The position numbers and the translations under genes are program-made. A stretch of 64,000 nt of DNA from an uncultured delta proteobacterium (GTDB taxonomy: Bacteria; Desulfobacterota; Desulfobacteria; Desulfobacterales; JAFDCJ01): positions 89,266 to 153,265 of the forward strand of contig CAVYNY010000015.1 of the NCBI GenBank assembly GCA_963769935.1, written 5' to 3'. How positions within the stretch are numbered: position 1 is the stretch's first letter; every line of letters starts with the position of its first letter. The notes below the pieces were generated by a model, which was not told the origin of the DNA, searched no databases, and worked only from the letters and a program-made list of their open reading frames with translations. This document shows, piece after piece, positions 1-64,000 of this stretch.

Positions 1-519
1 TGGCTGGCCGCCTGCGCGGGCTGCCACATGTCCCTGCTGGACATCGATGAACGCATCGTGCCCCTGCTGGAAGCGGTGGAGTTCACCTCCAGCCCGTTGA
101 CCGACCTGAAACACCCGCCGGCCGGCGGTGTTACGGTGGGAATTCTGACCGGCGCCATCAGCAATACGCACAACGTCGAGGTTGCCCATCGAATGCGTGA
201 TCGGTGCAAGATTCTTGTCGCTGTGGGCGATTGCGCCACCTTCGGCGGCATTGTCGCCTGCCGCAACCTGGTGGGGACCGAAGCTGCGTTGCAGCGGGCT
301 TACCTGGAAACAGAAAGCACCGTGGACGGAATAATTCCCGATTCTCCGGAGCTCGGTACGCCGCTGCCGCTTGTGACCGGCATTGCCGATACGGTGGCCG
401 TCGATGTCTTTGTGCCGGGCTGCCCGCCCCGGGCCGACGACCTGTATTTCGTCATCGACGAACTGCTGGCCGGACGTGTTCCGGTGGTATTGCCGGCGCA
501 ACATCTCAAGTACGACTGA
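1..519 (+). CDS. hoxY: [NiFe]-hydrogenase small subunit, group 3d (HoxY-like), 5'-truncated by the window
   Basis: Frame is open from base 1: WLAACAGCHMS, GDCA and PGCPP motifs; short single-cluster type; directly upstream of the large subunit. Confidence 0.88.
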   Translation, partial: WLAACAGCHMSLLDIDERIVPLLEAVEFTSSPLTDLKHPPAGGVTVGILTGAISNTHNVEVAHRMRDRCKILVAVGDCATFGGIVACRNLVGTEAALQRAYLETESTVDGIIPDSPELGTPLPLVTGIADTVAVDVFVPGCPPRADDLYFVIDELLAGRVPVVLPAQHLKYD

Positions 520-535
520 TGCAAGGAGAACAGCT

Positions 536-1963
536 ATGAATGCGCGCAAAATTACGATTGAGCCTGTTACACGGATTGAAGGTCATGCGCGGGTCACCAT
601 CCATTTGAACCCGGAAGGCGGAGTTGATCGGACCTATTTCCACGTGGATGAGTTCCGCGGCCTCGAGAAATTCAGCGAAGGCCGGCCGTATTTCGAAATG
701 CCCCAGATCACCCAGCGCATCTGCGGCATTTGTCCGGTCAGCCACCACCTGGCTTCGGTCAAGGCCTGCGATGCCATTCTAGGCGCTGAACCGCCGCGGC
801 CGGCCAGGCTTCTGCGGGAGTTGATGCATATGGCCCAGTTCGTTCAGTCCCACGGCATGCACTTCTTCCATCTGGCGGCCCCGGACCTGCTGTTGGGGTT
901 TGATGCCGATCCGGCGGAGCGCAATGTGTTCGGCATCATCAAGGCCAATCCGCAACTGGCCCTGAAGGCGGTCCACCTCAGACGCTTCGGCCAGCAAATC
1001 ATTGAAATTCTCGGCGGCAAGCGCGTCCATCCGAATTTTGCAGTTCCCGGCGGCGTCAATGCACCGCTGGCACTCAAGGATCGCGACACTATCGCCGCGG
1101 AACGTGATCAGCAACTCGCTTTTGCGAGGGAAGCCGTGGACCTCATCAAACATTGGCTCCACGGGCACAACGAACTGGCCTTAAGCTTTGCCGCCTTTCC
1201 CTCCAACTACATGGGGCTGGTGGATGCGCAGGGAGCACTGCAGCTGTACGACGGCCGGATCCGCATCCGGGATGCCCGCGGTGATCTGCTGACTCAATTC
1301 GCACCGCCGGCCTACCTGGAAAATATTGCCGAACACGTGGAACCGTGGTCTTTTCTGAAGTTCCCCTACTACCGCAAGCAGGGATGGCCTCAGGGCGCAT
1401 ATCGCGTCGGTCCGCTGGGACGTCTGAACGCCGTGGATAAAATGGGCACCCCTCTGGCCGACGAGGAACTGGTCGAGTTCAGGCGGTCGGCGGTCGGCCA
1501 ACCGGTCGAAGGCTCCCTTTTTTACCACTATGCCCGCATGATCGAATTGCTCTTTGCCCTGGAAACCATGGGCCGCCTGCTGGATGACCGTGACATTTTG
1601 TCAACCGAAATCCGGACGTCCGGATCACGACAGCTGAATCCAAGAGGAATCGGAGTTATCGAGGCACCCCGCGGAACCCTGATTCACGATTACACGGTCG
1701 ATGAAAACGGCCTGCTTGCCCGCGTCAACCTTATTGTGGCCACCGGCCACAACAACTGGGCCATGAATCAGGCCGTGGCAACCGTGGCAAAAGCCTATAT
1801 CAACGGCAGCCAACCAACCGAAGGGATCCTGAACCGGGTGGAAGCCTCGATCCGGTGCTATGACCCCTGTTTATCGTGTTCAACCCATGCCATCGGCCGG
1901 ATGCCGCTCGAGGTGGTGGTGATGGGAACCGACGGAACCATTTTGCGGCAAATGGCCCGCTGA
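536..1963 (+). CDS. hoxH: [NiFe]-hydrogenase large subunit (HoxH-like)
   Basis: [20 protein letters not shown] (L1) and DPCLSCSTH (L2) followed by a cleavable tail; AGGAG RBS before ATG 536. Confidence 0.92.
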
Positions 1964-1971
1964 CCGATGAG

Positions 1972-2538
1972 ATGAAAACCATGGTCCACAATCTGGTCAT
2001 CGGCTACGGAAATTTGGAACGGCAGGACGACGGGGTCGGCTTTCACGTCGTCAACCGGCTGCGGCGGCACCTGGCGCAAAAGCCCCTGGCTTGGGACGAT
2101 GACGGAATGTCCCGGCTCGGCGGCGGCACGGATTCCGTCTTTATCCGGCAATTGGTGCCGGAGTTGATCGAGACGATTGTCCACTATGACCGGGTGATTT
2201 TCGTAGATGCGCATGTACCGGCCGACAGGCCGAATCTGGTGTGCACGCGCCTTTATCCGGGGGATGGCCTGGCGCTTTTCAGCCACCACATGCATCCGGC
2301 AATGCTGCTTGGGATCCTGCAGGCCGTATGGGATCGGGAACCGGTCGGCCATCTGCTCTCGATTCAGGGGTCTCGGTTCGACTTGGGCCGAAGGCTCTCC
2401 GCCGGGACTGCAGCCCTTGTGGCGCCGGCAACCGCAATGATTTTAGAAATGTTCGACACGCTGCCGGACCCCGGCCGTCGGCAGCCGGTCGAAAATCAGC
2501 GCATCCCAAAACCGGCTGAGTACAGAACCCCGTCATAG
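1972..2538 (+). CDS. Hydrogenase maturation protease (HoxW-like)
   Basis: VIGYGNLERQDDGVG, VIFVDA and SHH motifs; follows the large subunit. Confidence 0.85.
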   Translation: MKTMVHNLVIGYGNLERQDDGVGFHVVNRLRRHLAQKPLAWDDDGMSRLGGGTDSVFIRQLVPELIETIVHYDRVIFVDAHVPADRPNLVCTRLYPGDGLALFSHHMHPAMLLGILQAVWDREPVGHLLSIQGSRFDLGRRLSAGTAALVAPATAMILEMFDTLPDPGRRQPVENQRIPKPAEYRTPS

Positions 2539-2612
2539 AGGCTGAAGCTTTGACTTCACCCCTCAGGAGAGGTCTTTGCCGGAAGATAAACCATGGAATA
2601 AAGGAGGATACC

Positions 2613-3365
2613 ATGCAAGTCAGTGTCCAGCAAACCACCTATGTGCCGGGCACCTATGCCCGCAAACGTCCCGGCGCCGCCCAGACGGCCCAGCAATATA
2701 TCCGGGAGTGGGAGCAAAAACGACTCAAAGCCGGCGAACCCAAGGCCGTTCCGGCCGAAATTCCACCGGCCATTTGTTTCTCGCGCAAAATCGGCGTCGG
2801 AGCCCTGGAAGTGGCCGATATTCTGGCGCAAAAAATTAAATTCCGGGTTGCGGACCGGGAAATACTGGAAACCATCGCCACCGATAATAAGCTGGCCGCC
2901 AAAACCGTGGCATTTTTCGATGAGCGCTATCCCGGAAAAATGGTTGAATTAACCACCATGCTTTTCGGTGAAAAATCTTTTATCATGAGCGACTACATCC
3001 GCAAAATTATAAGCGCGGTCTTTGCCATGGCCGAAACGGGTTCAACCATATTCGTCGGAAGGGGTGTGCATCTTTTGCTGCCGCGTGAGCGGGTTCTGGC
3101 AGTTCGATTTATCAGTTCAGACGACCACCGGATAGACCGTCTGTCCCGGGTCCTGGGCATCGACCCCCAAGCGGCGGCCGGCGTGCTTAAAAAATCGGAC
3201 AAGGAACAAAAGGAGTTTTTCAAAAAGGCCTTCGGCCGCAAAGAGGCCACCCCTTATGAATTCGATCTGCTCATCAACTTCGATTACCTCAAAAAGCCGG
3301 CGTCTGCTGCCGCGGTTGTCGCTGCCGCCTTCAGAGAAAAATTTAAAAGTCGGTCCGGGGGTTAA
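2613..3365 (+). CDS. Cytidylate kinase-like family protein
   Basis: ICFSRKIGVGALEVA, IFVGRG and FDLLIN motifs; AAGGAGGA RBS. Confidence 0.75.
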   Translation: MQVSVQQTTYVPGTYARKRPGAAQTAQQYIREWEQKRLKAGEPKAVPAEIPPAICFSRKIGVGALEVADILAQKIKFRVADREILETIATDNKLAAKTVAFFDERYPGKMVELTTMLFGEKSFIMSDYIRKIISAVFAMAETGSTIFVGRGVHLLLPRERVLAVRFISSDDHRIDRLSRVLGIDPQAAAGVLKKSDKEQKEFFKKAFGRKEATPYEFDLLINFDYLKKPASAAAVVAAAFREKFKSRSGG

Positions 3366-3399
3366 AAACTTGAATGGCGAACAACAATTGGATTAAACG

Positions 3400-4422
3400 C
3401 TAGGACGCCCCGCTGCCGATATATTTCTGGACCAGATTTTTCCAGGGCCAGCCATTGGCCTGATAAAAGTTTATCACCATCACCAGAATAAGTATCAGGC
3501 CCCAGATAAACTTTTTGACAAACGGGTTATAGCCGAGAATATTCAGTCCGCTTTGCAGAACCTGCAGGATAACGATGGCCATAAACATTCCCAGGACACT
3601 GCCGCGACCGCCATCCGGGTTGGTGCCGCCCAGGATGGCGATTAAAACCCCTAGCAGCAGATACGCATATCCATACCCCGGTCTCATCGAGTTTACGCGC
3701 GAAATAATGATAATGGCCGAGACTCCGGCCAAAAGGCCCGATAAAAGATAGGTCTTGATCAGCACCATATTGTTATTGATTCCGGAAAATCGGGTAACCA
3801 GGGGGCTGGATCCCAACATGTACATTTTAAAGCCCTGCGAACTCTTCCTCAGCATGAGGGCTACGAGAACGGCGACAACGATGAAAATAATCAAGGGCAT
3901 CGGCATTTTCAGAATTACCCCGCTGCCGATGAATAGAAACTCTTCCGGGAACCCTCGAAGGCCGTGTCCTTCGGTAAATATAATGGCAAGTCCAATAAAC
4001 AGGCCGTTGGTGCCCAGGGTGGCGATGATGGCCGGCACACCGAGTGCCGTTATGACAACTCCATTTATTAAACCGCAAATCAGGGAAACCGCCAGGGCCA
4101 AAAGGATTGCAAGAAAAATTATGGCTATCGGCGAAATTCCAAAGGCCTGCGCTTTGACATGACTTGCCAGAACCATGGCCCCCGCCACGCCGCTCAGATT
4201 GGCAATTGACACAACTGAAAGATCGATGCCGCCGGTAATCATGGACAGCATGACCCCCAAAGCAAGCAGTCCATACTCCGGAAATTGGCTCGCCATGGAT
4301 TGAAAGTTGACGATCGTCAAAAACTTATCCGGTAAAAATATCGACATGGCAAAAATCGTGGCAATCATGATCACAAGCAGGGTCAGGTTATCCGACTTGC
4401 CAATTTTGAATTTTCCAGTCAA
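3400..4422 (-). CDS. Sugar ABC transporter permease (RbsC family)
   Basis: GGIDLS motif, multiple TM segments, ILGGT..GG.GS. Confidence 0.9.
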   Translation of the reverse strand: MTGKFKIGKSDNLTLLVIMIATIFAMSIFLPDKFLTIVNFQSMASQFPEYGLLALGVMLSMITGGIDLSVVSIANLSGVAGAMVLASHVKAQAFGISPIAIIFLAILLALAVSLICGLINGVVITALGVPAIIATLGTNGLFIGLAIIFTEGHGLRGFPEEFLFIGSGVILKMPMPLIIFIVVAVLVALMLRKSSQGFKMYMLGSSPLVTRFSGINNNMVLIKTYLLSGLLAGVSAIIIISRVNSMRPGYGYAYLLLGVLIAILGGTNPDGGRGSVLGMFMAIVILQVLQSGLNILGYNPFVKKFIWGLILILVMVINFYQANGWPWKNLVQKYIGSGAS

Positions 4423-4499
4423 CGCTCGCTCCCACCCCGATCAGGTTAACGATCAATCGGGAAATTAAAAATAAGAAGGACAGCTTTCACCTCAAGCTA

Positions 4500-5507
4500 C
4501 TAGTCGGCAAAGGAAAGGCTTCTTTTTCCCTGCAGCTTGCTTTGATAATGGGTGATGCCGACGCCGAGTACAATAATCAATCCCGTGAAAAACTCGTGCC
4601 AGTACGAAGACAGACCGATCAGGACAAGATTTTTCTCCAGAATAACCATCATGATGACGCCCAGCAGGGTACCGATCAGTGTACCGCTACCGCCGGTAAT
4701 CCTGGAGCCGCCGATCACGACCGCGGCGATGACTTTCAAAAGTTCGGTATCGACGATATAATTTGGATTGCTGTAACGGATTAATGAAAGATGCATTACG
4801 CCCATAATCCCGGAGAGAAATCCGATATAGCTGTAAACGAAAAACTGCGTTCGGTTGATATGGATTCCCGCTCGCTTGGATGACTCATAGCTTCCGCCGA
4901 TGGCGTAAATCGACTTGCCCAGCAGGGTGTGATTGAGTATCAGCCAGGTCATTAAAAAGGCGCAGGCCAGCAAAACAGCAAATATCGACAAACCGTAAGT
5001 GGTCCCGTCGGCCCGCGCCAGGGTGAGCACCTGCAAGTGGCCGAAGGCTTTGAAACAATCGGGCAGCTGGCCTGTATTGATTGCCCTGGTGCCGACAAAG
5101 ACCAGCAGGGCACCGTGAAAAATATTGGCGGTACCCAGGGTTACAATCAGGGCCGGCATTCTGAACTTGCTGATAAAGAAGGCGTTGATGGCACCCATGG
5201 CGGTCCCGACAGCACAAGAGATCAGAAAAGCCAGCAGCAGATTGTCTATCCCCAGTGCGATGAGGGAGTTAACGGCGATGTACTGCCCTGAAATTGCAAT
5301 CGCGGGAAAGGATATGTCGATGCCGCCCGCCAGCAGCCCCACAAAAAACGCAATCGCCAGGATCGCCATCCCCGAACTGCTTCTTATCAGATCGAACATG
5401 TTCTCCACGGTGAGAAATGTAGGATTGAACATGGTGACAAAAAAACTGAAGGCCATGATGACGAAAAATAGGTAGGTTTCATTTCTTTTTAACAGCTTTG
5501 CGAACAT
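4500..5507 (-). CDS. Sugar ABC transporter permease (RbsC family)
   Basis: GGIDIS, GKSIYAIGG and AAVVIGG motifs. Confidence 0.9.
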   Translation of the reverse strand: MFAKLLKRNETYLFFVIMAFSFFVTMFNPTFLTVENMFDLIRSSSGMAILAIAFFVGLLAGGIDISFPAIAISGQYIAVNSLIALGIDNLLLAFLISCAVGTAMGAINAFFISKFRMPALIVTLGTANIFHGALLVFVGTRAINTGQLPDCFKAFGHLQVLTLARADGTTYGLSIFAVLLACAFLMTWLILNHTLLGKSIYAIGGSYESSKRAGIHINRTQFFVYSYIGFLSGIMGVMHLSLIRYSNPNYIVDTELLKVIAAVVIGGSRITGGSGTLIGTLLGVIMMVILEKNLVLIGLSSYWHEFFTGLIIVLGVGITHYQSKLQGKRSLSFAD

Positions 5508-5633
5508 TTAACTCACCGATTCCATTTTCATAGGACCTGTCCTTAAATTTCCCGCCGCCCCAGGCCCTATTCCGCCGAATCCTTTCTGCCGGCGCCGGTC
5601 ATTTGGAGGCCGGCCCAAGGATTAAGTTTTTCG

Positions 5634-7139
5634 TCACTGGGAAGCCCGAGCCGTCGCAAGTTCGTAAATATGGCCTGCAGAGACATTTTGCATGTCATCG
5701 ATTTCCGCCACGATCTTTCCTTCCCGCATAACCAGCAGTCGATTGCAGTGCTGCAGCACCTCCGGAATCTCGTCGGAGATCATAATGATTCCCACCCCCT
5801 TGAGCGCGAAATTGCGGATGATATCATGGATGTCGTTTTTCGAGGCAATATCGATCCCGATGGTGGGGCCGTCAAGGATAAACAACTTCAGTTTGGTTGC
5901 CAGCCATTTTGCCAGCACGACTCTTTGCTGGTTTCCTCCGGACAGGCTGCTGGCCGGCATCTCGGCGGACGGCGTCTTAATCTTCAAGTCCTGAATCCAC
6001 TTGTCTTCGACATTTCTCCTTTTTTCACGGGAAATCAGCTTCAGCCGATTCAACAGTTTTTCAACCACCGTCACGACAATGTTGCTGCCGATTGATTTCT
6101 CAGTATAGAGACCCAGAACCAGCCGGTCCTCGGGCAGGTACCCCACGCCCAATTGCATGGCATCCTCAGCTGATTTTATCTCAACGGTCTGGCCCTCCAA
6201 AATGATCTGCCCGGAATCCGGCGGGTTCAAGCCGAACAGGGAGAGCGCCAACTCGGTTCTGCCGGAACCGATCAGGCCGGTTATTCCAAGAATGTCACCG
6301 CGTTTGACGGACAAATTGACGTTCTGGTAATGGCCTTTGCGGCATAGATTTTTCAATTCGAGCAGATTGGCACTTGAAAAATGTTCCGGGTCGCGCCGGT
6401 AGGGGGTGGATTCAATTTTCCGGCCGGTCATTAAAAAGGATAATTTTTCGTTATCCAACTCGCCCGCAGGGTAATCGCCGACTTTAATGCCGTCGCGAAT
6501 GATCGTTACATTTTCGGCAACTTCAAATACTTCTCCCAGCTTATGGCTGACAAACAACGTCGCAATGCCCTTGTCTTTCAAGCGCATGATGACTGAAAAC
6601 AAATGATCGACCTCGGCCTTGGTTATGGCGGACGTCGGTTCATCCATGATGATCAGGCGGGCATTCTGGGTCAGGGCTCTGGATATGGCTACGATCTGTC
6701 TTTTAGACATGGACAGGTTTTCTACTTTTTCATAAAGATCACATTCCTCGTCGATCTCCTGCAAGGCCTTTTCAGCGGTTTGAATTACGTGTTTATTGTT
6801 GATAAAATTTTTGCCCTGTTCGATGAGCTGGTTCAAGGAAATATTTTCCGCCGCCGACAAATTTGGAAAAAGCGACAGATCCTGATAAATTATCTGAATC
6901 CCCTTTCGAATCGAGTCGATCGCTCGGCCGGGTGCAAATAATTTTCCGCCGATTCTGATCTCGCCCTTGTCGGGTTTTAAAATACCGCCGATGATTTTAA
7001 TCAGCGTTGACTTGCCCGAGCCGTTCTCGCCCACCAGACAGTGAATCTCTCCGGCATTAATGGAAATACTGACGTCCTCCAAAGCTTGGACACCAGAAAA
7101 AGCCTTGCTGATATTATTGGCTTCCAGGAATGATGCCAA
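5634..7139 (-). CDS. Sugar ABC transporter ATP-binding protein (RbsA-type, two NBDs)
   Basis: GENGSGKST, IMDEPT and LSGGNQQ motifs. Confidence 0.93.
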   Translation of the reverse strand: MASFLEANNISKAFSGVQALEDVSISINAGEIHCLVGENGSGKSTLIKIIGGILKPDKGEIRIGGKLFAPGRAIDSIRKGIQIIYQDLSLFPNLSAAENISLNQLIEQGKNFINNKHVIQTAEKALQEIDEECDLYEKVENLSMSKRQIVAISRALTQNARLIIMDEPTSAITKAEVDHLFSVIMRLKDKGIATLFVSHKLGEVFEVAENVTIIRDGIKVGDYPAGELDNEKLSFLMTGRKIESTPYRRDPEHFSSANLLELKNLCRKGHYQNVNLSVKRGDILGITGLIGSGRTELALSLFGLNPPDSGQIILEGQTVEIKSAEDAMQLGVGYLPEDRLVLGLYTEKSIGSNIVVTVVEKLLNRLKLISREKRRNVEDKWIQDLKIKTPSAEMPASSLSGGNQQRVVLAKWLATKLKLFILDGPTIGIDIASKNDIHDIIRNFALKGVGIIMISDEIPEVLQHCNRLLVMREGKIVAEIDDMQNVSAGHIYELATARASQ

Positions 7140-7161
7140 AAGGTCCTCCCCACCTCACAAA

Positions 7162-7577
7162 GGTTTCAGGTTTCGGCCCCGTAAGCGGGTTTCAGGTTTC
7201 AGCCCGGCCGTTAACCGAGGAGCGGCCAGTTTGATCGAAAAAAAACTTATGAACATTGAACATTCGAAGTTGGACGTTCGATGTTCAACGTTTAATCGGT
7301 TCACTGTTCCAACCTCGTGAAGTTTCATGCGAGGTGTCAGGCGGTCAGAGGACAAATAAACAAGCTCATAGCTCATAGTCAGAAGGCTAAGGACCGGTGG
7401 TGAGAGGGTAGGAAGGTGAGACGGGGTTTCCACGCCGTCCAGCCATTTCCTTTGACCTTTGTCCTTTAACCTTATACCCTATACTTTCCACCGTCTACCC
7501 TCTGCCTTATACAATGAACCGCTGAACCTCAAGCCCCTGAACCCAGAACCTTTGAACCCTAAACCCTGAACCCCTGC
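7162..7577. repeat. Intergenic patch of degenerate 7-nt tandem repeats
   Basis: Several heptamer runs: GGTTTCA, GAACATT, AGCTCAT, CCTTTGA and (C)TGAACC. Confidence 0.6.
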
Positions 7578-8195
7578 GACAAAATAAATCCTTTAATTAA
7601 AATAACGCCGGCGGCAGCACCCGGATCTTCAAGCCCTTTGGACTGCTCCTTGTAATAGGCAATCCGGCCGTGCTGTGCAATCATGTTTTTGGTGGATTCG
7701 AGGCCGTTTTCGGCCGCTGAAAGCGCCGCCGACAAGGCCTGGGCAGGGTCTTCGGCGCTTAAGCGGGCCAGGGTGTCGGCGGCCGGTTTCAAAGCGTCAA
7801 TGATCGTCTTTTCTCCCGGTCGGGCTTTGCCTCTTTCCATAATACCCGCCACGAAAGCCTGAAAAAAAGCAGCCAGGTCGGCTGTGGTCAACTCAGCCTT
7901 TTCCTGCAACGGCTTTGCCGCCGCGCATAAACCCGGTCCCCATCAGGGTGCCCATCGTCGAGGGCGCGGCTTTGGCCATCTGCATGCCGGCCTTCATGAA
8001 TATTTTTCCGATATCGGTTTCGGCCGTATCCATCAGCGCATCACAGGCGGCCGCGAAGGCCTTGGACATGGTGAGGCCCAGATCGCCGTCCCCCATCCTG
8101 CCATCCAGTTCAACCAGAAAATCCTTGCGGTCGTTAAAAAGCGCTTTGAGGTTTTGCAGGATTTTTAGAATGTCATCTTTGCCGAGCGAACCCAT
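7559..8195 (-). pseudogene. dhaL: DhaL-family kinase subunit, split by a +1 frameshift near 7900 (may be a sequencing error)
   Basis: GDGDLGLTM and STMGTL in ORF 7893..8195; RGKARPGEKTIIDAL, HGR and DPGA in ORF 7559..7909. Confidence 0.8.
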
Positions 8196-8236
8196 CGTAA
8201 TTCTTCTCCTAATCCACCGGCCTGCTTCGGGCGTAT

Positions 8237-8366
8237 ATCATACCTTAATTGATCGAAAGTTGAGGGTGCCCCAGCTTCAAGGCGTCCAAGGGTGAAGCTG
8301 TAGTTGCCTACCGCAATCCCTTGGCAACGCAGAAGATGGGGCGGAATTGGCTTTCCCAAAGGGTAA
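8237..8366. repeat. Intergenic MITE/REP-like element between dhaK and dhaL
   Basis: Non-coding; TACC...GGTA ends; internal TTCAAGGCG...GCAACGCAGAAGATGGGGC resembles short repeats I associate with desulfobacterial genomes (unverified). Confidence 0.35.
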
Positions 8367-8499
8367 ACATAATGGGATTTAAAAATGGACTTTTACATCT
8401 CACCTATAGGAGAGTCAAAAACTGCGACCAAATTATGAACAATTATCATAACATCAGTTGGTTAAAAAACTGTCCCATTTTGTTTGCGATCATTTAAGG

Positions 8500-9522
8500 T
8501 CATACTTTCAGCTGACATTGCTCGAAAAAAGGCGTCCTGGCCGGTTTGGCCAACAGCTGCTTCAATTCATCATCCAGCTTTAACAGCGAGATCGAAAACC
8601 CGGCCATCTCCATCGAGGTGGCAAATTCGCCCACATACACATGGAAAACCGAAATATTTTTTTCCTTCAATATCCGGTCGATGCGGCGATAAACGATATA
8701 CATCTCCTCTTTGGGCGTGGCGCCGAGTCCGTTGATCAGCACCGCTATTTCGTCAGTCTTTTGAAAGGGGAGATCCTCCAGAATTGCCGCCATCATCGTG
8801 TCCACCACCTCGTCGGCCGGTTGGAGCTTGCCGCGGTGGATACCCGGCTCACCGTGAATTCCCATGCCGATTTCCATTTCGTCGTCACCGAGAGTGAAAC
8901 CCGGCTTCCCCACTTCCGGCACGATACACGGCGTCAGCGCCACACCCATCGTCCTGACGTTGGCAACGGCCTTGTCGGCAACCCTCTTGACTTCCGCAAT
9001 GGGTGCCAGTTCGTCGGCTTTGGCACCGGCGACTTTGTATACAAAGAATATGCCGGCGACACCTCGGCGCTTGTTTTCTTCTCCTTTAGAGGCCGAGGCG
9101 ACGTCGTCCATGCCGACCAGCGACATTACTTTTATATCTTCCACTTCGGCCATTTCAGCGGCCATATCAAAATTTAAGATATCACCGCCGTAATTGCCAT
9201 AGATATACAGAACACCCGCCCCGGCGTCGATGGCCTTGGTGACGTTGAGCATCTGTTCGGCGCTGGGGGATTGAAACACGCCGCCGACGGAACAACCGTC
9301 CAACATGCCTTCGCCCACATAGCCCAGGAACAATGGCAGGTGCCCCGAACCGCCGCCGGTGGCCAACCCGACCTTGCCCTGCTTTTTTTCGCCGGCTTTA
9401 ACGATACAGCGCAGATCATTTCCAACATAGGCGAGCTGATCGGGGTGAGCGGCAATAATGCCTTCGATCATTTCGTCTACAAAATTTTCAGGCTTATTCA
9501 AGAACTTTTTCATTTTCATCAC
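8500..9522 (-). CDS. dhaK: DhaK-family kinase subunit (dihydroxyacetone or tetrulose)
   Basis: GGGSGHLP, NYGGD, RRGVAG, GMGIHGEPG and TSMEMAG motifs. Confidence 0.9.
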   Translation of the reverse strand: MMKMKKFLNKPENFVDEMIEGIIAAHPDQLAYVGNDLRCIVKAGEKKQGKVGLATGGGSGHLPLFLGYVGEGMLDGCSVGGVFQSPSAEQMLNVTKAIDAGAGVLYIYGNYGGDILNFDMAAEMAEVEDIKVMSLVGMDDVASASKGEENKRRGVAGIFFVYKVAGAKADELAPIAEVKRVADKAVANVRTMGVALTPCIVPEVGKPGFTLGDDEMEIGMGIHGEPGIHRGKLQPADEVVDTMMAAILEDLPFQKTDEIAVLINGLGATPKEEMYIVYRRIDRILKEKNISVFHVYVGEFATSMEMAGFSISLLKLDDELKQLLAKPARTPFFEQCQLKV

Positions 9523-9587
9523 CCTTTTTAGTGTTTATGGCAGTTCCTTTTACCCTGCAGCCGTTAAATTATCCGAATCCCAAAAAA

Positions 9588-9638
9588 ATGGCGCATGCTC
9601 TTACAGACGACTGCTAGGTTTGGCTGTAAAATGCGCCA
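9588..9638. terminator. Long hairpin downstream of the substrate-binding gene (terminator or mRNA-stabilising stem)
   Basis: TGGCGCAT..TTACAG pairs with CTGTAA..ATGCGCCA; A-tract on the + strand gives a U-tract on the - strand. Confidence 0.5.
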
Positions 9639-9707
9639 AAAATCTTGGATGCTTGCAACAATTATTGGAAGTTGATTGGAGAAAATTCTCCAATCAACTT
9701 CGGTCAA

Positions 9708-10727
9708 TTAGAGCTTATAATCACCGTTGGGTTTTTTCCAGTCCTTCAAATTATCTTTGTTGACATCCATCCAGGCCTGGCCGTAAATCACCGGCACACC
9801 GTCCTTGTTCTTTTTGATAATAATGCTCTCATAACCGGGTCTTCCGAGATTCGTTCCATCTGTGATCTGTTCACCCTTGAGCAGTTTGTAGGCCGCCATG
9901 GCCGTGACATAGCCGGCATCGGCCGGTACCCAGAAATGAATAGATTTTGCCGCGCCGCTTTCCAGATAATCACCGGCGACCGAGGGCAGGCAGGTGCCGA
10001 ATGCCGCGACTTTTCCGATCATGCCCTTTTCTTCGATGGCCTGAGCTGCTCCGGGTACGGTGCTCATGGCACTGCCCATGATTGCTTTTAATTCCGGATA
10101 AGTTTTAAGCAGCTCAAGTGATTTTTCGTAGGCGATCTGCTGATTTTCCTTTTCCTCGATTCGGTCGGTGGCGCGCCTCAAATCTGGATACTTTTCTTTA
10201 GCCTCCATCTCTTCGCCATCCACCCATTCGTTATGGGTCGTCGAAGTAAGATGTCCCACAAAAGGCTGCCATTCCCCTTTTTTGCCCATCCATTCCGCCA
10301 TGATGTCCATCATGTGCCGGCCGTAGGCAATGTTATCAAACGCCTCGATATCAAAGCTGACCTGCTTTTGATTGGAAGCCTCATGGGTAAAGGTAAGGAT
10401 GCCGGCTTTGTTGGCTTTTTCAAAAACCGGCACCAGAGATTCAGGATCGTTGGGAACGACCAGGATAGCGTCAACGCCCTTGGCAATCAGATCCTCGACC
10501 AGGGCGACCTGGGCGGCCGGATCCGCAGTGTCGGCACCGATTTGGTAGGCATCGACATCGGGATGATCTTTAGCAAACTGTTCAATACCCAAACGCATGT
10601 TGTCAAACCAGGCAACCCCTTCAAGTTTGACGACCATTACAATTTGGTACTTATCCTTAGCACCGGCGAAACCCGCCAAGCCCAACGAAAGCACCAAAAC
10701 GAGCCCCAAGATGGATAACTTTTTCAT
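9708..10727 (-). CDS. Periplasmic sugar-binding protein (LsrB/RhaS-like)
   Basis: Signal peptide; VVKLEGVAWF, DLIAKGVDAILVVPND and FW.P.DAGY motifs. Confidence 0.88.
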   Translation of the reverse strand: MKKLSILGLVLVLSLGLAGFAGAKDKYQIVMVVKLEGVAWFDNMRLGIEQFAKDHPDVDAYQIGADTADPAAQVALVEDLIAKGVDAILVVPNDPESLVPVFEKANKAGILTFTHEASNQKQVSFDIEAFDNIAYGRHMMDIMAEWMGKKGEWQPFVGHLTSTTHNEWVDGEEMEAKEKYPDLRRATDRIEEKENQQIAYEKSLELLKTYPELKAIMGSAMSTVPGAAQAIEEKGMIGKVAAFGTCLPSVAGDYLESGAAKSIHFWVPADAGYVTAMAAYKLLKGEQITDGTNLGRPGYESIIIKKNKDGVPVIYGQAWMDVNKDNLKDWKKPNGDYKL

Positions 10728-11280
10728 TTTTACTCTCCTTTCGAACTCGCATTAAAAGATTATCAAGCCTTGACCCTTGCCCTCCTTCAACGTTGCGCAA
10801 AGTATTGCGAATATTGGGAGGCACCCTACCCGTGTAGCAACCGATTCAAACTCGGAAAATTTCAAACATAAAGGATGAATAATACTTATGATCAGCTAAG
10901 CTTCCAAATTGAGCCGCAAGTATTACCCCCGCTGGTTGCAAATGGAATTGAGAAAGTGATATAACAAAATAAAATAATTTGTTATTAATTTCAGTGGATT
11001 GGATTTTGAAACAACAGACAGCTGTTTCATAATAATTCGAATCACTTTTAGCTTTTGTATGCTATTTGTCAAGAAAAATAAATTGTTGATGAGAAATTCA
11101 TCCTTGTGCTCGATTCGGCCTTTGCCGGTGCCTTGCAGAATCGCAAAGACCCTGTCGATCCTTGCCTGGGTGAATTTGAAATTTGCGGCCGGAAAAATTT
11201 CAACTGCTTGACCCGGGCGGCTTCGTTGGAGTATTATCCTGCCGATTCGATCACTGCATAAATTTAGGGGGCTCAAGAAA

Positions 11281-12348
11281 GTGGATAAACGGTGGCAGCA
11301 GTTGGGGGATTTGCTGGTAAATTATTCACTGGCAGTCAAACCGGGGGAAAAAGTGATGATTGCCATGACGGAAGTAGAGACTTATCCTTTAGCGCTGGCG
11401 GTCTATGAAGCCTGCATCAAATCCGAGGCCTACCCGCAGGTACAGTTTTTGTCCGAAGAATTCAACCGCCTGTTGCTGAAATTCGGCAGCCGGGAGCAGA
11501 TTGATTGGGTGCCTGAAATCGAGGCCTACGGCATGCAATGGGCGGATGTTTATCTGGGATTGCGCGGCGCCCACAACCTGGCCGCATTGTGGGATGTTCC
11601 GGACGGTAAGTTATCCGCGCTCAGACGCGCCATGGGCACGATTTCCACGATGCGCTGGGAAAAGACACGCTGGTGCCTGGTGCGTGCACCCAATGCCGCC
11701 TTGGCGCATCAAGCCGGGGTCGACGAGCAGACCATTACCGACATGTTCTTCGACGCCTCTCTTCAGGACTGGCCGGCCCTGAGTAAAAAATGGCAGAAAT
11801 GGGCGGATATTCTTGGGCAGGGCCGGCACGTGCGAGTCGTCGGTCGGGATACCGATTTGAGTTTTTCGGTCGCAGGCCGATCCTGGGAAGTGTTTGATGG
11901 AAAATTGAATATGCCGGACGGTGAGATTGCGACCTCGCCGGTTGAAACAACTGTTGACGGCCAAATTTATTTTGAATTCCCGGGGGTGATGGGCGGGCGG
12001 CTGGTGGACGATATCCGCCTGCGCTGGGAAAACGGCAGGCTGGCAGAAGCGTTGTCATCTTCCAACCAGGACTTCCTTCAGGCGGTGGTCGGCAGCGATC
12101 CCGGCGCCAGTAAGATCGGCGAGTTTGCCTTCGGCACCAACCCGGCGGTCAAGCACTTTTGTCGCGATATTCTGCTGGATGAAAAAATCGGCGGTACCGT
12201 CCATATTGCCCTGGGACGCGCCTATGCCAGTACCGGCGGAACCAACCAATCGGCCATCCACTGGGACATCGTCAAAGACGTCCGGGAGGAAGGTCGGGTG
12301 TATCTGGACGACCGACTGATATTCGAAAACGGCAGCATACTGCTCTGA
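11281..12348 (+). CDS. M29-family aminopeptidase-like protein
   Basis: NMPDGE, IGEFAFGTN, DEKIGGTVHIALG and SAIHWDIV motifs. Confidence 0.88.
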   Translation: MDKRWQQLGDLLVNYSLAVKPGEKVMIAMTEVETYPLALAVYEACIKSEAYPQVQFLSEEFNRLLLKFGSREQIDWVPEIEAYGMQWADVYLGLRGAHNLAALWDVPDGKLSALRRAMGTISTMRWEKTRWCLVRAPNAALAHQAGVDEQTITDMFFDASLQDWPALSKKWQKWADILGQGRHVRVVGRDTDLSFSVAGRSWEVFDGKLNMPDGEIATSPVETTVDGQIYFEFPGVMGGRLVDDIRLRWENGRLAEALSSSNQDFLQAVVGSDPGASKIGEFAFGTNPAVKHFCRDILLDEKIGGTVHIALGRAYASTGGTNQSAIHWDIVKDVREEGRVYLDDRLIFENGSILL

Positions 12349-12355
12349 GGAAACC

Positions 12356-13906
12356 ATGATGAGGCCTGAATATTTACTGGGTGTTGACGTCGGCACCTAT
12401 TCCTCAAAGGGTGTCCTGGTGAGTATCGACGGGGAAGTGGCTGCCGACCAGGTCATCCCGCACGGCATGCGCATGCCCCAGCCCGGTTTCTTTGAACATG
12501 ACGCCGACGGGGTCTGGTGGCATGACTTTGTTGAGATTGTCCGCCGCCTTTTGGCAAAATCCAGAATCGATCCCGCACAAATTCTTGCCATCGGTACCAG
12601 CGCCATCGGCCCGTGCGTTCTGCCGGTCAGCGCCGAAGGCAAGCCGTTGCGGCCGGGAATTCTCTACGGCATCGACACGCGGTCCACTGCCGAGGTCGCG
12701 CATCTGGAGCAGGTGCTGGGCAAGCAAAACATCTTCCTAAAGAGTGCAACAAATTTGGACGTCCAGTCCGCCGGTCCTAAAATCCTGTGGATCCGCAACA
12801 ACGAGCCGGAAATCTATGCCAGGACGAGGTGGTTTCTGACCAGCCAGGCCTATCTGGTTTACAAACTGACCGGTGTGCCCAGCATCGACATTTATTCGGC
12901 CTGCTGCTATGCGCCCCTTTTTGACATTTACAATTTCGGCTGGTATCCGGATATGGCCGATTATATTACCCCCGCCGACCGCTTGCCGCAAGCGCACTGG
13001 AGCTGTGACATCGTCGGTGAAGTCACCGACGCCGCCGCGGCCGAGACAGGCCTGGCACCCGGTACACCGGTCATTACCGGTACCATTGACGCGGCGGCCG
13101 AGGCCGTCAGTGCCGGAGTGGCCCGGTTCGGCGACATGATGCTGATGTTTGGCAGCAGCATCTTTTTTATCATGAAAACCGCCGAGCTGTTCAAAACCCG
13201 ACATTTCTGGAGTGCCAATTTTCTCGAACAAAATACATTCGCCTTCATGGGGGGCATGTCCACATCCGGCAGTCTGACCACCTGGTTTCGTGACCAGTTT
13301 GCGCAAACTGAAGTTGCATGCGAGAAATCCGGCGGACAGAATGCCTATGCCGTGCTGGCCGGCGAAGCCGCCGCATCCCCGGCCGGTGCCGACGGGTTGA
13401 TTGTTCTGCCTTACTTTGAAGGCGAGCGCACGCCGTTGCACGATCCCAAAGCCAAAGGCGTTGTGTTTGGTCTCAGTCTCAAACACACCCGCGGCGACGT
13501 TTATCGGGCCATCCTGGAAAGCGTGGGGTTCGGCATTCGCCACAACGTGACGGTGATGCGCGAAGAGGGGTTAAACCCGGAACGAATCATCGCAGTCGGC
13601 GGAGGCACCCAAAACGATTTATGGATGCAGCTTGTTGCCGATATTGCCGATATCGAGCTCATCATCCCGCAGCAGTTGATCGGCGCGAGCTATGGCGATG
13701 CGTTTATGGCGGCGGTGGGCGTCGGCCGGTTCAAAGATTTGACCCAAATTACCCACTGGGTCAAAAGCAAAAAGGTTGTCTGCCCCAATTTGGCAACCCA
13801 CAAACAGTATACACTCAATTATAAAATTTTCCGCGCGCTGTATGAGTCCAATCGTTCGCTCATGCATGAGCTGACGGATTCAATTCCGTTAAAAAGGAGA
13901 ATGTGA
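12356..13906 (+). CDS. FGGY-family carbohydrate kinase
   Basis: LGVDVGT, LPYFEGERTP and VGGGTQN motifs. Confidence 0.9.
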   Translation: MMRPEYLLGVDVGTYSSKGVLVSIDGEVAADQVIPHGMRMPQPGFFEHDADGVWWHDFVEIVRRLLAKSRIDPAQILAIGTSAIGPCVLPVSAEGKPLRPGILYGIDTRSTAEVAHLEQVLGKQNIFLKSATNLDVQSAGPKILWIRNNEPEIYARTRWFLTSQAYLVYKLTGVPSIDIYSACCYAPLFDIYNFGWYPDMADYITPADRLPQAHWSCDIVGEVTDAAAAETGLAPGTPVITGTIDAAAEAVSAGVARFGDMMLMFGSSIFFIMKTAELFKTRHFWSANFLEQNTFAFMGGMSTSGSLTTWFRDQFAQTEVACEKSGGQNAYAVLAGEAAASPAGADGLIVLPYFEGERTPLHDPKAKGVVFGLSLKHTRGDVYRAILESVGFGIRHNVTVMREEGLNPERIIAVGGGTQNDLWMQLVADIADIELIIPQQLIGASYGDAFMAAVGVGRFKDLTQITHWVKSKKVVCPNLATHKQYTLNYKIFRALYESNRSLMHELTDSIPLKRRM

Positions 13907-14724
13907 TGACAAAACGCTGGATAGAAGAAGTTTTTGGCTGCCGCAAACCGATTATCGGCATGTGCCACTTGAATGCACTGCCCGGCGACCCTTCCTTCGA
14001 CGGGCAGGGCGGCATGCAGGAAGTAATCAAATGGGCCCGACGGGATCTGCTGGCCCTGCAAAACGGCGGTATTGACGCCGTCATGTTCTCCAATGAGTTC
14101 AGTCTGCCGTATCTGACCCGCGTTGAAACGGTCACCGTGGCCGCCATGGCTCGCATCATCGGCGAATTGATGCCTGATATCGGCGTGGCCTTTGGGGTGA
14201 ATGTACTCTGGGACCCGGCGGCCTCGCTGGATTTGGCCGTGTCCACCGGCGCCCGGTTTGTGCGTGAAATCTTTTCCGGCGTGTATGCCAGCGACTTCGG
14301 CCTCTGGAACACCGACTGCGGTGCTGTGGTGCGGCACCAGCATGCCATTGGGGCGCAGGATGTCAGGCTGCTGTTTAATATCGTCCCTGAAGCGGCGCAA
14401 TACCTGGCTGCCCGGGACATGGCGGATATTGCCCGATCAACGGTTTTCAACCATCGGCCCGATGCCCTGTGCGTCTCGGGCCTGACGGCGGGCCGCCAGG
14501 CCGACACGCAGGTTCTTAAGAACGTCAGGGACGCGGTTGCCGGCACACCGGTCTTCGCCAACACCGGCGTTCGACTGGAAAATGTGTCCGAACAGCTCGC
14601 GATTGCCGATGGGGCGGTGGTCGGCACCACTTTCAAAATCGACGGGGTATTTGAAAACCATGTCGATCAAAGCCGGGTGCAGGCCTTCATGGACCAGGTC
14701 AAAGCGATCCGAAACGTCAGTTAA
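13903..14724 (+). CDS. sgcQ: BtpA/SgcQ family protein
   Basis: IGMCHL.ALPGDP, SNEFSLPY, FANTGV and DGAVVGTTFK motifs. Confidence 0.88.
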   Translation: MMTKRWIEEVFGCRKPIIGMCHLNALPGDPSFDGQGGMQEVIKWARRDLLALQNGGIDAVMFSNEFSLPYLTRVETVTVAAMARIIGELMPDIGVAFGVNVLWDPAASLDLAVSTGARFVREIFSGVYASDFGLWNTDCGAVVRHQHAIGAQDVRLLFNIVPEAAQYLAARDMADIARSTVFNHRPDALCVSGLTAGRQADTQVLKNVRDAVAGTPVFANTGVRLENVSEQLAIADGAVVGTTFKIDGVFENHVDQSRVQAFMDQVKAIRNVS

Positions 14725-15574
14725 AGAGCATCTGCATCCGCATCCGCTCAACTGTCTGGCGCATGTCCTGCTCTGAGGGACGCTGCTCAAAGCCGGCGGC
14801 GGCTTTCAGAACCTTGGGCAGCTCCTGCAAATCGCCGACCGTGTTCAAAAATATATCGGGAATGCCCAATACCCAGTGGACACAATGGGCAATGGCGCCT
14901 TCATCGGTCAGCGGCTCATACCAGGTGCTGCGGCTCCATTTTTTATCGCCCCAATATCCCCGCGCGATGGCCTTTATGGTCTGGACGGCGATTTGGTGCT
15001 CACGACAGTAGGCAATGAGCTTTTCAAAATCAGCGGCATAGGTCTGATCCTGCATCAGAAGGTAGTTGCAGGGCAGAAGCACGGTATCAAAAGGGTAGCG
15101 CTTGAGGGTCTGAAGGTGAAATTTCGGCGTGTGCAGCCCATGCCCGGTAATACCGATAAACTTCGTCAATCCCTTTTCTTTGGCCTCAATCAGAAATTCC
15201 AGGGCGCCGCCGGGGCCCATAATAATCTCCCGTTCCACCACATCCGTTAAATTATGAAACTGAAGCAGATCAACGCTGTCCACCTGCAGCCGGTCCAAAG
15301 ATCGCTGAAACTGCTCTTTCGCATCCTGATAGGTTCGCTCATTGGTTTTGGTGGCCAGGAAAAATTGATCGCGGTACTTCTTCATCCAGGGTCCGACGCG
15401 CAGTTCGGCTTCGCCGTATTTGGGCGCCGTATCAATATGATTGACCCCATACTCCCATAGAAGGTCCAGCGCCCGATCAGCTTCAGACTGGCTGACTCTG
15501 CCGAGACTTACCGAACCGAATATAGTTCTGGAACTCTGATGGCCGGTTTTTCCGAAAGAAATTTTTTTAATCAT
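14717..15574 (-). CDS. Aldo/keto reductase
   Basis: IDTAPKYG, FLATK, DLLQFH and IGITGH motifs; GGAGG RBS before ATG 15574. Confidence 0.87.
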   Translation of the reverse strand: MIKKISFGKTGHQSSRTIFGSVSLGRVSQSEADRALDLLWEYGVNHIDTAPKYGEAELRVGPWMKKYRDQFFLATKTNERTYQDAKEQFQRSLDRLQVDSVDLLQFHNLTDVVEREIIMGPGGALEFLIEAKEKGLTKFIGITGHGLHTPKFHLQTLKRYPFDTVLLPCNYLLMQDQTYAADFEKLIAYCREHQIAVQTIKAIARGYWGDKKWSRSTWYEPLTDEGAIAHCVHWVLGIPDIFLNTVGDLQELPKVLKAAAGFEQRPSEQDMRQTVERMRMQMLFN

Positions 15575-15629
15575 CTGACTGCCTCCTGCTTTCAATTGTC
15601 CTCTGTTAGGCGATGAAATCCATAGCCCC

Positions 15630-15971
15630 TTAAGACCCTTGGTCCGCGTCATGCTTTCCTTTTCTGACGACGTACCAATTATTCTGAATGTCGTGTGGTA
15701 TTTGATTCGTTTCAATGGAACGGAAACCAACCGTCTGAAGGTACTGACGCGCTTTCTCTTCTCCCCACATCGCCCCCAGTCCCTCTCCGCCCTGGGCCAG
15801 TGACACGGTCATACAATGCATGGTGGAGATGGTGTATAGAAACGCGCCAAGGGGGTGCCCAATGGATGTCATCAAACAGAGAGCCCCTTCATTAAGGGCC
15901 GTCAATAATCGTCCCGCGAACGCCTCTGCCTTTTCCGAGTCGACCTCCAGGTGTTTTTTATTTTTTTTCAT
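15630..15971 (-). pseudogene. Rv2258c-like methyltransferase remnant with a large in-frame internal deletion
   Basis: N-terminal AEAFAGRLL..MTSIGH is fused directly to C-terminal PLGAFLYTISTMHCMTVSLAQGGEGLGAMWGEE; no SAM-binding core. Confidence 0.7.
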
Positions 15972-16082
15972 TGCCTTTGCCTCCGAGGAAGAATGTCACC
16001 CAACCCTTGAACCGCTCAGTCACCTTCTTCCAAGACCTAACCGGGCGAAAAATTTTATGCAACATCAATTTCCATCAGATAT

Positions 16083-16324
16083 TTATTGTGCAATTTCGTA
16101 AGCAGGATAAGCGCAGCAATCGATGCCTATCAGGCACAAAAACATATCGGCTAAATTGCTTAACGGAAACTCAATATGTAGCAGGATAACCGGTAAAGCA
16201 ATGATAAACGGGAGGGTTTCCAATACCCAGGTAAGGCGAGTATCATGCGGCTCAATTCCCGACCAAACAAAAAGGCCAATACTCCTGTCAGTAATGCGAT
16301 CGGATAGCTTCTATATGACTTCAC
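16083..16324 (-). pseudogene. DUF2238 (YjdF-like) membrane protein fragment
   Basis: Manual translation: VWSGIEPHDTRLTWVLETLPFII; frameshifted and truncated. Confidence 0.55.
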
Positions 16325-16505
16325 AACCTCGTCCGGATGGATTAGAAGTAGCTAAGCCGATTCGCCATCCATATTGAACGCTTAGATACGATAAACCGAC
16401 GAAATTTTTCCGGTCAGGTTCAGCGATGGGCTATTCTATCTCTGGGATTATTTGGTTAGCGGCTCTGTCTTCAATAGCCTTGTTCGCCAACGTTTCGAAC
16501 TTCGT

Positions 16506-16615
16506 GCTATGCGCCATTTGGTGCACGTGCTCTTGTCGGGTTTGTGCAAACAAATTAGCGCTGCTGATCAGGACAAAAATACCGACGACGAATTGTGCCA
16601 AATAGTTAAGATTTC
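16506..16615. repeat. About 110-bp near-identical copy of 19208..19317
   Basis: Direct comparison shows three substitutions. Confidence 0.9.
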
Positions 16616-16648
16616 TAATAATACAAAAAATCTCCCTGGTTCATTTCC

Positions 16649-17823
16649 TCATTTGCAATATCCGAATACGATCTCGCACAGCGCTTTTACGCCGACAACA
16701 AGTATTTCGTCGTTAAAAACATAATTGGGTGCGTGTATCGGTATCGAGGTCGCATCCTTCCTTATCATTTCCGATAAAGAGAAAAAGCCCGGGAATCTGC
16801 TCTTGAAATAAAGAAAACTCTTCACAACCCATTGACGGCATGAAGTCATCCGTTACCATACCGGATTTAAATACAGTATTTAAGATTCCGGAAATATTGC
16901 TTGTCAGTTGAATATCGTTGTTGACAGGCGGCATAATTCGATCATAGATTAATTCATATGTCGCGCGGGCGGCCTGTGTACAGCCTTTAGCAATTTCTTC
17001 TATTCGGGTTTGGATAAAATTGCGAACATCAGGATCAAGCGTGCGAACAGTACCTTCCAAAGTGACGACACTTGGGATGATATTTACTGCCGTACCACCA
17101 TAAATCTTTCCAATAGTAATTGCCGCTGCTTTGAGAGGATCGACTTCGCGACTGATAATACTTTGCAGTTTGGAAACGATATCTGCAGCGACAACAATCG
17201 GATCAACCGCCAAATGCGGCCATGCGCCATGTCCAGGCGTCCCAATTATTTTTAGCTTGAATATATCACTGGAAGCCAGAACGGGGCCTGCTTTGACAAC
17301 TAAAACACTTTGCCTAAGTCCATGCCAATTATGCGGTGTGATGATCGCATCTACATCGGGGTCTTTTAGCCCGCCGGCCTTGATGATCTCGGCTGCACCT
17401 CCCGTGTTTTCCTCTGATGGCTGGAAAATAAATTTCACATTTCCATTGAAGTTGATCCTTATATTGCGACAGTATCTTGGCAGCTCCTAAAACGATGGTC
17501 ATGTTGCCATCATGTCCGCATGCATGCATTACACCGCTGTTTTCAGAAGAATAGGAAACGCCGGATTGTTCTTCAATGGCCAAGGCATCCAGGCAAGCTC
17601 GTAATGCAATTGTTGATCCGGCATTTTTCCCGTGCAAAATGCCAATGACACCGGTTCCGCCTATGCCGGTCGTCACCTCAAGTCCCAGATTCTTCATATA
17701 GCCTGATACTTTCGAGGCCGTTTGAAACTCTTGGAAGCCGAGCTCCGGTTTTCGGTGAAAATCTTTCCTGATATTTATTAGTTCATCTTTAATTGAACCT
17801 AGTTTTTCATCAACCTTTTTCAT
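16649..17823 (-). pseudogene. M20 amidohydrolase split over three frames
   Basis: HRKPELGFQE, MHACGHDG, FQPSEE, GHGAWPHL and EEFS motifs. Confidence 0.85.
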
Positions 17824-17935
17824 ACGATACCCTCAGGATTAATGTTAGACCGCCTTACGAGAGCCATACTTCAAAATATAATTTCATTATCAAAGATGTA
17901 TAGGATGATCCTTCACTGTACTTGGGTCTTTCTAA

Positions 17936-17998
17936 GCGCAACGGCAAGTTTCACTGGGCGCGGCGTTTATCAGCGATCCAGGGCAACTTTTGTTGGGT
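17936..17998 (-). other. attC-like site
   Basis: GCGCAAC...GTTGGGT ends with an inner imperfect palindrome; immediately after the stop of 18003..18791. Confidence 0.6.
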
Positions 17999-18002
17999 GC
18001 TA

Positions 18003-18791
18003 TCATTGTGATATTTGCCCTTTGGCTGCCCAGGCACGTGCCACCATGGAGATAGAGCCATCCAGCTGGGTGGGAAGGCGCGCTTTCAGTTCATTTCGCA
18101 GTTTAATTTTTTCATCTTCATCCAGAGACAGTACGAAGCTGGGTGCCGGTCCTTGACCACCAAGAAATGGTTTCCAATAGTCGTCAAAGTCTCGAAAATG
18201 AGTGGTTATCTCGATGGAGGTGGTTTCAATATCCACGAAGCCGGCGTTTTCAAATAACCTTTTCAGCGCTTGGGCATTGGAATCCGGAAAACGCCTACTT
18301 TCATGCAAATTCAATGCTTCGGGTTTGATCTCGACTGCGGCGTCCCAAAAATGCCTGAGAAAGTCCATCCTTCCAGCATAATCCCAGAGATATACAGCAA
18401 CCGTACCTCCCGCGTCAGTGACTCGCCGCATTTCGGATAGGGCCTTTTCCGGTTCCGGAATGAAATTCAAGACAAGCCCCGATACGGCGATGTTTACCGA
18501 AGAGTTATCCAATGGCAATAACAGCGCATTACCAACTCTGCAATGTGCCCGGCTGCCGAGTCGTTTCTGCGCTGTTTTTACAAAGTCTTCAGATTGATCA
18601 ATGGCGGTGAGCGCTGCGGGTGTGTGATTGTTGATAATCACCTCACTCAATGCGCCTGAACCGCAGCCAATATCCAGCCAGTTCAATCCCGAAGATGGGG
18701 ATAGCCAATCGACGAATGATTCTGCTACGAGACGGCTCCATCGCCCCATATAATATTCATAAGGATCGCCTGATTCCCAGGAGTCTTTCAT
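18003..18791 (-). CDS. Class I SAM-dependent methyltransferase (cassette)
   Basis: YEYYMGRWS, WLDIGCGSG and GLVLNF motifs. Confidence 0.88.
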   Translation of the reverse strand: MKDSWESGDPYEYYMGRWSRLVAESFVDWLSPSSGLNWLDIGCGSGALSEVIINNHTPAALTAIDQSEDFVKTAQKRLGSRAHCRVGNALLLPLDNSSVNIAVSGLVLNFIPEPEKALSEMRRVTDAGGTVAVYLWDYAGRMDFLRHFWDAAVEIKPEALNLHESRRFPDSNAQALKRLFENAGFVDIETTSIEITTHFRDFDDYWKPFLGGQGPAPSFVLSLDEDEKIKLRNELKARLPTQLDGSISMVARAWAAKGQISQ

Positions 18792-18838
18792 TGTCGGCTC
18801 CACCCGCTTTTTCACGCCCAACGATTTGGCATTATGAC

Positions 18839-19333
18839 TCACTCTGACCTGGCGTCGGCACCATGCTCAGACAGCTGAGCCCCAAACCATCGATGCAGTG
18901 CAGTTAACAAGTGGAGATCTTTCGTTTCAAACGTAATTTCAGCCCCGGAAGGAAGAGCTGCATACGAAACTTTTATACGCGACGCTCCGGCTTGAAGGTC
19001 CTTGAGCCCCGGCATGTCCGCACCGTGCAGTTTTGCCGGGTCTGAATAATCGCCCTGTTGAAACCTTTCGGCTTCGTGCTGGAGATGCTGTTGAATGAGG
19101 GCAATCTGATCAGTTGCGCCTGGATCTTTCGTGATGACTTTTTGCACACCTCCAGATTCGGTCATCTTGAAGATGTGTACGGTCTTTGACATGTCAAAGG
19201 GCATTACGCTATGCGCCATTTGGTGCACGTGCTCTTGTCGGGTTTGTGCAAACAAATTAGCGCTACTAATCAGTACAAAAATACCGACGACGAATTGTGC
19301 CAAATAGTTAAGATTTCGCAAATGTTTTTTCAT
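18839..19333 (-). CDS. Secreted hypothetical protein
   Basis: Signal peptide; VMPFDMSKT..HG.DMPGL..HRWFGAQLSEHG. Confidence 0.7.
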   Translation of the reverse strand: MKKHLRNLNYLAQFVVGIFVLISSANLFAQTRQEHVHQMAHSVMPFDMSKTVHIFKMTESGGVQKVITKDPGATDQIALIQQHLQHEAERFQQGDYSDPAKLHGADMPGLKDLQAGASRIKVSYAALPSGAEITFETKDLHLLTALHRWFGAQLSEHGADARSE

Positions 19334-19572
19334 ATGCCTCCCTTGGTAGGTTGCCCACGTATTGTGCCCCAACGATTGAGCTTTACGGTGATGGAACCGA
19401 GTCCGTCACCATCAATATAGCCTGTTCCTCTTCTCCCGATTTCATAATTCCATATTCAATTCGATTTTTAATTTCTTCCAATCTTTGTCGGGCAGTTAAC
19501 GCTCGAGATCGGCCGGGCTGGGGCTTCCGGGGTCGCCCATTACGCCATAGCGATTTCCTTATCCATAGTTAC

Positions 19573-19632
19573 ACCCAACGTCGCGGATCAGGCGCGAGCT
19601 ATAGCGAGTCGCCTGCATTCGGCTTGTTCAAC
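19573..19632 (-). other. attC-like site
   Basis: ACCCAAC..CAGGCG....CGCCTG..GTTCAAC, 60 bp. Confidence 0.65.
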
Positions 19633-20482
19633 AGCGCCTTGATCCTGAAGTGGTTCAAGTCCACCGTGCTCTTCCATAGGGGCAACCGCTCCGCCGGCCC
19701 TTCGATCCGCACAAGCGGGGGCGTGCGATCCGCCAGGGCGTTGATCTTTGCCCACAATGTGGTGTCTCCCCAATATTGCGGAGGCGTATCAGCCGCTGCC
19801 ACGGCTGAAAAGATCTCGCCTGGCGTCTCGCAGCCGCCACGGATAGCTTCCAATGCAAGGCTCTCAAGTCGTCCCAATCCGGTTGCCGGGTTCGGCTGTT
19901 CCTGAAGCCATCGCGTCACGGCAGCGGGAATCCATGGCAAGGGCGCGTTAGACTTCGTGACAATTCGTCGAGCAGTGTTGGATCCTGAGAAGCAAATGCC
20001 ATGTCCACGAGCTTGGCAAATTGGAACTGGTCATCCGGTGACCGGACGACGTTGGTCATACAGTGAAGCCAGTTGACTCGGCTGAAGCTGGCCCAGCCCG
20101 TTGAACGGCACAATCCCGGGAAAGGCCTCAACACAGAGCAGCTCCGCGTTCACAATCCCCCGGTGAAGCAAGCACGCAAGAATGTGGGCGAGCATGGACT
20201 GATCGAACAGGCAAGCATCGAACCACAGGACAATGCACTCATAGTCTGCTGCGGCTGCAAGTTTTCGATACTGGCTCTTGAGCGTGCCTAGATAAGCTGC
20301 TTTTGTGACAGTGCTCCGCCGGTTACCTGTTCAAGGAACTGAGCACGAGCGTCGAGAGTGCCTACATCAGGCCATCCGGGATCCCGGGGGCCATCGTACA
20401 GTATGTCGTGCCAAACAAGCACCTCCCCGGGAATGGTAGACTTGAGCAAGACTATCCCCTGCGCAGTCGCCGCTGGTAACAT
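19599..20482 (-). pseudogene. DUF1835-like protein with multiple frameshifts
   Basis: IPGEVLVWHDILYDGP and PQYWGDTTLW segments in three frames. Confidence 0.6.
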
Positions 20483-20494
20483 GAAGTGTGCCGC

Positions 20495-20779
20495 TCATGA
20501 ATCTCTCTCATAGCCAAACGTTTGGGGTGGTACTAAGGGTCCAAAGAAATTGGTAGTTTGCTCGACAAAATACAGATATTCGTCCAAATTGATGGCTGGG
20601 GCTAAAGGAAGGGATCGGAGCAAATTCAGAATCTCGGTGCGATTACCAATATTACCGCCCGCAGGCTCCCCAATAATAAAAGAGTGACAGGCAACTTCCG
20701 CATCTATAAGAAGCTTCGCGAGATGAGGCTCTCCACGCCGAAAATGATTGACCCAGACGGATGTATCAATGAGCACCAT
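20495..20779 (-). pseudogene. vapC: VapC PIN toxin, C-terminally truncated
   Basis: VLIDTSVWV..H.FIIGE; similarity is lost after about 70 aa. Confidence 0.7.
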
Positions 20780-20781
20780 GT

Positions 20782-20985
20782 TTATGAGTCCTTTGGTCGG
20801 CGACGCGGAATTGGGCGCAGATTCCTTTCCGAACCACCCAATTGGGCTAACCGCTTGCTGCTTTCCCGTGCAATCAGAGCTTCCAGACCGAGTCGAACAA
20901 GGGCCGTCTTTTCATTGATTCCCGTCAATTGGGATGCTTTTTCCCGTATTTGGTTATCTATGTTTAATGTCGTTCTCGTGTGCAA
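20782..20985 (-). CDS. vapB: VapB antitoxin
   Basis: RTTLNID..EKTALVRLGLEALIARES.RLA.LGG. Confidence 0.8.
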   Translation of the reverse strand: MHTRTTLNIDNQIREKASQLTGINEKTALVRLGLEALIARESSKRLAQLGGSERNLRPIPRRRPKDS

Positions 20986-20989
20986 TATT

Positions 20990-21015
20990 ATGCATCAATC
21001 ATGCATATATGTCAA
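20990..21015 (-). promoter_or_regulatory. vapBC promoter/operator
   Basis: ATGCAT-N5-ATGCAT next to TTGACA on the - strand. Confidence 0.55.
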
Positions 21016-21337
21016 GGATATTGTTTCCACCAAGCTGTGGATCACCTGCAGGCAATTAAGACTTTAGAACTTGTGCTTGTGATAGCCTCGACAAAGACCC
21101 CGCGCAGTTTTTCCTTTCAGGTGCATCCGTATTAGGCAAGTTATATGATCTCATTTTGAAACACATATGAAAACATTTCAAAATCGGAAAAGTTTTGCGC
21201 ACCGCAGCTCGACCGTCGAACCGTAAAACAGACATTTTCTATCTTGCATAATTTAACTGTGTGGATTAAATTTTCTAATCAATCTTCATGTAGGAGTATG
21301 GTTCAGGCAATACAAACGGATTCCATTAGGGTGTGTC

Positions 21338-23620
21338 GTGGCCAGACGATCTGAAATTCCGGGAGATCCGAATAACAAAGGGTGGTTCCAGCGCATTGGC
21401 GTGCAAACCGGGCTTATTTTTCTGCTGCTTCTGGTGCTGGTGCCGGTCCTTGCCGTTCAGGTTGTTGTGCGCTACCGAGAATTTCGCGGGGAGCGCCGGC
21501 AGGAACTTCAGGCCAACCTGGAAATCGCTCGAGCCGTGGCCGAAACATTTGATGCACTTGTAGATGATGTTTTGCACCAGGAGCTTGCGATCGGACTGTC
21601 GATTACGTCTCTGCCGCCGATTCCTTCAGAGCGCGTTCACTCCCTCCTGGACGCCAGCCAGGCAGAGTATTCCGCAGTGAGCAATATTTCCTGGGTGACC
21701 CCTCAGGGTCGAATCACCGCCTCCAGCCTGGAAAGTGCCGTCGGGGTGAATATCGGCGACAGGCCCTATTTTCAGGCAATTGCCGGCGGAAGAGACTGGG
21801 TGGTGAGCGATCTCGTTGTTTCGCGCGTCACCAAAGAGCCGGTATTCACCATAAGCCGCGGCATCCACGGCGCCAAAGGCACCCTGCTGGGTATTGTGGT
21901 AGCGGTGATGGCCCCAGATCGGCTGGGCAAAATATTGGGAGTCGAACGCGGTCACGAGGGAGCAGTTGCCGTCATCGACCGCGAGGGAAAGCTGGTCTAC
22001 CGCCATCCGGAGATCAAATGGACGTGGAAAAAACGCGATTGGCTCCGGCAATACCCGTTTTTGAAAACGGTCCTGGACGGCCACGAACTCAAGACCACCA
22101 TTGATTCCGACCTCAACGGGCAAAAACGCATCATCGGACTGACGACCGTCCCCTTGATCGGTTGGGTGGTGGGCGCCGGCCGCCCGGAAGCCGAGGTCAT
22201 GAGGCCGCTGATATCCGGTTTTTTGCTTAACCTGGCCGTGCTTTTCGTGGCCGGCTTGGCAGCGCTTCTGATTGCACTCGGGCTCTCACGTACCATCGCA
22301 GCGCCGTTGCAAAATCTGCAGGCCCATGCGCTGGCGCTGGGACGCGGGGAAGAGAGGAAAGATTTTGAAGTTAGCGGTTTTTTAGAGTTAAGGGATCTGG
22401 CAAGAACCTTTAATGTCATGGCCGGGGAAATCCGGAAACGCGAGGAAAAACTGCGCGAAGCTCACGATGAACTTGAAAGGCGGGTGCAGGAACGAACCTT
22501 TGCGCTGGCCAAAGCCAACGAATCGTTGCAGACTGAAATCAACGAGCGCAAGAGCGCCGAACAGAGCCTGGCTGAGAAAAATGAACTGCTCGAAAGCATG
22601 TTTTCCAGCATCCACCTTCTTGTGGCTTACATGGATCCCGACTTTAATTTCCTCCGGGTAAACCGCGTATACGCTGAAGCCGATGGGCATACCCCGGAGT
22701 TCTTTATCGGCAAAAATCACTTTCAACTCTACCCCAACGAGGAGAATGAAACGATTTTCCGAAAGGTGGTGGAAACAGGCGTCCCCTATTTTGTTTTTGA
22801 AAAACCCTTCGAATATGCCGGCCATCCGGAGCGCGGAACCTCCTACTGGGACTGGAGTCTGTATCCCGTCAGAAATCCGAAGGGCGAAGTCAGTGGAATC
22901 GTCTTGAGTTTGGTGGATGTGACCGAGCGCAGGCATGCCCAAGACGAACTGCGAAAATCGGAGCAACAACTCCGAGTTCTCTCTTCCCAACTTATGAATG
23001 CTCAAGAAAAAGAGAGGAGCTATGTCGCCCAGGAACTCCATGACAGCATTGCATCGAACTTGGCCGCCATCAAAATTACTTTGGAAAACAAGCTGTTCCA
23101 GATGGGTAAGGGCCCCGTTCCTCCGGGCATATCACTGGAGGACATCATTTCCTTCGTTAAAGCCACGATTAACGACCTTAGAAGAATCATGACGGACCTG
23201 AGGCCGGCCATGCTGGATGATTTGGGCATCCTGCCGACCATCCAGTGGCACTGCAAAGAATTTCAAAAGATATACCCGAATATTCGCATTGAAACATTTC
23301 TTTGCGCTCCGGGAGAGAGACTCGCGGAGCCTCTGGAGATCACAATTTTCAGAATTCTGCAGGAGGCTATGCACAACGCTGCAAAACATAGCAACGCAGA
23401 CCTCATCCGCATTTCTTTGAGAAGCGAAAAGGACCTTCATTTGACCATCGAAGACAATGGGTCGGGCTTTGATTTGGAGGAGGTGAGGGCAAGGAAAAGC
23501 AGCCGCAATGGCCTGGGTCTTTCCAGCATGAAAGAACGAGCCGAACTGGCAGGCGGAAAACTTTGCATCGAGTCTACCAGGGGAGTAGGAACGACGATTC
23601 GGGCCTTGTGGCCGGTTTGA
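21338..23620 (+). CDS. Sensor histidine kinase (Cache-HAMP-PAS-HisKA_3)
   Basis: Two TM segments; DRPYF, AQELHDSI, LRPAMLDDLG, QEAMHNAAKH, DNGSGF and GLGLSSMKER motifs. Confidence 0.9.
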   Translation: MARRSEIPGDPNNKGWFQRIGVQTGLIFLLLLVLVPVLAVQVVVRYREFRGERRQELQANLEIARAVAETFDALVDDVLHQELAIGLSITSLPPIPSERVHSLLDASQAEYSAVSNISWVTPQGRITASSLESAVGVNIGDRPYFQAIAGGRDWVVSDLVVSRVTKEPVFTISRGIHGAKGTLLGIVVAVMAPDRLGKILGVERGHEGAVAVIDREGKLVYRHPEIKWTWKKRDWLRQYPFLKTVLDGHELKTTIDSDLNGQKRIIGLTTVPLIGWVVGAGRPEAEVMRPLISGFLLNLAVLFVAGLAALLIALGLSRTIAAPLQNLQAHALALGRGEERKDFEVSGFLELRDLARTFNVMAGEIRKREEKLREAHDELERRVQERTFALAKANESLQTEINERKSAEQSLAEKNELLESMFSSIHLLVAYMDPDFNFLRVNRVYAEADGHTPEFFIGKNHFQLYPNEENETIFRKVVETGVPYFVFEKPFEYAGHPERGTSYWDWSLYPVRNPKGEVSGIVLSLVDVTERRHAQDELRKSEQQLRVLSSQLMNAQEKERSYVAQELHDSIASNLAAIKITLENKLFQMGKGPVPPGISLEDIISFVKATINDLRRIMTDLRPAMLDDLGILPTIQWHCKEFQKIYPNIRIETFLCAPGERLAEPLEITIFRILQEAMHNAAKHSNADLIRISLRSEKDLHLTIEDNGSGFDLEEVRARKSSRNGLGLSSMKERAELAGGKLCIESTRGVGTTIRALWPV

Positions 23621-23833
23621 TACCATTTTACGAACCAGGGTGTTGCGATGTGAGCATGCAAGCCCGTATTTTCCCGCCGCCCTACCCTCTATTTTAAATA
23701 AGGTTTCAACGAAATGAATGCGGCTGCTAAGAAAAAAGCAGAGGAAGACTGACCCTGGCAGGTCATGGTGCGGCTGGAGCTGCACGCTCGTAGTCAATTA
23801 TTTCGTGAATTTAAATCAAGGTGAAAATATGGA

Positions 23834-24151
23834 TCAGGAGAATCGAAAAAGAATTTCTTCAAAATTTTTTACTCTTTCTCCGTAAAACTCGATCCCTTCG
23901 TCTTTAAGCATTTTTATTTTTTCCTGAATAGCGGCTCCCGATGTCTTCCCCTTAAATCCCCCAATCCGACCGGATGTGGCAACAACCCGGTGTCAGGGAA
24001 CCTCGGGCGCATAGGGGTTTCTTTTCATAGCCTGACCGACCCCCCGATAGGCTCTGGTCCCCAGAGCATGGGCAATCTCTTTATAGGTCGTTACCCGCCC
24101 TTTAGGCACCTTCCTTAAAAAATCGTACACTTTATCGGAAAAGGTTTTCAT
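23834..24151 (-). CDS. MGMT/Ogt-family alkyltransferase with in-frame UGA (probable selenoprotein)
   Basis: Manual translation: MKTFSDKVY..VPKGRVTTYKEIA..VGQAMKRNPYAPEVP-UGA-HRVVATSGRIGGF..LKDEGI; 105 aa; GGAGG RBS. Confidence 0.85.
23959..23995 (-). promoter_or_regulatory. Candidate bacterial SECIS element
   Basis: Just after UGA: CCA-C-AUCC-GGUC-GGAU-UGG hairpin with a G-containing apical loop 21 nt downstream. Confidence 0.6.
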
Positions 24152-24230
24152 TTCTCCCTGCCTCCTCGGTATGTTTATAATAAATTAAAATATTTCGTCT
24201 TTCCGCTCTATTGATTCCCGCTCCTTTTGA

Positions 24231-24296
24231 TTAAGACCGTTTCAAAGCCGTTTTTAAGGCATTTCATACGCAATGTCAATTACTTACCGCGACCCC
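24231..24296. repeat. About 65-bp imperfect direct repeat, second copy at 27784..27847
   Basis: TAAGACCRTTTCAAAG.CGTTTTTAAG.CATTT.AT..GCAATGTCAATTACTTA. Confidence 0.75.
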
Positions 24297-24337
24297 AGCC
24301 CCCGCAGTCCCCGGAAAATAACTTCATACCACAAGCC

Positions 24338-24398
24338 TACTAAAGTCTTCGCTTAAAGGCGAGGGATTTTCTCCCATTCTCCGCATGGGACATTAAAT
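24338..24398 (+). mobile_element. Possible IS200/IS605-family end remnant
   Basis: CTTCGC-TTAAAG-GCGAGG hairpin followed by a CCCAT..ATGGG hairpin; no transposase nearby. Confidence 0.35.
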
Positions 24399-24449
24399 TA
24401 CGCTTCCAGCCTGCGATCAAGGGGAACCGATCCTGAACGACGCTTTTTC

Positions 24450-24480
24450 TTGACAAGCATATATCGAAATGATATATACT
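24450..24480 (+). promoter_or_regulatory. Sigma70 promoter with an overlapping palindromic operator (likely PadR)
   Basis: TTGACA..TATATA/TATACT; ATATATC-N5-GATATAT. Confidence 0.65.
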
Positions 24481-24508
24481 GATAAATCATATACCGAGGA
24501 GATATTAA

Positions 24509-25147
24509 ATGGATGTAAAATTCATGCTATTGGGGTTTCTCATGCAGAGCAATATGACGGGCTATGAAATCAAAAAGAGGTTTTCCCTCTCCTTCTCGTT
24601 TTTCTCCGGGCTGAGCTACGGCTCCATTTACCCCGCCTTGAAAAAAATGGAGCAGGAGGGCTTGATCACCTTGCAAGTGCAGATTCAAGACGGAGCGCCC
24701 AATCGCAAGATATACACCATCACGGATTCCGGCAAAAAGGTGTTTCTGGAGGCCCTGCGGGCGCCTTTCGACTTGGATCGACCGAAATATGCATTTCTGG
24801 CGCGACTCTTTTTCTTTGCCCACCTCTCTCCCGCAGAACGTCTTGCCGCCGCCAAGATGCATCTGGAATCCGTCCAAGACTTCCAGCAATACCTCCAAGC
24901 CGCAGGACCTGAGATCAAAGATCGTGCAGACAAATATCAATACCTTGGTTACCGCTTTGGGGTCCAATTCTTTGAAGACTTCGTGCGCAATGCCTCGCGG
25001 ATCGTTGAGGAGTTGGAAAAGGAGGAGGCCGATGGAAAGTCCCGTTCTCGGAAGGTCTTGACCCCTTCCGCAGAAAGAGTGCCCGGCGACTCCAACGGGG
25101 AGTCACTCCTCGGCGTCAAGCCGACGACAAAAGACGTAAGACAATAG
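24509..25147 (+). CDS. PadR-family regulator
   Basis: TGYEIKK, GSIYPALKKM and RKIYTITDSG motifs. Confidence 0.88.
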   Translation: MDVKFMLLGFLMQSNMTGYEIKKRFSLSFSFFSGLSYGSIYPALKKMEQEGLITLQVQIQDGAPNRKIYTITDSGKKVFLEALRAPFDLDRPKYAFLARLFFFAHLSPAERLAAAKMHLESVQDFQQYLQAAGPEIKDRADKYQYLGYRFGVQFFEDFVRNASRIVEELEKEEADGKSRSRKVLTPSAERVPGDSNGESLLGVKPTTKDVRQ

Positions 25148-25171
25148 TTTACTTGCAGAAAGGAGAATGCT

Positions 25172-26245
25172 ATGAAGGTCCTCGCCCTTAATTCAAGCCC
25201 TCGCGACGGAGACCAGAGCAAAACAGGACTCATGCTCGATCATCTTGTTGAAGGCATGCGGGAAGCCGGTGCCGAGGTGGAGGTCGTGCAGCTCCGCAAG
25301 AAGAAAGTCAAGAACTGCATCGGCTGTTACACCTGCTGGACAAAGACACCGGGTGTCTGCATCCACAAGGATGACATGACCCACGAGCTTTTCCCGAAAT
25401 TTATTGAATCCGATCTTGTGGTCTATGGCACGCCGCTTTACCATTTTACGCTGAATGCCACCATGAAGACATTTATCGAGCGCACGCTTCCCATACTAGA
25501 ACCTTTTTTTAAGCAGGAAAATGGGAAAACCCATCACCCGCATCGCTATGAGTTCCCCAAGGCGGTGCTCCTTTCAGTCGCCGGCTTTCCGGAAATGTCT
25601 GTTTTTGAGCAGCTCTCCTCCTGGGTGCAATTCATTTTCGGCAGGTCGGGGAAGCTGGTGGCCGAGATCTACCGGCCGGCGGCAGAGGTCCTGACCGTGC
25701 CTTTTTTCAAAGACAAGGTCGAGGACATTCTTGAAGCCACCAAACAGGCGGGCAGGGAGATCGCTCAATCCTTGAAAGTTTCGCAAGAGACCTTAGCCCG
25801 CGTCACCCAGAATCTTAGCGAGAACAAGGAAATATTCCACAAAATGGCAAATCTCTTTTGGAAGAGCTGCATTGCAGAGGAGGTTGCACCCAGGGAATTT
25901 GCTGAAAGAGGGCTCATCCCTCGACCTGATTCTATCGAGACGTTCATGCTGATTCTCCCGATGGGATTCAATCCTGACGGCGCGAGCGACACCCAGGCCG
26001 TCCTTCAGTTTAACTTCTCCGGTGAGAGCGAAGGGTCATGCCATTTCCGGATCGAGAATCGACAAATCAAGGCGCTCCCCGGTCCAGCGGAAAAACCGGA
26101 TCTTACCATCGACAGCCCTTTTGAGGTGTGGATGGACATCATGACCGGCAAGGCAGACGGCCAGCAGATGTTTATGGCTCAGAAGTACAAGGTGAGCGGC
26201 GATTTCAACTTGCTGATTCCCATCAGGCAGATCTTTGGGAAGTAA
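25172..26245 (+). CDS. Iron-sulfur flavoprotein/NAD(P)H oxidoreductase fused to an SCP2 domain
   Basis: NSSPR, CIGCYTCW..C and TPLY motifs; C-terminal SCP2-like QMFMAQKYKVSGD. Confidence 0.8.
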   Translation: MKVLALNSSPRDGDQSKTGLMLDHLVEGMREAGAEVEVVQLRKKKVKNCIGCYTCWTKTPGVCIHKDDMTHELFPKFIESDLVVYGTPLYHFTLNATMKTFIERTLPILEPFFKQENGKTHHPHRYEFPKAVLLSVAGFPEMSVFEQLSSWVQFIFGRSGKLVAEIYRPAAEVLTVPFFKDKVEDILEATKQAGREIAQSLKVSQETLARVTQNLSENKEIFHKMANLFWKSCIAEEVAPREFAERGLIPRPDSIETFMLILPMGFNPDGASDTQAVLQFNFSGESEGSCHFRIENRQIKALPGPAEKPDLTIDSPFEVWMDIMTGKADGQQMFMAQKYKVSGDFNLLIPIRQIFGK

Positions 26246-26320
26246 ACAAATCAGCCGCGAATTTACGAGGCGGCTGAATTTGTCAGGTTGGGCAAAAGTT
26301 CGAGAAGATCACGGCAATTC

Positions 26321-27598
26321 TTATCGCCCTTCGCTATATGCCTCCAGTTCCCGCTGCATCATATCATTCAACGTTTCACGTCGCTCGATGACTTTTACTG
26401 ATTTGTCAGGAGAAACAAGGATTGAAGCCGGCAAATTCATTGAGTTGTACTCACTTTTCATCGCGTGTGAATAAGCCCCGACGCAACCCATAACCATCAA
26501 ATCGCCAACACTTAGCTCCGGGAATTCACGAGGTTCGAGTATGCCTGAACCATCGGATTTAACCGTGAATACATCTCCGGATTCGCACAGATAACCTGCC
26601 ACGACATAAGGGTGTTTTTCGGTCCCGGCAGAAGGGTTGCGTCTGACAAACCGAATGGGATGAAATGAACCATACATCGATGGTCGAATATTGTGATTCA
26701 AACCTGTATTAACGATCACAAACCGATAATCCGGTGTTGACTTAACAGCCTGGATTTCCGCGAGGAGTGTTCCGCTGTGCGCGACAATATAACGGCCGGG
26801 TTCGATTTGAAGAGAAATTTCGCGGCCCATTTTTTTAGAAAATGCAGCCATGCTCTCTGAAAGGGCCTTTCCCCAAGCTTTCACATCCATGGGCTTCTGC
26901 TTCGCTTCATTGTATACGACCGGCAGCCCCCCGCCAAAATTTACAAATTGCAGGTCAGGAAATGTGCTTGCGTTTGAGAGCATAAGATCCTTAATACGGA
27001 GCCAGGGTTCGATATCGTGCCCGCCGGACCCGATATGCGCATGAACTCCGATAATTCGCAGCCCCAGCTTTTTAGCTATGGATTTCGCTTCGTCAATTTG
27101 ATCGAAATAGATACCGTGTTTGCTGCTTGGGCCGCCGGTGTTGGTTTTGTTGGTCTCGCCGTTTCCTTCCCCCGGGTTTACGCGTATCGAGCAGGCCGTG
27201 CAGCCAGGGATTTTTCCCAGCAATCGAATTTGGTCTATCGAAGTGCAGTTGATGAGCACACCCCGTTGTACAAGCTCTTCGTACACCGTTAAAGTCGCAC
27301 CCTCGCCTGTGTAATATATCTCCTGGGGCAGGAACCCGGCGCGTTGTGCTCGCAGCACTTCATTCAAAGACGAGGCATCAATCCATAGCCCTTCTTCACG
27401 AATAATTTTCAAGATCGCCTGTAAGGTTAGCGCCTTGCAGGCATACCGAATTTTGGTTCGGGGGTACGATATAGCCGTCTTTAGTTCCCGGCATTTACTT
27501 CGAATGACGGCTTCTTCAAAAATATAAAGTGGCGTGTGGTATGTTTCGGCAATTTCAGCAATTCTTTCGTCTGAGATTTGGGTCATAATTGTGTCCAT
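26321..27598 (-). CDS. lysA: Diaminopimelate decarboxylase
   Basis: YACKA, HAHIGSG, FGGGL, EPGRY, CESGD and GAY motifs. Confidence 0.88.
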   Translation of the reverse strand: MDTIMTQISDERIAEIAETYHTPLYIFEEAVIRSKCRELKTAISYPRTKIRYACKALTLQAILKIIREEGLWIDASSLNEVLRAQRAGFLPQEIYYTGEGATLTVYEELVQRGVLINCTSIDQIRLLGKIPGCTACSIRVNPGEGNGETNKTNTGGPSSKHGIYFDQIDEAKSIAKKLGLRIIGVHAHIGSGGHDIEPWLRIKDLMLSNASTFPDLQFVNFGGGLPVVYNEAKQKPMDVKAWGKALSESMAAFSKKMGREISLQIEPGRYIVAHSGTLLAEIQAVKSTPDYRFVIVNTGLNHNIRPSMYGSFHPIRFVRRNPSAGTEKHPYVVAGYLCESGDVFTVKSDGSGILEPREFPELSVGDLMVMGCVGAYSHAMKSEYNSMNLPASILVSPDKSVKVIERRETLNDMMQRELEAYSEGR

Positions 27599-27864
27599 AG
27601 GGGGTTCCTCCAGTTGCGCGATAGCAGACAGGCATAATCGCCACGGATCAGCAGCAATCCGAGCGGCAAGCTTGCTTGCTGGTGGTATTGACTGTTGAAT
27701 CCGCTGGTTGTGAGGCGCAGCGCTCCGAGCAGCAAATGGCGGCCTGGGGTCGCCACAGTAACATCTTGAAAAACCGGTAGACTAAGACCATTTCAAAGAC
27801 GTTTTTAAGACATTTTATCGGCAATGTCAATTACTTAGCGTGGCCCGCCCCCCGGCTCACCCAC

Positions 27865-28626
27865 TCAGTGAGCGAGCACCAGCTTTATGGCCATCACCAC
27901 AAGGGCGACGTAGAGAATCCATCGAATCAAACCCTCGCCTCTCTTCAGTGCCAGGCGGGTCGCAATCCAGCCGCCGAGGGCATTGCCGACGGCGAGCACA
28001 AGCCCGGCGGACCACAGAACCTGGCCTTTGCTTGCAAAAATGAGCAGCGCCGCCAGGGTGTAAACACCCACGATGAAGACCTTGTGCATGTTGACCCTCA
28101 CAAGATCGAGGCCGAGGACACCGTGGAGCACTGCCATCAGGATAAAGCCCACGCCGGCCTGTATAAATCCGCCGTAAAACCCAGTGGCTACCATCAATAG
28201 GTGCGCCGGAACGACTCGCCGCCATCGGTTTTGGCCGCTCTTCTCGTGCCCGGGGTCCTCTGAACGTTTTTTTTTGTGCGCCATCTGCAATAAAACCAGA
28301 AGCATGACGCCCGCCAGAATTCGATTGAACCAGACGCCTCCGATCCTGGTACCCACATAGGCACCCAGAATCGCTCCGGGAAGAGCACATAGGCCCAGTG
28401 ACAAACTCAATTTGAAATCCGACAGTCCCCGCTCGGCGAAACCTGCAGTGGCAACAAGATTCTGAATCAGGATCGCAACCCGGTTTGTGCCGTTGGCGAC
28501 TGTTCCATCCTCGCCCATAAACACCAGAATCGGCATCGTGATCAACGAACCGCCGCCGGCCATGACGTTCAGGAAACCGGCGATACAGCCGGCCAGGCTC
28601 AACACGATACCCTGCCAGAGTTCCAA
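27865..28626 (-). CDS. TauE/SafE-family exporter
   Basis: AGGGSLIT, ANGTNR and GFYGGFIQAGVG motifs. Confidence 0.88.
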   Translation of the reverse strand: MELWQGIVLSLAGCIAGFLNVMAGGGSLITMPILVFMGEDGTVANGTNRVAILIQNLVATAGFAERGLSDFKLSLSLGLCALPGAILGAYVGTRIGGVWFNRILAGVMLLVLLQMAHKKKRSEDPGHEKSGQNRWRRVVPAHLLMVATGFYGGFIQAGVGFILMAVLHGVLGLDLVRVNMHKVFIVGVYTLAALLIFASKGQVLWSAGLVLAVGNALGGWIATRLALKRGEGLIRWILYVALVVMAIKLVLAH

Positions 28627-29020
28627 TATTTCTCTCCTTTATGTTCAGAACCTGGGCGGTTCGAATAAAAACGACAGCCTGAATCCAACTCAAAAAGAGC
28701 CCGGTTCGAAGCGCTTTTAATACCGAAAACTACACCAGTACGTCAAGTGCATGTTCCTAATAATCTATACAGGAACCGCACAACCACCAATTGCCTTGAA
28801 AACCTCGGTACATTTATATCCCAATTTTCGCACTGCAATATAACAAAGCACTCGGCGCGCTTCTGTGACGGGTCGCTCTTTGCCGGCTGACTTCAAATTC
28901 TCAGGTTCGCTTTTTCAGCAGTGCGCCACTTTGTCGATGAGCGCCGGCAAGCTGATAACACTCACCTGCAAAATGATATGGCATATCCCGTCAGCAACCG
29001 CCGCATGACTGTAACGATCG

Positions 29021-29420
29021 GTGCCAAACCGGTTCAATATAAAAGCTCCTTTCAACGCCATGGGAGGACTGTCACTGCTGGTAATGGGATTGATGCTTTT
29101 CCTCGTGCCGGAAAGTCCCGCCTTCAAGAGCCGTGACAAGAAAAGGGCTTCTTTCTTCAGGTCCCTTCTTTCGGTCTACAAAGACAAACCCATGATCGGC
29201 ATCATGGTTTACATGGCTACGAGGGGATTTTACAGGTGGGGATTCAATACATTCTTTCCGCTGATTGCCGTAAGAACAGAAAAGATGAGCCCTGCCGATA
29301 TCGGTCTGGTTTTTTCCGTCTACATGCTCTTTGGAAGCATAATGCAGTATCCGTTTGGATTGCTGGCGGATAAATTTCCATCCCAGAAGGTTAATCTCAT
29401 TTTGATAGGAGGCATCTGCA
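29021..29420 (+). pseudogene. MFS transporter internal fragment
   Basis: TM segments and QYPFGLLADK; no start or end. Confidence 0.6.
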
Positions 29421-29660
29421 GATCGCTTTCCTTGGCCACATAGCCGGCCAACCCAAAAAAGCCACCATATGAAACGAGTAAATGAATTTATACTGCAAAG
29501 CCGCGGTCGCATTGTGCAAATACATCACCCGTTCGATAAAATGACCGTAAAAGACCAGGGCCATGGCGTAAAACCGTGCAATATCCAAGGTCAGGATTCT
29601 AGACGACGTTAATTCACGCTGCAAAGCCACTTCCTTCTTTTAAAGTGTTGTAGTGGCATA
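29416..29660 (-). pseudogene. Acyltransferase-3 N-terminal fragment
   Basis: RILTLDIARFYAMALVFYGH and FIYSFHM motifs. Confidence 0.6.
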
Positions 29661-29859
29661 TCTTCACTCCTTCCGTATTTGACCAACTGGTCTTTACCGT
29701 ACCTTGGGCGAATCCTTCTTACGATTCTAATCGCAACGGGGTGCGGTTCCCGTATCAATAGCTATCAAATGTATCCCGGAATAAATTGTCGTTTTGCTCT
29801 ATAAGTATCAGAGAAAAAAAGTTTTGTGCAGATTACGGCGAATGCGAGCAAGTTGTCGA

Positions 29860-30798
29860 TCAGGAATGACTCATACGTGGATCAGCTTTTCGCTCCAAGG
29901 CGCTGCGGTCCCACCCGGCGAGATCAGCTTCGGCTTCATAGGTACTCTGCAAGAAATTCAACAGCACGGTATCGGGTTCGCCAGCCGTTCGCACGACCTC
30001 GTAAGGCAGTATGAATTCCCTAAGTTCCTTATGGTAGTAGGCCGCTTCCGGTTGAACAATGTACTCGCTGAAGCCGTCCGGCTCCGGATAGGCATATGCA
30101 TAGAAGGCGGCCTCGCCCAACCCTGCGCCCGGCCAGAAACCGGCGCTTGATACCTCATGGGAATACGCTTCTTCCATCACCCAATCAGCACAATTAGGCA
30201 CACCGCCTGGGTGTCTTGGTGCAGTCCGCCCCGAAAAGCGAGTCACAGCCAGATCAAATGCGCCCCAGAAAAAATGTACAGGGCTCACCTTACCAATGAA
30301 GCGAGCCCGGAAATCAGTGAAGACGCGTTGCACTTGCAGCAAGGCTTGATACCATCGTCCGACCGCCTCAGGGTCGTACGATGCGTTACCCTCGATTTCA
30401 GGAAAGGGCCTTACGAGATTAGGGATCTCAACGGGCATTGGCCAGATGTGCGTTTCGATGTCCAGTTCGCCGAGAATCCTCATAATTTTCCGATAGAAGT
30501 CTGCAACCGATATCGGCTTCAAGCCAAAGGAGCGGCGCTCCCTTTCGGACGTAGTAACATGTAGTCGGTGGTCATTAAAATCAAAGTCAATTTCGAAGCC
30601 GCGAGTACCATAAGGGATCAGGGAGGTTGTCAGCCCCCGCGAGGTGATATAAAATGGGACGTGCCACGAGTGATTTATCCAGGGCATATGCGAAAGACGG
30701 ATTTTTCCTACAATTTGGCTCCAAAGGTGGAGTGTTTCGTAGGTCTCTTGCCACGGCAATAGTGGCAACTTCGGCCAACGCTCGTTTTGTATGGTCAT
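29860..30798 (-). CDS. DUF5996-like protein
   Basis: LHLWSQIVGK, PVHFFWGAFDLAVTRFSGR and EAYSHE motifs. Confidence 0.8.
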   Translation of the reverse strand: MTIQNERWPKLPLLPWQETYETLHLWSQIVGKIRLSHMPWINHSWHVPFYITSRGLTTSLIPYGTRGFEIDFDFNDHRLHVTTSERERRSFGLKPISVADFYRKIMRILGELDIETHIWPMPVEIPNLVRPFPEIEGNASYDPEAVGRWYQALLQVQRVFTDFRARFIGKVSPVHFFWGAFDLAVTRFSGRTAPRHPGGVPNCADWVMEEAYSHEVSSAGFWPGAGLGEAAFYAYAYPEPDGFSEYIVQPEAAYYHKELREFILPYEVVRTAGEPDTVLLNFLQSTYEAEADLAGWDRSALERKADPRMSHS

Positions 30799-30803
30799 GA
30801 CGA

Positions 30804-31922
30804 TTACCCTCCTTTTCTGTGCTGCCCAACGTTGCAGGTAACCTGGATGTTCAAACCTGCAATGCGCTTCGAAAACCTTAGCCCCGCCTCCAATGCTCCC
30901 TCAAGCAGACCACCATTGCTAAAAGATGTTTCCGTTGAGATGAATTCGAGCTTCCCATCCCATGCACTGCCCAATTGAAGATTTAGCCCATACTGTGGAT
31001 GATGGGTTTGTGGATTGCGATCGGCGTCATTAGCGGTAAATCTTTCCGTACTCCAATCCTGGAAATGAACCGCTTTAGGCCGATTCGCTTTATTCCCAAA
31101 CAACGTCGCGAGTTGGGCCGTTGCTTGTCTGATAAATTCAGACCGCCCCATACTTGCCCGACTATTTGCATCCAGCCCGGAAAAGCCAAACAAACAGAAA
31201 GTGCTTCCAGAATTTGGCGAAGCATCGTGAATCTCTGCCAATGGTCCATGTTGGCTGATGGCAGTCCCACACAGACCTTTCTTCCGCCAAAATGGCTCAT
31301 CATAGATCGCGAAAAACTTGGCATGCCCCGCCATCCAGGTAGGGATTGCAGCCAGAGTTCGAGTCGTTTTGGGAGGCAACTCAGGCATAAATTTCAGCTC
31401 AGCCGCCAATCGGGGTGGTATTGCCACGGCAACCTGCTTTGTTTGTATCTGTATCTTTCCCGACGGCCCCATTACATCGACAGCAATAACGTCTCTGTTA
31501 ATTGAGAGTCCTGTAACCACATGCTCCAAAAGGCGATGGGGGGCATCAATTCTATTGACTATCGCGTCAGAGAGGCGGTTGATGCCGCCCTGAATGCGCC
31601 GCGCCCCTGCCATTGGTGATAAGGCTGTGGTTCTGTCAATACGACCGTCAATCTCTTGAAGCAATACATCGCCATCAGCAAATTGTTCGTAAGATGGAAT
31701 ATTGAAATGGTTCAATAAACTGGCCACAAGTGGTTGACCAGGCCAAAACCAAGATGGGCCAAGATCACAATCAGCACCCTCGTCGCCCCTCATTGTTAGA
31801 ATTCGACCACCGAATCGTGTTCGGGCTTCCATCACACTTGCGTTTTTACCTGCATCTCGCAGTTGCCATGTTGCGAAAAGTCCACTAAGTCCACCGCCAA
31901 TAATCAAGATGTCTGTTTGCAT
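30804..31922 (-). CDS. Flavin monoamine oxidase family protein
   Basis: IIGGGLSG, EARTRFGGRI, DLGPSWFWP and GLLEGALEAG motifs. Confidence 0.85.
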   Translation of the reverse strand: MQTDILIIGGGLSGLFATWQLRDAGKNASVMEARTRFGGRILTMRGDEGADCDLGPSWFWPGQPLVASLLNHFNIPSYEQFADGDVLLQEIDGRIDRTTALSPMAGARRIQGGINRLSDAIVNRIDAPHRLLEHVVTGLSINRDVIAVDVMGPSGKIQIQTKQVAVAIPPRLAAELKFMPELPPKTTRTLAAIPTWMAGHAKFFAIYDEPFWRKKGLCGTAISQHGPLAEIHDASPNSGSTFCLFGFSGLDANSRASMGRSEFIRQATAQLATLFGNKANRPKAVHFQDWSTERFTANDADRNPQTHHPQYGLNLQLGSAWDGKLEFISTETSFSNGGLLEGALEAGLRFSKRIAGLNIQVTCNVGQHRKGG

Positions 31923-32077
31923 AAGATGCCCGTTTTGAGTCCTTATTTTCGGTACTCAAAATATACTTCTAAGGTCAAATATTCCCCCTAATTTACAACC
32001 TTTTTGCCATGAATACAAAGCCTTGCGGTGGTCAGGCCCAATCGGAAACGGCTTCGTCAACAGTAACTGGGTGTTTC

Positions 32078-32257
32078 TTATTTTTTTTCATTGCTCAGGT
32101 AATTGGCTTGAACCTGCTGAAGTTTGGTAAAGAATTCCTTCTCGGTGAAGAAACCTTTTTCAATGAGCAGTTTGATAGCTGTGTCCACCTGAATCGAGCA
32201 TGCGATCAGCAACTCTTTGATACTGGCAAGTTCATCGGAATCGATTTTTTGAGCCAC
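32078..32257 (-). CDS. Small hypothetical protein (59 aa)
   Basis: AAGGAG RBS and GTG start; MAQKIDSDEL..LLIEKGFFTEKEFF. Confidence 0.55.
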   Translation of the reverse strand: MAQKIDSDELASIKELLIACSIQVDTAIKLLIEKGFFTEKEFFTKLQQVQANYLSNEKK

Positions 32258-32298
32258 CGGGGAACTCCTTTTGATTGCAGGATAAATTTTATGGGTTG

Positions 32299-32703
32299 TT
32301 AATCCAACGCTGTGGTTGGCTTCTCGATTGGTGTTTTTTTCGGTGTTGGAGTTTCGGACGGTTTTCGACCCAAATCCACATATGCATCGAAATAAGCGCC
32401 CTGTTCGACAGAAATGCCTTTGCTTTTGATGTTTCCGGAAAAATTTGCCTCTTTGGCAATCTCAACCTTTCCTGATGCGATGATATCCCCTTTCATATGA
32501 CCCCTGATTCTCACGTTTTGCGCCCGTGCTTCACCCTCCAATCTACCACCGGGGCCTAAAAAGAGGTTGTAATCTTCAATGTCCACATTACCTTTTATCC
32601 TGCCATTTATGATCAGGTGTTCTTTAGCTTTAATATTGCCATCAATTGTGGTGGAATTATTTATCGTGGTTTTCTCTTCTTTTACGATGCCATCAGATTC
32701 CAT
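32299..32703 (-). CDS. Bactofilin (polymer-forming cytoskeletal protein)
   Basis: IDGNI, INGRIKGNV, GDIIASGKVEI and VEQGAYF repeats. Confidence 0.85.
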   Translation of the reverse strand: MESDGIVKEEKTTINNSTTIDGNIKAKEHLIINGRIKGNVDIEDYNLFLGPGGRLEGEARAQNVRIRGHMKGDIIASGKVEIAKEANFSGNIKSKGISVEQGAYFDAYVDLGRKPSETPTPKKTPIEKPTTALD

Positions 32704-33055
32704 GGGATATCCCTCCTCTAATTGGATGGTTGGCAATTATGGTTGGTCACGCAGTGTCATATGAAAAATTGCTGATGGTGTCAATGGGTACCTCCTGACT
32801 TTGGGGTTGATGTTTGCTAAACCCAATTGTTTTAAGAGCCCCAGATGGTTTTTCAATTATTATTTTCTATGTCGCGCAAAATCGAGGTATTAGTTTAAAA
32901 ACGCTGGACAGTACAGTCGTTCAGCATTACTCTATCATTGAAAGTTGCGTGGGCCACGTCCGATGTTTCCTGAAATATCTGGGACGATTGTGCGCCGCCG
33001 ACGCAGCGCAAGTCCGTTTCGTCATGGTCGTTACGACGCCAGAGAGGAGGGCCAG

Positions 33056-33448
33056 ATGGCAAAAACGCTTAAAAGTACGCTCTCGGGAGTGTGGCTCATG
33101 CAGACCGTCAAGATGAGTGTCCCGGTGCCCTGCAAGATTGAGTACACAGTGCGCCACAAGGGCGATGGCAACAACAAGCTCAGAGTTCGGTATGGAAGCT
33201 TTTTTCACCTCATCTGGGCCAAGGTCCACGATTTCGAGATCGAGCCAGGCAAGTCGAAGTCCCGGAGCACGGAGGAAAAGAGCGACAATTCAGGGACGGA
33301 GGACAACTGGCAGGACGTCCGCTGGAGGCTCTCGCGCACGGCGCTGACCAAGGCGATTGACTGGGAGCTGACATACACCGTCACTCGCCTCAAGGACGAG
33401 ACCGACGCGACCTCACAGTGCAGCTCCACGGTCACCTCCGATGAATGA
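33056..33448 (+). CDS. Hypothetical protein
   Basis: GAGGAGG RBS; GC-rich open frame. Confidence 0.5.
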   Translation: MAKTLKSTLSGVWLMQTVKMSVPVPCKIEYTVRHKGDGNNKLRVRYGSFFHLIWAKVHDFEIEPGKSKSRSTEEKSDNSGTEDNWQDVRWRLSRTALTKAIDWELTYTVTRLKDETDATSQCSSTVTSDE

Positions 33449-33659
33449 CCTGTCGCACGGCGTGAGGAGGCGGTCGCGCAGATGATGGGTTTATATGTTT
33501 ACACCACCCGCATTTTAAGCATATTTTGTCGCCGGAAACAAATCCGTCGGCGCCTCTGCCGGGTCGCTACGCCAAGCGATTGATGATTCAACTTTATTGT
33601 CCCGAAAACGAGTGTTTTATAGGCCCATATCCTCATTTTCAGCTTAGAAAAGAGAATAT

Positions 33660-34040
33660 TGGGAACGGGTATTGGTATATTGGCAGATGTCATCGCCTTA
33701 GCTGGACTGGAGTCCCTTTTCTCTGATAATCTTTTCGCTCCGTTTTACCGATTGGCTGGCCGTGGGTTTTGAAATGCCAAGCCTTTTGGAAAGCTCCAAG
33801 GTAGCTGATACCAAGTTCCCGTGCGGCCCAGTGGCAGAGCACGCTGCGGGCTTTAACCGTAGCCGGGTACCTCCCCCGCCGCGTTACGATTTCCGGGTCT
33901 AAACTCAAAAGGGTTGCCACTTGACCCACCAGCCAATCAAAATCACAGCCCTGCGAAAGATATTGGTAGCGCCGCTCCAACTGCTGCCGGCAACTTTCTA
34001 AAACCGCTTTCACGAAATTGCCGTCACCCAGGATCCGTTT
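33660..34040 (-). mobile_element. Y1/RAYT element, 3' remnant
   Basis: Similar to 55068..55443, including the terminal repeat. Confidence 0.8.
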
Positions 34041-34102
34041 TGATGCTATTGATTTAATACTTTTTGAATTATTTTATCTTGGAATGAAGTCATTTTTCCG
34101 AT

Positions 34103-34160
34103 GTCTAACTCTCAGGTAACGCGCGAGCGGCAGCGAGTCGGGTTCACTCGGTTGTTCGGC
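34103..34160 (-). other. attC site
   Basis: GTCTAAC...GTTCGGC, 58 bp, inner L-box palindrome; downstream of 34193..34852. Confidence 0.75.
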
Positions 34161-34192
34161 ATTCATCTTCAGTGCTGCGATTCTTTTTCTCT

Positions 34193-34852
34193 TCATTCAA
34201 ATTCCAGCACACCAAATGATCGGGGAAGATGAAAATTCGGTTTTGGGTAATCAACCGGCGACCAGGTCAGCCAGTGCGGATGTGAACTGCTGTCGGCACA
34301 CTTGTAGAAATTTGCTCGCCACAAAACATGTGGCTTCGGCGTGCTCACCGAACAGTATCTTCTCAGCAGGGCTATTGGTATCGAGTATTCAACGGTCCAT
34401 GTGACAGATTCCTGGATTTCCGGATCTACAATGCTTGGCAGCGAATGCGTGGCTATTATCTTGTCACAGTCACTTGCAGGGATCTCAATCCTCCCTTTCT
34501 TTAACCCCGAGTTGAAATGGAACAGGATGATACCTCCACAATTCATTTCAAAGTTAAAGTAGCCTTTGAGCACATCGTAACCTGGTGTGAAGAAGAACTC
34601 AACACAACTATCCCCACAGACACTATTTTGATGCTTTGTGGCTATTGAGCGAACATATCTGTCTTCGACTCGGAACATCACGAGTATAGCCATGTCGTCG
34701 TAGGCGATCTTCACTTCCGTCTTGGGGAAATGGTCGGGTTTCTTTCCCATGTAGTTCCGGATCAATTCGGACGGAATATCTTGCCATGGCGGGTTGTTCC
34801 AAACTGTACCAGCCTTCGGAGAGCTTGCCAGTCTTTTTACTGTAGCAATCAT
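34193..34852 (-). CDS. Carbohydrate-binding family 9-like protein (cassette)
   Basis: DSCVEFF, YFNFEMN, WRANFYKC and PNFH.P..FG motifs. Confidence 0.8.
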   Translation of the reverse strand: MIATVKRLASSPKAGTVWNNPPWQDIPSELIRNYMGKKPDHFPKTEVKIAYDDMAILVMFRVEDRYVRSIATKHQNSVCGDSCVEFFFTPGYDVLKGYFNFEMNCGGIILFHFNSGLKKGRIEIPASDCDKIIATHSLPSIVDPEIQESVTWTVEYSIPIALLRRYCSVSTPKPHVLWRANFYKCADSSSHPHWLTWSPVDYPKPNFHLPRSFGVLEFE

Positions 34853-34992
34853 GTTCTGCTTTCTTTGCCGAGCGCCTTGAACTTACTTGCCGACAACTTG
34901 AATTCCGACCCATGTATCAGGAAATTGCCGCAAAATAAAAAATTCCCCATAAAAAAAATTATTTTATGTAATCGCTTCATTGTTTGCTTGAC

Positions 34993-35049
34993 GTAGAACC
35001 AAAGTTCACCGGCGCCCGTCAGGGCGTCCAGTGCACCGTATAATTATAG
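34993..35049 (-). other. attC-like site with degenerate R''
   Basis: GTAGAAC..TTCACCGG-CGCCC..GGGCG-TCCAGTGCA; overlaps the stop of the acyl-CoA synthetase. Confidence 0.55.
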
Positions 35050-36615
35050 CCTGTCAGCGTGGCCCGTCCCCAAATTTTCCAGCGCCTCTGCCGCCATGCG
35101 CTTCAGAGTCACGCGGTCCACCTTGCCCGTCGCATTCAGCGGCATCTCGTCGAGGAAGATGACCTCTTCCGGCGCCTTGTAGCCGACGCGCGCGCGGGCG
35201 AATTGGATGAGATCCTGCATCGTGGGCCGCGGTCTCCCCCCGTCCAGCGTGACATAGGCGCGCACGTTTTCGCCGTGCCAGGGGCTTTGCACGCCAACGA
35301 CGCCTGCAATGGCCACGGCGTCGTGTTCCAGCAGCGCGGCTTCCACCTCTTGCGGGCAAATGTTCGAGCCGTCGTGGATGATGATCTGCTTCTGGCGGCC
35401 TTGGAACCAAAGATAGCCGTCCTCGTCCGCGCTCATCACGTCGCCGGTATCCAGCCAGCCATCGACGATCGTCTCGGCGGTCACCGCCGGATTGTTCCAA
35501 TAGGCGACCATACTGCCGGGAAACTTGATCCAAAGACGCCCGGGCGCGCCGTTCGGCTCCTCGCAGCCGTCCTTGCCGCGCAATGAGGCCTGGTAGCCGG
35601 GCGCGATGCGCCCGACAGAGCCGATCCTGGGCGATTTTAGCGGATTGACGGCCGGAACGCCGATCTCGGTCATACCGTAGTCCTCGTCGATCGCGATGCC
35701 GGCAAGCGCGGCGAACTCCGCCTCAAGGGCCGCGGAAACCTTGTCGCCGCCCGAATAACACGCCTTGACCGAGGTGAAATCCGCGTGGCGGGCGCCGTGA
35801 TCTTGAACCAGTGCATAGAGCGCTGAGGGAAGCATCCACAGCTTGGTCGGCCGTTCGTTGCGCAGCAGCGGCAAGATCTCGTCGCCATCGAAGGTGCGCG
35901 CCATCACGACCCTGCCACCCGCAGCAAACGTCATCATGGACAAGTGGTGCCCGCCGACATGTGATGCCGACCCGCCGGGCAGCATGACGTCGTCGGGACC
36001 CATCTCGAAGCTCCTGACGGCGCTCGCGATGATCCAGCCCAGCGTCTCGAAGCTGTGGCAGACCCCCTTTGGCTTGCCGGTGCTGCCCGACGTGAAGAAG
36101 ATAATCGCTGGGTCTTCCAGCGTGGGCGGGGCGAAGTCGCGGGTCGGCTCGCCGTCGGTTAGCGATCTGAACGTTAAGCCGTCGCGTCCGCCATCGTCGT
36201 CATAGCTGATGCGGCCGAGTGGCAGTTTACCCGCAAGCTTGCTCGCGGCCAGGTCTTCGCGGCGCTCGTCATGGGCGAGCAGAATTCTCGCGCCGCAGAC
36301 CTCGAGCGCATGGTCGATTTCCGGCGCCATGTACCGGTAGTTCAGTGGCACCGCGACAAGCCCGCACTTCATGCAGGCGAGATAATGGACCATAAGCTCC
36401 GTGCGATTCGGCATGAGCGATGCGATCCGATCGCCCGGCGATAGAAGGTCCAGGTAATTGCCGGCCAGACGGGTGGAAGCGGAATCGAGCATCCGCCAGG
36501 TCCAGCGGCGCCGGCGCGAAACGAGCGCGTCGGCATCAGGTTTTGTGGCGAGCCCCTGCTTCAGTATCTCCGCGAGATTGAGAGGCCTGTCCAGCGGCGG
36601 TCCGACAATCGGCAT
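35044..36615 (-). CDS. AMP-binding acyl-CoA synthetase family protein
   Basis: FTSGSTGKPKG, YGMTE, DTGD and ATGK motifs; high GC. Confidence 0.9.
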   Translation of the reverse strand: MPIVGPPLDRPLNLAEILKQGLATKPDADALVSRRRRWTWRMLDSASTRLAGNYLDLLSPGDRIASLMPNRTELMVHYLACMKCGLVAVPLNYRYMAPEIDHALEVCGARILLAHDERREDLAASKLAGKLPLGRISYDDDGGRDGLTFRSLTDGEPTRDFAPPTLEDPAIIFFTSGSTGKPKGVCHSFETLGWIIASAVRSFEMGPDDVMLPGGSASHVGGHHLSMMTFAAGGRVVMARTFDGDEILPLLRNERPTKLWMLPSALYALVQDHGARHADFTSVKACYSGGDKVSAALEAEFAALAGIAIDEDYGMTEIGVPAVNPLKSPRIGSVGRIAPGYQASLRGKDGCEEPNGAPGRLWIKFPGSMVAYWNNPAVTAETIVDGWLDTGDVMSADEDGYLWFQGRQKQIIIHDGSNICPQEVEAALLEHDAVAIAGVVGVQSPWHGENVRAYVTLDGGRPRPTMQDLIQFARARVGYKAPEEVIFLDEMPLNATGKVDRVTLKRMAAEALENLGTGHADRL

Positions 36616-36893
36616 GGTGATCCCTCCTGACAGAGTTGGTTACGAACGCATCGTGCTCCTCACAGTATCGAATAGAGTATTAGGGTACGTTCCTCGAATT
36701 CTCGGATTTGTCCTCTTCCAAATTCTCCTGGGCGGCTTTTAGCTTTTAATACGTTCTCGACGAAAGCCCCCTCACAATGATATGATGCAGCACTCCAGGA
36801 GCGTCTACACAGGCTTTTCGAGGCATATCGAGCAGCTATCAAATAATTCGCACTTTATAAACCGTAAATCCGAGGAACGTCCCCTATAGCTCC

Positions 36894-36974
36894 CTCCAAT
36901 GTCGAATTTCATCCCGCGTAGCGGGAGTCCCATCGACTTGAGTTTGACTCGGCCCGACATCCGCCTGGTTGGGC
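36894..36974 (-). other. Degenerate attC-like site
   Basis: CTCCAAT...GTTGGGC just downstream of the stop at 36982. Confidence 0.35.
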
Positions 36975-36981
36975 ACCTTAC

Positions 36982-37140
36982 TTAAGGATTAGCATTATTG
37001 CCCTGTGAAATACTTGAGGAACTCCTTTCCAAAGCAATTTGTCTTGCAAGATATATCTTGGCTAAACTCTGGTAAGGAACATCTTTCTTATTTGATAGAA
37101 TCTTCAGTTCTGCCAACATATCCTCGGGCAAAAAGATCAC
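36982..37140 (-). pseudogene. CopG-like antitoxin C-terminal fragment
   Basis: LPEDMLAELK..NKKDVPYQSL.KIYL. Confidence 0.6.
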
Positions 37141-37221
37141 TGAAAGAGTCCGATTTGCATCAGTTTTGCCAACTGCAGCCCCACATATGGCCCGCAGGAC
37201 GGGAAATCGTGGCATGTCCGC

Positions 37222-38862
37222 TCAGCGCGACCAGAGATGACGCATGAAGGTCCGCGCTTCCGACAGCCCCAGGGCCCGTGCGATTGCGAAGTAGGCCAGC
37301 CCGAAAGGCACCAGCACAACGATCGCCGTCAGCACCGGTGTGTGGAGCCCGAACCAGCGGTGCACCAGCCAGGCAATCCCGGCGGCGGAAAAAGCGGCCG
37401 TCCCGACTCTGGCCAGGTAGCCCCCGGCCAGGTAGACGCGGCAGATCAGGAATCGGCGCAGCAGGTAAAACTCGACCCAGGAGGCAATCCCGGCCGAAAC
37501 GGTCAAGCCGGCAGCACCCCAGCGCGGCGCGATACCCAGAGCTGCGGGCAGGTGCAGGGCGAAAACGTAGCCAAGGATGCTGGTCAGCGCCACCCGCACG
37601 ACGGCGAAGCGCAGCGGGGTGCGTGTATCGCGCAGGGCATAGTAGGCCGAAGCGTATAACCGGCCGCAGGTCGAGGCCAGCAGGCCGACCGTCGCACCGG
37701 CCAGGATGCTCCACACGTAGAGCACATCGGCGCGCGTAAATTGGCCGGTCTGATAAATGGCGGCCACGATAACATCGCCCAGCACCAGGAAAGCAGCCAC
37801 CGAAGGCATCACGAAAAAGGCGATGCGGCGCAGGCCGGCATCGAGGCGTGCGCGTAGGGCGGCGATCACTTGCGTTTCGTCGCCCAGTTCTGCCGACATC
37901 AGGGGCAGTTCGGCCGCCGAAACCGACATGCCGAACAGGCTGACCGGCAGGGTGTAAAGCGTTTGTGCGTATGCAAACGCGGCGACGGCCCCTGTGGGCA
38001 GCAGGCTGGCCAGCAGAGCGTCCACGTAGGCGCTGATCTGGACCACTCCCCGTCCAACGAAAACGGGAAAGAAGTTGCGGATCACCGTCTTGACATGGTC
38101 CGCATGATAATCCAGGGACAGGTGCAGGCGGCGCAGCAGTTTGAGCACGACCGGCCATTGCACCCCCACCTGCAGCGCGCTGCCCGCAACCGAACCCCAG
38201 GCCAGGATCCGGGCCAGGGGAAACTGGGACCGGCCGCTGCCAAATATGAGTAAGGTGGCGATCATGGCCGCATTCCACACCACCGGCGCCGTGTAGGAGA
38301 GGAAAAAGCGGCGATGGCTGTTGAGGATCCCCAGGCACCAGGCCGAAAGGACCAACAGCCCAGCGCCGGGAAACAGGATGCGCACCAGACGGATGGTCAG
38401 TTCGCGCTTGGCGCCTGAAAAGCCCGGCGCGATCGCGTCGATCAGCAGCGGTGTGGCCAACACCCCGCTCAGTACCAAAATCGAGGTGGTCAGTGCCAAC
38501 AAAGCCGCAATGGCGCCGGCCGTGCGGCGGGCATCTTCATCATTTCCACTGGCCAGCAGGCGGGCATAGACCGGGATGAAGGACGCCGACAGGACACCTT
38601 CGCCGAACAGATTCTGCAGGAAATTGGGAATGCGGAACGCGGCTTTGAACGCATCGGCCGCATCGGAGCTGCCGAAGTAATGGGCAAAGACCCGATCACG
38701 GATGAGCCCGGTGACGCGGCTTAAAAAAATACCGGATCCCACCAGAAAGGCGTAAGGCTTCGGTGTAGCGCGGCGGGTTGCACGCTGTCCTGCAGGAATT
38801 GCTGCAGGCGCTGTGGGTGGGTTGCGTTCCATGCTCTGAGGTGCATTCATCGCATGAATCAC
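37222..38862 (-). CDS. murJ: Lipid II flippase MurJ
   Basis: SRVTGLIRD, FRIPNFLQNLFGEG.LSASFIP and YAL.DTRTP motifs. Confidence 0.9.
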   Translation of the reverse strand: MIHAMNAPQSMERNPPTAPAAIPAGQRATRRATPKPYAFLVGSGIFLSRVTGLIRDRVFAHYFGSSDAADAFKAAFRIPNFLQNLFGEGVLSASFIPVYARLLASGNDEDARRTAGAIAALLALTTSILVLSGVLATPLLIDAIAPGFSGAKRELTIRLVRILFPGAGLLVLSAWCLGILNSHRRFFLSYTAPVVWNAAMIATLLIFGSGRSQFPLARILAWGSVAGSALQVGVQWPVVLKLLRRLHLSLDYHADHVKTVIRNFFPVFVGRGVVQISAYVDALLASLLPTGAVAAFAYAQTLYTLPVSLFGMSVSAAELPLMSAELGDETQVIAALRARLDAGLRRIAFFVMPSVAAFLVLGDVIVAAIYQTGQFTRADVLYVWSILAGATVGLLASTCGRLYASAYYALRDTRTPLRFAVVRVALTSILGYVFALHLPAALGIAPRWGAAGLTVSAGIASWVEFYLLRRFLICRVYLAGGYLARVGTAAFSAAGIAWLVHRWFGLHTPVLTAIVVLVPFGLAYFAIARALGLSEARTFMRHLWSR

Positions 38863-39124
38863 CGGGCGAAGTCAATACGGCAATTTCAGAAACCACCAAG
38901 GTCGCCCCTTGCCCCAATTAAGGTCGATGGGGTTCGTTTCCGGCTGAGGTGCGGCACTCGGCAGTTCACGAACCCAAAGCCGATACGAAAGCCCGCCCGC
39001 TTCTCGCCGTCACGACCACCCGGCTGTGTTAGGCTCTGTGAAAATGAGCTGATACCATTCCGTGTCGAATGCCCGAGCCTGAAAACTTGAACGTTCACCT
39101 GTTGCAGTGATTGCTGTCTCAACC

Positions 39125-40066
39125 TCACTTTCTTCTCGGAATGAACCCGGGAACGCCGGTCTCCACAACGGCATTCAGCCTGACCCGCAGCTTGATTCCT
39201 TCGTTAATCTCCCGCATGGCGTTTTCGGGAAGTGTGGAGACGTCAAAGTTCTCCTGGATCCGACTGGGTGTCTTCGAGGTGGTCAGGAGGGCCGTCCCGC
39301 GCTGGATAGCCCAGGCGAGCAAGACTTGCGCGGGGGTCTTGTTGACTCGCTTGGCGATAGCGGTAATGACAGGATCCGCCAGCAAGTTGGGCTCGCTGCT
39401 ATGACCTAGCGCGGCGAAAGCTTGCAGCACGATTCCATTCTTTCGGCAATAGTCTAAAAGGTCCCATTCCGGAAGATACGGATGGGACTCGACGTGAACA
39501 ACCGCCGGCTTGATGGTCGCGGCTTCAGAGATCTCCTTCAACTTTTCCAGGCCGATGTCTGATAATCCAATCGCTTTGCACTTCCCCTCGTCCACCAGCT
39601 TCTCTACTGCCTCCCAAGTATCTAACAGCTTCACCCCCCTGTCATAGATCACATTACCGTTCGCGTCCCTCGGGTCTAGCACGTCTCCAGGTTGAAAGGC
39701 GAAAGGGGTGTGGATGAGATAGAGATCGAGGTAGTCGAGCTGGAGTCTCTTGAGGCTTGCCTCAAAGGCCGGTTTGACGCGCTCCGGACGATGATTGGTG
39801 TTCCAGAGTTTCGTGGCGACAAACACATCCTCCCGCTTGATCTTCCCCGCCTCGAACACCTCCTTCATCGCCTCGCCGACCTCTTTCTCAGTCCGGTAAC
39901 GTTCCGCAGTGTCGAGCCCGCGAAATCCTGCCTCCAGCGCCGCCTTGGTCGCATTTTTGGTTGCGATGGGGTCGGGAATCAGCGTTCCAAAACCGAGCGC
40001 CGGGATCGCGCCGGACCCGTTGCTGAGAGCTAACTTTGTGTAGCGAAGATTGTCGTGCTTTATCAT
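39125..40066 (-). CDS. Aldo/keto reductase
   Basis: GFGT, DTAERY, TKLW and YLIHTP motifs; AGGA RBS before MIKHDN. Confidence 0.85.
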   Translation of the reverse strand: MIKHDNLRYTKLALSNGSGAIPALGFGTLIPDPIATKNATKAALEAGFRGLDTAERYRTEKEVGEAMKEVFEAGKIKREDVFVATKLWNTNHRPERVKPAFEASLKRLQLDYLDLYLIHTPFAFQPGDVLDPRDANGNVIYDRGVKLLDTWEAVEKLVDEGKCKAIGLSDIGLEKLKEISEAATIKPAVVHVESHPYLPEWDLLDYCRKNGIVLQAFAALGHSSEPNLLADPVITAIAKRVNKTPAQVLLAWAIQRGTALLTTSKTPSRIQENFDVSTLPENAMREINEGIKLRVRLNAVVETGVPGFIPRRK

Positions 40067-40099
40067 AGTCTTGATCCTCCGTTGATTCCTAGTTGATGT

Positions 40100-40282
40100 C
40101 AGCCCGCGACTGGCGAAGTCAGAGCGATGGCCGGGCAGATACAACAGCCGGTTGATCTCAGCAACGCGCATGCCCTCGGGGTCAGCGCGGACTTTGACTA
40201 TTTCCTCGCCGGCCTCGACCTCGCCTTCCTGCAACACATGAAAATAGAAGCCCGGCCTGCCGTGAGCAACCAAGGTGAACAT
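40100..40282 (-). pseudogene. MOSC/3-alpha domain fragment
   Basis: GRPGFYFHVLQEGEVEAG..VAEINRLLYLPGH. Confidence 0.6.
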
Positions 40283-40882
40283 TGGGCTCACTTCTTAAAT
40301 ATTAAATGTTTCCCACGAATATTTAAGTTGTGACCCTTCTCTTTTCCCTTCTCGGCGATTTTGTCGAAAAGCTTATGCAAGCCGATGAAGTGCGGCCCCT
40401 TCACATTGCGTGATAGCAGGAATCTGCCTCACAGCAGCAATGCGGTGACATCAACCTAGTTATCTACTTTGGACATTAATTTGAATTTGAAGAAGGTAAA
40501 TGGGGTAGATCATGTATTTTTGAAGTACATACTGTATATCTTTGATCCCACGATCTATTGTGAACTGATTGGACCTGGCCCGAGGCTCTCTCAAATACCC
40601 CACAGAGAAACTTTCGTTTGTTAGCCACGCCTGGGTCTTTCTTGGTACATGCCTCAGGCCTTGCGGGAGGTGAAGTGATAAGAAGTCCCTTTTTCAAGTC
40701 CGGGTTATGGTCGGTTTTGGCTTGTGTGTCAAGGAAGATCTGGGTACAAGATGTTGTGACTGCAAGTTGCGGGCGTAAAAATGGGCACTGGATGCCGGGA
40801 GCGTGGAGGTGGAGGCAGTGCCAGGGGTCTCGACCGTGTTTGAAAAGCGGCTCGCCTCACGGAATATAGGGGACGGAATATA

Positions 40883-41175
40883 GGGGACGGGTATTGATAT
40901 ATTGGCATATGTCATCCCCTTAGCTTGAGTCCCTTTTTTTCTAATAATCTTTTCGCCCCGTTTTACCGATTGGCTGGCTGTGGGTTGGGAAATGCCAAGC
41001 CTTTTGGAAAGCTCCAGGGTGCTGATGCCAAGTTCCCGTGCGGCCCAGCAGCAGAGCACGCTGCGGGCTTTAACCGTAGCCGGGTACCTTCCTCGCCGCG
41101 TTACGATTTCCGGGTCTAAACTCAAAAGGGTTGCCACTTGACCCACCAGCCAATTAATATATCAATACCCGTCCC
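40883..41175 (-). mobile_element. Internally deleted Y1/RAYT mini-element with both ends
   Basis: GGGGACGGGTATTGATATATT...AATATATCAATACCCGTCCCC. Confidence 0.8.
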
Positions 41176-41191
41176 CTAAACCCGACACGGC

Positions 41192-41452
41192 TTATTCATA
41201 ATGGGTCCACATGCGAATAATTTTGACCACTTTTTCATTATCTAAAATTTGATAAACCAATCGGTGTTGTATATTAATTCGGCGGGAATAGGCACCCGAT
41301 AAGTCGCCTAATAGCTTCTCAAAAGCTGGAGGAGTCTTATACGGATTTTCGCGAAGGATATCCAATAGCTTTTCCGCTTTAGATCGCAAACCGGCAGAAG
41401 CTAATTTTTTGGCATCTTTTTGTGCCTGTTTTGTAAAAACGACTCGCCACAT
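41192..41452 (-). CDS. yoeB: Txe/YoeB toxin
   Basis: FEKLLGDLSGAYSRRINIQHRLVY..WTHYE. Confidence 0.92.
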   Translation of the reverse strand: MWRVVFTKQAQKDAKKLASAGLRSKAEKLLDILRENPYKTPPAFEKLLGDLSGAYSRRINIQHRLVYQILDNEKVVKIIRMWTHYE

Positions 41453-41694
41453 TACCAGTCAAGCTTCTCAGAGCATTCTTCGATGGGGGTGGAAAGCCCT
41501 TCCCGGATTGACTCCCGCATACCGGGAATATTCAACAGATAGAGGGTTTCCTGAATGGACCGCCAATCATCCTCTGAAATAAGCACGGCACTGCCGCGCT
41601 TGCCTGTTATGACAATTGGTTCATGGGAAGATGCTGCCTCATCAATGAGCCGGTAAAGCTTTGATCTCGCTTCAGTTGCTGTTAAGGTGGGCAT
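41452..41694 (-). CDS. yefM: Phd/YefM antitoxin
   Basis: ATEARSKLYRLID..ETLYLL. Confidence 0.92.
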   Translation of the reverse strand: MPTLTATEARSKLYRLIDEAASSHEPIVITGKRGSAVLISEDDWRSIQETLYLLNIPGMRESIREGLSTPIEECSEKLDW

Positions 41695-41733
41695 AATTTA
41701 CCTCTAATATATCGGTTTTTGAACACCCAAATG

Positions 41734-41759
41734 GTACGCCATAACGTACGCCTTGTCAA
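41734..41759 (-). promoter_or_regulatory. yefM-yoeB promoter/operator
   Basis: GTACG-N6-CGTAC next to TTGACA on the - strand. Confidence 0.6.
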
Positions 41760-41969
41760 GTAACGAATCTAAGGCATAACGCGGCCTTCACCGGTGGCAA
41801 TGGAGCGCAGCGAGATTGCCATTGCTATATCGTTGATTTTGGCCTTCAAAAGCTCAATATAGCCCCGTTTTAGGGGGTAAAATCAAGCCAATTCTGTATA
41901 TATTAATAACCAGTTGGCGCGGCCCGTCCCCAACGTCCAATAATACCCGTCCCCTAAACCCGACACGGC

Positions 41970-42230
41970 TTATTCATAATGGGTCCACATGCGAATAATT
42001 TTGACCACTTTTTCATTATCTAAAATTTGATAAACCAATCGGTGTGGTATATTAATTCGGCGGGAATAGGTATCTTATAAGTCGCCTAATAGCTTCTCAA
42101 AAGCTGGAGGAGTCTTATACGGATTTTCGCGAAGGATATCCAATAGTTTTTCCGCTTTAGATCGCAAACCGGCAGAAGCTAATTTTTTGGCATCTTTTTG
42201 TGCCTGTTTTGTAAAAACGACTCGCCACAT
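41970..42230 (-). pseudogene. yoeB: Second yoeB copy with a premature TAA
   Basis: TCG is replaced by TAA at 42075..42077; otherwise nearly identical to the first copy. Confidence 0.88.
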
Positions 42231-42472
42231 TACCAGTCAAGCTTCTCAGAGCATTCTTCGATGGGGGTGGCTAACCCTTCCCGGATTGACTCCCGCATAC
42301 CGGGAATATTCAACAGATAGAGGGTTTCCTGAATGGACCGCCAATCATCCTCTGAAATAAGCACGGCACTGCCGCGCTTGCCCGTTATGACAATTGGTTC
42401 ATGAGAAGATGCTGCCTCATCAATGAGCCGGTAAAGCCTTGATCTCGCTTCAGTTGCTGTTAAGGTGGGCAT
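42230..42472 (-). CDS. yefM: Second Phd/YefM antitoxin
   Basis: Differs from the first copy at 2 aa. Confidence 0.92.
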   Translation of the reverse strand: MPTLTATEARSRLYRLIDEAASSHEPIVITGKRGSAVLISEDDWRSIQETLYLLNIPGMRESIREGLATPIEECSEKLDW

Positions 42473-42679
42473 AATTAACCTCTAATATATCGGTTTTTGA
42501 ATATCCAAATGGTACGTCATAACGTACGCCTTGTCAAGTAACGAATCTAAAGCATAACGCGGCTTTCACCGGTGGGAATGGAGCGCAGCGAGATCGCCAT
42601 TGCTGATATCGTTGATTTTGGCCTTCAAAAGCTCAATATAGCCCCGTTTTAAGGGGTAAAATCAAGCCAATTCTATAGT

Positions 42680-43467
42680 TTAAACATCCCAAAACACAAG
42701 GTTTTCCGCCTTCAATATCTTTGTTTTCGGCCCTGAAAAGTGGATTATAGACCCGCTGAGGTTCAGGAAGTTCAAAACCTTCTGTGCTTTTTCGAATTTG
42801 ACGGCCGATGGCAAAACCGCCCATTTCGTTTCTGACAGCCTCCACATACGACTGACTCCCAGTTGCGATGCTTTGTGTCCAGCATGCTTTCTCTGCATTT
42901 TATTGCTGGATAGTGCCGTCTCTACCCGGTCTCCATGCGCTTTCTGAAAATCATCAAAATTATTATAGCCTGAAGATGACCAAGGGTATCATAATCAATT
43001 AGAATATTTTTCCGCCGCGGGCGCTGGATTTCGTTATAGCCTCCATGAGGCCATTGTTCCGGATGGCTTACAACCCCGGCTCGAACCATATTCAGGTCAA
43101 TATATAAGAGACAACGCAATAAATGCTCACCTGTTTCAATAGCCGTGGCATGGTATCGGTCTTCCCAAAATGCTCCCTTTCTCTTTTTTCTCTGGTTATA
43201 TTCCTGATCTGTCCCGCCGGCTAAAAGCTGGATGGACCGTGGAATCGTTTCACTGTCGTCCTTTCCATATACGACCAGATGAATGTGATTAGAGGTAACT
43301 GCATAATTCAGATAATCACGAAGCCATATCGTTTCTTCGCCTCGTACAACCATTGCATCCACCGAAGCCGGTCTTTACTGAATCTAAGCAGAAATTCACA
43401 CTTATGACAGCGATGTGTTAGATGCCAAACATGACCTGGAAACAAAATGACGACTTGCTCGTGCCAC
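42680..43467 (-). pseudogene. Y1 (IS200-like/RAYT) transposase of a second subfamily, frameshifted
   Basis: VWHLTHRCH, TSNHIHL, FWEDRY and YIDLNMVRAG motifs. Confidence 0.8.
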
Positions 43468-43555
43468 TATATTTCCCTATATGTGCTATTTTCGCCTCGA
43501 AAATGAGCTTATTGCCCCTAAACAAGACCCTTTTTAGTATTTTTGCACTTTATTA

Positions 43556-44035
43556 CTAATGAGTTAACTTGGCTGACACCGAATAGCCACAAGATACACA
43601 AAAATCCTGGTAAGCTGCCGGAATTACGTTTATTTTTTGTGTTGACGCGTCCATCTTTGCAAGATTTGCCATGCAGGGAATTAGATAATAAGTGCCTGGT
43701 TTGATTGATTTTAGTCGCTTTAACGCGTCCATTTTTGCAAGATGTTTCGCGTGGCGTTTGGCATCGCGTTGTTTTTGCAGCATGCGGTTGCGCTCACGGT
43801 ACTGCGGGTGGCTGTCACGGTACTGTTGCCAGTAGCCTGGATGCTGCGTTTGCCACATTTGCCGGCTGTCTTTCTGGTTTTGTCGATAATCGTCGTCGGT
43901 AGTCATCTTGCGCCGTTGCCAGCGGCTTTTGCGGGCCCGCTGACAGATATCTCGACTGCAATATTTTTGATTTTTGACTCGCGGATTGGCTATAAAGAGG
44001 CGGCGGCAATGGACACAGCGCTTTTGCGGTTTCAT
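43556..44035 (-). CDS. Hypothetical Cys-rich protein, probably an IS21 passenger gene
   Basis: CxxC..QKYC..CQ.ARK; LAKMDA twice; lies just inside an IS21-like end. Confidence 0.55.
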   Translation of the reverse strand: MKPQKRCVHCRRLFIANPRVKNQKYCSRDICQRARKSRWQRRKMTTDDDYRQNQKDSRQMWQTQHPGYWQQYRDSHPQYRERNRMLQKQRDAKRHAKHLAKMDALKRLKSIKPGTYYLIPCMANLAKMDASTQKINVIPAAYQDFCVSCGYSVSAKLTH

Positions 44036-44184
44036 AGTCTCCCTCCTGGGGAAACCATAAACCGATTAGCTTGAGTTAAAAATCCGAAGGATAAGAACAA
44101 AATCCAAAGAAAATAATATTTTAAATTTATTTGAGGGAAGAAAAGAAGAAAATTTAAAAAGAGTAATTTTATTCCGCCCCCTAT

Positions 44185-44236
44185 TGGGGACTATTCAACC
44201 GGCTATAGTTGGGTACTTTTTTCCCGGCGTCAACAA
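44185..44236 (-). mobile_element. IS21-family terminal repeat
   Basis: On the - strand: TGTTGACGCCGGGAAAAAAGTACCCA..GCCGGTTGAATAGTCCCCA tandem repeats. Confidence 0.6.
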
Positions 44237-44444
44237 ATGAGATCTTGTATCCTTAAAACCGCATTTTCAGGGCTCAAAATATTCTTTTAACCTACATTTC
44301 GCGCCTGTAAAATTAAATTTCAGAATTTATGCAGTTATCGCCAATAATCACCCTAACTTGCTTATATTACAACAAATAAAAAAATCTAGACATTGCCCTT
44401 TAATTGTTTTATAACGCCTTATATCAGCCAAATAGGAGGCGTTT

Positions 44445-46127
44445 ATGAAGCAATTTGAGACGCGGTTCAAACAGGTCGATGTTTTACCAATGGTCAAGCA
44501 TTATATGAGCTCGCTTGATCTGTATAACTTATTTAAAAAATATGTTCCAGCCTCTAACAGTTGCCTGGCCGAGCATGCGGAAAGTCTGTGCATTATTACC
44601 GCTAATATTATCTGTGACAACAAGCCACTATACAAAGTTCAAGAGTGGCTGGCAAGATATGCCGACGGACTGACAAATGAATCCGTAAATGCCGACAAGT
44701 TTAACGATGATCGCTTAGGAAGGTCTCTTTGCGCACTTTTCCAGGCAGATCGGCACTCGTTAATGACCGAGGTATCATGCAATGCCATTAAACTGCACAA
44801 ACTGCTGACAGATGAGATCCATAATGACAGCACCACGGTTACATTCAAAGGCCAATACGCAACCGCTGACCCGGATGCAGTTCAACTCAAGTATGGGCAT
44901 AATAAGGATTTTCGTCCGGACTGCAAGCAGATTGTTTTTGGTCTGAACATCACTGCTGACGGTCATGTCCCGCTCAGCTACAAGGCTTATAATGGCAACC
45001 AAGATGATGACACAACTCATATTCCAAACTGGAATCAACTGCGTGCCTTGATACGCAAAGAAGACTTTATTTACATCGCCGACTGTAAATTATGCAGCAA
45101 CAAAAATCTGGCATACATTGATGAAAATAACGGCTACTTCATTACCATCATCCCAAAATTTCATAAAGAATCAACAAGCTTTATGCAATATATTAAAACC
45201 AATGAGGTTGAATGGGAAGATGCTTTTGAAATCCAACATTCTCGCAAAAAACAACAAGCCAATAAGTATAGAACATATGAGGCTGGCAAAAACAAAAAAG
45301 GCTATCGAGTTATATGGGTGCATTCCAGTTTTAAGGATCAGGATGAAAAAAATAGAAGGCGCAAGCAGATAGAAAAAGCCCAACAGGCGATGGAAGAACT
45401 GATACCAAAGCTTAACGCGTATCACTTCAAAACACAAAAACAGATTAGCAAAGCGGTTAATACAATCTGTAAGCCAGTACAAGGGTTAATCGATGTAAAA
45501 ATCACAAAAGGTCGCAAGCAGATTTGCAAGAGAATCCCATCAACCAAGCGGCAATCAGGCGATCCAATTTATGAAAATAAATGGTCATTTAATTATGGAC
45601 TTGAATGGAAGATAAATGAACAAGCCGTTATAGACGAATCAAAAACAGACGGGCTGTTCCCTCTTATCACCAATAATCACTTGTTGGATGCCGGCGAAGT
45701 GCTCAGAATGTACAAACGTCAAGCCTATCTTGAAAAAAGGATGTATACCAAAAAGTCAATATTAGATATTGCCCCGGTCTTTCTTAAAAAGGAAAGGCGG
45801 ATTGAAGCCGTATTGCTGCTTTATTTTTTTGCACTGATGATCGTATCTCTTATTGAAAGAAATATACGATTGAATATGACAAAGCAGCAGATAGAAAAAC
45901 TTCCGATACTGCCCCAGAAAATGAATACCAAAAAGCCGACCTGGAATAATATTCGCTATTTTTGTCGAGATATTCACCTGTCAGTAATCCTCAGAAATAA
46001 AGTTGCAATCCAGGTAGATGTGCAAGGGCTTAGCGATATGCATATAAAAGTCTGCGAGCTAGTTGAGGTACCGAGTTCGGCTTATAAAAATTTACATGAT
46101 CAATGGTGGTTGTTTGAAGGTACGTAA
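44445..46127 (+). mobile_element. IS1634-family transposase
   Basis: NDDRLGRSL, HNDSTT, GHNKDFRPD.KQ, YIADCK and PVFLK..RI motifs; low GC. Confidence 0.85.
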
Positions 46128-46298
46128 CTGAATTTTTGATAAATATAGCTTGAATTAAAATTAAAATATTTTCGATATACGAAATATAAGTTTTAAGGTC
46201 AAAAATCACCCTACTTTACAACTTTTTTACTATAAATACAAAACCTTACGGTGGTTCGACCCAATAGGCAATAGGCAGGCCATGCCATTGTTGGCCGT

Positions 46299-46634
46299 TT
46301 AATAAATGCAGGCATCCAGTATAGACAGCACTTCAGCCAGCAATTCATCTTTGCCGCGTTCGATTCGCTTGGCAAGACGAGCGCGGAAATCAACTGATTT
46401 AACTTGCTCAACCATAATAAATCCTGTCAACTCACTGTCTTTAGGGACGGGAACATGAAAGGGGAATCCACGGTCTGTGTTCGTAACCGGGCATACAATT
46501 GCCAAACCTGTGCTTCGATTGAATAGATCTTTGCTGACAACCAAAGCAGGACGTCGCCCCTTCTGCTCATGACCGGATTGTGGATCAAATGTGATTGCGA
46601 TAATGTCCCCTTGCTTGGGGACATAGCCAGCCAT
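46299..46634 (-). CDS. mazF: PemK/MazF toxin
   Basis: FDPQSGHEQKGRRPALVVS. Confidence 0.92.
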   Translation of the reverse strand: MAGYVPKQGDIIAITFDPQSGHEQKGRRPALVVSKDLFNRSTGLAIVCPVTNTDRGFPFHVPVPKDSELTGFIMVEQVKSVDFRARLAKRIERGKDELLAEVLSILDACIY

Positions 46635-46883
46635 TTACCAAACCTCCTTACCAACCGGCTCACCCCAGTCGACTTCTCCGGTTTGGTAATTTTCGGAAAT
46701 ATGTGCGACAAGATCCTCAAGGCGGTGTTTGCCACGGATCCTTTTGGCAGGTGTGACAATCATAGTGCCGTCTTTTACACGGATGTCCACCTCATCACCG
46801 ACTCCAAGCTGCGCATCTGCAAGTAGATTCTTTGTAAGACGAAGCCCTTGACTATTTCCCCATTTCTGAATTTTGACGAGCAT
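46635..46883 (-). CDS. mazE: AbrB/MazE antitoxin
   Basis: KWGNSQGLR..DWGEPVGKEVW. Confidence 0.92.
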   Translation of the reverse strand: MLVKIQKWGNSQGLRLTKNLLADAQLGVGDEVDIRVKDGTMIVTPAKRIRGKHRLEDLVAHISENYQTGEVDWGEPVGKEVW

Positions 46884-47048
46884 TTGACCACCTCCTAATG
46901 TATATCCGAAGTATAGCCATTCTAAACGACATGGTCAAGTACTAATTTAGGCCAACGTCCCGGGATGAGATGCAGGCCACCATAACGGCATTAAGTCCGA
47001 CCCCTTTTTAACTATTCAGCGAGGGAGTGAAACCCCGCAGCGGGAGGG

Positions 47049-48053
47049 TCAGCTCGATCTGCTCCAGTTGAGCTTAACGACGTGGTCGTTCTCTTGCGCC
47101 GGCACCGACAGCGCGGAGCTGCCCGTACCGGTCATCGTGATGAGGGAGGCGCCGTTGAGGTTGTCAATGTTCCCCGCGCCGCCGGCGATGCACTCGTCGA
47201 AGTAGCAGGCGGCATAGTCGGTGAGGTTGGCGACCGACCCGCCGACGGTAGGCCGCTCGACGATCCACTCGGCCACGTTGCCGGTCAGCGTCGTGCCGGA
47301 CGGCGGGGTGATCTCGAAGCGCGTACCGATGCCTTCAGACTGGTTGCTGAAGTAGACCGTCGCGTGGGTGGTCGTGTCGGCACAGATGAGACAGTACATG
47401 ACGTCGCCCGCCGAGACGGGGAGGTTGTTGATCTTCACCTCGCCCGCCGGAAACCACTCCCACCACGTATAGATCTGCTTAACCGTGGCGAAGAGGACCT
47501 TCGTGATCTGGGTCTCCGTGCCTGCCTGGAGCACGTCGTTGGAGTGCCACCCGTCGATGCCGACCCACTCCGAAGCGTAGTAAGCGCCGTCGGCTTTCGT
47601 GTTCGGACTCGGTACGGTCCACTGTCCGCCGACGAAGCTGTAAGGCTTGCCGGTTGGGGAGAATTTCGCCGCGCCGGACCAGTTGTTGGACGTGGCGTTG
47701 GAGACGCCCGGCGAACCCAAACGCGCGGTGACGGCTCGCCGGTCAGACCCACGCGCCGGGCCGTGCGTGATGTGTTCGTGGTGCTCGAACTCTGGGGTGA
47801 TCCACAGCTGAGTGCGGGACATGGTCCGGTCCCAGAGCTCGCGCAGTTGCGGCTCCTTCTTGGCATCGGGACGGCGCGGGAGCCGGTGTGCCGCAAGCTG
47901 CCGAGCCGTTGCCTTCATTGGGTCGAACCCCTTAGGCAGCGGACCAAGACCCCGTATCTGGAAACCCTTTCTGATCAAGCTCTCCGGAACGATCGCCGCC
48001 GGCTTCTGCATCTTTCTGCTGCCTCTGCTCCCACGCGAGCCTGTAGTTGCCAT
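47049..48053 (-). CDS. G1 glutamic peptidase (eqolisin-like)
   Basis: SNNWSG, WVGIDG, LQAGT, WWEWFP and AEWIVE motifs. Confidence 0.85.
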   Translation of the reverse strand: MATTGSRGSRGSRKMQKPAAIVPESLIRKGFQIRGLGPLPKGFDPMKATARQLAAHRLPRRPDAKKEPQLRELWDRTMSRTQLWITPEFEHHEHITHGPARGSDRRAVTARLGSPGVSNATSNNWSGAAKFSPTGKPYSFVGGQWTVPSPNTKADGAYYASEWVGIDGWHSNDVLQAGTETQITKVLFATVKQIYTWWEWFPAGEVKINNLPVSAGDVMYCLICADTTTHATVYFSNQSEGIGTRFEITPPSGTTLTGNVAEWIVERPTVGGSVANLTDYAACYFDECIAGGAGNIDNLNGASLITMTGTGSSALSVPAQENDHVVKLNWSRSS

Positions 48054-48106
48054 AATTGTCCTCCTTTCTGTATGTACAAAATGTTAACTATTATTCACTA
48101 TTCAAC

Positions 48107-49319
48107 GGGCTGTTGCCCAAATCCGATTTTAATTACTACCCCCGGTTTAAGTGTAGCAGAATATTTTTGATTTTTTTATTTTAAATCCGCATAGACACCC
48201 AATATACGCTTGATCCTAACGATGGCTTGTGCTAAAGTGGCGAAAAATATAACTTTAGCGGAGCATTTATACCATGATGGGGCGCCAGTCAAAGGTTCAA
48301 AACAAGCTCTTTTACACCGCAAATGCCTTCAACAATTCGGTGGTCAACCAAAAATCGCTAAAGCGCTACTTCAATAAGAGCTATCAGATCCTGGAATCAC
48401 GTTTAGAGCAGCAGGCGCAATCTTGCAACAGCGATGGAGCTGACCCCGGGTGAGGTACATGAAGCATACCGCATGCAATCATTAATCGACACCCATGAAA
48501 AGAACACAGAATCAGCAGTTGAAACGGCCGTCGCCGACAGCAAATACGGCAGCATCGAAAATTACCTGGCCTGTCACGATCGCGGCATCAAGGCCCATTT
48601 CACATCCCTGGAGGAAGCCCAACACGGTACCGGCACGAAAAAGGGTATCTTTGACAAAGCGGCTTTCACCTATCATGCTGAATCCGACACCTTTATCTGT
48701 CCGGCCGGCCAAACCCTGAAAAGACGCAATTTTAATAAAAAGCGTCAACACCATGAATATATTACTGCCGCGGGCACCTGCAACCGTTGTCAACTTAAAG
48801 CGCAGTGCACTAAGGCTAAATCCGGACGGACTCTCAAACGCCACATCCGTCAAGATGATTTGAATTCCATGCTCCAGCAAGCCCGCAGCCCGGAATCTAA
48901 AAAGGACATCCGAACCCGTCAGCATCTGATGGAAAGAACATTTGCCCAAGGCACCCGCTATGGATACCAACGTGCACGCTGGCGAGGGCTGTGGCGCGTT
49001 CAAATTCAGGAATACCTGACGGCGGCGATCCAGAACATTAAGATTCTAGTCCAAAATGTCAAAGAGCCAGCCCCGGCATTGCAGATGCGAGCGGCACCAG
49101 AGGTTGCTGGCGCGGCAAGCAGAACAAAGTGCTATGGCTTGAATAATTTATTCACCCCGCAAAGGCGCGGTATCGAGCGCTTCTGTTTCCTCGTGCGGAA
49201 GAATTTAGCTTACCGTCCGGCTGAGATCGTGGCCTGAGCTGCCATTTAGCAGCATTCAGAAAATAAGTAAAATTCACCCGAAATTTACTTTCACTCAATA
49301 GCGATTCGGGCAACAGCCC
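48107..49319 (+). mobile_element. IS1182-family element, internally deleted
   Basis: IRs GGGCTGTTGCCCAAATC and GATTCGGGCAACAGCCC; MMGRQ N-terminus; ADSKYG, CPAG and R..LMERTF C-terminus. Confidence 0.82.
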
Positions 49320-49912
49320 GTCAAAATTTGACACCCAGTTTCTCAGCTTAGCACGGGCCCTCACCGAAACGCGTCTGTTTTTCAAACTCTTGCTGCCCAA
49401 TGGTGAAAAAAATCGCTGGACTCCCATTTGGGCAGCATTTATAGAGTGCTGTGCGCGATATAAGGTGAAGATCAAGCCAAACCGACAATTCCCACGGGAT
49501 CGGCAGCAGTATCGAAGAAAGAGCCGCGGTCTAGAACGCAAGCGCCCGGGGCGCAAACCCATAGCTACCAAAGCGGCCCCGGCTCTGTTGTCTCGACCGG
49601 AAACCCTAAAAAACTGCAAGGACGGGCTGTATCTGTTAAGTTAACGGCATTAGGTCCGACCCAATATCAACCGATCGGCGCAACGCCACTCAGGCCATAA
49701 ACCGCCCTGCCTTTTGAACCTCCCCGCCATGTCCACCCCAGCACCCTGATCCACATCTTGGCTCAGGCATGCACTCTTGAACGCACACAGAGCCTTTGGA
49801 CGGAGATTTCGGCGATGGCGGATAAGTTCAGGCGCACTTACATCTCGGCGAGCCACCAGCTGTTCCGCGGCACAGCTGTTGACAATCCGCCGGATGCCCC
49901 AGCTGCCCCTCA

Positions 49913-50659
49913 TCACCGCGTCATCAGCGCGAACACACCCCAGCCTAGGTATTCACGCGTGTAAGTGGCGTAGCGCTCGGGTTCCGAGGTCAGTTTGGCT
50001 CGAACATCTTTCGCGAACTCGTCGTCGGGATTGGCTTCAAGCCATCGGCGCATGGTGAGCCACTTGGCCGCCTCGTATCTGTCCCAGCCGTCTTGGTCTG
50101 CCAAAACCATTTCCACGACGTCGTAGTCGAGGTGGCCGAAAGACGCGAGAAGTTCTGAAAGCATGAGAAAGTCGGAGATTGAGCCGGCAAGACACCCCTT
50201 GGCAACATCTTCCGTCGGCGGTAACTGCCGCCAGTAGGGCTCGCCGATGAGGATGATCCCTCCGGTGCGGAGGCTCTGCGCCAGAAGCTCGATGGTGCCG
50301 ACGACTCCCCCAGCGATCCACGTGGCACCGAGACAGGCTGCCACACCGGCCTTCTCGTCAGAGACGTAGCCGGCAGCATCGCCATGGATGAACTTGACTT
50401 GATCGGCGACGCCGAGTTCTTCAGCGCGGAGTTTCGCTTGCTCGGTGAACAACTGGCTCATGTCGATGCCGGTGCCGATGACTCCGTAATCGCGTGCCCA
50501 GGTGCACAGCATCTCCCCCGAACCGCTGCCGAGGTCGAGCACTCGGGTCCCCGTTTCCAGACGCAGCGCCGCGCCGAGAGTGGCGAGCTTTTCGGGTGTG
50601 AATGGGTTATGGATGCGGTGAGCACTTTCGGTGATGTTGAAGATCCGTGGAATGTCCAT
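49913..50659 (-). CDS. YjhP-like SAM methyltransferase (cassette)
   Basis: HRIHNP, LDLGSGSGE and REYLGWGVFAL motifs. Confidence 0.88.
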   Translation of the reverse strand: MDIPRIFNITESAHRIHNPFTPEKLATLGAALRLETGTRVLDLGSGSGEMLCTWARDYGVIGTGIDMSQLFTEQAKLRAEELGVADQVKFIHGDAAGYVSDEKAGVAACLGATWIAGGVVGTIELLAQSLRTGGIILIGEPYWRQLPPTEDVAKGCLAGSISDFLMLSELLASFGHLDYDVVEMVLADQDGWDRYEAAKWLTMRRWLEANPDDEFAKDVRAKLTSEPERYATYTREYLGWGVFALMTR

Positions 50660-50701
50660 TGCGGAAAATCTCCTTACGGGTGTGAATAGATTCGGTCACG
50701 G

Positions 50702-50824
50702 CACTAACGCGGCCATCTCCAGTGCGCAGGGTGAACGGGCCTTTACAAATGGCAATTAAACACAAAATTTGAAAAAGCTCAAAACGCCACGACCCTGCCC
50801 ATCTGGTGCATGGTGTTGTTCGCT
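50702..50824 (-). other. attC site (long)
   Basis: CACTAAC..CCATCTCCAGTGCGCAGGG pairs with CCCTGCCCATCTGGTGCATGG..GTTCGCT. Confidence 0.65.
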
Positions 50825-50830
50825 TCCTTC

Positions 50831-51592
50831 TTAGAAAACACTGTCAAGTTGAACATCCGATGAACATGTAAAGTCAAGTAGCTCTGCATAAACATCAACT
50901 ACAGACTTCCCTCCCGACATTATACGGATCAAATCGTCAACCCTAAATTTATGAAACGTTGACCGGCGTGGATTAAAAAAGCCCGCGTATTGCCATGGTA
51001 CATTATTAGCAATGCTACCAAGTGCCAAATAAATTACGAGCTGGCGAATATCTTTCCCAGCCAGAGTTCGTTTCACCGTTTTGACCTCGACAAGGTAATC
51101 ACCGATTACTATATCTGCCGCGCACGCACTAAGGAAGCCACAGCCCCTGATCGGTGAATGAAAAATGAAATTTTTAGCACCACCCTGTGCGGTAGCGAAG
51201 GCCTCGTAACGGGCAGCGAGTTGCAACCCCTCCTGGAACTCCGCAACGTTTAAGCTGCCGTCGGGAAGTACGGTTCTTCCTTCGTATCTGTTTATTAGAT
51301 CAAAGGCTGCTATCTGTGCTTCATTTTTTACGGAATCTTCATTGAAGGCCTCATGGACCGAATGACCACGGCTGAATGCTAAACGCGCAAGATGATATGC
51401 AAACTCTGATATAATTGCCATTTCTCGAGTTTCATTGCTGGTTTCTACTGGCTCTATTTCTTGATGGGTTGGACTCATTAGATGCTCTTCGTGACCAACG
51501 TTCAGGAGATGCACGCATGATGGTGTGAGAAGAGGTAATAGCTCTTGCCAGAAGTCTGGAAATGAGGCAGCAAATGCGCGTTCGGTTATCAT
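50831..51592 (-). CDS. Hypothetical protein with a PD-(D/E)XK-like motif
   Basis: ADIVIGDYLVEVK..RQLVIY. Confidence 0.6.
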   Translation of the reverse strand: MITERAFAASFPDFWQELLPLLTPSCVHLLNVGHEEHLMSPTHQEIEPVETSNETREMAIISEFAYHLARLAFSRGHSVHEAFNEDSVKNEAQIAAFDLINRYEGRTVLPDGSLNVAEFQEGLQLAARYEAFATAQGGAKNFIFHSPIRGCGFLSACAADIVIGDYLVEVKTVKRTLAGKDIRQLVIYLALGSIANNVPWQYAGFFNPRRSTFHKFRVDDLIRIMSGGKSVVDVYAELLDFTCSSDVQLDSVF

Positions 51593-51679
51593 ATTGGCGT
51601 GGCCATTGGGGTCGCCCATTAAAGGGCGACCCCAATAGGTAATAACGGTCTTTCGACCTCGTACAATCACTAATCAAGA

Positions 51680-51890
51680 CTTGATACCCAGTTCTTCCCA
51701 CAACACCCGCCCCAGTCGCTTTACAAAAGAATCACGATCGGCAACGTCCCAAAAGATTTTCCGGCGTTCGATTTCGCGCACTATGATATGGTGCAACGCA
51801 CCCGCGGCATCAATTCTGGCTTTTCTTGGCGTACCTGTTCAAATAGTCACAGAATTCATTTATATAATCAATAAACCAATACCCGTCCCC
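51680..51890 (-). mobile_element. Y1/RAYT element, 5' remnant
   Basis: Similar to about 55980..56162; ends in CAATACCCGTCCCC. Confidence 0.78.
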
Positions 51891-51937
51891 TTTACCCCCC
51901 GGTGCATTTAGTGGTTCGGTCTTTCATTTCTATAGAA

Positions 51938-52405
51938 TTATTTTAATTTTGCATTCCAATACTCTATATATGATAAATATGCCTCTTTTTCAGTTAAAAA
52001 CCTTATATGATGCTTTACATTTAATTTATAAGCAAGAAGATGGCTTTTACCCATTTTACGTGCTTTTTCGACCCTGTGGTTGCCATCAATAAGATTATAA
52101 TGGCCAGGAGATATTTCGGCCAGTATTACCGGTCGACAAACATTGACCGAATCCACATGAAATTCGTTTATCGATGAAAACGATTTTGGGAAATCAGCCA
52201 CCTTTATTTTTACAAGATCGAATTCATCTGGGTTATTTTTTATATGCTCGATCATTTTTGTGATATTAAAGACGAATATTCCATTTGGATACAATTCATC
52301 TCCATCACTAACAGGGCATGGCCTGAAATTTTTATCCACTTTCAACCTATCGGCTGCATGGAGTCTATCTATATCAAAATCAGATCTTTTCACTATCACT
52401 ACCAT
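51938..52405 (-). CDS. ParB/Srx N-terminal domain protein (cassette)
   Basis: PVILA..YNLIDGNHRVEKA. Confidence 0.75.
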   Translation of the reverse strand: MVVIVKRSDFDIDRLHAADRLKVDKNFRPCPVSDGDELYPNGIFVFNITKMIEHIKNNPDEFDLVKIKVADFPKSFSSINEFHVDSVNVCRPVILAEISPGHYNLIDGNHRVEKARKMGKSHLLAYKLNVKHHIRFLTEKEAYLSYIEYWNAKLK

Positions 52406-52416
52406 TTATTCTGTGG

Positions 52417-52519
52417 ACCGAACTCAGGGCGTGAGCAGCGGCCCAAGTAAATCTCAAGCTTGCACGGCTTTTATTTAAAACCGCTATCTACACGCCGTCT
52501 GCTCCACGCTTTTTTGTGC
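52417..52519 (-). other. attC site
   Basis: ACCGAAC..GCGTGAGCAGCGGC pairs with GCCGTCTGCTCCACGC, with extrahelical bases. Confidence 0.65.
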
Positions 52520-52613
52520 ATCCAGCAAGTTGCAGCCTCGAGTCGTCGTTAAATGTGGCGCCAATCGGTCCAAACAGCTTCGATCCAAGATACGATTCGC
52601 CCGGACCCGCGCC

Positions 52614-53280
52614 TCAACCAACCCCCATCTTCTGGAACTCAGTGATGGCACCACCGACGCCGTCAATGAGCATCTGTACGCCGATCACAGCGAGAATCAG
52701 GCCCATCAGTCGCGTAACCACCTTGATGCCGTTGTCTCCGATGTATTTGACGATCCGCTCGCCCGAGACGAAGAACACATAGCTTATGAGACAGAGTACG
52801 AAGAATGCACCGACAGTCACGATAAATTCTGATACGCCACCGGCTGATGCGAAGTTCATGGCGGTGGCGATCGTTCCGGGCCCTGCGAGTATCGGCATGG
52901 CCAGCGGAGTGATAGCGACCTCCAGCTCGGCGCCCAGGCTCTTCTGCTTGTCCTCCTCGCTGGGATGTTGAACCGAGGAGTGCTCGCCTCCATGCAGCAT
53001 TTGGTAACCGATCAAGGCAACCAGGATTCCACCCATGATGCGAAAAGCCGGCAGGGTAATGCCGAAAAGCTCGAATATCAGCTTACCTGCCGCTGAGAAA
53101 ACCACGATGATCACGAAGCTCACGATCAGCGCCTTGGCGGCAATCTTACGCCTGGCGACAGAATCGTCTTCAGCAGTGAGCCCCAGAAACACGGGTGTGT
53201 TGGCGATGGGATTCATAATGGCGAAGAATCCCATGAATACCGAAAAAGCATGACCAATAAAGGCATCCAAAGCGATCGTC
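52614..53280 (-). CDS. MarC-family membrane protein
   Basis: IMNPI, PLAMPILAGPGTI and TRLMGLIL motifs. Confidence 0.88.
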
Positions 53281-53407
53281 ACCTCCTCATTATAGGTGCG
53301 TGCGCGAGCTCCGGAGAAGCCTGCACGCTTGGTACGAGTGATTTCAGCTGCGCCTTGAGTCTGGCGGATTGATCTGCTCTCGGCCAACGCCTCATCACTA
53401 CAGTACC

Positions 53408-53534
53408 CCATAACGGCGCCGGTCACCTGCGCCAGAATTTACACTCAAATTTCTGACAACTATTTTCCTTTTTAAAAGCACGATATTTCAAAACGCTTCG
53501 GCTTCTGGAGTCAGGTGAACTGGCATTGTTAGTG
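53408..53534 (-). other. attC site (long)
   Basis: CCATAAC..TCACCTGCGCCAGAA pairs with TTCTGGAGTCAGGTGA..GTTAGTG. Confidence 0.7.
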
Positions 53535-53541
53535 GAATATA

Positions 53542-53846
53542 GGGGACGGGTATTGATTTATTGGCATATGTCATCCGCTTAGCTTGAGTCCCTTTGCTCT
53601 AATAATCTTTTCGCCCCGTTTTACCGATTGGCTGGCTGTGGGTTGGGAAATGCCAAGCCTTTTGGAAAGCTCCAAGGTGCTGATGCCAAGTTCCCGTGCG
53701 GCCCAGTAGCAGAGCACGCTGCCGGGCTTTAACCGTATCCGGGTATGTTGCAGCGCACCCGCAGCATCAATTCTGGCTCTTCTAGGCATACCTGTTCAAA
53801 TAGCGCCAAATTCATTTATGTTAATCAATAAACCAATACTCGTCCC
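53542..53846 (-). mobile_element. Y1/RAYT mini-element (transposase N- and C-termini fused in frame)
   Basis: Both termini present; ORF 53571..53789 joins MPRRARIDAAGAL to VLCYWAARELG. Confidence 0.85.
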
Positions 53847-53910
53847 TAATATCCCCATATGTTCATTCAGCATTTTCCTGCGACCATCTTTATCGACAGC
53901 AAGTTTTGCA

Positions 53911-53968
53911 GTCCAACAGCTTAATCACCGGCCCGGCCCTTAGGGTCCGTTGAATTTTCATGTTCGCT
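53911..53968 (-). other. attC-like site
   Basis: GTCCAAC..TCACCGGCCC pairs with GGGTCCGTTGA..GTTCGCT, 58 bp. Confidence 0.65.
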
Positions 53969-54925
53969 TCTTTCATGAGTTAAATTGGTAGTCCGACAAT
54001 TGCAATAATCTGTTGCTTGTCGGGCATCTTTCCAAAGTGCCTCGAAATGATCCTCATGCATTCTATATAATGGTGTATTGCTTTTTACACCGAAGACAAC
54101 ATTACTTCCACCTCTTCCAGCATAAGTATATTGCTCTATAAAGGCAATGTTGTCTGTAATGATTAAAAAACATGTTGGGGTATCTTGATATAATTTGACC
54201 TCTACTTTATTTCGTTTCATTGCCTTTTCAGAGATCTCCAAGGTTTCAGATATTTTAGCGATTGTCTGCTTGTAAGCGCGTGTATCATCGTAAGGCATTC
54301 CAGGATGTTCGAACTTGGCTCTTGTTTTCAAGCCATCTTTCTCTGGATCAGCAAACAATATTTGTATATGAACATTGCTATTACCACTCATTGCGGCTTC
54401 CATGGCTTCGTGAGGTAAAGATTTACCACCCCAATAGCCACATAGATCCGCTAACGAAATACCCACAATTCTGATTCGGTCCTGCGAATTTTGTATGGCT
54501 TGGGAAACGTCAGTGTGCCAAGCGGTTTCACGTCCATTATAGACTGCTTGAATGCCCACAGAGGTTGCATTTTTCAGCATTCCGCTTGTCATCACAATCT
54601 CCTCACCAATTCTCCCAACTCTTGCCTCGAGGTTATCAAGAAGCACATTTTGTTTCTTAGACGCCTTCTCAAAATCCTTTGCGAGTTTTGAAGTGGCCTC
54701 CCATATAAGACTCTTGCTTGTTAAATACTCAAAAACAAGTCCAACAGCGCCAGCAGCCAAAACACCGGCTCCCAGTTGTTGCAAAATATCAATTAAAAGC
54801 CCGCTCTGAGGAGCGAATGATGATTTGGCAAGTAACATGCTTGCCGACACAAACAGAAGCCCAACAAGAATGCTATAGATCATGATATGTGTGATACGAG
54901 ATTGAGATTCTTCATGCTCTTGCAT
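53921..54925 (-). CDS. Two-TM protein with a coiled coil and a PLD-like (DUF5919-like) C-terminal domain
   Basis: Two TM segments; IRIVGISL, ILFADP, EVKLY and HFEALW motifs. Confidence 0.6.
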   Translation of the reverse strand: MQEHEESQSRITHIMIYSILVGLLFVSASMLLAKSSFAPQSGLLIDILQQLGAGVLAAGAVGLVFEYLTSKSLIWEATSKLAKDFEKASKKQNVLLDNLEARVGRIGEEIVMTSGMLKNATSVGIQAVYNGRETAWHTDVSQAIQNSQDRIRIVGISLADLCGYWGGKSLPHEAMEAAMSGNSNVHIQILFADPEKDGLKTRAKFEHPGMPYDDTRAYKQTIAKISETLEISEKAMKRNKVEVKLYQDTPTCFLIITDNIAFIEQYTYAGRGGSNVVFGVKSNTPLYRMHEDHFEALWKDARQATDYCNCRTTNLTHERSEHENSTDPKGRAGD

Positions 54926-54955
54926 AGTGTACTCCTCACTTTATTCTCTGCTGAT

Positions 54956-55014
54956 TTCGAATGGTTGAACTGCGCCGGCCGGCTTTTTGGGTCTGCACCA
55001 GCGAAGGGTTGGCC
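54956..55014 (-). other. Degenerate attC-like site
   Basis: TTCGAAT...GTTGGCC, 59 bp; just upstream of the gene starting at 54925. Confidence 0.45.
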
Positions 55015-55067
55015 GCTCCCTGTTTCAATTGAATAGCCATCTCAACTGGAATATTCGGCGGAATATT

Positions 55068-56162
55068 AGGGACGGGTATTGATATATTGGCATAATGTCA
55101 GCCCCTTAGCTTGAGTCCCTTTCCTCTAATAATCTTCTCGCCCCGTTTTACCGACTGGCTGGCCGTAGGTTGTGAAATGCCAAGCCTTTTGGAAAGCTCC
55201 AAGGTGCTGATGCCAAGTTCCCGAGCTGCCCAGTAGCATAACACGCTGCGTGCTTCCACCGTATCCGGGTACCGACCCCGGCGGGTTACGATCTCCGGCT
55301 TCAAATTCAATAGGGTTGCCACTTGATCAACTAACCAATTAAAGTCATAGCCTTGGTCCAGATACTGGTAGCGCCGCTCTAACTGCTGCCGGCAGCTTTC
55401 TAAAACCTCTTTCACAAAATCGCCGTCACCTAAGATACGTTCGTCTCCTTTAATCCGGTCTTGCCCCCCGCGCGCTGCTTTGGCCGCCACCCAACCGCCA
55501 AGGCTGCGAATTAGACCGCCTCCAACCAATTCAGGCCTTTTACCGTCTCTAACTCCTTTCTCTACAAATTCGCTGTATGAGCGACGCGCTACAGAGGTCT
55601 TGACACCAAACAGAGACAAAATATATTCCGTGTTTTGCCATTCATTGGGCCATTTGTCCATTAATGCACTGTGGCCTGCATAGCGATAACTCTTCAAGCT
55701 TTTATAATCCGCCACAAGCTTGGCACGCAATGGGTTCAGGTGGATGTAACGGACCAACTCCATTAAATAAGGATCTTCCTGGCAAAGAATCGATTTGTAC
55801 CGATTCTGAAAAAGATGGCCATGACGGCGGTGCCGTCGGTTAAATTGTACAGCATACCCAGTCAAAAGCCTTCTCATGACCACGCTGATCGGCGTAAGAC
55901 CCGTGCGCAGCAACAGGTGGGCGTGATTGGGGATCAAAGCCCATGCAAAACAATCGGTTTGCGTCTCAGTCAACACCTGTCCTAGCCGCTTTAAAAAGGA
56001 ATCACGATCTTCATCGTCCCAGAAGATTTTCCGGCGCTCGATTCCGCGAATTATTATATGGTGCAGCGCACCCGCAGCATCAATTCTGGCTTTTCGTGGC
56101 ATGTCTGTTCCAATAGCCGCAAAACTTCCGTCTGTCAATCAATAAATCAATACCCGTCCCCC
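55068..56162 (-). mobile_element. Full-length Y1/RAYT-type element (transposase CDS 55098..56102)
   Basis: HHIIIRG, PNHAHLL (HUH), GHLFQNRY and YIHLNP motifs; C-terminal HTH; about 20-bp inverted termini. Confidence 0.88.
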
Positions 56163-56169
56163 TACATCC

Positions 56170-57369
56170 CACAAAAAATTGGCCTCAAATATCGGCTCGA
56201 TTACCAGTTTGGTCGCCATCTGGCAAACGCGGTCAAAAATAACCGGAACCCCAAGCGGCCTTTTCTCAGGTTTGCCCGGTTTGTCGATATAGCACCGCAG
56301 CACTGGCTGCGGCCGGTACCGCTCGCTTTTTAATTGCTCGCGGACTTCTGCCAGAAATTGATCCACACCAATTACATCCTCGATGTATTCAAAATCCTGC
56401 CGATCGACTCCAGGTGCACCCTTGTTGGCCTTGACGCGCTTCCAGGCCTCCAATACAACATCTTTACGATAGATCTTATCGTAAAGAGCCCCGAATCTCC
56501 TATCCAGCGACTGCTTCGCTGCATGGGACAGTTTAGACTGCAAGTCAGAAACTTTATTGCGCACGTTCATAGCTCCTTGAGCACTCATGCCTTCTTACTG
56601 TTAACAGATAGAAATGCAACTGGTGTTTAAACCGGTGATGATTCGGGACAGTTCGAGTTCTTGACCCGGTTGTCGCACCGTTCCCCGACGACTGCCGGTT
56701 GGGTTTTGTTAAAGCGGGGTCCCCGTAAACCCGCTCCTTATCCTCACCATCAAATCTATCCACTGTTCCGCATTTCAACTCACACCCTAAACGCGGTCGA
56801 AGTATGGCCCCACGCTCAGAGCAGGTTATGTTGTCCTGCCCGTCATCACTTCCAGGCCACTCCGACTTCCCTACGCCCATCACCTCCATCTTGCCGGTTT
56901 CACCCGACTTGATACAGGCTTACCGCAGGCGGAGACCTGCGGAGACGCTGGGATCTCAGGTCTTTCCTCCATTATCTGTCACCGCATGCCGTTGGCCTTA
57001 CCCCGGGTCCCTACCAGGTGCGCATACCCTTTGCTTCCCTGTTAGCTCTGGCCTTCTCCCAAATTATAGAGGATCGGCGCGTATCCCTGCTTTGCAGGGT
57101 TTATCCCTCAATCGGACTCTCCCAGCTATAGCCGTCCGATCACATCTTACGAGGCTGCACCATTCGCGTGATGCTACGGCCTGCGGTTTTGGCCGGCACC
57201 CCTGACTGGGTAAAACCCGCATGTCCTGCGAGCCGTCTCGGTACCGTGTCGGGGCAAGTTCAGCCCGCGCGTTACCACGCGAACCCGCCCTCTGCCTACA
57301 TATCCATAAGGGCAACTGATATGATAACCTCCTTTCAGGTTACTAGATAATGGTCTCGCGACCTCGTAC
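56170..57369 (-). mobile_element. Group II intron, 5' half (ribozyme region plus truncated RT/maturase)
   Basis: AWKRVKANKGAPGVD and RPLGVP.I.DRV.Q motifs; about 800 nt structured leader starting GTACG; cut off at the Y1 element. Confidence 0.82.
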
Positions 57370-57612
57370 ATAATTAAGATGTGATATACATATAAAGAGC
57401 AACAGGGCAGGAAATCATAGATACTGCTTTTTTTCCTGCATTCAGCTGTTATTGCTCGTCAAGCGTGAGATTTTCCTACGGACCGCTGGCGATAAATCTC
57501 ACTACAGCCTGCCGAGCTTGAGAAAGGACACCTCCCTATCCATAGCAAAATATGCTATGGAACCAGTAGACAAGGGTCTAACATTAATTTTATAGGATTT
57601 AGGAGGTGTCCC

Positions 57613-58629
57613 ATGGAAACATACGCTGGAATTGATTTGCATTCAAGTAATAATTTTATTGGAATCATCGACGGCAACGATAAGAGGCTTTATGGCAAGC
57701 GGCATTGCAACCGGCTGGAGGAAGTCTTGAAGGCGCTGGAACCGTTTAAGGAAAACCTTAAGGCGGTGGTAATCGAATCCACGTTCAATTGGTATTGGAT
57801 GGTCGACGGCCTGCAGGACAATGGCTACGAGGTTCATTTGGCTAATCCCTCGGCAATCAAACAATACGAGGGACTGAAGCATACCGATGATCCCTGGGAT
57901 GCATTTTGGTTGGCGCACATGTACCGCTTGAACCTGCTGGCTGAAGGATACATCTACCCCAAGGAGAATCGAGCGGTAAGGGATTTGTTACGCCGCAGGC
58001 TTTTATTTGTGCGACAGCGAACGGCGCAGATCTTGAGTCTGCAGAGTATGGTCAGCAGAAATCTGGGTTTTAAGATATCCAACAATGAAATCAAGAAACT
58101 GAGCGCCATAGATGTTGCAGATCTGTTCGATTGTCCGGATTTAGTATTGATGGCCACCAACAGTTGGGCGACGATTGAATTTTTGAAGCACATTATTAGA
58201 GGCATTGAAAAGCGTGTCATGTCACAGGCCAAGCTGCGCAAGGAATTTGCAAAGTTGCTTACGATTCCGGGGATAGGCAAGATTTTAGCGCTGACCATCA
58301 TGCTGGAAGTCGGGGATATTGGACGTTTTGCTACAGTTGGTGACTATTCTTCCTACTGTCGATGTGTGCAAAGTAAGAGAATATCCAATGGCAAGAAAAA
58401 AGGTGAGAACAACAAGAAAAATGGCAACAAGTACCTGGCCTGGGCCTATGTGGAGGCGGCCAACTTTGCCAAAAGATATTGTCCCAAGGCACACAGTTTT
58501 TATCAGAGCAAAAAGGCGAGAAGCAAGAATGTGGTAGCAATCAAGGCATTGAGCAACAAGCTGTCTCGGGCCTCTTACTACATCATGCGCGATCAGGTTG
58601 CCTTCGATGAGGACAAGCTATTTAGTTAA
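57613..58629 (+). CDS. IS110-family recombinase/transposase
   Basis: GIDLH, VIES, KHTD..D (DEDD domain); TIPGIG, SYC..SNG, GNKYL.WA..EAA (Tnp20 domain). Confidence 0.92.
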   Translation: METYAGIDLHSSNNFIGIIDGNDKRLYGKRHCNRLEEVLKALEPFKENLKAVVIESTFNWYWMVDGLQDNGYEVHLANPSAIKQYEGLKHTDDPWDAFWLAHMYRLNLLAEGYIYPKENRAVRDLLRRRLLFVRQRTAQILSLQSMVSRNLGFKISNNEIKKLSAIDVADLFDCPDLVLMATNSWATIEFLKHIIRGIEKRVMSQAKLRKEFAKLLTIPGIGKILALTIMLEVGDIGRFATVGDYSSYCRCVQSKRISNGKKKGENNKKNGNKYLAWAYVEAANFAKRYCPKAHSFYQSKKARSKNVVAIKALSNKLSRASYYIMRDQVAFDEDKLFS

Positions 58630-58636
58630 TCGGTTT

Positions 58637-59092
58637 GGGTGCGGCAGTCAACCGGATAAGGGGTTGGTATTCAACCACCAGCTTTGATTGGCAGCTGCCG
58701 CACCCAGCTAATCGATCAAAGTTGATTGCCGATGATACATCGATCGGCCTTAAAAGACACCAATATTTGAGCGACTAAAAAGGCAGGTGCGTATGCGATA
58801 AGAGTTGGAGTGCGGCAGTGAGCCGGTATAGGGGTTGGCACTAAACCATTAGATGTGATTGGCAGCTGCTGCACTCGCCAATAATAACCAGACAGCGATC
58901 GCTTTAGATCTCGATTCGCCTATGCCGTGAGTCCATAAGGGGTTGGCTAATAACCACAAGATTTGTAACACATCCAATTGAACACGGTATGGAACCGAAG
59001 AATTTCTGGGGTCCCAAGCGGACCAGGGGCGGTGTTTTCAAGCCTTGAGCTTAAAACACAAATGCCTTGAGCCTGATGGGTGACTGATGCGG
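58637..59092 (+). ncRNA. Candidate bridge/seekRNA with repeated internal-loop hairpins
   Basis: 69-nt units at 58637..58705 and 58808..58876, and a related unit at 58924..58988, downstream of IS110. Confidence 0.62.
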
Positions 59093-59182
59093 ATCAGAAA
59101 ATACTAACCGTAAGCCAATAAGAAAGAAATAGCGGGCGCGAAAAGGAGAAAAGGCGACACTGGGCTGAGGAGCGCTATAAAC

Positions 59183-59293
59183 TTGATGGATTCCTAAAAA
59201 GCCTGATCTTTATCTTAAGACCATCAGCAGCACAAACCATCGCCTGCGTTCAAAAGCTAACCCAGGAGCACGGGCTTTTTAGGAATCCATCAA
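59183..59293. repeat. 111-bp miniature element with perfect 21-bp TIRs
   Basis: TTGATGGATTCCTAAAAAGCC...GGCTTTTTAGGAATCCATCAA. Confidence 0.75.
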
Positions 59294-59369
59294 TGTCAAT
59301 CAAAAACTGATTTTTTTTGATCAAGGGGGTGTTTTTTCTCTTGACAAGCCCTTTAATGGGCGACCCCCT

Positions 59370-60384
59370 TGTCCATTTTTTATAATATGATCGAACCCGA
59401 GCAGGTGACTTCTGAATAAAGTGTAGATAACTTATCACTGCACTATGAAGTTGTTTAGCCGATGTAATGGACTGCTTTCCAATACCGTTGTTTTTCAGAT
59501 CATTCCAAACCCGTTCATCCGGATTTAATTCCGGAGAATATGGCAGGCAGGAAAAAAAGACGAAACCGATCTTTTATCGAATCGACAAAACGGCTTACCT
59601 TCTTTGCTTTATGTGCGGGATGTCCATCTACTATGAGAAAGACCATACGGTCGACACCATGAATAAGACGCTTGATAAACTCGATAAACCGGGCGGCTCC
59701 CACCCGCCCTTTGACTGTCATAAATCGAAATTCTCCTTGCGCGCTGACGGCCGAAATCAGATTCAATCCGAAGCGCGCCCCTGTACTGCTGACTACCGGC
59801 GTCTTGCCTTTTATTGCCCAGGTGGTTCCAGCATGATGGTCAGATCGGATCCCCGCTTCATCTCCAAAGAAAATCAAGGCCTTATTGCGCCGAGCCAGTG
59901 CTCGAATGCGAGGATATTCCTCTTCCAACCACTTCTGGACCTGTTCAGGTCTTTGCTGGTATGCCCGCCAGACCGGACGCTGAGGCGTCAAACCCAACTG
60001 AACCAGCAAACGGCAGACCGATGCCTTACTCAGTTTAATCCCAAACTTCTGAAAAATGACCTGTCCCACCATCTTGGCGGTCCAAAGCGCAAAGGTGAAC
60101 TTCAGCTGCAAGGGGTTTTTCATGGTTACCGTGTTGTAAACCCATCGAATGGCCTTGGCATCAAGCTTCGGCTTGCGACCTCCTCGCTTTCGAGCATCCA
60201 GCGCTGCCCATCCGCCATTACGATAAAGCGCCAACCATCCGTACATGGTCACTCTGTTGATGCCCAAGGCCTTGGCTACAAGTTCAGGGCTTTGTCCATC
60301 CTGTACGCTGGATACTCCGCGTTTTCGCAGTTCGGTCAATGTCTTGTGAGTAAGTCGTCTTGCATCCATATCTTTCTTTTTCAT
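59370..60384 (-). mobile_element. IS630-family transposase, frameshifted near 59545 and probably 3'-truncated
   Basis: HTH; FGDEAG and [19 protein letters not shown] in the shifted frame. Confidence 0.85.
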
Positions 60385-60611
60385 GGATGCTGTTGTAGCA
60401 TAGTAATTCTAGTTATGTCAATACAATTCTGAGACAGTTAATATTTCTCCTCGACAATATCTGATATAAAGCGCCTTCATATTCGATTCGCCATACACAA
60501 ATCATAGTACCTTATTTGTAAGAAAGAATAGGGTCTCAAATCTTGATTAGTGATTAACTGGCATTTTTTTAATCACAAATCAAGGTTTGACCCTGTTCTT
60601 TTCCCCCTTGA

Positions 60612-62955
60612 TTATACACGCGCCCTCGCTCTTTCTCGCGCCTGAAGCTTGGCCTGCACCTGGGAATATAGCCGCGCTTCCTGATTTTCTTGATCCTTAA
60701 TGCAAACTGCCAATGCATATGGTTCAAGAGTTGCGCTATGAGGTTCTCCCCACGGAAAATCATTTCGGGTGATAACAATAAATAGGCGATTTTTTAGCAG
60801 CTTTGATCGACTATTAAACTGGGTGAATCTCCAATTTGCGGCTTGAACGGTACCTTTTCCGCGGATGCTGCTGCTGATGTTTCGATTGCTTAATTCGGGG
60901 ATATTGTCGTATTCATTCTTTTCAGTTGCCTTATTGAACATTGTTGAAACAACGTTAAGATTTTCGGCAGACAACAAGCTTGAAATCTATCCGACTTGAT
61001 TTATAGGAAACCCGGGTTGATCGCACATAGGGCGTGTAGCTCATACCAATGGAAATTTCGCGCGGACGTCTTCCTTTGCTTAAAAAATCTTCAGGGATAG
61101 GGATTTCATAGAAATGGTGGCTTTTATTGGGGATTTGCCCAGTAGCAACCATGGTTACTTCGTTTTCCAAAGATCTAAATAGAGCGCGCGAATCCACTTG
61201 CCCATAACCACAGATTTTGAGACACATTTCCGGGTCTTCAATAAGCACTCTACATGATTCAGGAATTGTTGCGTGAGAGACAAGTAATGCCCTTATAACA
61301 TCTCTATTGGCTTCAGGGTACACAGATAAAATCGAAGCCGCTAAGTGTGCAATATGGGGCGCAGCCATGCTTGTACCGCTTTCATCGGCCAAGAGTCTGC
61401 CATAAGCAAAATCTCTGCTGGTCGATAACTCACCTAAGCCGCTATTTGAAACTAAAACATTTGCTCCAGCCCGTGTATTAACGGCCCAATTTCCGCCATA
61501 GGAAATTAATTCTGGTTTGATTGCCCCTCCTATTGAATGGCCGCGCCTAGAAAATGGGGAGGGTTGATTATGTCGAGCGATAGGCACTTCAGCCGGATCT
61601 CCTGAGTATCGTTGGCTATTAGTGGTCTGATCATGGCGAGCCAGACTACCCACGGTTATCACGTTAAGTGCTGGAGCTGGCTCCAATATAGCCCACGCGT
61701 CCTCTGCCATGTAGTACGGATATCCTTCTTTCCATTCCAAACCATCTTTTTGGGAACCAGGAACATTTCCTGCCGATACTATAAACAGAACTCCAAGTTC
61801 TCTGGAAAGGGTATCTAAAACGTAGGATAATCCCTTTAAATGGCCCCCAAGATATGGTTTTCGAATATCGCCGAAAGATAAATTGAATATCCTACAACCA
61901 TATGATTCATGAAAATATCTTACGGCCTCATCAATCTGTTTTTCCACAAAACCAGTTGTATTTTCATTATTTTCATCAAGGATTCGTCCACTAAAGATCC
62001 GGAGCCTCGGGGTCAGCTCCCCAGTTTGGATTGCGGTTTCAATATCGCCATAAAGACCCAAGCCGGCAACAAGTGTACCATGTCCATGCTCATCAGTGGC
62101 ATCTTTCCCAGGTAAAAAGCTTTGTGCATCGCCTACTGCCGGGGCAAGATACGGATGCCCTGTTGTCAAACCACTATCCAAAATTACCAAACCTGGAGCA
62201 TTTTCTGGGGGCGGAGGAATTTCTGGAAAATCTTTTATATCTGCAAGTAGCAGACTTAAATCAAGGCCATATTTGGGTGGCAGATCTAAAGTGCGGATAT
62301 CACGATGCTGCAGCATGGCATTGGCCTGCTGAAGATTGCAACGAACACGAAAAAGGCTCAGACCCGGCTGTTTGACACTGTCTATTAAGCCAATACCGTG
62401 TTCTTTTAGCCAAGCTTCAAATTTATTCCACAACCGAACACGTTCGTCCTGACGGTCCTCAATCGGCCATAGCTCAATATCTATGATAAAAGGCTCTTGT
62501 TCAGGAAACCCTTCCGAGGCTAATGCCCAGCCAGTACGGTCCACAGGGCTCCATCGGTCAATGCTTTGAAGAGCATAAAGCACTTGTTTATACTTTACAT
62601 CCTCTCCACCTGCCAATGAAGCCAGCCGGGCCTCAAAAGATTCGAGTGCAGCTGTACTTACGAATGCAACTATGATTTCGTCACCTTCCTGGCTGACAAA
62701 TTCGATTTCAGGAGAGATATTCCTCAGCGTGTCTGGATCAAACCCCTTATTTACAGTAAACCGAAATAAGCGTCGGTCATCAAACCCTCCGATATCCTCA
62801 TCTGTTTGATCTATTGCACTTCCGAGACGATCTATGAGCATTCGTCCGTGCGCAGGAGGATCGGCCGGCGGTACAAAAAATGGTCTTCCTCCAGGTCTCT
62901 TTTCGGTAACTGGTTCTTCACGCCTAAGGGGCAAGTGCGGAAAGGATTCCTCCAT
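60612..62955 (-). CDS. ietS: S8 subtilase-like peptidase (IetS-like), one frameshift near 60970
   Basis: ILDSG, HGHGT, SAGN and SGTSMAAP motifs; tail continues in ORF 60612..60977. Confidence 0.82.
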
Positions 62956-62961
62956 GTTATA

Positions 62962-63957
62962 TTAGCTCCATTTCAATCGGGCCTTTCTAGCATCTTCCCT
63001 GCGTATTGCCGACTGAATATGACGTTCGCTCAAAAATTCGTTTCCTGAAAGGACCATATCTTTTGCCGCACGGCGCAAAACCCTTTCCACGTCAGCATGA
63101 CTCATGCCTTTCAATTGGCTAACAAATGCAGCCTCCTCAATTTCAAAATTTCGTCTTAAGCCTTTCAATTTTACTGATAGCAGGCGACGCAACTGCTCAA
63201 TATTTGGCAGATCAAAAATCAACACTTCATCAAAACGACGCCAAACCGCTGAGTCCAAAATTTGATCATGATTAGTTGCTGCAATCAAAAGGCTTTTTCC
63301 CTCAAAACCATCCAACATCTGCAGAAAGGCATTTACAACTCGCTTTAATTCGCCATGCTCCGCTGCATCATCTCGCTCCTTTCCTAAAGCATCGAATTCG
63401 TCAAAAAGAACCACCATCGGAACTGATGATATAAAATCGAATACTTGCCGCAAATTGGATGCAGTTTCGCCAAGATATGATGAAACGACACTATCAATTC
63501 GAACAATCGATAAAGGGAGACCAAGCTCGCTAGCAACGACTTCTGCTGTTAAGGTTTTACCACATCCAGGTGGTCCACAAAAAAGCAGCCTATCAACGGG
63601 GTATAAACCATAGCTTTTTAAAACTTCAGATTTGTGAAGTTCCTGAAGAATTTCTTCCAAAAGCGAGCTGTTTTCGTCTGATAAGACCACGTCTTCCAAT
63701 CTCCTTGTTGGCTCTTTTATAAACAGGAGTGGAATTCCTCGCTCTCGATCTTTAGGCAAATTATCATTCAATAAAAAGGGAAGTTTTTTTACTGAATTAG
63801 CACGGCCGTATAGAATTTTTTCAAGATCATTAGCTAACAGATGGTGATTTTTTGAGCGTTCTTCACGAATAACCTCTTCAGATACTTGCCGAAAAGCTTC
63901 ATGATTTCCCTCAGAACCTGTTTTTATAAGCTGTCTTAGCAATTTCCCTGATGCCAT
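62962..63957 (-). CDS. ietA: AAA ATPase (IetA-like)
   Basis: GPPGCGKT, SYLGETA.NL, FDEFDA, GELKRVVN and AVWRRFD motifs; 6 bp upstream of the S8 gene. Confidence 0.85.
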   Translation of the reverse strand: MASGKLLRQLIKTGSEGNHEAFRQVSEEVIREERSKNHHLLANDLEKILYGRANSVKKLPFLLNDNLPKDRERGIPLLFIKEPTRRLEDVVLSDENSSLLEEILQELHKSEVLKSYGLYPVDRLLFCGPPGCGKTLTAEVVASELGLPLSIVRIDSVVSSYLGETASNLRQVFDFISSVPMVVLFDEFDALGKERDDAAEHGELKRVVNAFLQMLDGFEGKSLLIAATNHDQILDSAVWRRFDEVLIFDLPNIEQLRRLLSVKLKGLRRNFEIEEAAFVSQLKGMSHADVERVLRRAAKDMVLSGNEFLSERHIQSAIRREDARKARLKWS

Positions 63958-64000
63958 AGTTTCCCTTTCCTATTTCCCATCAGATTTTTGCAATGGGCAT

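Follow-up and report, generated by a model that had tools for sequence, protein, structure and literature searches.

Within the window, i.e., the whole 64,000-nucleotide stretch of DNA that was analysed, lies a complete insertion sequence of the IS1111 type, whose features are listed in Table 1. The genome holds three copies of the element, which are 99.7% alike and occupy separate sites, together with remnants of relatives. The flanks of these copies set both ends of the element at 57382 and 59360, which moves its start upstream of the position 57500 given in the earlier note. Comparison of filled and empty alleles of both site types within the same genome revealed no target-site duplication; at the first core position, the base on the left side is that of the element and the base on the right side is that of the target. 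As defined in the accessible part of PMC11187229, IS1111 elements carry subterminal inverted repeats of 11–13 bp with extensions of 7 nt on the left and 3 nt on the right; here, the repeats measure 11/12 nt with one bulge and one mismatch, and the extensions are 7 nt (left) and 2 nt (right). The non-coding stretch is 731 nt to the right of the gene and 231 nt to the left, in agreement with the long downstream region of IS1111 elements. The perfect inverted repeat inside the right end occurs in some relatives with other middles and is absent from others. Joining of the ends would place TTGACA 17 nt from TATACA, a predicted promoter that would arise on end joining, and a promoter scan of the linear element gave 1 site against 3.4 in shuffles. 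Contigs of four DNA runs contained no circle-junction joint, which does not show that such joints are absent. No Rfam family scored above its gathering score over positions 55000–62000, the loops lacking any match, and no relatives were found in the viral contigs searched.

The recombinase combines a DEDD RuvC-like domain with a Transposase_20 domain that contains a serine, as is characteristic of the IS110/IS1111 superfamily. D8, E55, D93, D96, and S258 are invariant in eight aligned proteins; in the alignment, S258 falls on the catalytic serine in the ESG motif of IS621, and the serine motif reads S-N-G rather than S-G. The protein length lies inside the range of 330–350 aa stated for the IS1111 family in the available text of PMC11187229. 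In a conserved hairpin at 57526–57611, ACACCTCC is base-paired to the ribosome-binding site in front of the recombinase gene, which likely damps translation. An IS630 transposase gene (59515–60384, minus strand) adjoins the element; beyond it (60955–63957, minus strand) lies an AAA ATPase and S8 peptidase pair that resembles the IteAS defence system, both members scoring below the NCBIfam cut-offs.

Table 1. Features of the insertion sequence and of its target site (positions in the window).
Feature	Position	Strand	Basis or remark
Left target half, AGATG, equal to the loop 2 guide	57377–57381	+	Sequence, copy flanks
Complete IS1111-type insertion sequence, 1,979 bp	57382–59360	+	Three near-identical copies with differing flanks
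Left subterminal inverted repeat, imperfect	57389–57400	+	7 nt from end
IS110-family DEDD recombinase, 338 aa	57613–58629	+	Pfam PF01548 and PF02371; NF033542 above cut-off; alignments
Predicted target-binding loop 1	58637–58705	+	Matches sites of copies C11 and C39; family statistics
Loop 1: G-run (right-target guide)	58660–58663	+	
Loop 1: AGCTT (left-target guide), TGA core	58680–58684 (AGCTT)	+	
Inter-loop spacer	58706–58807	+	No significant fold (z = 0.2)
Predicted target-binding loop 2	58808–58876	+	Matches site of window copy; family statistics
Loop 2: G-run	58831–58834	+	
Loop 2: AGATG, TGA core	58851–58855 (AGATG)	+	
Third related hairpin, ancestral	58922–58990	+	Guide-like strand AGATT in 51/80 site records
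Predicted donor-binding multi-branch loop	59000–59083	+	Matches to joined ends
Candidate right-donor guide	59000–59006	+	
Predicted left-donor guide plus core, ATGGGTGA	59076–59083	+	Equals last five bases of right end plus first three of left end
Perfect 21-bp inverted repeat inside right end	59183–59293	.	Variable among relatives
TTGACA, predicted −35 of junction promoter	59341–59346	+	Prediction
Right subterminal inverted repeat	59348–59358	+	2 nt from end
Right target half, CGACCCC	59361–59367	+	Sequence, copy flanks

Directly 3' of the recombinase gene, whose stop codon ends at 58629, two 69-nt units follow each other 171 bp apart with 54 of 69 positions identical, and both 11-bp outer stems are as first described. 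Each predicted loop consists, in order, of the outer stem, AACC.., the G-run plus TTGG, a short hairpin, AGNNN-TGA-TTGG, and the outer stem; the guide is the five nucleotides before TGA on the 3' strand, three of which truly vary. The earlier note had placed most differences between the units in the left and right loop strands; the variable guide is only about 5 nt long and lies on the 3' strand. The G-run can pair with the CCCC that follows the core on the right, and it precedes AGNNN-TG in both loops, which is the IS1111 order (top-strand guide 5' of bottom-strand guide). The bottom-strand guide was tested statistically; the top-strand (right-target) guide is a candidate assigned by its complementarity to a site that scarcely varies, and, being nearly invariant itself, it offers one compensatory case (L174) and one counter-case (L146).

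Folding z-scores were −5.2 for unit 1, −3.0 for unit 2, and 0.0 for the third unit (200 shuffles each). Covariation was assessed in 65 aligned units (the two of the window plus 63 of relatives, chosen out of a non-redundant set of 66): the outer stem covaries over 12 pairs, which are 94.6% paired and show two-sided changes at 10 of 12, and the covariation score of the tested structure was reached by none of 500 shuffles. The inner GGTT..AACC hairpin that had been suggested is unsupported by covariation because none of its four pairs changes on both sides; an alternative inner register, UGG/CCA, with three pairs, is equally possible and leaves the G-run free. Two of the three genomic copies have exactly the same tandem repeat and the third differs by one base, and contigs from a run of another study cover 58484–58710 and 58681–58966 with no differing letters; the repeat is thus no assembly artefact. 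Contigs from the run that may be the source of the assembly span 57372–58966 without differences. The distance from loop to loop ranges from 111 to 311 nt among relatives. A short TATGCGATAAG-like motif (58786–58803) just before loop 2 recurs in the spacers of two-loop relatives across clades and could be an internal promoter or processing signal.

The third related unit described in the earlier note exists, but its start was misplaced at 58924: the quoted motif is at 58928 and its stem at 58922. The 3' motif TGATTGG, which units 1 and 2 share, is missing from this hairpin, and one-loop relatives carry the hairpin too. Tried as an independent guide, it was rejected, with exact matches at 6 of 80 sites versus 4.1 and unique matches at 3 of 80 versus 2.4 (p 0.14–0.77); it is an ancestral element and, as judged by its match record, no independent guide. 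Downstream of it, in the predicted donor loop, ATGGGTGA matches the joined ends at 8/8 positions, though it is invariant; on the candidate right-donor strand, the third position is A only where the paired position of the left end is T (14/24 versus 0/35 distinct elements, the relatives not being independent). Consensus folding yielded no convincing structure for the donor region. It might be supposed that the two hairpins are simply one ordinary target loop and one donor loop, since known bridge RNAs have two similar loops, as described in the accessible sections of PMC11208160. Neither guide, however, matches the right end of the element, whereas the separate strand at 59076–59083 does, and one-loop, two-loop, and loop-less relatives all conserve it; what is found is two predicted target loops plus a third hairpin. 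An ordinary pair of target and donor loop can be regarded as scarcely credible.

The number of loops was compared over 159 loci, namely 76 together with the best 80 of 255 confirmed loci and three own copies, of which 133 could be read as far as the third hairpin or donor loop; extra loops that were truncated or degenerate did not count as present. In these 133 loci, the unit count varies (one full loop in 66, two in 63, none in 4), and the number of full loops ahead of the donor loop never exceeds two; the 109 distinct sequences among them comprise 56 one-loop, 52 two-loop, and 1 loop-less arrangement, and the two guides are unequal in 50 of the 52 distinct two-loop arrays. A tree built from 101 transposase genes requires 12 changes for the two-loop state, which occurs in three starred groups that also contain one-loop members; one loop is the state scored for the deepest branches, and gains and losses of loops are indistinguishable. 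Guides of close relatives differ by 1–2 substitutions. Across 15 close pairs, 11/72 positions (15%) of the three variable guide bases differ, compared with 19/672 (2.8%) at other anchored loop positions and 192/3708 (5.2%) at third codon positions, and this faster change suggests selection for change at the variable guide bases.

Several relatives depart from the common layout. L003, L004, L005, and L067, all in one genome, have an intact gene and donor loop but have lost every target loop together with the third hairpin through the same deletion; they lie at four places with family-type sites (AGACT, AGATC), and a two-loop relative, L017, is present in the same genome. Movement without an own target loop therefore happens, and the arrangement suggests that these elements are guided in trans. 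L115 and L118 carry an additional full loop, some 1 kb downstream of their first and beyond other sequence; in L233, the 3' part of the element, including the loops, is inverted relative to the left end; and in Scalindua-group relatives (L039–L044, L072–L074), a degenerate hairpin, perhaps a decayed first loop, precedes the single full loop.

Insertion sites were de-duplicated by guides and 14-nt left flank, leaving 42 one-loop and 38 two-loop sites, and the relation between loop sequences and flanks for which the earlier note had asked exceeds chance in both sets. At one-loop sites, the 5 nt that flank the element on the left match the guide exactly in 21/42 cases (5.5 when shuffled) and with wobble in 34/42 (11.5), p < 1e-4, so that 8/42 are without a wobble match. 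The signal covers positions −5 to −1 and stops there; a guide longer than 5 nt was rejected, positions −6 to −9 being at chance level. Held-out one-loop sites gave 7/14 exact matches (1.7 expected) and 10/14 wobble-compatible matches (3.3 expected). Guide>target mismatches (n = 45) include T>C 20 times, G>A 10 times, C>T 5 times, and A>G never, a spectrum expected for an RNA paired to the bottom strand. Over all 80 sites, the wobble (G-U/G-T) rule explains 68, the reverse rule 49, and exact matching 45; the wobble rule was picked after the data had first been seen, and the exact-match tests are independent of it.

The copies in the own genome carry the same guides and follow different ones: the copies on C11 and C39 lie at sites that read AGCTT, as does the guide of loop 1, whereas the site of the window copy reads AGATG, as does the guide of loop 2. 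The window copy alone is not decisive because free sites of the AG type in this genome most often read AGATG (13 versus 4 for AGCTT) and because a remnant on C10, with a cut-off loop that has an AGATG guide, could act in trans. Across the 38 two-loop sites, exact matching assigns 17 to loop 1 alone, 7 to loop 2 alone, and 14 to neither; with wobble, the counts are 18, 10, and 4, with both loops matching at 6. Shuffled loop 2 guides gave 2.9 loop-2-only sites by exact matching (p = 0.006) and 3.8 with wobble (p < 1e-4). When the sites were collapsed to 30 clusters at 97% identity, loop-2-only matches remained in 7/30 by exact matching (2.5 expected globally, 3.2 within clade, p = 0.007) and in 9/30 with wobble (4.9 expected within clade, p = 0.002). 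The loop-2-only cases (L015, L077, L088, L130, L141, L145, and the window copy) span the guides AGATG, AGATC, and AGACT in two clades; loop 2 accounts for fewer sites than loop 1. Three wider searches (401 genomes each, overlapping) and 20 further regions yielded one new two-loop element only and no new loop-2 case; since this sole held-out two-loop element sits at a loop-1 site, the loop 2 result is not independently replicated. One contig from sequencing-run data has the element after AGATG with another outer flank, a hint of a further loop-2 site.

These counts bear on two other ways of understanding the second loop. Loop 1 alone might work in cis, with loop-2-matching sites reached by guides that related elements in the same cell provide in trans, or through insertion at the most frequent repeat ends on a half match, and with loop 2 as a decaying spare. 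The loop-less elements at four places, the C10 remnant as a trans source, sites that match neither own guide (L079, L105), and second loops that are truncated or damaged in L085, L089, L125, L108, and L109 would all agree with this, as would the half-match insertion reported for IS621 in the accessible part of 10.64898/2026.08.31.748434. Loop 1 fails at 14/38 sites of two-loop elements and 8/42 of one-loop elements, an excess that is not significant (p = 0.086). The site of an element is nevertheless predicted better by its own loop 2 guide than by those of same-clade elements, and the loop 2 stem is kept by compensatory changes at 71–100% protein identity; this reading as a whole is unlikely. 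Alternatively, the two loops could divide labour within one reaction, e.g., excision or direct strand transfer versus integration, and have no alternative targets; in CazIS110-1, according to the available text of 10.1101/2025.10.25.684509, a target-loop-only RNA cooperates with the full bridge RNA. Such a division predicts equal guides, whereas the guides are nearly always unequal, 24/38 two-loop sites match exactly one loop, 66/133 loci have only one loop, and the loop that would fit is the third hairpin rather than loop 2; this explanation is very improbable.

The targets form a family of repeat ends that share AG..YGACCCC and vary at three central bases, with YGACCCC at 68/100 right junctions. 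Left flanks recur among unrelated loci, and the other strand reads GGGGTC..; an inverted partner lies upstream at 16/78 loci (control 0), and a Y1 transposase match occurs in the upstream flank at 9/78 and in the downstream flank at 0/78, downstream flanks being shorter. In the own genome, 5/60 target-like sites lie within 2.5 kb of Y1 genes, a space that makes up 1.4% of the genome, which supports a link to Y1 genes weakly. With moderate confidence, the targets can be taken as putative terminal repeats of tyrosine-transposase elements (TIRtrons): the GGGGTC.. reading, the inverted pairs, and the nearby Y1 genes resemble TIRtrons/TIRYT as presented in the accessible parts of PMC3733652 and 10.1101/279083, whereas many target variants only partly fit the GGGGWSAS consensus published there and most sites are without a Y1 gene in the flank read. 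Beside the element, a gene for a Y1 tyrosine transposase with a long C-terminal extension (55098–56138, minus strand), of which the genome holds many fragments, adjoins the reverse transcriptase fragment (TIGR04416) of a broken group II intron (56139–57369, minus strand); the 5' end of this intron is located some 10 nt within the target repeat end of the element. At four more intron 5' ends in the genome, the site is empty, and three of them have an inverted partner about 1.88 kb away; the group II intron and the insertion sequence share a target family.

The ends of the element, the two predicted loops, the matches between guides and sites, and the variation in loop number are visible in the sequence. 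Taken together, they are probably best explained by an IS1111-type RNA-guided insertion sequence with two predicted target loops that bear different guides, each of which would direct the recombinase to its own class of sites. The original proposal of a duplicated binding-loop module with diverged guides agrees with loop numbers of 0, 1, and 2 and with the prediction of sites beyond chance by each guide; of the proposed array-like multi-target RNA, the two targets are retained, but the array amounts to two target loops, and the third unit is not a separate guide. By analogy with known IS1111/IS110 biology, the 3' region would be transcribed, one recombinase dimer would bind each loop, the donor loop would form a synapse with either target loop, and strand exchange would occur at the YG core. 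Five runs registered as RNA held 4–10% of the sampled words, which gives no evidence either way. Two guides would cover more targets because the repeat-end family shares AG..YGACCCC yet differs at three central bases; the benefit of a second guide is thus likely a wider reach over a variable target family. A more tentative extension is that of an evolving small guide array, in which free-standing target-loop cassettes are duplicated, lost, or re-aimed under diversifying selection, cut to RNAs of about 70 nt, and shared in trans, so that the element population might track the polymorphic ends of tyrosine-transposase repeats while loop-less copies parasitise the pool.

If both target loops work, an RNA-guided transposon would be able to gain a new target and keep the old one by duplicating and then re-aiming a loop, which is a plausible first step towards guide arrays. 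A two-loop RNA would also be a natural scaffold for multiplexed insertion, and with one-, two-, and zero-loop relatives in existence, the modularity of the loops and their action in trans are open to direct tests. As an editor, the system would be limited in direct use by the short effective guide (about 5 nt plus the core and CCCC).

TIGR and CRISPR arrays join a repeated scaffold and variable guides to one effector. Unlike these arrays, which contain many repeat-spacer units and acquired spacers, the element has two guides only, of about 5 nt, that change by point substitution with no sign of acquisition, its effector is a recombinase, and none of the 133 loci read exceeds two full loops before the donor loop. 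Its guides covary with the targets, as do those of a bridge RNA or seekRNA. The recombinase is only distantly related to the IS621/ISCro4 proteins (E 2e-7). IS621 and ISCro4/IS622 (PMC11208160; 10.1101/2025.05.14.653916; PDB 8WT6, 9T56), as far as the accessible portions describe them, are similar in having a target loop and a donor loop, short-core recombination, and the aligned serine; in contrast, their RNA lies upstream of the gene, with the opposite guide order and one target loop, and the bridge RNAs described so far consist of a single target loop and a single donor loop. The same accessible sources (PMC11208160; 10.1101/2025.05.14.653916) state that IS621/ISCro4-type loops work when split and note a multi-loop donor region for IS1111 members. 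In CazIS110-1, the main bound species is a target-loop-only RNA of about 77 nt, near in size to the 69-nt units; unlike them, this short RNA is, according to the available text (10.1101/2025.10.25.684509), a fragment of a single bridge RNA with the same guide. A literature search, with preprint supplements, figures, and most subscription journals outside its scope, found no natural bridge RNA with two differently aimed target loops. A close likeness is to the IS1111 elements with seekRNA (ISEc11, ISKpn4, ISPa11, ISPst6), which, in the accessible part of PMC11187229, share the long 3' non-coding region, subterminal inverted repeats (imperfect in the present element), the DEDD recombinase of 338 aa, the top-strand guide 5' of the bottom-strand guide, the lack of target duplication, and natural reprogramming between relatives. 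Those elements are described there with one target-matching seekRNA each, whereas the present element carries two predicted loops with different guides, each matching real sites, and what is new here is likely a natural two-target form of the known IS1111/IS110 bridge-RNA recombinases.
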